DNA of 64,000 nucleotides from Carpediemonas membranifera BICM (GCA_019828565.1 JAHDYR010000062.1:421666-485665), one strand, 5' to 3'. Positions 1-64,000 are shown, numbered from the stretch's first letter. Translations and numbers: made by a program. Notes: a model not told the origin generated them from the letters alone.

Positions 1-949
1 TGGCCGCACCGATGAGACCAGTGGATATCTCGTCGGAAAAGGAGTCCATGCACACGCTCTCGATGTTGTGCGCCTCGTCTACGATCACCACTGCGCCCTT
101 CAGCGGAATTTTCATGTTATTCCGGATTGCCGGAGTTAAGAGGTAGTTGTATGGCATAAAAACAACATCTGGACAACGTGATACAATCTTACGCGAGATA
201 TACAGCGGGCAGACACCACGTCTGGACCCAAATGACACGAGATCTTCCATGTCGAAGAGACCGGTGCGGCCAGTCGCTTCAGACAAAAACGACTCGGCCT
301 CGGAGTCGAAGTTTTGATCTCTGGCAAACCTGCACTTTCTTTGTACCATCATGGTCCGGCAGGTCATGTCGAGGTTGCCTGCGTCCTTGGCCTTTTGGTT
401 GATACAGAGGTGGGCTCTGGATCCCATGATGCCCATGGACACCGGCCGCTTCAGCCGCAGCTTGTGGAGCTCGGCCATCACCTGCTTGAGTTGGGAGTGG
501 GTGCGTGAAGCATATACAACCATTGGTGCCTTGCGGCCAAACGCCTGTGCAAGATCCTCGCCCCGCTGGCCCGCAGCAGTATGGACAGCGGCAAACTGCC
601 TGGGGTTGGCGGCAGCGTCCTTCAGCTCGTCGCACAGGCCGATGATGGGGGCCCTGGGGTCGAGTTGGACGCCGAACTGATGCTGGTAGGGTGCAGGCTC
701 ATCGCCGCCCTTGAACGACTCAATGTACTCTACTGCGTCGAAATACGCCTGCTGCCAGCCTATAGTGCCTGTTAAAAGACACAGTGTCTTTCCCGTGCCT
801 GTTGGGGACTCGAGGAGAGAGTTCTGGCGGTTATTGAGGCCCTCGATCAGCTTATTGATGTATACAATCTGCACATGATACGGCTTGAACGGGAAGTTCA
901 CAGTAACACCGCGTACCTTCATACTAGTGGTCTCAGCGGCATCATTCAT
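1..949 (-). CDS. RTEL1: XPD-family Fe-S DNA helicase, RTEL1/FANCJ-like (5' part; runs off the window start)
   Basis: Manual translation from the ATG at 949 gives VTVNFPFKPY..Q, LLESPTGTGKTLCLL (Walker A), ASRTHSQL, MPYNYLL and VIVDEAHN (DEAH); start and DEAH codons are in one frame. Not in the ORF track because there is no stop in the window. RTEL1 versus FANCJ is not resolved. Confidence 0.85.
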   Translation of the reverse strand, partial: MNDAAETTSMKVRGVTVNFPFKPYHVQIVYINKLIEGLNNRQNSLLESPTGTGKTLCLLTGTIGWQQAYFDAVEYIESFKGGDEPAPYQHQFGVQLDPRAPIIGLCDELKDAAANPRQFAAVHTAAGQRGEDLAQAFGRKAPMVVYASRTHSQLKQVMAELHKLRLKRPVSMGIMGSRAHLCINQKAKDAGNLDMTCRTMMVQRKCRFARDQNFDSEAESFLSEATGRTGLFDMEDLVSFGSRRGVCPLYISRKIVSRCPDVVFMPYNYLLTPAIRNNMKIPLKGAVVIVDEAHNIESVCMDSFSDEISTGLIGAA

Positions 950-1053
950 CTGAAATGACGCCGGCGCGCTTTAAGCCAAAATGAAGTCGTCAAACTCATC
1001 CCACCCCTAATCAACACGCCGCACACACTACCGGCTTATGATTCACCATATGT

Positions 1054-2008
1054 TCAAAGGGCATCCACGATGGCCTCAGCAAGACCCTGCATATCATCGA
1101 CGGTGCCCCTATCCAACATGCGGAGCCCAGGATGCCTTGCCTCATGCGGCACGATCTCCACCAGAGCCCCAGCTAGAGGCCCGATGGCTTTGACGAGCAT
1201 GACGTCGTTGTCAGTCTCGAGGGGGAGGGCTCCGAGAAGATTCGACATGTACATGCCTGCCAGCATCTGACACACCTCAGAGTCGGCAATAAAACGCTTC
1301 ATTGATGTAGCCACGGAAAGCATGTGGCCAACGAGGGTGGCGGGGCGGCCAGCAGAGGCGACCTTGAGAGCCTCGCGGTAGATGTCGTGCGAAGGGGTAG
1401 AGGCGACGATGGTGGTGATGCCCTGGTTCAGCATATCGATGTTGACGACGCTCTTGTCCGAGAGATCCTGTTCTTCCATCCACTCCCGCGTGGCAGCCAG
1501 GGCATCGGCCCAGATGGCGGGGACGGCCTCGAGAACAGCGGTAGTGACTGCCTTGCGGTAGTTGTCCACAGCTGCGTCGGTGGGCACGCGCCGGGAGCGC
1601 ATGGATGAACGCTGGACGAGGTCGGCAACCCGGATCCAGGCGAAGGCGTCGCCGATTGCCGCAATTGTCCCGCTAGCACGCGCAATGTTCCTGGTAACGA
1701 TCTCCTTGCGCAGTGCGTCCTTGGCATCCTGCTCCATGGCCTTGTACTCCGCAGACTTGGCCTGGTTGACGAGGGCGTCAACTTCAGAGGCGGTCTTCAC
1801 GGCTTCAAGGAGGGAGAGGAAGACTTTCTCAGTGAAAAATGGGGCAAGGGCTTGCGAGGAGGCGTTCTTGAGGTTTGCTCGGATCATTTCATCGCGGTGT
1901 TGCTGCTCACACAGTATCCAGGTACTTCTTGAGCGCAAAGGCGGAGCCAGCGGCTACTGCAGTGCCAGCAGCTACTGTCCCAAGCACGATCTTCTTATTC
2001 ATCCTCAT
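1054..2008 (-). CDS. Putative peroxin Pex3-like membrane protein (N-terminal segment and main ORF differ by one frame near 1910)
   Basis: MRMNKKIVLGTVAAGTAVAAGSAFALKKYLD (basic residues + TM) lies one frame off the 294-aa helical ORF 1054..1938. The joined layout resembles Pex3 by eye only. Confidence 0.4.
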
Positions 2009-2220
2009 ATGGCCAAATCGCTGGTGTTCTCCCTGTGCGACTTGCCTCGACTCCAAACACCGTCGCCTGTCGGACTGAGAAGCCGACTATGCTTCATGCG
2101 CCCATTGTTTAGCGGCCATGGTGCTCTGTGGCATGTGGGCTAGGTCAAGACACCGATTCTCGAGTCCGAGTCGATTCGTGACTCTTACGAAATTCCGTGT
2201 GATTTGCTTAAGCACGAAGT

Positions 2221-2865
2221 TTACTCCTTAGCCTCGGCCTCATGAGCAATATTCGCATCCTCTAGCTCCCCCGCAAGTTTCGCGGCCTTCTGCTGCTGCT
2301 TGAGCGCGGCCTTGGCCTTCCTGTTTGCCTCAATCTGAGCCTGCTTCTCAAGCTGCCTGAAGTACTTCTCGACGTTTTTCTGGCCGACCCTAGAATACAT
2401 GGAGGACTCGAGATACTCCGACTTGCGGGAGTCGATCTCGATTGTGCAAGGCCCGTCGTTGACGATCATAACATTCATGTCGGCGCCAAACCTGCCGGTG
2501 GCCACGTTATCACCGTGGATCTTCTTCACCTGCTCCACGAGCTGGTTGAACATGCCCCCGCTGAGTGATCCATCGAGGGCATCGTGGTAGTCGGGTCGGT
2601 TGCCCTTGAGCTGGGCGCAGAGGGTGAACTGGCTGACAAGAAGGATGCCGCCGCCGACATCCTTGGTAGACTTTGTCCACGGATTCCCCTCTGAATCGTC
2701 GAATAGACGAATCCCGGCGATCTTCTTGGCCATATAGTCCAGATCAAGCGGAATATCATCACGTGTGATGCCTACGAGCACGCAGAGGCCCTTCCCAATC
2801 TCTCCAACAACATCGTCATCAACAATCACTGAGGCTCGCTTCACACGCTGGATAATCGCTCTCAT
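2221..2865 (-). CDS. DTD1: D-aminoacyl-tRNA deacylase
   Basis: MRAIIQRV start, SQFTL motif, GRFGADM, NDGP.T. Confidence 0.95.
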   Translation of the reverse strand: MRAIIQRVKRASVIVDDDVVGEIGKGLCVLVGITRDDIPLDLDYMAKKIAGIRLFDDSEGNPWTKSTKDVGGGILLVSQFTLCAQLKGNRPDYHDALDGSLSGGMFNQLVEQVKKIHGDNVATGRFGADMNVMIVNDGPCTIEIDSRKSEYLESSMYSRVGQKNVEKYFRQLEKQAQIEANRKAKAALKQQQKAAKLAGELEDANIAHEAEAKE

Positions 2866-2941
2866 CCCAGTTTTCACGCAAGCCTTTACGTGTTACATGT
2901 CTAGACCCGCCGCTGGTTTATAATAGATCCCAATCCAACCC

Positions 2942-4278
2942 TCACCCCTGCTCGACAAACTCCTTCATCCGCAGCCCCTGCCGGTCCTCAGCGTCCATCG
3001 TCCGGCTCAGGTCAGCCTCCGTCTGACTCACCCTGATGTTCCCAGCTCCGTCCTCAGCCATGTCGATGTCCGCCTGGAGGTCGCACTCCTGGGGCTTCGG
3101 CATCACTGCCAGACCCACGCCGGGAGCGGGGGCGAGGCTGTGGAGTTGCTCGTGAATCTTTTGGTAAATCTTTTCGAGATCGCGTTTTGAGTTCAGATTC
3201 TGTTGGTTATTCTTGACTAGATTCAGGCTGTAGTCAGGCGCGTAGTACTCATAGAAGCGGTGGTGGGGCACCTCCTCGGGCAGACTGGAGCCCACGCATA
3301 AAGCAGTCTCATAAGCCCAGCAGCGGGCGACGTTTCTGAGCGTGTAGCCGCCCCCGCCGAGCACCATGAGCGGCAGGCCGAGGGACTTGACGAAATCCAC
3401 GCACTCGCCATGTCCGCCGATGGTCAGGTTGAAGCAACCGAGCCTGTCGTTCGCGAGGGAGTCGGCACCGCACTGAAGCACGATGGCGCCGGGCCTGAAG
3501 TGCTCCATGACGTCTCTGATGACGGCCTTGAACAGCGTGGTGTAGCTTTCGTCGTCCATGCCGTCGTTGAGCGGCACGTTCATTGCGTACCCGCTTCCGC
3601 CCTCCGCGCCGACATCGCCCAAATCACCCGTGCCCGGGAAGAAGGAGTTGCCGTGCTTGTGGAAGGAGACTGTCATGACCCTGTCCGTGGTGTAGAAGGC
3701 CTCTTCTACGCCGTCGCCGTGGTGGATGTCGATGTCGATGTAGAGCACACGAGCATGGACCTTGAGAAGCTCCAGGATGCCCAGTACAATGTCATTAGCG
3801 TAGCAGAATCCACTGGCCTCGTTCCTCTTGGCGTGGTGCATGCCGCCCATCCAATTGACGGCAATGTCGGAGTGCCCTGCATTAAGATGGGCCGCGCCAG
3901 TCACACTGCCGCCACAGGACCGCTGGCAGTACGGGAAGATGCCTACGAACGGCGGACAGTCCTCGCCGATGGAGAAGTTGTTGGTCTCCTCCTGCGTGAT
4001 GGTAGCGTCACTCGGGGACACCTGTTGCAGGAAAGCAATGTCTGCATGAGTGAAAAGAGGATGTACAAACAATCATCAGTGTGGAACTTGGTCATCTCAA
4101 TGTTGGATAGAAGCCTGGGATTGTAAATAGACATGCGCTCTTGGAGACCGTAGTTGAGGATTAATTCCCACGTCATGTTGGCGCGGAACGGCTTCATGGC
4201 ATGCTCGGGCCCGAAGTAGTACTGTCCGAAGTCTGGATCAAGAAAATACGACACAGAGCGCTTGTTACCAGGACTCAT
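2942..4278 (-). CDS. RPD3: Class I histone deacetylase (RPD3/HDAC1-3), join(4071..4278,2942..4041)
   Basis: HAMKP, GEDCP.F, GGMHHAK...[34 protein letters not shown]. Removing the 29-nt intron 4042..4070 (GTTTG...CAG) restores HTDDYIAFL. Confidence 0.95.
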
Positions 4279-4626
4279 ATGTGTCAATCGAACCGACGCG
4301 AATGCTTGCTGGTTAAACTGCACACGGCAGAAATCTTGAGATAGCCAGAAGAGCAGAATGAGAACGAGACCAAAGAAGCATATCCGGCGTATAGAAATCG
4401 GGCCTTGTCTGTGCGAAAGTGTGCTTGCCGTTTCATCTGGTGATTCTTCGCATCCGCTCATACGAGAGTCGCCTGACTGACGGTAACCCCAACACTACTA
4501 GATTGGGGGCACACGGGGTGGGCAGTGGCTTCGGCACATGTGCCTGCCGCCGTAGTCGCCAGCAAGGGCAAGGCGAGGTGCAGTTTTGCGTCCGTCACCA
4601 GACGGCAGCAGGCTACAAGTGAAGCT

Positions 4627-7600
4627 ATGGACGCTTCTTGTGACAAAGGGCATGATCACGCCAGTTATGGACAGAAGAAGGTTGCTGCTGACGACGTAGA
4701 GCGGGAAAGGGACGATGAGAGCGAGGTCACTTCCCTTCTCGGTGATGGGAGTAGTTGCAGCGTCGAAGCGGATAGTTTGGCCACGGATCACGCTGATGTT
4801 ATTCAGCCACACAGTTTGAAACGAACGGCAAACGAGAATCCCGAACTTGAGCGCAACGGCAATGCTTCCTCCTCAGGAGTGGAAGAACAGCGTAACGACG
4901 CGTCTGCCCGGTACCCATCCCCTGTACAACCACCCCCGGCGAATAATCACATATTTTCCCGCGTCATCACTATGCGTCCTATCCCCGCAGGCCTGTTTAG
5001 AGGCGCCGGCCGCCCCGACCCGCCTGAACTCCAGCCCGACCCGCCTAGACCAGAGATAGAATCTCTCAGGGCCCTCTCGCCGCACGGTAAGAACGCTGAA
5101 GGGCACATGAAACACCAGGCCGGCATGGAGGGCCCTGAGGAACCAGACATAGAGGCTGACGCCATCAAGCAGGCTAACAAGGCGCAGCTCAGGGCTCGCG
5201 CACTCAAGCAGGGTCGTCTAGAGGCCGCCACCGCCGTTCTCACTCGCCTGCACACGGCTGGCCGGCCGACCGACTCAGAGACGCTGCTGTCCGGCCGTGT
5301 TAAGTTGCCAACGGTGCTAAATGCCGAGCTACCCAGCCCGCTCGACTACAAGCCGAGGAAGAAAGAGACAGCGAAGGATCGTAACGCTCGGACGGCGGCC
5401 AGACGCATGGTTCTCGAGCAAGACGTCGCGCTGCTGAGAACTGAGGCGGAAAACCTCGACTGTGACATATCTAGGCATCTGTGTCGAATCTGTGTTACTG
5501 TAGGCAAGCCGCTGCATCCCTCTGAACCAAGGACCGATCCAGAAGACGACGAGACCGAGCTTGAGACCGAGTCACGACTCTGGTGGGAGAACGGCAGCCT
5601 ACGGGGCAAGCTAGCCGGGTACGACCACGCCCTCCGCATACTCGGGGCAGACGCCCTGCCCGCCGTGCCCGATGACTTGGGCGATGTGGTGGAAGACAGT
5701 GAGGTGAACGCTCAGAACGGGAAGCTCGCGGTACTGCTGGAGGAGCGGGAGGCAGAGCTCGATAGGGTTCTGGACACGATGCTGTCGCCTCAGGAGGCAG
5801 TGGAGGAAGAAGATCAAGCTGTGGGAAAACACAGTGACATAAGCCACGACGACGACGACGACGTCGAGCAGGAGAAAGGCGATTCGTCCGACCAGGATGC
5901 TGCCAGTGACCTGGAGAGCCCCGCGAAGGCCGCCAGTCCACCCCCGGCCCCGCGCCATCCGATCACACGCGAGTCCATCTCCCCCTTGTTCCCCGGCATC
6001 AGGGCCGCATTTGCCAGATCACAGTCGATTCCATGGATCGTTTATGACTCCCTGACCAAGCCAGACACAGAGGGCGAGGTTACGAGCGAGATAGACCTCC
6101 TAACACACAAGGCCGCCCTGATGAAGCATTGTTCCTGTTTCAAGGGCTTGCTCGACGCACTCAAAATCATCCTTGCCACCTTACAGCCCAAGGCCCGTGC
6201 GACGCCTTGGGATACAATGTCCGAGGACTACATCGCATGGCGGGCAGCGGTAGAGGAGGCCGAGCTCAGTAGGGCCTTAGTAAGTCTGGTGCAGGATAAG
6301 ACAGGGCCGACCGACGGGTCCAAGGAGGAGATGGCCGCTGAAGCAGAGTCATATGACAACATGGTGACCCCCGAGTGGCTCAGAGGTCAGCTCGCGGCCT
6401 TTGACGCGGTCATCTTCCTTGCCCGGTCTGGCCCGCTCTCCTCGGTCCCTGAGAACCCAGCCCGGTGGGCTGACGCCCTGTCCCAGCGGGTATCAACCTT
6501 CGAGCGGACGTTCCGGCCAAGGGCCAAGCGGCAGATGCCACGCCAGCCCAGCCCGCTCGACCGGGTTGGGTCGATGCAGTCGGTCAGTTTCGACGTCCCC
6601 CCGCCTCCGGAACTCGTGGTACCCCGCAAGGCCCGTATCACAGACCTACTTGCCCGCAAAGAGACGCTGATGAAGGAGTTTGCAGCCAAGGCCGCCCGAC
6701 TCACGGCGTCGCAGGAGATCCACGCCATGTTCGTCGAGAGGGGATACTGCCCGGAGTACAAGTACTATACCATGCCTGAAGTTGGAATCCCCACGATGTT
6801 GGACTTCGAAGTCATCGAGGACGGGTGCCCTTCCCGCATCCGCCGCGCCTCCCGTGACAAAGGGGAGAAAAAGACGAAGATCCTAAGATACCACCTGGCT
6901 GCCCTCCACAACGTTGGTCTGGCGCTCGACCAGCATCTTACGGTTGTCGAGGGTCTAATGGCCGGCCACAGGCAGAAGGAGCTGGGTCGTGTGCCAGACT
7001 ACAGTCGCCCTGACTTCGAATTTATGGAGCATCCCATTGCTCATAGGGCGACAGCGATGGCTAAGGCACGCGAGGTTCAGTTCGGTAACCGTCTCTTGAA
7101 CCAGCAGCTGAGGGGTCGGATTGCTGCTTTCGACGCGGCGCTGGCACTATATGATGTCACACTTGACGAGCTCCCAGACGCCCCTATCAGGCCTGAAGTC
7201 GAGGTGACAGAGGAGAATGCTGAGAGTGCGAAATACGGTAAGACCTCAGAACGGATTCGGAAACAGATATCTAGGAGACGCGGCAGGGCGGTTGAGGCGG
7301 AGAACGCGGCCCTCATTGACCAGAATGAGATGCTCGAGGGCATCCTGGCCGTCCGGGTCAGCACGCTCGAGCAGGCCCTGGTAAGGCCCCCCATACGGCA
7401 AGTCGTCCACAGCCCTGCCGGAGACCAGCCAGTTCATAAGTGGCGCGGCAATGAACGCGAGGGGGTGGGACTCAAACCCTTGGCTTTCGAGTTCGGGGCA
7501 TACGCGTTGGAGGTCAAGCGAGCGAGGCACGAGGAGGTTGAGGATTCGCCGAAGTTCATTGATTTCTTCGAGATCGCGGCAAAAAGAGGGGCCGGGGAGC

Positions 7601-7662
7601 AAGAGGAGGTGTCTGATGATGTGATCGCCATTCTTGTGGGGATGCACGATCAAAGCCAGTGA
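4627..7662 (+). CDS. Hypothetical ~1010-aa protein with three internal copies of an LRGxLAxxDxA motif
   Basis: Long uninterrupted ORF; repeats LRGKLAGYDHAL, LRGQLAAFDAVI and LRGRIAAFDAAL. Start codon uncertain. Confidence 0.7.
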   Translation: MDASCDKGHDHASYGQKKVAADDVERERDDESEVTSLLGDGSSCSVEADSLATDHADVIQPHSLKRTANENPELERNGNASSSGVEEQRNDASARYPSPVQPPPANNHIFSRVITMRPIPAGLFRGAGRPDPPELQPDPPRPEIESLRALSPHGKNAEGHMKHQAGMEGPEEPDIEADAIKQANKAQLRARALKQGRLEAATAVLTRLHTAGRPTDSETLLSGRVKLPTVLNAELPSPLDYKPRKKETAKDRNARTAARRMVLEQDVALLRTEAENLDCDISRHLCRICVTVGKPLHPSEPRTDPEDDETELETESRLWWENGSLRGKLAGYDHALRILGADALPAVPDDLGDVVEDSEVNAQNGKLAVLLEEREAELDRVLDTMLSPQEAVEEEDQAVGKHSDISHDDDDDVEQEKGDSSDQDAASDLESPAKAASPPPAPRHPITRESISPLFPGIRAAFARSQSIPWIVYDSLTKPDTEGEVTSEIDLLTHKAALMKHCSCFKGLLDALKIILATLQPKARATPWDTMSEDYIAWRAAVEEAELSRALVSLVQDKTGPTDGSKEEMAAEAESYDNMVTPEWLRGQLAAFDAVIFLARSGPLSSVPENPARWADALSQRVSTFERTFRPRAKRQMPRQPSPLDRVGSMQSVSFDVPPPPELVVPRKARITDLLARKETLMKEFAAKAARLTASQEIHAMFVERGYCPEYKYYTMPEVGIPTMLDFEVIEDGCPSRIRRASRDKGEKKTKILRYHLAALHNVGLALDQHLTVVEGLMAGHRQKELGRVPDYSRPDFEFMEHPIAHRATAMAKAREVQFGNRLLNQQLRGRIAAFDAALALYDVTLDELPDAPIRPEVEVTEENAESAKYGKTSERIRKQISRRRGRAVEAENAALIDQNEMLEGILAVRVSTLEQALVRPPIRQVVHSPAGDQPVHKWRGNEREGVGLKPLAFEFGAYALEVKRARHEEVEDSPKFIDFFEIAAKRGAGEQEEVSDDVIAILVGMHDQSQ

Positions 7663-7817
7663 TGCCGCCTTGACATATTGTCTTGGTGTCTTGTGTAATC
7701 ATTTTATTGTGTAAAACAGATTGGATACGATTGCTTTCATGCTTTGGATGAAGCAGACGTCATGCATGGACCGAACCGGACTGGAGCTTGCAGGAGACTC
7801 AGAGCAGGTCAACGGGG

Positions 7818-8363
7818 TCAACCCGACTCAGTCTCTTTCGCCAGCTCCACAATAACGTCAGGGAGCTCGGTATTGCCCACTCGTCTGTGTGGCTTGGGTG
7901 CCTTCTCATTCCCGCGGACATAGAATGCTCGCAGAAGCTGGATGGCCTCCTCACCGAGGACGCCCGCCTTGCAAGTGTAGGCGGGCGGATCGACGTCCGC
8001 AGGCAGGTCAAAGACTGAGCCACAGCCTCCAAACTTGGCGTTTGGGGCACCGAAGACGCAGCGGGAGAGTTTGAGATGCATGAGAGCAGAGGCGCACATC
8101 ACACACGGTTCAATCGTGACGTAGAGCGTGCATCCCTCCAGTGTGGGCACAGACGGTGGTAATGAGTCTATTGCAACAAACTCTGCATGCCTAGTGGCGT
8201 TCATTGTCGCATTTGTGTCGTTATGGGCCCGGCTAACGATTTCTCCATCTCGCACAATCACACAGCCGACAGGAACCTCCCCTTCGTTGAATGCGGCAGC
8301 AGCTGTACGCAACGCCTCACGCATGAAGCGAAAATCCTCTGCATCAGAGCTGGCGGCTTCCAT
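7818..8363 (-). CDS. ADAT2: tRNA-specific adenosine-34 deaminase catalytic subunit
   Basis: EVPVGCV, HAE and EPCVMC zinc motifs, FGGCGS, FY.RGN.KAP. Confidence 0.92.
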   Translation of the reverse strand: MEAASSDAEDFRFMREALRTAAAAFNEGEVPVGCVIVRDGEIVSRAHNDTNATMNATRHAEFVAIDSLPPSVPTLEGCTLYVTIEPCVMCASALMHLKLSRCVFGAPNAKFGGCGSVFDLPADVDPPAYTCKAGVLGEEAIQLLRAFYVRGNEKAPKPHRRVGNTELPDVIVELAKETESG

Positions 8364-8668
8364 CAGTGTGACTTGCTGAAATATGCGTACATGCAGAAGA
8401 AGAGAACAAGGTCCCTGTCGTCCTCAGAACCTCGAGGAAGCGAGTCCCAACGCTATGTCGATGCAAATGCACTCATAAACATGTTTGTTTTGACCCACCA
8501 CATTGCTTTCGGTCATTCTTTCCAAGGCCAACTCACTCGCGAGTCGGTCTTGAGTCCTTGAGTCACCCTTGCCGCAGCCATCCGTACTGTGCTTTACTAC
8601 ATATCCGTCACTACTTTCAAAGGCAAGTCATCGCGATAGATGCTCATGGCATAGTTGCCTTGACCGAC

Positions 8669-9079
8669 TCACTGAGCAAGAGCAGCCCAGGGATCCTCCT
8701 TGAACCGCTCCAGGTTCGCCGCTGCCTCCTCTACGGCGGCTGCACTGATCTGCTGGCGGGCGCGGAGCTTCTTCTCCTTGCCTTTGTTCCGCTCCAACTG
8801 CTCCTGGTCTCTTTGGCGGATGTCAGTGATGATGTCGCCAAGATCCATGGCCATACGCCTGCCGATGTCCTTTGTCTTGTCATTCTCAGCGTCCTTTGCG
8901 CGTTTTTCGAGCTTTTTGAGGAGCTTTTGCTGTCTCTCTTTCTGATCGACCTTCCCGCGCTCTATGTGACAGTTATAAGAAGTTAACGTACTCTTAGCAA
9001 TAGAACCACTTCCAATAGCCTTGTTCGCGGCCTTGCGGGCCTTCTCCTTCATGCGGGGCGCCATCTGAACAGAACTCAT
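8669..9079 (-). CDS. Small basic protein, possibly SLX9/FAM207A-like ribosome biogenesis factor
   Basis: K/R-rich helical ORF ending in RFKEDPWAAL; the family resemblance is weak. Confidence 0.45.
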   Translation of the reverse strand: MSSVQMAPRMKEKARKAANKAIGSGSIAKSTLTSYNCHIERGKVDQKERQQKLLKKLEKRAKDAENDKTKDIGRRMAMDLGDIITDIRQRDQEQLERNKGKEKKLRARQQISAAAVEEAAANLERFKEDPWAALAQ

Positions 9080-9199
9080 TTTATGAAGTCGTCATTTGCT
9101 CCAGTCGAAGTCGCCCAAATAGCCACTGCAGATCGAGCGTGCATGAACTGTTGCCAGTCCAACCGACACTTTTCCATCGAATCGAGTCGGCTCATCCTC

Positions 9200-11776
9200 C
9201 TATGCCCCCGGCGAGGACACAGCCAGCAGAGACCGTACAAGGGCGTCCTCCGTCCCAGGGTCGAGCACTAGTCGCCCCACTCCGGCAACAATAGCCTCCC
9301 TGTACTGCTCGACCCCACACCGCGACACCCCCGCCGCCCTGGCACTCTTCCACTGAGCCACGAGATCCAGCGACCCCTTCTCCAAATATCGCGCGTTATC
9401 GTAAACTATCGCCCAGCCGAACTTGGTCAGAGTGACCACTGAATGGATCATAATGGCGTCGCAGTAGTCGGCGAGTCTCGAAGATGGCACGCGGTATAGA
9501 GTGCTAACCTGCTCGCTGAACGTAAGCATAGCAGTGGGAATCAGTTCGTCCAAATGAGCTAGTGCGCCGGCAGAGGCACGACGCTCAATGTTCATGACAA
9601 CTTGGCGAATCGTATCTGAAGCTGCGTATCTCAAGATCGCATCAAGGATTCGATCCGTCTCTTGATCTGGGAGTTCGGTGGTGAGCCAGCAGGACAATGC
9701 AATAAGCCCATGCCAGTACTCCAACGCTAAGGGGAATGACTGCGAATCCAGTGTGAGCGGTGTTTTGTACTTGAGATAATCATTGTAAATCTCATGAACA
9801 ACCAAATCTATTGCCGGGTCGTGCGTTGGGAATCTTTGAATGAAACGGTGAAGGGCGGTGACCTCCATCAGCTTGAGTTCGAGCGACAGCTCTCCGCAGA
9901 TGTCTTCGGGCACTATCGCCGTGTACGCCGTGCTTAAAACCGGGTAAAACTGGCCTACATTCGGTCCAAGCGATGAGCCAGTCAACCCGTTATAAACAGA
10001 GAAGAAATGGGTGTAAATAAGCGAGTAAACGAGCTGATCGAGAGGTATATGAAGCCGGCTGAGGCACGCAGTGGCGAGGATCCATGCATCTTTCTGGTAG
10101 CATGCAGCAGCAGTAATCGTCGCCAGCTGGTGGAGTCGAACAGAGGCGAGGGCAAGACAGAGCTGGGTCGCGGCCAGCCCGGGTCCGCGATCAGTCATCG
10201 ATCCAGAGTGTGTATCTATAAATCGGACTAGATTCTGAATATGAGGGGTTGACCATGAAAACGTGGCGGTTAGATACGCTAGGACCACTTGCTGCCAGAC
10301 ACGAGAGGGCATGGAGCGGTGGCGGGCAATGGCGGTGGTCACAAGGACGATGCCGTCGACCAGATCGTCTGGAGATCCTGTGATATCTAGATCTTTCGGA
10401 AGATTGATTGAATCAAACGGTTTTGGATCAACATCGAATCTTATTGAGTCCATCACCCACTTAACATAATCAGCCAATTCATCAGCGGCCTGCAACTTGC
10501 CGAACAAACCGCGACAAAGTCCCTTGAACCGCTCGAGAGCCAGTGGCCCCACCCGCTCGATCATAGGCGCATCTGACATCGCGATTGTCGCATCACGGAG
10601 CATCTTACGCCTGCGGTAGATGCCCCAGCCGACGCTCTCGGTGTTGGGCAGGAAGACGGTTGCTCTGCAGGTCAGGGTGTGGTCGATCATCGCCTGCCAT
10701 GCCGCCCCGCACTGCCTTGGCCAAGCAAGGGCACGCCTGGGCTCTGCTGGTGATGTTATCCCGTGTTCTTTTCTTGCGAGGAGGACCCATTTGACTCCAT
10801 TCACAGTCGCAGTAAAGTTTGGATGGACTGCCTGCAGTTCAAGGGTCGAAGCCGGGAACACGGGTGGTAGGCAGACATTCTTGGACTTATAGCCACGCGG
10901 GAGATGGCGGGTGACCGCTTTGAATCTTCCAGTCGGTCTAGATTTGAGCTTAAAGTGTGTAGGCTCGACTGGAGTGAGCAACACGGCCTTGACCCGGCCG
11001 GTTGGCTGAGGCCGCCGGGTGATGGTCAGGCCCTGGCACTTGAACGCCACGGGCTGGGCTGTTATGAACGCGATGTTGTCGATCAGGATGCTTGTCATTG
11101 TGAGATCATCAACCATCTCCGCAAGGACCACGGGAAGACACCAGGTGCACGCCGAGTCAATCAGGGCGAGGAGGTGGGCTACAGTCCACTGCTTGACCTC
11201 GAGGGCAGGCTTCTTCGCGCTGATCGTGCCGGGCAGTGTGACGTCATCCAGGGCGAGTGGGCGGACTTCGAGGGTCGGGATGTAGACTGTTCGGGTGATT
11301 GGGCTATCATGGACGGTGTAGAGGGAGACTAGGACGGCTGAAAACCGGGTCACATCAGAGTGGTCGTGATATATCGGAGATTTGGAGAATCTTGAGATCA
11401 GCTCGCCAAGCATGCCCTCCTTGCTTGTGGCAGCCGCGCAGCCCTTCCAGAAGTTCGCTTCGCGGTTCAGGATACCCACGCGGTCTCGTGCTTCTTCAGG
11501 GAACGCCGAGTCCGCGCTGAAGATCTGCGCGCACGTCGGGAGGTCATACACGATGTCATCTCTTTGTAGACAAAGGATGCTGGTCTCCAGCACACGGCTG
11601 TAGTAGCCGTGGAGTGACGAGCTGTAGACCTTGAGGGCCTGGAGAGTCGAAGGAGCTAGTCTTCTGTCCAGCAGACAGTGGATGCAGTGAGAAGTTCCAA
11701 GAGAGGCCTTCTCCGTGGCTAAAAAGCAGAGAGCACGACATGCTTCGTCATGTAATGGTGTTTCAGCGACGTTCAT
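9200..11776 (-). CDS. Hypothetical ~860-aa protein (weak VPS9-like segment)
   Basis: Long ORF. DDLV...PHIQNLVRFID...GPGLAATQLCLAL loosely recalls VPS9 helices. Confidence 0.65.
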   Translation of the reverse strand: MNVAETPLHDEACRALCFLATEKASLGTSHCIHCLLDRRLAPSTLQALKVYSSSLHGYYSRVLETSILCLQRDDIVYDLPTCAQIFSADSAFPEEARDRVGILNREANFWKGCAAATSKEGMLGELISRFSKSPIYHDHSDVTRFSAVLVSLYTVHDSPITRTVYIPTLEVRPLALDDVTLPGTISAKKPALEVKQWTVAHLLALIDSACTWCLPVVLAEMVDDLTMTSILIDNIAFITAQPVAFKCQGLTITRRPQPTGRVKAVLLTPVEPTHFKLKSRPTGRFKAVTRHLPRGYKSKNVCLPPVFPASTLELQAVHPNFTATVNGVKWVLLARKEHGITSPAEPRRALAWPRQCGAAWQAMIDHTLTCRATVFLPNTESVGWGIYRRRKMLRDATIAMSDAPMIERVGPLALERFKGLCRGLFGKLQAADELADYVKWVMDSIRFDVDPKPFDSINLPKDLDITGSPDDLVDGIVLVTTAIARHRSMPSRVWQQVVLAYLTATFSWSTPHIQNLVRFIDTHSGSMTDRGPGLAATQLCLALASVRLHQLATITAAACYQKDAWILATACLSRLHIPLDQLVYSLIYTHFFSVYNGLTGSSLGPNVGQFYPVLSTAYTAIVPEDICGELSLELKLMEVTALHRFIQRFPTHDPAIDLVVHEIYNDYLKYKTPLTLDSQSFPLALEYWHGLIALSCWLTTELPDQETDRILDAILRYAASDTIRQVVMNIERRASAGALAHLDELIPTAMLTFSEQVSTLYRVPSSRLADYCDAIMIHSVVTLTKFGWAIVYDNARYLEKGSLDLVAQWKSARAAGVSRCGVEQYREAIVAGVGRLVLDPGTEDALVRSLLAVSSPGA

Positions 11777-12032
11777 ATCCAAAAAGGAGCGGCATTTCCT
11801 TCTTCGCAGAGGGTTCGTTTTGCCGGATCTGCGCAGCGATAACCATGCCAGAGCCCAGCCTAGGTCTCCCAACAACGCTCCATGGCTCACAGTTGGATAG
11901 TGGTGATAGAGATGAGTCGGGAAGCGAGGGCCGAGGCTCCAATTCTTTCATACTCTCTCCCTGCTCCCATCGTGTAGCGCTCGACTCCCACCCTCTTTCA
12001 TCATGCGACGCAGTTTAGAGTAAAGTACAGTC

Positions 12033-13805
12033 TCACCTGTCCAGGCCCAGGGCCAGCACCAAGGCCAGTGCCACAGCAACAAGCCCAACAACACCACTGA
12101 CTCCTGCAACTGCCCAGAGCCGGGCCGCCCGGGTCCTCGCCTGGTCCTTGGCCTCACACACCTGGGCATTCGCTGGAGACTCGTTGATGATCTCCGGTAC
12201 CGCAGAAGATTCTTCTTCCTCGGGAACATATTCATCTTCAAGGCCGAGAAAGTCCACAACGGCTCCAGCAAGGACGCTAGTCGGGCGAGATAAGCCCGCA
12301 ACAAGAGTGGCCAGCTGATCGAGCAGCGCCAGGATCTGCGGGGGTGATGGACCCACAGCCACCTCTCCGATGATTCGACTCAACGACGGGAGCGACCGGG
12401 CAGAGAACCCGCCAGTCAGGTCAGCCTGGATGACGAGGTCGGCCGGGTCGGCCGATTGGGCGATAATCTCTGGGTCGACGTCGAGTCCGGCACAATGCAT
12501 GAGCAGGCGACCGTGGGGCCCCTCCACGCCCGTGTCAGCCAGCTCTCGGGCCGCACTGATTGCTGCGACGCCCAGGAGTACACCGCGTTCCCGTTCAAAG
12601 GGCTCAGCCTCCACAAGACTGCCCGACTGCTCCATGACCGACATGACCAGCGAACTCACACGCGGGATAGTGTCGTTGGTGTCGATACGGTCAGGCTCGG
12701 GCTCAGGTTCACTTTTCCCTGCCTTGTCGCCGGGCTCGGCACCCTGGTCCGATCGAACTAGCGATGCGGCCGGTACAAACGAAGCGGGGGAAGACACCGC
12801 GCTCGAAAGGGTCGCCCCAGGCCTCCGCTTCCTCACGTTCCTCTCAAGCAGCGCTCTATAGTAAATAAGACTGCGCCTGCTCTCCCGAACCAGCCGACTG
12901 GGGTCAAGACACATAACATGGACCCTAACCTCGTGATCCCTGGTCAATTCACCCACGGCACGGGCCAGTGCTGAGCCGTACGGCCTCGCCTTGGCCGACA
13001 CAGCCTGTACTAGTGGGGCGACCTCGTTGGTGTGACCCCTGCCCCGCTCAGCAGGCGGCGCCCACTCTGGGGAAGCGGTGGGGAACGTTACCATGGTCAC
13101 GGTCGACCCGGCTACAGTTAGCTGGGCGTATACAATGGCCGAGGCCTCCTGGAGCGCTGGGTGGAGCCGTGCGGCGCAGAGGATCGAGCCCATGTCGGCT
13201 ACGGTCCTCATGCTGTGTCTAGCAGCCTCCTCTGGAACTGAGAGATCAGTTGGGGATGACATGGGCAGTATGTCGACCCAGCCTGCTCCAGGGACGAGCG
13301 CCACGAGCGACAGAGTCGGGATGAAAATGAGTGAGTCCAGCACCAGGTGCTCCATGACCCCGCCCTCGTTCAGGAAAGCGTCCAGACGGTGTGCGGTACC
13401 GAACATCTCGATGAAGGATGATGTGCCCTCGAGAGCAGCCTCGAGGCGCGGCTTGACAGCTTGTAGGTAGAGGGTAAGGGGCTCGTTCAAGGGATGGAGC
13501 ACGGAATGGGCCTTAAAGTGGCCCATTGACTGTACAGAGAGCATAGAACGACGCATAGTGAAGTGTGGATCGATTGCATGAGTTGTGAATGGGTATACGA
13601 CGAAAGTATCCTTGCCGACGTCGGAGAGGGCTGGCGGCGCGATGCCGAACTCCCTCCACCAGCGCTGGATCATTAAAGCGGCGTATCCAGGCGATAATGG
13701 GGCATACGACGCATTTGATGCCTGCATGCTTTCGTCGTCTCGTCGTCTCCACGCAGTCGCCAAGTCAACCTCCCCCAGCCACACCGAGTGTGCATGCACG
13801 GGCAT
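12033..13805 (-). CDS. Hypothetical tail-anchored protein with IQ-like motif
   Basis: AALMIQRWWR near the N-terminus; hydrophobic C-terminal helix LWAVAGVSGVVGLVAVALALVLAL. Confidence 0.7.
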   Translation of the reverse strand: MPVHAHSVWLGEVDLATAWRRRDDESMQASNASYAPLSPGYAALMIQRWWREFGIAPPALSDVGKDTFVVYPFTTHAIDPHFTMRRSMLSVQSMGHFKAHSVLHPLNEPLTLYLQAVKPRLEAALEGTSSFIEMFGTAHRLDAFLNEGGVMEHLVLDSLIFIPTLSLVALVPGAGWVDILPMSSPTDLSVPEEAARHSMRTVADMGSILCAARLHPALQEASAIVYAQLTVAGSTVTMVTFPTASPEWAPPAERGRGHTNEVAPLVQAVSAKARPYGSALARAVGELTRDHEVRVHVMCLDPSRLVRESRRSLIYYRALLERNVRKRRPGATLSSAVSSPASFVPAASLVRSDQGAEPGDKAGKSEPEPEPDRIDTNDTIPRVSSLVMSVMEQSGSLVEAEPFERERGVLLGVAAISAARELADTGVEGPHGRLLMHCAGLDVDPEIIAQSADPADLVIQADLTGGFSARSLPSLSRIIGEVAVGPSPPQILALLDQLATLVAGLSRPTSVLAGAVVDFLGLEDEYVPEEEESSAVPEIINESPANAQVCEAKDQARTRAARLWAVAGVSGVVGLVAVALALVLALGLDR

Positions 13806-13918
13806 CGTCTGACACAGCCTGTGCTCTAATTATTGGCTGGTGTCGGCGGAATGGTGCCTGACGCTCGACTCAATCGCATTCAAGGCATTCAATTCCACCC
13901 AGCAGCCACCTACGCCGT

Positions 13919-14509
13919 TTACTCGATAACAATAGGGTATTCTACCCCAAGGAGCTTCGACACGTCCTCCTCGAGCACGGCATGCAGGTTACTCCCAGTC
14001 TTGGACTCAATCCACTCAGGCCTACCATCAACAGAGTACAACTGGAAGTGCGACGGCCCACGGACGGGAGACGAGAGCCAGAGCTCGCGGTTGGGAGTCT
14101 GCCGGTTGACGACGAAGGTCATGCCGTCGGGGATCTTGAAGGTAAGCACACCGTCGTGGTACTCGATCTCCTCGAAGCCGGGATCGTTGTCTTCAAGCCA
14201 GCACGTGAGCGCATCAAGCCAATCCTCTGAGATGCTCGTAAAGACGTTCTCAGGGAGGGTTTCAGCGGTGGCAGCAGTGTCCGGGGGCGCTGTGTGCGTA
14301 ACAAGGCCGCGAGAGAAGATGGAGAGGCCAGTTGATAGAGTGTGGAGTGATGTGTGATGCTGAAACGTCGAGTTGAATCGTCCAAAGTGAGTAAGAGAAC
14401 TAGAGGCCGAATCGACACATGTCACTGGCTGGAAAGCGGCGATAATCCGGCCGAATGGCTGAAACGCGCCATTGTGTCCAATAAATTGCGATGCTTTGAG
14501 AGAAAGCAT
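13919..14509 (-). CDS. FXN: Frataxin (CyaY) with N-terminal organellar targeting extension
   Basis: DGVLT..., TFVVNRQTPNRELWLSSP.RGP signature; S/F/R-rich leader starting MLS. Confidence 0.93.
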   Translation of the reverse strand: MLSLKASQFIGHNGAFQPFGRIIAAFQPVTCVDSASSSLTHFGRFNSTFQHHTSLHTLSTGLSIFSRGLVTHTAPPDTAATAETLPENVFTSISEDWLDALTCWLEDNDPGFEEIEYHDGVLTFKIPDGMTFVVNRQTPNRELWLSSPVRGPSHFQLYSVDGRPEWIESKTGSNLHAVLEEDVSKLLGVEYPIVIE

Positions 14510-14676
14510 TGTGCTTCTTGTCTTCGTCGAGGTGCCACGAAAGTCGCCGAGTCGCCCTCAGCGATCAGAGGTCTGTGAATGTAGCTTTAGCTCAAACTCG
14601 GGATAGAGGCCTACAAGGGCGGCTTGTCCGCCCTTATTTGTCATTTTCCTTAAAGTGCACTGTACTCACAGCGAAA

Positions 14677-16017
14677 ATGGCAGAAGGTGACCTTGTTGCC
14701 CGTCTGATCACATTATCTGGCCAGCTTGCAGCCGCAAAACAGCCGATAGACAAGAAGAGATCAAAAAAGCCACGTGAAATCCCCACAGATGCTGATTTTG
14801 AGACGCTTCTTCCCGTTGCAGCCAATATATTGGAGGTATGCAGGCAATTCGTCATTGGCGAGGAGCTATATGATGCGATGATTTCGGGGACGCACAGTCT
14901 CGGTCCTTCTCTTGCCCGTTCTGCGAAATACTTAGAGGAGCACGTGAAGCGCGATCCCGAGCGCGAAGGGAATGAAAGACTCCTGAACGTTGCATCCAGC
15001 CTCCGTGAGCTGATGAAGACGTGGGAGGTTGCATTCAGAGCTATCGACGACGAGCGTAGAGCGCGTGCCGAGCAAGAAGAAGCCGATCGCCGCCGCCAAG
15101 CCCTCGAGGCCGCCGAAGAAGCCGCCAAGGCCAGGGAGGACCAAGAGCCCGAGTACGAGTTCGAAGAGGACCTTGACCAGGAACCCGAGGACGCCGACAT
15201 GGAGCCGATGCCCGAAGAAGAAGAGGAGGACGAAAGCGGCAAGCCCCGCCCTACACTTGCAAGCCGCGAGCACCGGACCGATACAGCGCCGAACTCTGAG
15301 TACAAGCTGGGGGCTAACGACCGAGTCTCGCAGTTCTTCACGAAGGACCTTGTGATGAACTTTATGAACGGGCCCGACCCCGACAACACGTTCCACGGGG
15401 TCAAGCTCATGAACGTCCCACGCGATATATGCCCGGCTATCGCGTATATCGAGAGAATCACAGATACGGATCGGATTAACAGACGCAAGGGCATTGATAC
15501 GGTACTGAAACAGGTTCTCGAAGCAGAGTCGCCCGAGAACGCTGGAGAGTTCGGTCTCATCCGTGCGATCGACACTGCCGACCTGGCGATGCTCATCGAG
15601 GCCGCTATATGGGAGCGCGTCGTCCTCAACTACAGGTTCGAGCGGGCCAAGCTCGAACATCGCGAGGCTGTGCTCAGCGTGATCTCGAACCTGATGAACC
15701 CGAAGGTTGATGAGCTCCGTCGCGCTGTGCTCACTGGCGGCACGTTACCCACTGATCTGACTGAGATGTCGCCCGAACTCCTTGCTGACGACGAGATGCG
15801 CGAGGTTCGGCGGGCAAACCGTGAATTCCACATGGGCCTGGCGAACCAGAAGGCGCTGGCTGCCTCGCTCAACAGTGCAGCGGCTACTGACATCACTTGC
15901 GGCCGCTGTGGCAAGAAGAAGGTGTCGTACACGCAGCAGCAGACCCGGAGTGCCGATGAGCCCATGACAGTTACATACACATGTAACTACTGCGGCAACA
16001 GGTGGCGTGGCGAGTAA
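14677..16017 (+). CDS. TFIIS: Transcription elongation factor TFIIS
   Basis: C-terminal zinc ribbon CGRC...QTRSADEPMT..TCNYCGNRW; central domain ISNL..P...LR..VL.G. Confidence 0.93.
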   Translation: MAEGDLVARLITLSGQLAAAKQPIDKKRSKKPREIPTDADFETLLPVAANILEVCRQFVIGEELYDAMISGTHSLGPSLARSAKYLEEHVKRDPEREGNERLLNVASSLRELMKTWEVAFRAIDDERRARAEQEEADRRRQALEAAEEAAKAREDQEPEYEFEEDLDQEPEDADMEPMPEEEEEDESGKPRPTLASREHRTDTAPNSEYKLGANDRVSQFFTKDLVMNFMNGPDPDNTFHGVKLMNVPRDICPAIAYIERITDTDRINRRKGIDTVLKQVLEAESPENAGEFGLIRAIDTADLAMLIEAAIWERVVLNYRFERAKLEHREAVLSVISNLMNPKVDELRRAVLTGGTLPTDLTEMSPELLADDEMREVRRANREFHMGLANQKALAASLNSAAATDITCGRCGKKKVSYTQQQTRSADEPMTVTYTCNYCGNRWRGE

Positions 16018-16298
16018 ATGGCTGGGGCGGGTTGGATGGCTTGACCTGGGGTGAGAGGGAAGAGGGAAGAAGTATCAGTGAGGGCAGCGGCTGTCTCGGG
16101 TTGGACACAACTGGGGTCAGATCCAGTGTGGCGGTCAGGCTCATGCTTTTAGAGGGCCATTATGCCATGTAATCATGTCTTGGATGCAATGTTGACTGCA
16201 CCCTTCTCTGTCAAACACCAATGTGCGCTTGACAATCCCGTCACACATCAAACTAATATGTTTACCGTTCAGGGCCACCAGCGACTACAACACTCGCC

Positions 16299-19001
16299 TC
16301 AGTCATGCGTCCCGATGATATTCTCCTTGGCCCCCAGCTCCAGCATTGCGCGTTTCTTGTTAGTCCGTCCGCACACCAAGAAGGTGCCGCATAGCGTACA
16401 GCAGAGAAGGATCGTACCCACCAAAACAATCAAAAACACCATGAAGAACTCTAGACTGAGTCCGTGAAGGCGGATCGTGACATCAGTTGACAACTTGCAG
16501 TAGCTCACATTTTCGCCGTCATCCACGCCAGTTACCTGAATCTTCAAAAAATACTGCGGCGACGATGGAATCAGATCCTCCAACGACCCACCCCATGGCG
16601 TGTATCGTGGCCATACATTAAAGCAGGGAGACCCCAGCGAGCATGTCCAAGTAATGGAGTTTGACTCGCGATACATGGGGTCTGCCGAACCAACCCAGAC
16701 GGGCGAGTCGGACTCGGTGTTATAATTGGCCAGTTCGGACGAAGAGAAGTCGGAGACGGAGGAGACGCCGCCGCCGATGACTTCGAACTTGTATGCCGTG
16801 GTGAAATCCGTGTACTCGTCCGTGACAGCGTCATAAATCCAAAACTGCGGCTTGAATGCGTTCTCATAGTAGAAGCATGGCACGCCGTCGTGACTGTCGC
16901 ATCCCTGATCGACCCAATCGGACGTTCCTGCTTCATCGAAGACGAGCATCTTATCTGGTGGGCATCCACTGTAGAGCATGACGGCAATATTCGGCAAGGG
17001 GAGTGTTCTGACGCAATTTGCCGGGGGGCCGTCGAATGAGAGTGTGAGGGTGTCTTCAACAAGCTCCTTGCCTGGCTCCGCGAGTTCGCGGGTACTGTCG
17101 TCGAGCTCGGTGATGGTGATGGTTTCGACCACGTGCGTGTCGTTAGCATGCCTGACACGCGTTACGGAGAAGATGTCCGGCCGTACAATGGTCGCACTGA
17201 TCGCCACAGCAGATGCGCCAATCGAGGGGATCTCTGTGGCAATGGTGAATGTGTAGCTGTCGCCGCGGTCGAGGTAGATGGCGTTGGGCGCAGAGAACAT
17301 GCCCGTTGAGTCGGCAACAGGCTCAGCGTTTGTTCGAGTCAGCGCCGGCTCGTCGGGGAAGTTGATAGTGATGCCGGGGGTTGCACAGATAGCGTCCAGA
17401 TCTCTCAGTAGATACTGTGATATGAGCGTAAGCACGGTATCTTCGACCACAATTCCGGGGATCGATGTCCCGTCAGGCTCGAGGGACACGACAACAGGGT
17501 GTAGTGCAAATGATGGATCAGCGACCGCAGTCACCATCCTGCTCTCCCCCGTGTGTTTCGACGCATAGCCGGACGATAGGAAGGGAGAGCGGGGCTGGCC
17601 ACTCTGGATGTGCCCAAGGTCGTCAATGAAAGCGTGGTAGGGGTAGACGGATGAGACGAACGTCTTAACCTCCGTGCCGACGGGCTGGCCGAGGCACTGC
17701 CACGTGAGGCCGTCGAAGGAGGCAAGGATGGTGTTGCCGACTGCTGTTACATAGTCGCCAGAGTAAATCGTGGAATAAATCGCGGTGAAATCTGGGATAA
17801 TGGATCCGGTATCCGAGCCAGAATATTCGGGAAGGATATGGTCGGTGTCACAGTCAAAAGCGGTCGGGAAATTGAACGCGATCTCCGTTGTTGCCCCGTT
17901 ATCTGATATCGATTCGATATAGTATCTATCGGCAGTGCCGTCGTTAGCCTTGACAACTGCCCTGATCGAATCAGAGACCAAGGCGGCATCAACGACAGTG
18001 GTGCCGGTCACAGAGTAGCCTAAAAGTGCGGAAAATGTATCATCGCTGGCGGTGGAACCGAGAGATACGAACTGAGCACCCTCACTCGACGAGACCTGGA
18101 GGTCTACTCCGTCGTCCGAGACCACTGTGGCCATGATAAACGAGTTGCCAGTGTAATTGACGTATTTGAGTTTCTTGGCGCAAGACGAGGATAGAATCGA
18201 GTATGACGCAGTGGTCACGTCGTACTCGACGATACCAGCGTGCGTGGCCATGACGAAGCGGGTAACGGCGTCCACGGCGTCGTATATGCCAGTGTCAGCC
18301 GACCCGTCGCACACATTGGTTCCTACGGTAAAGACAGCGTCAGTCATCTTCGGCTTGAGCAGCATCTTCGAGTAGGTCCCGTCTTCCCACTCCCTGAACG
18401 CCAGAGGACTTATGATAAACTCCGTATTAAGCCCACCAGGGTTGAACAGACCGATGGCGAGGGGCGAGTCAGGGTCCCGTCGAATCGAGAGTGAAGTGGG
18501 CGCACTGGTCATCGTACTCGCGGTGATGCCGATGGGGGAGGTGTATCGCGTGCCAGAGTGGGTCAGGAAGGCTGATACTGGGATAACTAGCCGGTTGACG
18601 AGGATACGAGAGGAACTGTTCAGTGTGCCAGAGATCGTGCCGGTGAAGACACCGGCGTTAGGGGCGGTGATCGTGTACAGCCAGTATGTGGCGCGGTTGT
18701 ACGTCGTGGGAACCTCTGTGAGGGTGATGCCGTCCTCCATATCGATGCTGGGACGCTCACCGCGGGCTGAAAACATCGCGGTGATGTCTTCGGCCTCGTC
18801 TTCCATTCGTGTATGGTTGAAAGTGTGCGAGGAGATGAAAACTTTGAGGCACATGCTGCTGCGTCCTGGGAAAAGCCATGTTTTCGTTGTTGGTGAGCTA
18901 CAGTCAACGACCTCGGCTTGCCACTGAAGTTTCTCGTATGGGGAAACACTGCAGTATGTGAGGGCAATGCATGCTGCCAACAGGAGCAGCAAATGCTTCA
19001 T
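16299..19001 (-). CDS. CATSPERG: CatSper auxiliary subunit gamma-like single-pass membrane protein
   Basis: Signal peptide, large ectodomain and C-terminal TM. Ordered motifs IYLDRGDSYTF, GCPPDK.L.FD, PCFYY..F.P.F.I.D.VT, VIGGG, I.W.C..GSPC, PQYFLKI, SYC...IRLHGL match the recalled CATSPERG C-terminal domain. Confidence 0.8.
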   Translation of the reverse strand: MKHLLLLLAACIALTYCSVSPYEKLQWQAEVVDCSSPTTKTWLFPGRSSMCLKVFISSHTFNHTRMEDEAEDITAMFSARGERPSIDMEDGITLTEVPTTYNRATYWLYTITAPNAGVFTGTISGTLNSSSRILVNRLVIPVSAFLTHSGTRYTSPIGITASTMTSAPTSLSIRRDPDSPLAIGLFNPGGLNTEFIISPLAFREWEDGTYSKMLLKPKMTDAVFTVGTNVCDGSADTGIYDAVDAVTRFVMATHAGIVEYDVTTASYSILSSSCAKKLKYVNYTGNSFIMATVVSDDGVDLQVSSSEGAQFVSLGSTASDDTFSALLGYSVTGTTVVDAALVSDSIRAVVKANDGTADRYYIESISDNGATTEIAFNFPTAFDCDTDHILPEYSGSDTGSIIPDFTAIYSTIYSGDYVTAVGNTILASFDGLTWQCLGQPVGTEVKTFVSSVYPYHAFIDDLGHIQSGQPRSPFLSSGYASKHTGESRMVTAVADPSFALHPVVVSLEPDGTSIPGIVVEDTVLTLISQYLLRDLDAICATPGITINFPDEPALTRTNAEPVADSTGMFSAPNAIYLDRGDSYTFTIATEIPSIGASAVAISATIVRPDIFSVTRVRHANDTHVVETITITELDDSTRELAEPGKELVEDTLTLSFDGPPANCVRTLPLPNIAVMLYSGCPPDKMLVFDEAGTSDWVDQGCDSHDGVPCFYYENAFKPQFWIYDAVTDEYTDFTTAYKFEVIGGGVSSVSDFSSSELANYNTESDSPVWVGSADPMYRESNSITWTCSLGSPCFNVWPRYTPWGGSLEDLIPSSPQYFLKIQVTGVDDGENVSYCKLSTDVTIRLHGLSLEFFMVFLIVLVGTILLCCTLCGTFLVCGRTNKKRAMLELGAKENIIGTHD

Positions 19002-19159
19002 TTGGAGAACGATGCCTGGTGATGGGTCCAGGAGTCGGCATTCAAGACAACAGAAATATGGCCATACGAGGGTTGCTATGACGATGAGAGTCGTCTACAG
19101 CGGCTACCTTCTTCATGACAGGCAATCGAGTCGCGAGAGTCCCAGGTGTCCTTGACGCG

Positions 19160-19654
19160 ATGGCGGCAGAAAAGGTTGCGTTGTATGGCGGGATGATGAG
19201 TGCGATCATCCCCAAGGAGTTTAAAGACGTCTCGGAGGTCCGGGAGGTTCCAGACCACCAGCACGTGCTCATGTCGTACGAGCGGGAAAGAAGCGTCATC
19301 ATTGAGCTCAACGAGATGCTTCCGACAACTGATACCAATGAAACATGCGTTGAACACTTCAAGGAGCTCGCTCGTATCAATCTCTCGCCGGATTACACGC
19401 TCACAGCCATCTTTGAAATGGCCGACGAATCGATTCCCACCCGTCTGGGCCAAGGAGCTCTCATAGCAGACTGCTCGGGCTCTCAGACAGTCAATGGAAA
19501 GAAGATCACCATGGAGATGATCGTTGTCCGCATGCCCGCTGTTCACACTGATCTTTTGATCACAGCGATGAGTGCTGATCCCACCGACATCCCCGATATT
19601 GCTAGGGGCATCGCCGCGTCCATCACGGTGCATGACTGGCGGTTGTTTGGCTAA
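19160..19654 (+). CDS. MOG1: Mog1 (Ran guanine nucleotide release factor)
   Basis: LYGG.MS..IP..F.DVS.VREVPDHQHV, SVIIELNE and TDLLIT motifs. Confidence 0.88.
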   Translation: MAAEKVALYGGMMSAIIPKEFKDVSEVREVPDHQHVLMSYERERSVIIELNEMLPTTDTNETCVEHFKELARINLSPDYTLTAIFEMADESIPTRLGQGALIADCSGSQTVNGKKITMEMIVVRMPAVHTDLLITAMSADPTDIPDIARGIAASITVHDWRLFG

Positions 19655-19784
19655 GCTGGTGTTTTCTCGACTAAATTCTTATCTTAACTCCTTTCCAACT
19701 ATCCATCACCACATGCACCCAGCCCAATGAGCCACACTCTGAACATTTATCATCCATGTAACGCTAATATATAACACTACCGCC

Positions 19785-20360
19785 TCACAGGTCCTCCATG
19801 TCAAGCATCTCGTCAAAGTCAGGAACATCATCCGGTCTGGCCGTCATCGTCACTGTCTCCTCCGGCTGGGGGCCTAGGTCCCTCTCGATGTCGATGTCGA
19901 CGTCTCTCTCGTCTACTCCGAAGTCGCCGGCATCACTGAATGCCTGGCCGGCGAGGTCCAAGTTTTCGAGGTCAGCGCCTGGCATGTCGGTAACAGGAGC
20001 CTCAAGGAATGGTCCGGAGTCTTTCAGTAGGTCTATGTGTGACCGAGCGTCGTGCTTGCGGGCCCTGGTCTCGAGCTTGAGGAGGAACTCGCCTTCGTCC
20101 ATGGCGGGGTAGAGATGGCGCCCCCACGCTAGGTACTGATCTACAAAGTTATTGATGAAGGATATCTCATGACCTTCAACGCTCTCTGGGATTTTGAAGT
20201 CCTTGAAGCTTCTGTAGAGGCCTGCAAGGCCCTTGTCGCGGTCTACGAGGTCAAGAATGTTGATCTGACGGGGATTCACGCGCTTGGGCTTAGTTTGCTC
20301 TGTGGGCTGCGCTTCCAACTGCTCAGTTTCGAACCTAGCTTCTTCCTCCTCGAAGTTCAT
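19785..20360 (-). CDS. TIPIN: TIPIN/Csm3/Swi3 replication fork protection subunit
   Basis: Swi3 domain GL..L...F...GHE......Y..W...LYP......F...LE. Confidence 0.82.
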   Translation of the reverse strand: MNFEEEEARFETEQLEAQPTEQTKPKRVNPRQINILDLVDRDKGLAGLYRSFKDFKIPESVEGHEISFINNFVDQYLAWGRHLYPAMDEGEFLLKLETRARKHDARSHIDLLKDSGPFLEAPVTDMPGADLENLDLAGQAFSDAGDFGVDERDVDIDIERDLGPQPEETVTMTARPDDVPDFDEMLDMEDL

Positions 20361-20487
20361 GTCGGCGGGCAACAGTGCGCGCCGGATGAACGAAGCTCAA
20401 GCCTGCCATTTCGTCAAAAGGGCGGCAAAGGTTGCGCACAGCTCATTATCGCGTTATCCGAAGCGTTTATTCCTCGCGCTAACATGC

Positions 20488-20895
20488 TCAAACGAAAAGC
20501 TTGTCGATCTCGTTTCTGATCGTCTCAACCTGGCTGGCAAGCTGCGAGCCCTCGATGTTGAGGATGGCAACGGAGACCATGGGTCTGGTGACGCCAGCGG
20601 CGCGGCCAAGGACGTTGCGGGAAGGGACGAAAACGTAGGGAGTGTTCTTGTCCTCGCAGAGAAGGGGGAGGTGGAGAACGATCTCGAGGGGTTCAGCATC
20701 GGCGGCAAGGATGACGAAAGCGGCCTTGTTCTTGTTGAGAGCCTTGGTAGCTGCGTAAAACAGGGGAATGGGGAACAAACACTCGTTAGCGCCTCTCTTG
20801 ATCTGGTTCAGGTTGGAAGCCTGGGAAACGAGATCAATGATCTGCTTGCTGAGCTGCTCAGAAGCGAGAGGGTATGCTTTAGGGTTAGTGGACAT
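20488..20895 (-). CDS. SNU13: Snu13/15.5K (L7Ae family), join(20781..20895,20488..20750)
   Basis: NPKAYPLA, QIKRGANE-[30-nt intron GTTTG...CAG]-STKALN, LAADAEPLEIVLHLPLLCEDKN.PYVFV.S. Confidence 0.95.
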   Translation of the reverse strand: MSTNPKAYPLASEQLSKQIIDLVSQASNLNQIKRGANECLFPIPLFYAATKALNKNKAAFVILAADAEPLEIVLHLPLLCEDKNTPYVFVPSRNVLGRAAGVTRPMVSVAILNIEGSQLASQVETIRNEIDKLFV

Positions 20896-21705
20896 CAGAC
20901 GCAACTGTCGAGGTTTCTCTAAGCTCTCGGAAGTGCAGATTATGGCTCATTCTAATGTGGTATTTAGAGGGTTTATGTGGAGGATTCATGTAAAGGTGAC
21001 TTAAGCTGTCGACCCCCCTGGGATGAACTCCAGAGGACTGAACAGGTTCAGTCTGACGGCCCACCTGTCGTACACCAGAAGGGTAGCGGACATGAGGGCG
21101 TCGGCGATGGTAAGAGCGACGGTTCTGGGCGGGATCTTGGTTCTCGCTCCAGCAGAAACTAGGAATGCGGCAGCTTTGGACGCGCACATTGGGATGTTGG
21201 AGCCATCCGGCCGCGGATTGATCACAGTTGGTTTGACACGGTTCAGACTCAACAATTCTAATCCTGCGCAGCACATCTAACGGACTGACGGTACCAACTT
21301 GTAGCGCGGTCTAGTGCACGGATTACCATGATTTGCATACGAAGTATCGACTGGTCTCAAAGATGAAATTGCCCGCTGGGAGCGACCTAATTGTGAGAGT
21401 TGGGAATGATCAACACCGCAGCCCGTGAGTGGAGAGCACCGTGTACCCGACTTCGGTGGGGAGAAAGCTGGGCAAAACTGCCCCACAACCCAAGATCTTG
21501 AGAGAACAAAGCACCAGAAAAGATGACCGATAGCTATCGGCAAGCGATGCTGAGGCTGCAGACCTCTCACAGGGAGGCTGCGCTGTATCCTAGCATCAGC
21601 AGCCTGTTCAGTGGTGACAAAACTGTCCACAACGCCCCCCAGTACCATCCCGCTCTCCCCCAGGGCTTCAGGTCCCTAGATGGCCACCAAACCTTGGCTA
21701 CCAGA

Positions 21706-22677
21706 ATGTCTATCAATGTGATCAAGGGCCTTGCTACTTCTAAAGACACTATTCAGGGCACTCAGCAGTACGCCAAAGAATACCTCGAGAACAAGGGCCT
21801 CACCGCCGCCGCCCTGAACAAGATCGCTGGTGAGCACAAAGTAGCTGCATTCGTGGTGATCTTCTGGCTTGTGACCATTGTGAAGTTCGTCCTTGAGAAG
21901 ATCCGCCTCTTCTTCCGGCTCACATGGTGGTTTGTCCGCGGTCCCCTCCGTCTGGCACTCAAGCTCCTTGGCGTAGCTGCCAAGGTCGGCTGGCTCGGCT
22001 TCACCCTTGTGCTGGTGGCCGTGGCGGTCTGCTGGGTCAAGTATTTCATCGACAAGAAGCGCCGCAGAATACTCTCGAAGCCAGAGACCGATAACGTCGC
22101 CAGCATTGATCCCCTCGGTAACATCCCGTTCGGTGCCGCTGTCAAGCGCCTCCACATGCTCTTCGACCGACCTGACGCGGACTACGCCGTCCTCTTTGGT
22201 GACATCACCCGCCCCGCCGACGACAACGACGAAGAAGAAGAAGAAGTACAGCAGGATGAGACCTCCAAGTCTGCCAAGCCCGAGGCCGCCGACTCCGAGG
22301 CCGCCGACTTACCTGACCCCGCTGACTCGACCGAGTCGGAGATTCAGATCCCATCCAACTTTGTCACATGGGCTCTCCACATGTCACGATTCATCCTTAC
22401 CTCTGTGGTCGACGTCGAGTTCCAGATTCTCGCCCTTTCCGTCCGCGTAGTCTTTATCACTGTCTATCTCAAGTCGTATCTAATGATTCACCGTCCTGCG
22501 GTCATATTGGGAGCTCTCGTAGGTCTGGCTGCACTTCGTTGGGTTGAGTGGCTTCGTCCCATGGCCTGGCTGCTTCTGCGGACGTCCTTTACCCTGGGTC
22601 ATGTTGTCGGGTTCGGTGTCCTTGGCTGGACGGGCTTTGTGCTCATCCGCTGGCACGTTGTCAAGTGGTTCATGTGA
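21706..22677 (+). CDS. Hypothetical multi-pass membrane protein
   Basis: ORF with several hydrophobic segments either side of an acidic loop; alternative start at 21523. Confidence 0.7.
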   Translation: MSINVIKGLATSKDTIQGTQQYAKEYLENKGLTAAALNKIAGEHKVAAFVVIFWLVTIVKFVLEKIRLFFRLTWWFVRGPLRLALKLLGVAAKVGWLGFTLVLVAVAVCWVKYFIDKKRRRILSKPETDNVASIDPLGNIPFGAAVKRLHMLFDRPDADYAVLFGDITRPADDNDEEEEEVQQDETSKSAKPEAADSEAADLPDPADSTESEIQIPSNFVTWALHMSRFILTSVVDVEFQILALSVRVVFITVYLKSYLMIHRPAVILGALVGLAALRWVEWLRPMAWLLLRTSFTLGHVVGFGVLGWTGFVLIRWHVVKWFM

Positions 22678-22848
22678 GTGTAAAGAAATATTAACCATAA
22701 GTTAAAGTCGACCAATCACATCATGGCGATGTGAGGAGGGTTCCGTTTAGAGGGGCCCTGGACGGGTGCCGGCGACAGGAATTCAGTGAGTTCATCTGTG
22801 TCTCTGCCTCACTTCATACCCAGTGAGTCTGAAAACGGCGGCTTTTAT

Positions 22849-24601
22849 TCAGATGCCCGTCTCGTCCGGCGTCCACGGGTCGACAGGTATTATCTCCTGC
22901 ATATCTAAAGTTGACAGCGGCTTGATCTTGGCCACAGATACTTTCCCATAGCGACGTGACACCCAAAACCACTGTCCGGACGGGTCGCGATAGTAGTCAT
23001 CACGGATGTGATTACTGCCTGCATTCGCTTCAAATGTCATGATGAACGGTTCACCGCGATACTTACAAAGATGGGTCTGGCCCTCGGTGACCCAGGTCAG
23101 GCCCGAGCCGTTGGGTGTGAAGAATCCTTTGACCCTCTGTGGGAACCGGAGCGCTATTGCTTTGAGACACATGCCTTGCTCGCGGCATCCTGGCAGCAGG
23201 CCCGACTGGACGATAAGATTGGGAACTCGCCCAGCGAAGAGCAGCTGGCGGCCACTGAGGAAGAGGTTGCAGTCACGATAAGGGGCCATGATCCGGTCGA
23301 CCCTGAAGGGCAGGTCGACGAAGCCAGTCATCCGATTCTTGTGCCCGAGTCCCAGCTCGCCATGAGCATTGTTCCCGCCGATCATCCGCCGATCGCCCAT
23401 GGTGAGGATGACAGTGTCGTTGTCTGTATGCATGATGTGATCTGGGACAAAGCCAGCGGGCACGGCGACTGGGTGGAAGCGGTAATCGTCTATCTCGACT
23501 GGGCCGACATACCAAGTCGCATTCCAGCCCGCCATGACAGTGCCGTCTGGGGTGAGTATAAATGCCCGTCTGTGTTCCAGTGACACATCTGTCGCCATCC
23601 TGTGCTTCTCCCAGGGGGGCAGGCTGGTCTCGAGCTCGGCGACCAGGCATGCGGGGAAGGTGAGGCGGGTCGGGTCGAGGAACTCGAAAAGGGAAGAAGA
23701 TGACCCGAACCCCAGCTGACAATAGTTATTATCCCCCCAGCCCCTTGGGCGTCCTGGCGATGTGGGTAATATTGCTGCTGTAGACCTCGAGGGCTCTGGG
23801 AATCCTGGCCCTGGTGAAGGCGAAAATGGACTCGCTCTCGTCATCGCTGATAAAGATATTGCCAGTGATAATTTCAGGGCCATGTCCTGCATAGTCGATG
23901 ATGTCGAGCATGAAGAGTCGGCCCATGTACATGCGGTGATAATAGCATTCTGATTGATTTTCCATGAGAAGAAGAACTTGCGGCAGAGGAACCAGAGGCA
24001 CTTGGCCTCGGCGGTGAAGATCTCTCTGTCGATCTCTCTGTTAAGCCTGTGCTTGAGGTCAGGGTTGGCCCCGCCACCCAGCAGACACGCCCACACCGCG
24101 CCCTGGTTGAGCGTGTGCAGGGCGACCGGGAGCTCCTGTCCCGGTGCGAGTTCGACGTTCATGGACAGCGGGGGGCCGTGCGAGAGAAACGTGACTATCC
24201 TGTTGACAAAGCTGATGGCGATGGTGGAGGTCGAGGGCCAAGAGCGTTCTAACGGTCTCCTCGGAAGTGGCCTGCCTGGCATCGCTGTCTTCGTCCGGGA
24301 ACTCCTCGCCGAACTCGCGGGTGAAGGCCTCTCGCATGAGAGTGGGAATGTCACCAGGCAAATCATCGTAGTCGCTCGAGACAAGGGAATTCAAGCTAAT
24401 CATTGCACCAAGCTGGACGTCTCTGTGGCTCTTGGGCGCTAAAGAGCGCATGGCGGCGAGGCGAGCGCGAGAAGCGTCCATCCATGCGAGGCGGGCATCT
24501 ATCTCCTCGTCGGTAAGCACCATGCCGTTCAGCTTAGCAATCTCAGTATCGACATTGTTAATGCAGGCGTCCAGCCGCTGAAAGGCGTCCTGAACAGCCA
24601 T
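22849..24601 (-). pseudogene. Lineage-expanded RCC1/BLIP-II-like repeat family gene, frameshifted
   Basis: RCC1-like motifs GWGDNNYCQLG, MAGWN and GGNNAHGELGLG spread over several frames. A paralogous N-terminal fragment lies at 42428..43005. Frameshifts may be assembly errors. Confidence 0.65.
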
Positions 24602-24744
24602 CGTCTTCGAGAATGACTCGACTGACTTGGACCTCTGTGTCAACGCCTCAGCAGGCGCGGGTGACCGCTCCTACTAATATCCCCCCTCCCGCTGACACCG
24701 CGGTCGCCCCAGACCGTGGACCCGAGTCAGTGGTTGATGTATCG

Positions 24745-24825
24745 TCTCCTCCTCCCGGTGACACAGTGGTGTCGCTCTGGCTGTGGACTTGAGTCAGTGT
24801 CTGACGTGTCGGCGTACGTGCTTCG
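24745..24825 (+). repeat. ~81-bp direct repeat, copy 1 (copy 2 at 26675..26756), flanking the REase-kinase gene
   Basis: Shared ...ggtgacacagtg...ggctgtggac.tgagtcagtgtctgacgtgtcggcgtacgtgcttcg. Confidence 0.9.
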
Positions 24826-24971
24826 ATCGATTCAGATTCGGCCGAGATTGTGGTGGATGTCTCTAGGCACCCAACAAGTTCCAAACAGTTGTTTATTTCG
24901 CTGTCGACTTGCGCGAGTCACTTTTTTTCCATCCATCATTTTGGGCACAACTCCACACCACACACAAGAAC

Positions 24972-26642
24972 ATGGAAAGAAGCAGCGGGGTCTCCACGCA
25001 GCAACCTTCGGGTGCGGCAGGTCCGGGGATCATTTGGGACTCACAAGGATCTGTTACTAAGGTCATGTTCAGCTCACAAGACAAGGACTCTTGTAGTTTC
25101 GCCCAGGAGACGCAGTTTTCCAAGCATTTGCAAGAGGCAGTGAAAGACAAGTTTCGGCACGATGGGGATGATGTTAAGGCGAAGGTGTTTGTCCTCGGCC
25201 AGAAGGAGATGCAGAACTTCATTCGGTCAGGCATGCCTGTTCTGACTGAGCGGTCAGATTCGATGTTCTGTAGCAACAGCTTCGACACAATCGGCAAGGT
25301 CCTGAAGGTTGGAACTTTGTTCGCCACAGCCAACTCCAAGGCAGACGTCGTGGTTGCTGTCGAGCTGCCAAAGCTCAGGTTTGGATACTTTGTTCATCTA
25401 TGCGAGCTTAAGGTGTCAAAGTCTTCCAATACAAATCCCGATAGAAATGCTTGCTTCCAGGCGGCGCTCTATACGGCACACCTGACAGAGTGCACCCTCC
25501 GCGCTGTCCATTCACAATTCCCCGAGAAGGCAGCTGACAGCAAGTTCCCGCCCGCATTGCTCAGCAATTCAACTGTTTGCGTTTGCCACCCCGACTATGC
25601 AATCACGTTCGACATGGAAGCCGTGACCGACCTCGGTGTCTTCGCCATCCCAAGCAGCGAGATTCGAGATAACGTTCATAGAATCCGTCGAGATGTCTCA
25701 GATTCGACCGCCATGCTGGATGAGCTATTCCCTGCGGTCGTTTGCAACGCGAAAGCTTTGGCTACGGAATTGAGCGCCAATACGCCTTCCACACCTTGGA
25801 CTCGCTTTTTCCCAGAGATCCTGCACAGTTTCGTCCACGCCGAGAACCCCGCCGAGAACCCCACCGAGGAGTTCGTTATGACGTCCAACTCATTCATCTA
25901 CATCGCCAACGAGTCAGTCTGGAAAATCGATCGCGCACATTTTTGCCCCGGCGCCATGCCCCACCTTGCTCGTAACCAACGCCTCGGTGTTGCAGCTCTG
26001 ACCGCGGTGGCCGGTTTCGTGGGCAAGTTCTCGTATGAGCTGTTCTTCGTCGTACGTAGGGATGGCAGGTTATCAGCATGTCATCCACCGGATTTCGATT
26101 CCATAGTTCACAGTCACGTTTGTCTCAAGCAACCCAACTTGTCTAAGGAATACCTGATCGGCCCCGCTGCCGCGCTCAGGCTGAAAGAGCTTTTGAAGCA
26201 GCCCAAGAGAGTGCGAGAGTTCATGGAGTGCATGCGAAGCCATCTGTTCAAGGTGTTCGATTTTGATAAGAAGAAATACTGCTTCCTTCACCGTGACGCG
26301 CGGGTTCCCAACATCGCCGTGAGGAAGGACTTGGCGGACACTTCCAAGCCAATGTTCCTCGTGTTTGACTGGGACTTTGCATGGGTCGAGCAGCTCGATG
26401 AGATGAAGGAATCGTTGATCTCGGACATAATGGCGGAAAACCCCTGTCATACTTTCTTGATTTGCTCTCTATTCGGCCAGTTCAAGCAGCTGAAAGATTC
26501 ATTAGACCACCATGGGATCGTGATCCATGAGTTGAACACACTTGTTACCGACCTTGGCAAGTCCAAAGACAAGCGGGAACATTTTTTTAATACCCTGTGT
26601 GGACCGCCGAGTTCCTCTGACAAGCGTTGCCGAGATGAGTGA
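24972..26642 (+). CDS. PD-(D/E)xK nuclease-like + protein-kinase-like fusion (Crinkler/CR-effector-type architecture)
   Basis: KADVVV...LCELKV...CFQAALY (REase-fold D..ExK..Q..Y) and FLHRDARVPNI...LVFDWDFA (kinase catalytic loop and DFG equivalent). Confidence 0.7.
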   Translation: MERSSGVSTQQPSGAAGPGIIWDSQGSVTKVMFSSQDKDSCSFAQETQFSKHLQEAVKDKFRHDGDDVKAKVFVLGQKEMQNFIRSGMPVLTERSDSMFCSNSFDTIGKVLKVGTLFATANSKADVVVAVELPKLRFGYFVHLCELKVSKSSNTNPDRNACFQAALYTAHLTECTLRAVHSQFPEKAADSKFPPALLSNSTVCVCHPDYAITFDMEAVTDLGVFAIPSSEIRDNVHRIRRDVSDSTAMLDELFPAVVCNAKALATELSANTPSTPWTRFFPEILHSFVHAENPAENPTEEFVMTSNSFIYIANESVWKIDRAHFCPGAMPHLARNQRLGVAALTAVAGFVGKFSYELFFVVRRDGRLSACHPPDFDSIVHSHVCLKQPNLSKEYLIGPAAALRLKELLKQPKRVREFMECMRSHLFKVFDFDKKKYCFLHRDARVPNIAVRKDLADTSKPMFLVFDWDFAWVEQLDEMKESLISDIMAENPCHTFLICSLFGQFKQLKDSLDHHGIVIHELNTLVTDLGKSKDKREHFFNTLCGPPSSSDKRCRDE

Positions 26643-26674
26643 TGTAAAAGATATCGTCAAATTTATACGTCTAA

Positions 26675-26877
26675 TCTCCTCCCCCTCGGTGACACAGTGA
26701 TGTCGTTCAGGCTGTGGACCTGAGTCAGTGTCTGACGTGTCGGCGTACGTGCTTCGTTACGTGTTCAGATGTGGTCAGTTAGCCCGTTGCTCGGGTGGTT
26801 AACAAGGGTGAGTGAATAAAAGTGTGTTGAGGAAGTACGATCACGTGCTCGAGAACACCTCCCCCAACATTACCCTT
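26675..26877 (-). repeat. Inverted, partly diverged copy of the sequence at 43254..~43455; includes direct-repeat copy 2
   Basis: Reverse complement reads aagggtaatgttgggggaggtgttctcgagcacgtgatcg...cacccgagcaac, matching 43254 onward. Confidence 0.9.
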
Positions 26878-27901
26878 GCCACAAAGTTGGGCGCGTCATC
26901 CTTCGCCGTTGATAGAGAAGGGAAGGGTAGACCGCTGTCACCCTCGTCGGCACCGGCCAACAGAGCGAGCTGCCAGCGCGACCAGGCCGCCGGATTCATT
27001 TGCGGAGATCATCTCTCTGACACCCGACCAGCCTTCAGCCCAGGAGCTGACGCACGTTTATGGCTCCCTGCAATGCGCAAGTCAGAAGTGTTACCAGCAA
27101 CATCACCTTATCCATCCAATATCACATTTATCTTAAACCAGCCAGGCCCCAAGCATGCCGGCCTTCTTCTCAATCGCCACAAAGTTGGGCGCGTCATCCT
27201 TCGCCGTTGATAGAGAAGGGAAGGGTAGACCGCTGTCACCCTCGTCGGCACCGGCCAACAGAGCGAGCTGCCAGCGCGACCAGGCCGCCGGATTCATTTG
27301 CGGAGATCATCTCTCTGACACCCGACCAGCCTTCAGCCCAGGAGCTGACGCACGTTTATGGCTCCCTGCAATGCGCAAGTCAGAAGTGTTACCAGCAACA
27401 TCACCTTATCCATCCAATATCACATTTATCTTAAACCAGCCAGGCCCCAAGCATGCCGGCCTTCTTCTCAATCGCCACAAAGTTGGGCGCGTCATCCTTC
27501 GCCGTTGATAGAGAAGGGAAGGGTAGACCGCTGTCACCCTCGTCGGCACCGGCCAACAGAGCGAGCTGCCAGCGCGACCAGGCCGCCGGATTCATTTGCG
27601 GAGATCATCTCTCTGACACCCGACCAGCCTTCAGCCCAGGAGCTGACGCACGTTTATGGCTCCCTGCAATGCGCAAGTCAGAAGTGTTACCAGCAACATC
27701 ACCTTATCCATCCAATATCACATTTATCTTAAACCAGCCAGGCCCCAAGCATGCCGGCCTTCTTCTCAATCGCCACAAAGTTGGGCGCGTCATCCTTCGC
27801 CGTTGATAGAGAAGGGAAGGGTAGACCGCTGTCACCCTCGTCGGCACCGGCCAACAGAGCGAGCTGCCAGCGCGACCAGGCCGCCGGATTCATTTGCGGA
27901 G
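26878..27901. repeat. 298-bp tandem satellite, block 1 (~3.4 units)
   Basis: Apparently identical units; ORF-track entries recur at 27060/27358/27656 (period 298). Confidence 0.97.
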
Positions 27902-28377
27902 TCAGTTCACCAATGATTTCAGCAAAGTGGAAACACTTCGATCATGGATGGACAAGGACCAACAGGCCTGGCCTATATGGATAGGGCAGTGCCCCATGGA
28001 GCTCAGAAGGAGCGGCCTTGGCCTCCTGTCTGAACATTCAAGGGTTGCTATCAGGGCATACCGCTGGGCGCGAGTGGGAGCTCCACGCCCATACCAAGGA
28101 ATCAAAGTGTCTTCATGGAACGTATGTTTACAAGGAAAAGGAAAACAACCGTCGAGGGCCAGTGCTAGCACCGGCGGCTACATGGTTTTGTCAAGACCAC
28201 AAGGAAGGAAGGGCAGCACAAAAAGGGAAACAGGGGCCGTCGATAGGGGCTAAAAGGAGACTACGAACAAAGCAACAACAACTACACAGAAAGGCCCCGC
28301 TACTCAGAAAAGGGCGACGCATTTTTAGGACCGCGCCTTTTTGGAAAGAATGGCCTATATAGTACGGAGCATGGACA

Positions 28378-29157
28378 ATGGGAGAAACTGGAAGGCCTGG
28401 ACGGAGACCTCACCCGGATATGTACATGTGGCCCGACTTTCGGACCCAAAAATTCCGACCCAGTTTATGGACTAGGAAAAGGGGAGAAATTTTGCACTCA
28501 ACAATGCAGGTAGAAATACCGACAAGGATCAGGGATTCCACGCAGAAGCAGTGGGAGGACATCAGGGAACTACTGGACAGCTTCCTCGCTGAAAGGAACG
28601 ATTCAAGGACCCTACTTCTTCGTAGAACAGGCAAGTTTACAGGAAAGTCGCTCAATGCGAACTCCAAAGGACGCAAGGAAGTAATCATGAACGCCAGACG
28701 CATCCTCTTCGCAACCGGCGTCACTGACAACAAGGACATCATCCTCAGGAACCCATGCGGCATCCACGGCCTCCGCGACCTTTTCTACATGCTCACAGAG
28801 GCGCTCAACCCCAGAGACGAGGAAGCAAAGGACATGGCACAGGCACTGGAGCCCAAGACGCTGAAAGCGGGCTTCACTGGCATGGCAAGATGGCCATCTG
28901 AGAAGGACATCGAGACGGCGATCCTCAAGCCGAAGGAAGATGGGCCCATCGAATGGGATGTAGACAGGGACAGCGTCAAGAAGGCCGAAGGGTCGTTCAT
29001 ACTGGTATCAGGGGCTCATGGAGACGAGGCCGTAGAAGGCGTGCCTTACGACAAGGTATGGGATCCGGCAAACCAAGGCCCGGTCACCAGAGTGGCCTAC
29101 GAGCAAGAGGACGGCAAGTACAGGGTCATCCTAGAGCTAAGCGACACGTCAGCATGG
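28378..29157 (+). CDS. ORF1 of the LINE-like element, 5' part (interrupted by Gypsy; continues in frame at 34084)
   Basis: Removing 29158..34083 joins ...DTSAW to SISRFMEE... in frame. Confidence 0.75.
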
Positions 29158-29223
29158 TGTGCCCTTAACCTGCGGAATTCGTAAAACAGTCTTTATCATA
29201 TTTCTGGGCCCTAGCACGGCACA
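29158..29223 (+). repeat. 5' LTR (66 bp)
   Basis: tgtgcc...ggcaca terminal inverted repeat; identical to 34014..34079. Confidence 0.95.
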
Positions 29224-29244
29224 GTATCGATACTGCCGATTCAA

Positions 29245-32200
29245 ATGAAGACTCTTACAATTGACACCCCGTTCGCCGTCGAGAGAGCACTCCAGGAGTA
29301 CCTCTCGGCGATGCCCCACGAGAAGAATCCAATTTCGTTCTTTAGGGCATTGTCCCCCGAGACAACAGAAAAACTTCGCGCCCAGTGGCGCCCAACCACT
29401 CTTTTTGACACTTTCGAGGACCTACAACGAACCGTTCTGTCCGATTCCGATGCTCGCCGCGCGGCGAACACAAGCTCTGCCAGTACTGCGGCACGAGCCC
29501 GTACAACGAAGACCGACAACCTCACCGCCATCTGGGTAGAGGAGGTACAGAAGACCATAAGAAAAGCCACGTTCGCCGCCTGTAGCGAGTGTGCAGCTAA
29601 GCACAAGGACCCCACCCTGACAGCAATGACCCGGGAGTGCCTTGAAGCTCAACATCCCCAGATACTGACTGACTGCGGCAAGAAGGCCTGCGACTTCTTC
29701 ACCCAGCTGACCGACGACCACGACATCGCAAACGTCGAGACAGTCGCACGGCCTGGCAACCTGACCGGCCCGGACGGCGAAGACGTCTCGGTGGCGTTCG
29801 TGTACATGCCCCCAGTGCCCGAGGAGACCAAGCCCGCCCCCTCCTCGGCGGCTTGGCCAGTCTTCGATGGCGGGGACGTCTACGCTTTCCTCGCCAAGGA
29901 GGCGACCTCCATCGCCCCCTACCTCGCATATACCCTCTTGACTAGTACGGACCCGGGCGCAAGAGCCAAGCTCCTCAAGGCAAAGCTCGACAACATCACG
30001 CTATACGGTCCGGAGCCCCGGCACCGAACGGCCGTCGAGAAGGCACGTAAGCTCATAAGCGCCCTCAACCCAGACATCAAGGACGTCCCCACCATCTCCG
30101 CAAAACTGCTCGAGCGGATCATTCGGGACTTCGCCACTAGAGGTTTCTCCAAAGAAGCCGAGGATGTATACGAAGAAGAGATTGAGGACTACTCCGACAA
30201 GATCAGCGAACTTCTCGACAAACTACGCGACTTGGATGTTGATCACGACGAGAACATCATTATCCCATGGCGTGCCTTCAGACTCGCCAGCCCACAAGCC
30301 GACAACAACGAGCAGGCGTCGGGCACTTCAGGCAGGAAGCCGCTCGCTCGCAGGCTCGATGGTCGCGATCCGTTCCAGCAGTTTAGGGACAAGACCAAGT
30401 TCCGCATGCCTCCTTCCCACACGAGATACTGCACACAGCATGGCTGGAACCCGCACCACGAGACGAAGGACTGCAGGTTCCTCATCAGACGGGAGGCTTA
30501 CAAGGCCCAAGAACGACAGCCACAGACCGAGAAGCGTCAGGAACGCAGACCCGAAGAGCGGCAAAAGCAGCCCGGCAACCGCGCACGCCCTGTGGCGCCC
30601 ACCAGTCACCAACAGTCGGATCGCCGGGCCGGCCGCATGGACCTCCGCCCCTCGTCTACCCTGAAGAACCCGCGCCGCGTCGATGAGGTGTTTGACGCGG
30701 ATGAAGCGTCTCATTCGGAGTTGGAGAACGAAGTCTACGAGATCGAGGACATCATACTCGACAAGGACCCGGTGAAGGTCCCGGCTGTTATCAACGGCCA
30801 GCACATGAACGTCAAGTTCGACATCGGCGCTTGCACGTCGGTCATATCAGCCCCTGCCCTCGCAGCGATCCCCGACGTGACCCTGATACCGACCTCAGTC
30901 GAACTTCTCGGCGCTGGGGACGATATCATCTCCACTGGCAAAGCCGCCAAGGTCTCGCTGACCCTCCCCAGTGTCGACGGAAAGACCGTGACCACCACTG
31001 CGTTGCTCATGGTCACGAAGGGCCAGAGGAAGAAGGTCCTCATTGGACGCGATTTGCTCCGCCGCCTCGGCTTCCTGCTGAACGACCGGCTACTAATACC
31101 GTCCGCTGACCCGATCGATGACGACGACGGCCTGGGACAGCACCCCTACCTCGACTCGACAACAGAAGAAGTCGACCCCGAGGAAGAGTGGCGCAAGGTT
31201 AAGCTGCCGACCGAAGAGAACCCGGAGCTGGCTGCCTGGCTGACCGACTTCCTTCGCGAGCGCAAGGCCGTGTTTGGCCCTCTACCTCCGGATGGCAGCA
31301 GGATGCCGCCACACGAGATCGTCGTCGATCCAAGCCGCCCTACACCCAGGGCCCGACCCAGGCCGTTGAAGGGTGATCCGGGAAACTCAGCCCTCGCGGA
31401 GATCGACAAGATGCTCAACCAGGGCGTGATCCGAGAGAGTCAAAGTCCGCACTCTAGCCCGCACGTCATGGCAAAGAAGAAGAGCGGCGAAGACCGCTTC
31501 TGCATCGCTTACAACGTCTTGAACAACGCCACCATCGACGACCTGTACCCCCACGCCGGACATCCGATCGTTTGTACACGAGGCGAGCGGATGCTCCGTG
31601 TTCGCGGCGCTCGACCTGCGCAGCGGATACTGGCAGCAGAACATGGCAACCGATAGCATCCCGCTCACCGCATTCACCGTCCCGGGCGGGCATTACGAGT
31701 TCTTACGTACACCATTCGGGCTGAAGAACGCCCCAGCAAAGTTCCAGCGAGCCATGGACGAGATGCTCGCTGGTATCGACGGTTCGAGAGCCTATATCGA
31801 CGATATCTTTGCGTACGCCCGCTCCATTCAGGATTTCAAGTCGACCCTCACCCAGATCTTCGACCAGTTGGAAGCTTACGATATCAAACTCCGCGCCGAC
31901 AAGTGTGCCATTGGCATGAAGGAGGTTGAAGTCTGTGGGTTTATAGTCAACGAGTCTGGCAGGTCGGTTTCCCCCTCACGTATCGCAGCCATCCAGGACC
32001 TCACACCCCCAACGACGACAACGGAGCTGCGCCGCACGCTAGGCAAGTTCAACTATCTGTCAAACTATATCCCACACCTCGCCCACGCATCAGCCCCGCT
32101 CAACGCCCTCCTAAAGGGATCGCCGCAGAAGTCGGCCCCCCCTCGATTGGACTGCCACTGAGGACGAAGCATTCGCCCGTATGAAGACCCTAGTAGCCGA

Positions 32201-33987
32201 GCACACCGCCCTCGCGCTCCCAGACCTGAGTGCAAAGTGGACTCTCGAGACCGACGCATCGTCGACCGCCATCGGTGGTGTACTGTGGCAGGGCGAGGGT
32301 GACGAGAAGGTCCCACTCGCCTTCTACAGCAAGACCCTCGACGAGACCCAGCAACGGTGGTCCACGGTGGAACAGGAGCTTTTCGCCATTGTCTATTGTG
32401 TAACGCGACCAGAGTTTTCCCCCCTCTTCAAGCTGAAGCCGTTCGAGCTTCGCACGGACCATCGTAATCTGATATGGCTACTCAGGAAGACAGACGAGGA
32501 CGGCACTAAGAAACTGACACGATGGCGACTCACCATGACAGAGTATCCGTATAACGTCACACACATAGCTGGAGCGCAGAACCTCGTAGCCGACGCACTG
32601 TCGCGGCCATCATCTCAGCGCAAGAACGAGGTGCGCTGCTCGATCGACCACGTCACCACGACGCGCCAAGAGCAGATCACCAGGGCGCACGCCGGTGCAC
32701 AGGGCCACGTCGGCCCAGACCAGACCATCGCCAATCTGAAGCAGTCCGGTGTCACGTGGCCAGGCATGTCGGATGACGTCCGCGCGACCTTACGCCAGTG
32801 TCCAATCTGTCGCAAGACAAAGCCAGCCCGCAAGGAGCCGATCAAGTGGCACTCTACTCAGCGCATCCGCCCATTCGAGACGGTGCAGGTGGACACCATT
32901 GGCCCTTTGCCCGAGAGAGACGGTCTCAAGTACGTCATCACGGTGGTGGACGTGTTCTCGAAGTTCACCATATTGAAGCCCACACGGTCAACGAGCGCAG
33001 CCGAGGCAGCAGCCGCATTGCTGGAGATCTGGGCGACTTTCGGCGTCCCGGCCGAGCTCCAGTCTGACCAAGGTACACAGTTCAGGAATGCCCTAGTCGA
33101 GGAGATGAACGAGCGACTGAGCCTCAAGCACCGGTTCAGTACGGCATATCATCCGGCCAGCAACGGCGTAGTCGAACGCCTGAATGGTACCGTCATGAGA
33201 CGCTTAAGAGCGCTCCTGCTGGACGCCCGCGACGACAACTGGCCCGCATACCTGCCCATCGCCCAGCACGTTATCAACGCCACCCGCCACTCCACCACAG
33301 GCCTCAGCCCCTTCGAACTATTGTTCGGACGCAAGTCAACCATGCTGCGCGTCGCGCCCGACGCCCTGACCAACGCAACCCAGATGCTCGAGCCGGGCTC
33401 AGTCGAAGCCGACGACATCGTCCGCTTCCAGGCCCACGTCACGTCGCTCCAACAACTTGCCGCGATCAAGGTCAAAGCCTACGAGGTAAACAAGGCTGCA
33501 GGCTCCTCGGACAGCACACGGGCCTGGGAGAACGAAACCTACGTCCTGCTGAGATACCCGGGCAAGCCGCCGACCAAGCTACTCCCGCCTCTGCGCGGAC
33601 CGCTCCGCATGGAGGGGGAAGGGCGATCACCCCAACACCTACAAGGTGATGGATCTCGTGTCGAAGTGCGTCGCCACAGTCCACGCAGACCGACTCGTCA
33701 CATTCCACGCCGACGGCCTCACGGAGAAGGAGCTCGAGGAAATTGCCGCCTACGAGCAAGATGAACAACCCGTGGAGGCAGTCGTAGGCCACCGTAAGAA
33801 GAAGAACGGCTCTCTGGAGCTACTGATCCGTTGGGAAGGCCTCACCCCCGACGAGGACTCATACATCCCCTATAATCGCTACTACGACCAGCTCGAGGCT
33901 ATCGACAGTTATCTCGAGCTCAATCCTGGTCTCAAGCCGATGTTTGAGAGTGCTAAGAAGAAGTTCCGCAGGAGCGGTCGCCGTTAG
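29245..33987 (+). CDS. Gag-Pol polyprotein (~1580 aa after correcting three +1 homopolymer indels near 31550, 32140 and 33615)
   Basis: CxxH-x5-H-x4-C knuckle, protease FDIGA, RT LDLRSGYWQ/PFGLKNAP/YIDD, RNase H TDAS..ELFA..TDH..DALSR, integrase HHCC + D,D,E, GPY-like RGPL, chromodomain VEAVVGHR...LLIRWEG..PDEDSYIP. Confidence 0.93.
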
Positions 33988-34013
33988 TCATGCGACACGC
34001 ATTGGGAGGGAAG

Positions 34014-34079
34014 TGTGCCCTTAACCTGCGGAATTCGTAAAACAGTCTTTATCATATTTCTGGGCCCTAGCACGGCACA
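34014..34079 (+). repeat. 3' LTR (66 bp)
   Basis: Identical to the 5' LTR; preceded by the PPT and followed by TSD atgg. Confidence 0.95.
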
Positions 34080-34083
34080 ATGG

Positions 34084-36803
34084 TCCATCAGCCGCTTCAT
34101 GGAGGAGGCTAGGGACATCCTCAGGCTTCAGGCACCGGAGGCCCCGGCCATATGGCAGGCAGCATGGAACAAGTCAGGGATCTACCTGAAGGGCAGAACC
34201 AATATCCTGGGCGAAGGGGAGGAGACCCCCCTTAGCAACGAGCCGCCGTTCCGGAAGGTGAGGCTGGAAGTGCTCAAGGCCACCTCGGTCCGCAGCAATA
34301 GGGACGAACATGCCGATCTGGACAGGTCGTCCGCTAGCACGGTCATCGACGGAGACGAGGAGCAACATGTCAAGGACAAGGAGGAACGACGCCAGCAGGC
34401 CACCATGCCCGGCAGAAGAAGCCTCGACGACAGCCTCCTGGAAGTGAACAAGGACATGGTCGGGGCCAACCAAGGCAAGATCGACCAGGACGAGGAGGTC
34501 GACTCAAACAAGGTCAGCAGCCAGCCGCCGAGGATGCCTAGAAAGGACAAGGAGAAACGACTGGTGATCGGAGCCATCGACTTCGAGTGCGCAGACCCTG
34601 GCGTCAAGAAGGCAGGGATCCCTGCCATCCCGGTTGAGGGCGGGATCGTACTCTTTGACCTCAGCACTGGGGACATTCTTGGACACGGGCATGGCCTGTA
34701 TTACCAGGACATACCGGCAGCAAGCATGGACCAAGCGAGGTACACGGCATGGGCAGTGACGGGGCTGCCGCCGGCCACCTTCGTGGAGGTCGGGACGGGG
34801 CGGCCGCCGATCGAGTATGAGAAGCACATACATACTTTCAGGGACTGGGCCAACCGCCTGGCGGCTCAGCTGGCAAGGATCGAAAGGTCGGAGGGTTGGA
34901 AGATAATCATGTATGCAAGGGGGATGGAAAGCTTCCTCCTCACGAACCCCACAAATGGACTGGAGCAAGGAACCAGGGAATTCTTCCAAGCTAGGCTGGT
35001 GGACGAGAAGAAGCTACCAGAGATCCTGGAGAACAACGGCAAGGGAGGAGGCTGGCCAAAACCTCAGGGACAACCTCGACAAGGCCAACTACCTGGAAGC
35101 AGTAACAACATGGTCAAATGGATGGCAGAACAGGAGCGAGCCCAAGGGAGTCTGTCCGTACCACAGACACACCGCGGGTTGCTACCACTGTGGGTTGGCG
35201 GATACAGTAGTCTTCACAGCCAGGATCAGGGCCCTATGCAAGGAGAGGATGAGCACCCCAGACGTCTACCACTACATGGGTAAGGCACTCGACAAGACCA
35301 TGGAAGCAGTCGGGAAGGCGGAGCCGGGCATGGATATCATGGGAGGCCCGGAATTCGCGACAAGGAGGGACACCTTTGAGATCTTCGGCACGTACCCGAT
35401 CGGGGACGCAAGGGACGTCAGCAGGGAAGTCGGCGACAGGATCCTCGTAGTCCCGGACAACGGACACCGCTTCGGCATCGGCTTCGGGTTCGGGGAGGTC
35501 TGTTGGGCATGAAGGGCATCTTACTGGCCCCCCTCACAATCATGGACAACGAAGGTGTACTGGAGAGAAGCCCGCTATGGACCATCATGGAAAGAGCCAC
35601 GGCTAACCAGCTCCGCATGGTACGCGTCAGGAAGGGCCTAGGGGCAGCAAGGGAGGAGGACATCATAACCATGGCCATGCTATACGAGTGGTGGCCCTCG
35701 AAGGAGGCTACGGCTCATCAAGGAGTCTGGGGCTGCGACAACCTAGCAGAGAGCCTCAGGGACTATGAGAAGGTCATAGTCAACGTCAAGGCCCCCAGGA
35801 ACAGGGGGTAGGATCACCCTAGGGGCGAGCTTCATCCCGAGAGACTGGGGCATGGTCAGGGTCAGCGAGGCTGGGACCATCCTAAGCCGCATGCGCAAGG
35901 AAGGGGCCAGACTAGTCTCGGCAGCTATCCCGGACGAGCCCAGAGCCAACACAGTCAATGTCCCAGGCATCACGTATGTCCCCACCATCGACGGAAAGTC
36001 CGAACAGCCATACCAAAGTAGGTTCTTCGACAACGGCCTGGAGGAAAAAGGCGAGGCGGATTAGCACCAGGATGGTGGGCAGGCACTTCGGCCAGGACGC
36101 GGATCAAGGACATCACGACCAGCATGGAGACAGGGAAGAGGACAGAAGGGTAGGACACGGAGCCGGCGGTAGAGCTGGTGTCAGAGCTGACGACAGAACC
36201 GGCGACAGAGCTGGTAACATGAACAGGACCTCGGATCGTAACCACGGAGGAGACGACAGGGAGAGACAGGACAACACGGGAACGCAGATGAGAGGCTCGT
36301 TCAGCGGGAACACCTGGGCCGGTAGAGGCTCAGAGGGAGGCATGGACAACAGCAAGGATCACTCTTCCTCCACGACGCTCAAGCGCAAGGAGGGCAGCAC
36401 GAGTAGGATCATGGACTCGGACAGCGGAAAGAGAAGCAGGTACGAAGAGGACACGGACTGGGAGTCTGGAAGCAGACAGGCAACCGGCATGGACTCGGAG
36501 AAGCTGCGGCTCCGAAAGCAGTTGGCAGAGGCGCAACAAGAGATCTCAGCGCTCAAGGCTGCCCGACTCATGCAAGAGCAAGGCCACGGAAGGTTGGTGC
36601 TCTCCGGCGTCGCGACTAAGCCCAGCAAGGAGAAGCCCACGATCCCCCGGCACAAGCACAAGAAGGCTAAGAAGGCCAAGCAGATCTCACCCATGGACCT
36701 GATGACCCAGTTCATCACGGTAATGCAGAGTCTACAAGGACAGCAAGTGAGTCAGGCCGAGGACAGCTGCAGCGGCAGTGGGGAGTCCACGGAGGAGGAG
36801 TAA
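34084..36803 (+). CDS. ORF1 3' part: Maelstrom (MAEL)/DEDDh domain (~34561..35210), then low-complexity and coiled-coil C-terminus; four frameshifts
   Basis: AIDFEC, IPVEGGIVLFDLSTG..H....DIP, TGLP, IMYARG, VCPYH...HCGLAD correspond to the MAEL ECHC motif plus DEDDh residues. Three of the four frame breaks lie in G or A runs. Confidence 0.75.
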
Positions 36804-36862
36804 GGACATGGTAAAGCAGTATTCTTTCAAGGAACAAGCAACATTTTCTTTATAATTCACAA

Positions 36863-36960
36863 GCCCTGGCTCCCACCCAGGGCCCGGCATTAGCTGAAAT
36901 GCACTGCCGGTAGGCTGTAGCGGCAGCCAAAGGGGGGTCACGTCATATCGTCCCCCTCCT
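36863..36960 (+). promoter_or_regulatory. Four consecutive GC-rich hairpins in the ORF1-ORF2 spacer
   Basis: gccctgg/ccagggc, ccggca/tgccgg, ggctg/cagcc, aggggg/ccccct. Function unknown. Confidence 0.5.
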
Positions 36961-37134
36961 AAGTACCCTGCCCGAAGAATGGAAGGTCACCAGGAGGTAA
37001 CAAGGTTGGCCTGACAAGGGTCACCGAGACCGGCATCTAGGCCCCTTGTTAGGACAAGGATAGCAGGAGAGGAGCGGGAAGCTGGGGCTCCCAAATTCTG
37101 GGAATTCGCAGGATAAGGAACCAGGACAAAGGCA

Positions 37135-38580
37135 ATGGTAACCTACAAGATACTTAGTCTGAACACAGAGGGACACATAGGAAGAGGAAAGGACTTCACG
37201 GCGTCTATGGCAACGGCGATTCAGCTAAGGTTGAAGGACATAGAGGCAGTACTCATACAAGAGACATGGAGAACGGCGAATACGAGGGTTCATTGCTTCA
37301 TGGACCTTGACTACGCACTAGCAGGGAGGGAGACGGAAGAGGACCTGGTCTTAGCCAACGAAAAACGAAAGGCGGATGTCAAAAGTCAGCACCGCATCAA
37401 CCGACAACTAGGCATAGCAGGCAATGACGAACCTGCGCCAAGATGGAAGGGAACAAGGGAAGGCATCGGCACGATAGTGAGCCCACACGCAACTGCAAAG
37501 TGGGACATCGGCATAACGGACAGCCTATCGGGAAGAGTGCAAGCCAGCATAATGAGAACCGGCAGGGACATACTAGTCATCAACGTGTATGGCCCTCCAT
37601 CCGGCCACAGCAAGCAGGAGAAGGATGGATTCAGGGACACTATACAGAAGATCATGGACATGAAAGGGAGCATGGAGGCCATAATTATGGGAGACTGGAA
37701 CATCGACCCAGGCCAGATGGAAAGATCCACCCGGTGGAAGGATATGATGGAGAAGCACAGGCTCAAAGCCATCATACCCAAGTCTGGGACGCTCACATCA
37801 GGAACATCAACCCCGGACTTTGCAGTGACAACACCAGGAATCCAGGGGGCGGAGATTGAGGTGGTAGAGTCTCAGAAGGTCGGGGTATGGGGCTCAGCAC
37901 ACAATGGAATCACACTAGCATGGAAGGAACAACGGTACTATGGCAGAAGTGAGCGAGACGTGGCTCTGGCCATACCCGAGGTGCACACCTGGCCCATGAA
38001 AAAGAAGGAGGGGCCAGTCACAGTCTCAAAGCTGAACAGGATCAAGAGCTCGGACCAATGGGAAGAGACTATAAGAGCATGCATGGGCGACCCAGTGAAC
38101 AACAGGGGAGCAAAGGCAAGGGACAAAGTGTTCGGGAACGGAGTGTGGAGCGAACTCCAGCGAACCCCATGGACAGAAATAGGCAACAGGACCAGGAAGG
38201 AAAGGATGAAAGAGGAGCTGGAGAAATACTGGGGGAGAGCGCAGGGCCAAATGGATGGCCGACCTCAGCAGAAGTGCAAAAGGGGGTATAGGGCCTCAAG
38301 GGCCTCAGTGGAAGCTGCCATCAGAAGGTGGTGGTGTGATAACCAATACAAGGGAATGCCGGAGAGCCTCCTCAAGGACGGAGTGATAACCACGGACAAG
38401 GCGGCCATCAGCGAGATCCTCTTGCAACAGTATGCTAGAGTCAGCAGAGGCAGGGAACCCACCTGGAAGACATGGAGGGGCAGGGACGGAAATGAGTTCA
38501 AGGAAAGCGAGGTCAAAGCCGCAATCACGGCAGGACTACGGGAACTGGCAAAGGTTTACAACAGCTTCAAGGTGGAATAG
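37135..38580 (+). CDS. ORF2: APE-type (EEP) endonuclease + linker, lacking the reverse transcriptase domain
   Basis: SLNTEG, LIQETW, INVYGP, MGDWN, PDF and SAH motifs; linker LLKDGVITTDK..I; F..SEVKAAI (usual pre-RT motif) followed shortly by a stop. Confidence 0.88.
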   Translation: MVTYKILSLNTEGHIGRGKDFTASMATAIQLRLKDIEAVLIQETWRTANTRVHCFMDLDYALAGRETEEDLVLANEKRKADVKSQHRINRQLGIAGNDEPAPRWKGTREGIGTIVSPHATAKWDIGITDSLSGRVQASIMRTGRDILVINVYGPPSGHSKQEKDGFRDTIQKIMDMKGSMEAIIMGDWNIDPGQMERSTRWKDMMEKHRLKAIIPKSGTLTSGTSTPDFAVTTPGIQGAEIEVVESQKVGVWGSAHNGITLAWKEQRYYGRSERDVALAIPEVHTWPMKKKEGPVTVSKLNRIKSSDQWEETIRACMGDPVNNRGAKARDKVFGNGVWSELQRTPWTEIGNRTRKERMKEELEKYWGRAQGQMDGRPQQKCKRGYRASRASVEAAIRRWWCDNQYKGMPESLLKDGVITTDKAAISEILLQQYARVSRGREPTWKTWRGRDGNEFKESEVKAAITAGLRELAKVYNSFKVE

Positions 38581-39497
38581 AAGCATGTCATGAATCCCTG
38601 ACTCCAGGACCGGGAAGGGATGGACAAGGAATCAGCCATGGACCACCCTCGCTGGGTGCTAAGCTCCTGGGATCAGTGAGGAAAGGCCCCACGTATCCCG
38701 GTAGCCAGGAACCAAAGCAAGGGAAGGAACGACTGCAAGGAAAGAACAGGAAGGACAGACCAGAAATAAGAAAGAAAGGACATGCGACAAGGACAGAGCA
38801 AGGATAAGGTCAAGGAAATCCATATTCATATGGTTGCACCACTCGTTGGGACCCCAAGGAAACTGCAGGGACTGGCCACGGGGGTCGGAGGGGCACAGGT
38901 GCCCCTGCCGCCCTTGTTAACGACATGGGAAACCAAGGACATGTAGTGCAAGCGAAATGTTGTAAGGGGTAACAGGACAACCAGGCCTAGTGCCTGGGGG
39001 TACACCACCCATGCCCTGACCCACGCCACCTAACCGGGGTAGACAGCATGGACTTAGTCACTTTCCCCGCCTTCGGGTAGGCTTCTTAACAGAGTCGAGG
39101 GGGCATGGAATTGGGGAACCGGACAGACGAGAGGGTGCCGTGGCTGAACGGCTCTACAAGGACTGCAGGGAAGCAAGGAGTGTCATAGTCAAGGTTCTGC
39201 AGGACGATCCTGCCTGTCAACGCCCCGAGGACAGACCCCCAGGCTCCCCGGATAGTTGCCGGACCTTCAGGGAGACAGGAAAGCATATTTGCACGGAGAT
39301 GGCCGCAGGGCTTCTGGGGCGATTGGAATCGGCTTTCCGCGGAGACAGTAGCACCGAAAGCCCAAGGCAAACGCTGCTGACCAGTTTGCCACGGGAAATA
39401 GGCAGTACCCCGGGGCACTCAGCTCCAAGACAACGGGAAACAAGCTCAGTCCGGGGTCAGAATCCAAGCACCATAAATTTCTTTCTTTCTTTCTTTC

Positions 39498-40553
39498 ATT
39501 CATTTGCGGAGATCATCTCTCTGACACCCGACCAGCCTTCAGCCCAGGAGCTGACGCACGTTTATGGCTCCCTGCAATGCGCAAGTCAGAAGTGTTACCA
39601 GCAACATCACCTTATCCATCCAATATCACATTTATCTTAAACCAGCCAGGCCCCAAGCATGCCGGCCTTCTTCTCAATCGCCACAAAGTTGGGCGCGTCA
39701 TCCTTCGCCGTTGATAGAGAAGGGAAGGGTAGACCGCTGTCACCCTCGTCGGCACCGGCCAACAGAGCGAGCTGCCAGCGCGACCAGGCCGCCGGATTCA
39801 TTTGCGGAGATCATCTCTCTGACACCCGACCAGCCTTCAGCCCAGGAGCTGACGCACGTTTATGGCTCCCTGCAATGCGCAAGTCAGAAGTGTTACCAGC
39901 AACATCACCTTATCCATCCAATATCACATTTATCTTAAACCAGCCAGGCCCCAAGCATGCCGGCCTTCTTCTCAATCGCCACAAAGTTGGGCGCGTCATC
40001 CTTCGCCGTTGATAGAGAAGGGAAGGGTAGACCGCTGTCACCCTCGTCGGCACCGGCCAACAGAGCGAGCTGCCAGCGCGACCAGGCCGCCGGATTCATT
40101 TGCGGAGATCATCTCTCTGACACCCGACCAGCCTTCAGCCCAGGAGCTGACGCACGTTTATGGCTCCCTGCAATGCGCAAGTCAGAAGTGTTACCAGCAA
40201 CATCACCTTATCCATCCAATATCACATTTATCTTAAACCAGCCAGGCCCCAAGCATGCCGGCCTTCTTCTCAATCGCCACAAAGTTGGGCGCGTCATCCT
40301 TCGCCGTTGATAGAGAAGGGAAGGGTAGACCGCTGTCACCCTCGTCGGCACCGGCCAACAGAGCGAGCTGCCAGCGCGACCAGGCCGCCGGATTCATTTG
40401 CGGAGATCATCTCTCTGACACCCGACCAGCCTTCAGCCCAGGAGCTGACGCACGTTTATGGCTCCCTGCAATGCGCAAGTCAGAAGTGTTACCAGCAACA
40501 TCACCTTATCCATCCAATATCACATTTATCTTAAACCAGCCAGGCCCCAAGCA
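39498..40553. repeat. 298-bp tandem satellite, block 2 (~3.5 units)
   Basis: Same unit and orientation as block 1; resumes in register after the TSD. Confidence 0.97.
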
Positions 40554-40609
40554 CATGCAGTCAATTCTGGTACCTTTTCTGGAACAAATGGTTCCAGAAT
40601 TGGTTCCAG
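40554..40609 (+). repeat. Left TIR (56 bp)
   Basis: catgcagtcaattctggtaccttttctggaacaaatggttccagaattggttccag; contains iterated ttctgg(a/t)ac motifs. Confidence 0.95.
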
Positions 40610-41058
40610 TTTCTTTGATCGATTTTGATCGAATCTCGCGGATCAGTTCTAAAGTTGGTGTGCGTACTCTATAGACCTAGCTTCACCTCTGGACACATTA
40701 ATACTGCATGCAGATGTCTCAATAAATATTTATGATCGGTTTTCGTATCGTCAGTGCAGGATAAGGTCGCATGACTTGGCCAAAGTCGCTCTTCAGAACT
40801 CGATCGTCTGACACATACAAACGCTAAAAGTGGTTGGCAAAGATGCATTAGACCTTGTATATGACGTGTATAGACAAAATTTCGGGTGTTGCACTGTCAC
40901 CTTCCAAAGGTGACCACGCAAAAAGTCTTGAAAGTGAACCTTCAACATCAAACTAGTGCTAAAGCAACGGTATTGTGCGTCATTTCCTCCAAAACGCCCC
41001 CCTTTACGTGATATTGTACGCTCAATATTTGATGAGTTCAAAATGGTGTGACAGTACG

Positions 41059-42262
41059 ATGGCTGATAATACACGTGACAGAGACCTTTTGCGGAAGATT
41101 GTTGCAGCGATTATGGCAGCTTGCTTCTATTTTACTCCAGAAAGCATCGAATGTATGGAACTTGCTGCATCTGAGGTCATTTGGGCTATTCTTCCCGAAC
41201 ATCTACAAGAATTGTTCAAGAAGAAGAGATTCATGGCGATGTACATCAAGCCTGCCATTACATCAACATTCAGCTGCTCAACCAGCCAGATCATGTGCAA
41301 CACAATGGGAAAGATTCGAGGATTGTTCTTGAAGAGAGATTGCGACATTAGCATCGACCGGTTGCAGCTGGCCTTGCACGCTTTACATCCTGGCGAACAT
41401 TTAATTACCTGGGTGCCACCGGCTGTCGTTCGCCATCTCTCTTTCCAAAACTACTCGAAAAAGCAGGACAGGCGGTCAGTCTCCAGGATCAATATGCGCT
41501 CTGCACCACAAGTGAGTAGTGTTGACACTGTCCGAGATGAGCAAGCTGCCAATCGGGCTGCACAAATGCATCTTCACATTGACCGCATATCTGAGCGGTT
41601 TACTTCGTGTGTCGCCGAGGCGAATGTTCTTGTGCGTAATGCGATGGACAAACGCAGTGTACTTGACCAGTTTACCTATAATCAGATCCACAACTCACTG
41701 AGAATGTGCTGCCCGACATGTCTTGACCCATATAACATGATCTTCAAAATAGAAGACGAGCCAAATGTTTTTGCAGTGCGACCAATGCCACCGCTACTAC
41801 CATTATACTTGTGAAGCAGGAGGTTTTGCCATACAAAGTGGCTACCTTTCAGACGGGAAGCGTTCAAACAACATGAGTCTGTGCGACAACTGTGCAGCTG
41901 TCAATCAGAACGGGGAATGCTTTTATCGCACGCCAGATCACGATTGTACTGAGGATTTAACGGCTGACAGATCAGTGTCACATTGCTGTTACTACTGCAA
42001 CAATTGGTTCTGCCGAGAGCACACAGCCCAGACGGCCTTTGATACCGGAATTGACATGCTACGTCGCCCATCTCAGCGTGTTGCTGTATGTGTCACATGC
42101 TTCAATCGAATTCAGCTTGGTCAAAGACTGTTTAACGACAAGTTCGTGAGCACAGCTGCTTTGATATCTTGTCCCAATCCTGAAGCGTCCGAGCACACTG
42201 AGAATGATGAAGAAGGCACTGGTATCGACACAGAGTCATCTGACAGTGATAAATATGATTAG
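41059..42262 (+). CDS. Cargo: PHD finger plus a second Cys/His zinc-finger protein (one +1 indel near 41764)
   Basis: CPTC...FLQCDQCHRYYHYTC...LCDNC (C4HC3) spans the frame break; followed by CYYC..WFC.EH...CVTC. Confidence 0.75.
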
Positions 42263-42427
42263 AGGCGCGCTCAAACCAACGTTTAGAGAAGAGCCCGAGA
42301 GAGAGAAGCCGGGAGAAGAGCCGGGGGAGAGCCCGGGGGAGAGCAGCAACGCCCACAACTCTTTGGGATACTGTTCTTTTGGTGTTGATGTTGTTATTGA
42401 TGTTGATTTCTCTAAAGTCTAAAGTGC

Positions 42428-43005
42428 TTACTGATGTAGCTCTCGCCGTTCTTCTCTGCGACGTTCAGCGTGAAAAAGAACTTGCGGCAGAGGAACCAGA
42501 GGCACTTGGTTGGCCTCGGGGGTGAACGCGTCGCTGATCATGCCGTCTATGCCTGGCCACTGCTCTTGGGCCTCCTTCAGCACTCTGTCCTCGAGGTCGG
42601 GTTGGCCCCGCCACCCACCAGACACGCCCACACCGCGCCCTGGTTCAGTGTGTGCATGGCTGCCGGGAGCTCATCGCCAGGCGAGAGCTCGACGTTCATG
42701 GACAGCGGGGGTCCGTCTGCGAGGATCGAGCGGGCGTGATCTAGGAGGACTTGTGCGGTTGGTTCAAGCGGGGGGATCTTGGAGAGCGTGGCGAGGAGGG
42801 ATTCGAGAGAAGGGGCGCTACATGATGCAGTAGTGCTCTCTGCGTTATGGACCGAGGGCATCTCCTCGCCAAAATGCCTGGTGTAGGCGCATTGGAGCAA
42901 GGATGGTATGTCCCCGGAGATGGAGACCGTTGCGGTGAGCGAGGTGCGGAATGCGGCGATCAGCGCATCTTTGATGGCCGATGACGAGGAACTAGCGCTA
43001 CTCAT
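42428..43005 (-). pseudogene. Truncated paralog of the RCC1-like family N-terminus
   Basis: GPPLSMNVEL.PG.ELP.A.HTLNQGAVWACL.GGGANP shared with ~24060..24180. Confidence 0.75.
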
Positions 43006-43308
43006 TGGTTCTAGCGCTCAGTTCAGCGGCGACTCGAGCTTGTTCTTAACATGCTCGATGGTTGGCTGGTGTCACTGGTGGCCGGGAGACTCTCTAGATG
43101 AACTTGAGGCCGCGGTAGAGAGGGAACTCACGGTAGTGTGGGGCAGGGTCTTGCCGACCATCATGGCCATGGGTGGCGGGTCATCAATCTGATGGGGCTG
43201 GCCCAGCTGAATAAAAGATGGGAGGCGTTGTAGGCAAAGGATGCGACGTCCTGAAGGGTAATGTTGGGGAGGTGTTCTCGAGCACGTGATCGTACTTCCT
43301 CAACACAC

Positions 43309-64000: not shown

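Follow-up and report, generated by a model that had tools for sequence, protein, structure and literature searches.

The window, that is, the whole 64,000-nt stretch of Carpediemonas membranifera BICM that was analysed (JAHDYR010000062.1:421666-485665; positions are given within this stretch), contains a copy of a non-LTR (LINE) element whose first open reading frame (ORF1) is interrupted by a second retrotransposon and encodes a degraded exonuclease domain. The features are arranged as follows:

27902..39499, + strand, non-LTR (LINE) element copy with a target-site duplication (TSD) on both sides and a (TTTC)n tail, lying within a 298-nt tandem array
28378..29157, + strand, ORF1 part 1, aa 1-260, ending at the Gypsy insertion point and collinear with the 1167-aa ORF1 of copy L031
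29158..34079, + strand, nested Ty3/Gypsy chromodomain retrotransposon, which splits ORF1 after codon 260, recognised from its LTRs, TSD, and Pfam matches
34084..36803, + strand, remainder of ORF1, aa 261-1167, broken by indels, placed by DNA alignment to L031 and by ORF pieces
34546..35392, + strand, predicted zinc-site DEDDh (DEEDh) exonuclease domain, ORF1 aa ~415-698, first half in frame 1 and second half in frame 2
37135..38580, + strand, ORF2, 481 aa, AP-endonuclease domain only (Pfam Exo_endo_phos_2)

The TSD-bounded element and the Gypsy insert named in a preliminary description of this DNA, which had been made from sequence inspection, were both recovered. The 12-bp TSD of the LINE copy, TCATTTGCGGAG, lies at 27890-27901 and 39500-39511, and the empty site is visible in the 298-nt array units on either side. 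The Gypsy element is delimited by identical 66-67-nt direct repeats serving as LTRs (29157-29223 and 34013-34079) and by the TSD ATGG (29154-29157 and 34080-34083); it yields Pfam matches to RT_RNaseH, rve, and Integrase_H2C2, and is separate from the exonuclease and no part of it. Apart from indels, the LINE copy is 99.7% identical to L031 in DNA alignment, with 19 substitutions in 6.7 kb. The reverse transcriptase (RT) has been deleted from its ORF2 and is found nowhere among the Pfam matches of that frame; this copy, like most others in the genome, is an internal-deletion derivative without RT, and it is non-autonomous, mutated, and internally deleted.

Every motif that the preliminary description quoted from ORF1 is present in the window, distributed over two frames: AIDFE, IPVEGG, FDL, GHGHGL, YQDIP, VTGLPP, and IMYARGME lie in frame 1 (ORF 34015-35283), and CPYH (35153-35164) and HCGLAD (35186-35203) lie in frame 2 (ORF 34913-35512). 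Relative to L031, the window ORF1 has four 1-bp frameshifts (a G gained at 35043, a T lost at 35499, a G gained at 35804, and an A gained at 36045) and an in-frame 6-bp deletion at ~34919-34923, which converts AKGVEME to ARGME and removes the two codons immediately before residue E544. The added G at 35043 places IDFE and CPYH..HCGLAD in different frames, so that the continuity of these two segments, a point singled out for checking in the preliminary description, is lost in the window copy and is found in at least 23 near-identical copies. Given the Gypsy split and the indels, the window copy is unable to make the ORF1 protein (ORF1p). Among short, low-depth contigs from independent public sequencing runs, none of them on record as RNA, one is free of the additional G at 35043, and a further two carry the T absent from the window at 35499. 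The G gained at 35043, with the break at ORF1 residue ~582, is common to at least 11 copies, including that of the window, and reflects either a subfamily or recurrent homopolymer error.

The genome of the free-living protist C. membranifera (24.2 Mb, 69 contigs) was searched for further copies, and only natural copies were analysed, no repaired or consensus sequence having been built. The count of genomic copies that the preliminary description had called for gave at least 40 for the DNA segment, all of them 98-100% identical; the whole 336-aa domain forms a single open frame in at least 23 copies of the same identity range, and a 1172-codon open frame is found in two copies (C27:65869 and C4:21974), one of which, L031, gives the 1167-aa ORF1. 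In most genomic copies ORF1 is broken, which implies that the domain was not required in cis by every copy that spread. Full-length ORF2, represented by copy L044, is 1147 aa long and carries APE and RVT_1 domains (PF03372/PF14529 plus PF00078), and its relatives are APE/RT proteins at 25-38% identity. With APE and RT in the ORF2 of full-length copies, a 12-bp TSD, a (TTTC)n tail, and no LTRs, the element is an APE-type LINE. The same domain recurs in further LINE families of the genome at approximately 87, 69, 61, 53, 48, 45, and 35% identity; the last of these families is presumably a LINE, its copy number and the length of its open frames being the sole grounds. Wherever both matches are listed, the ORF2 match lies 1.5-3 kb downstream of the domain on the same strand, as in the domain/ORF2 pairs C36:81751/84108, C56:99201/102282, C8:262304/264502, C1:93055/95253, and C6:327768/331705. 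A more distant LINE copy, L045, with 46% ORF2 identity, has neither ORF1 nor exonuclease upstream; it may simply be 5'-truncated.

When 1.84 billion representative proteins were searched exhaustively with phmmer, only 13 hits resulted: seven C. membranifera gene-model fragments and six proteins of 720-1250 aa encoded on short contigs of assembly GCA_002919055.1. Against 5.8 billion proteins, a profile search yielded nothing beyond Carpediemonas fragments, and the family is thus nearly undetectable by sequence search. In public gene models, fragments of the family carry the label of a hypothetical protein or of a splicing factor. Assembly GCA_002919055.1 represents a different organism, since its proteins are only 30-40% identical to the C. 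membranifera genome, and one of its contigs has the same layout, with an ORF1 of 1250 aa and, after it, an APE/RT ORF2 of 1177 aa. Because the domain is common to several deeply diverged LINE families and to the LINEs of a second organism, it is old within, and ancestral to, a LINE lineage. The preliminary description had instead proposed that a mobile element captured a silencing-pathway nuclease. A recent capture from a host MAEL (Maelstrom) gene was rejected on account of this spread and of the absence of a detectable host copy, PF13017 (Maelstrom) having given no match over the six-frame genome in a search run without a positive control; moreover, it is animal Maelstrom that has the piRNA-pathway role, and its relatives in protists are plain exoribonucleases (PMC4408791).

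The intact ORF1p, of ~1170 aa, comprises, in order, an N-terminal conserved region, an acidic linker, the exonuclease, a conserved block at aa ~735-860 (with the motif KGILL..PxW..WP..AN..FIPRxWG), a low-complexity stretch, and a C-terminal heptad-like segment that is alignable across families and is probably a coiled coil. LINE ORF1 proteins are RNA-binding chaperones, and some carry an esterase. The exonuclease domain is the best-conserved part of the present ORF1p, with a mean pairwise identity of 32% vs 11-19% for the other parts, and 16 of the 20 invariant columns in an alignment of eight full-length ORF1 sequences fall within it, between E527 and D635. Structure prediction gave no confident fold for the conserved block (aa 700-900; pLDDT 37), and an ESM Atlas feature search with the N-terminal part gave no usable match.

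An AlphaFold2 model of the exonuclease domain, predicted from an alignment of 13 natural sequences (A2), reached a pLDDT of 79.6 and a pTM of 0.82, and its topology, b1-b2-b3-aA-b4-aB-b5-aC (beta1 spanning model residues 7-17), follows the RNase H-like/DnaQ-like order of the DEDDh fold; by its predicted fold, the domain is a DEDDh exonuclease. Onto this model the catalytic and zinc-type residues can be placed as follows:

34579..34587, + strand, ExoI motif D-F-E in beta1, D426 (34579-81) and E428 (34585-87), kept in 9 of 9 covering rows
34636..34638, + strand, E445 in beta2, candidate Glu of an ECHC zinc site, kept in 9 of 9 covering rows
34927..34929, + strand, E544 at the ExoII position, Glu instead of Asp, at the start of helix aB after beta4, an invariant column
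35153..35203, + strand, CPYHRHTAGCYHCGLAD, with C619, H622 (CxxH), and C631 of zinc type and H630 and D635 forming the ExoIII H-x4-D, invariant columns

The acidic and zinc-type positions D426, E428, E445, E544, D569, C619, H622, C631, and D635 are kept without exception in the alignment rows that cover them, H630 in all rows save a 183-aa fragment (P0009) that has Leu there, and H463 of the HGL motif in beta3 in eight of nine rows, the EHHCHC signature of MAEL including two further conserved His residues; in the full-length ORF1 alignment, C619, P620, H622, H630, C631, L633, and D635 are invariant columns. In the model, D569 follows beta5, C619-P-Y-H622 lies in the loop ahead of the last core helix, and H630-C631-G-L-A-D635 opens that helix. 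The domain thus has the DEDDh catalytic set, with the ExoI D-x-E, an acidic residue at ExoII, and the ExoIII H-x4-D; the DxE and HxxxxD that the preliminary description had matched to DEDD residues are D426/E428 and H630-x4-D635, and the residues concerned are kept across families. On sequence and predicted secondary structure, the domain also has the residues of a MAEL-type ECHC set, namely a Glu in beta2 and, in the loop ahead of the final catalytic helix, a CxxH and another Cys, and E445, C619, H622, and C631 may on these grounds form a single zinc site. Both the catalytic and the zinc-type residues hold across LINE families that are 20-50% identical, the second organism included.

Family assignment is less straightforward than the fold. 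The preliminary description had read the segment as a Maelstrom nuclease domain encoded by a retroelement and had proposed comparison with the Pfam Maelstrom model and with MAEL structures; the DEDDh fold, the placement of the E..CxxH..C set as in MAEL, and the location in a non-LTR ORF1 bear this reading out in part, and the Pfam comparison does not, as PF13017 matched none of the window pieces, the intact ORF1 (E<=10), the 13 family members, or the genome. PF00929 (RNase_T) likewise gave no match in the genome, the intact ORF1, or the 13 members, so that the absence of a Pfam match does not discriminate MAEL from a generic DEDDh enzyme; for the intact ORF1 and the 13 members, no other Pfam family matched at E<=10, and neither phmmer nor a profile search returned anything relevant from PDB sequences. 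Membership is proposed from fold and motif geometry rather than from sequence statistics, and the working resemblance is strong. In structural comparison, Foldseek gave E values of ~1e-3 to TREX1, 3'hExo, Orn, and MAEL, and in an unbiased search of 48,161 chains Maelstrom came first, with 3'hExo/ERI-1 tied at the top; among ESM Atlas clusters, two Maelstrom clusters scored a TM by query of 0.52 with 214-216 residues aligned, and RNase_T clusters scored 0.46-0.48. MAEL is thus the nominal best and the longest structural match, and the predicted fold favours Maelstrom only slightly over other DEDDh families. An ESM Atlas feature search with the exonuclease part returned generic oligoribonuclease-like clusters, and the BFVD matches were all generic DEDDh exonucleases of phages and giant viruses, arenavirus NP (nucleoprotein) being absent from the best 50.

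Building on the observed fold, residue conservation, LINE context, and age of the domain within the lineage, we consider it probable, with appreciable room for doubt, that the window segment is a degraded copy of a Maelstrom/arenavirus-NP-like zinc-DEDDh (DEEDh) exonuclease residing in the ORF1p of a LINE lineage, and that this exonuclease is active and acts on 3' ends within the element's ribonucleoprotein (RNP). The most serious competitor, itself unlikely, is a generic DEDDh exonuclease of the ERI1, RNase T, or TREX kind that gained its Cys and His residues independently, such that the likeness to Maelstrom would be convergent or superficial. Against this stand the beta2 Glu, the CxxH, and the Cys beside the catalytic His, whose positions match those in MAEL and Lassa NP and whose spacing equals that of MAEL, and the structural alignments, which are longest for MAEL (195-216 residues vs 160-196). 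In addition, published surveys find the zinc site in no other cellular DnaQ-like exonuclease, the ECHC site having been reported among DnaQ-like enzymes only in MAEL and arenaviral ExoN, which are placed as sister branches (Cruz-Gonzalez et al., PMC7968707).

Under the favoured reading, the ORF1p domain would be a Mg/Mn-dependent, zinc-stabilised 3'-5' exonuclease, most likely active. It would work on 3' ends inside the element's own RNP, where its likeliest task would be to trim the element RNA or the nicked target DNA and thereby allow reverse transcription to be primed; clearing away dsRNA or small RNAs on which host Argonaute silencing draws ranks second. The latter task, taken as the main one, would make the ORF1p exonuclease a counter-defence enzyme that degrades dsRNA or small guide RNAs and so blunts Argonaute-based silencing, an idea about what the domain does, not about what it is, and one that is compatible with the main explanation. 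ERI-1 removes siRNAs, and the arenavirus NP exonuclease removes dsRNA. Two host Piwi-domain (Argonaute-type) genes were found, 3'hExo/ERI-1 shares the top structural match, and functional analogues with the zinc site include an immune-evasion dsRNA exonuclease (PMC7968707, PMC6693484); the analogy is nevertheless based on fold only, and we regard counter-defence as improbable.

Very improbable, by our estimate, is a catalytically dead RNA-binding module like that of animal Maelstrom, serving only to coat the element RNA. RNA binding is the usual role of LINE ORF1 proteins, and the second acidic position is occupied here by Glu rather than Asp. The MAEL domains of animals bind single-stranded RNA and leave it uncut (PMC4408791); however, animal MAEL has lost the DEDD residues, whereas the five catalytic positions are kept here across families that are 20-30% identical, and active nidovirus ExoN has either Glu or Asp at the second acidic position (PMC6693484). 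The conserved catalytic set thus makes a purely RNA-binding role unlikely. A fortuitous match of motifs in a decayed pseudogene devoid of a functional domain, which the interrupted and frameshifted window copy might suggest, has practically no likelihood and is refuted by the at least 23 open-frame copies, the confident model, and the invariant residue columns in a part of ORF1 that is more conserved than any other, both between families and in the second organism.

The zinc-site pattern is rare, being otherwise reported only for Maelstrom, an anti-transposon host factor in animals, and for the arenavirus nucleoprotein, which coats RNA and destroys dsRNA; with the LINE domain, mobile elements become a third branch to consider when asking where the exonucleases of Maelstrom and arenaviruses originated. 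A more speculative proposal, to which we attach little weight, is that the ORF1 exonuclease is a transposon-encoded suppressor of Argonaute silencing, or that a retroelement lineage stood near the source of the zinc-DEDDh exonuclease later used to opposite ends by Maelstrom hosts and arenaviruses. In either version, if true, one enzyme type would be found on both sides of the genome-parasite conflict. The best-conserved part of the transposon's own RNA-coating protein also provides a concrete, expressible predicted enzyme with which to ask what 3'-end trimming gains a retroelement.

Maelstrom is among the closest known systems. The zinc ligands of Bombyx MAEL are E137 (in beta2), C290, H293, and C302, and R306 stands where the last Asp of the DEDD set would be (Chen et al. 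2015, PMC4408791); the C-x2-H-x8-C spacing of the LINE domain (12 residues from first to last Cys) is identical to that of C290/H293/C302, E445 lies in beta2 like E137, and D635, at C+4, takes the position of R306. The addition of a Cys-His-Cys set distinguished the MAEL ancestor from DnaQ-H (Zhang et al. 2008, PMC2628886), and an amoeba MAEL protein that has both residue sets is an active exoribonuclease (PMC4408791). With the Entamoeba histolytica MAEL exoribonuclease EHI_192630, the LINE domain shares the DnaQ-H fold, the DEDDh residues, and the E..CxxH..C set; it differs from protist MAEL of this type in having no detectable sequence similarity, Glu for Asp at the second acidic position, and ~20 extra residues between beta2 and CxxH, and in being embedded in a ~1170-aa retrotransposon ORF1 protein, whereas protist MAEL is a host gene. 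Lassa NP has the same H-C-x3-D string (H528/C529/D533; PMC4408791) and likewise combines DEDDh and ECHC residues, but its CxxH-to-Cys distance is 23 residues rather than 12. The exonuclease of arenavirus NP (Lassa, LCMV) is C-terminal, in contrast to the central position of the domain in ORF1, and shows no sequence-level match to it; preference for dsRNA and service in immune evasion are features of the viral enzyme. The CxxH..C zinc site is missing from the PF00929 enzymes ERI-1/3'hExo, RNase T, and DnaQ epsilon, whose alignments are shorter (165-182 residues).

Full-text literature searches found no description of a LINE ORF1 with a Maelstrom-like, DEDDh, or other 3'-5' exonuclease, in agreement with the statement in the preliminary description that no LINE ORF1 with MAEL was known. 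The SGNH esterase ORF1 of CR1, RTEX, and ZfL2 likewise combines an enzyme domain with a probable coiled coil in a non-LTR ORF1, the enzyme there being an esterase and not a nuclease. As the nearest precedent, a retroelement DnaQ-like 3'-5' exonuclease with intact catalytic residues is encoded by ORF3 of the bdelloid rotifer Juno/Vesta LTR and Athena Penelope-like elements, some members of which also have a Cys-His-Cys pattern (Rodriguez et al. 2017, PMC5408684). The bdelloid enzyme is RNase D-like DEDDy and occupies a separate ORF in animal LTR and Penelope-like elements, whereas the present domain is of DEDDh type and lies within the non-LTR ORF1 of a metamonad protist; for the bdelloid DEDDy enzyme, too, a role at 3' ends has been entertained (PMC5408684).

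The LINE family represented in the window includes several internal-deletion classes, found at many loci of the C. membranifera assembly, in which ORF1 and the endonuclease are kept and the reverse transcriptase is absent (ORF2 coverage of 1-349, 1-294, 1-373 or 74-470). Every one of these classes consists of several near-identical copies, and they look like non-autonomous derivatives that have been spread in trans. The extra G at window position 35043, which breaks ORF1 at residue ~582, is common to at least 11 copies, the window copy included; it is either the mark of a frameshifted subfamily that multiplied all the same or a systematic homopolymer error in the assembly. The features that bear on the insertion, structure and relatives of this family are as follows:

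Window 26878-27889 and 39512-40691: tandem repeat array with a 298-nt unit, the target of the LINE.
Window 29158-34079: Ty3/Gypsy chromodomain element with LTRs and a target-site duplication (TSD), nested in ORF1.
L031 (intact copy) 3260-3640: second conserved ORF1 block, aa ~735-860, KGILL..PxW..WP..AN..FIPRxWG.
L046 3486-4412: ORF that encodes DDE_3 transposase and HTH domains, located between the ORF1 and the ORF2 of a copy from the 47%-identity LINE family.
L045 2836-6309, minus strand: LINE copy with an ORF2 46% identical to that of the window.

The array units on either side of the LINE are 94-100% identical, and the flanking units provide an empty-site sequence for the insertion. The nested Ty3/Gypsy element has a 4-bp TSD (ATGG) and LTRs of just 66-67 nt; because these LTRs are identical, its sequence suggests a recent insertion. 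The transposase ORF at L046 is also a nested insertion, in this case of a DNA transposon. At L045, the 3.6 kb upstream of the copy holds no ORF1-like or exonuclease sequence; the copy is either 5'-truncated or derived from a single-ORF relative.

Within ORF1, the second conserved block has three invariant residues (P800, N829 and P847), has no Pfam match and yields no confident fold prediction (pLDDT 37). A search of the whole 24-Mb eukaryotic assembly with the RNase_T model (PF00929) gave zero matches at E<=0.01, while the model scored in 11 of 14 control genomes; either intron-split genes were missed by the initial filter of the search, or classical DEDDh enzymes are scarce in this organism.

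Among public data, the 531-aa NCBI model P0004, 'Splicing factor U2AF', starts with the C-terminal half of the ORF1 exonuclease domain; the annotation behind this name is probably mistaken or chimeric. Lastly, because a 151-nt contig from a microbial-mat metagenome run (X2) is identical to the exonuclease region (window 34556-34706), the sampled mat may contain C. membranifera or a closely related organism.
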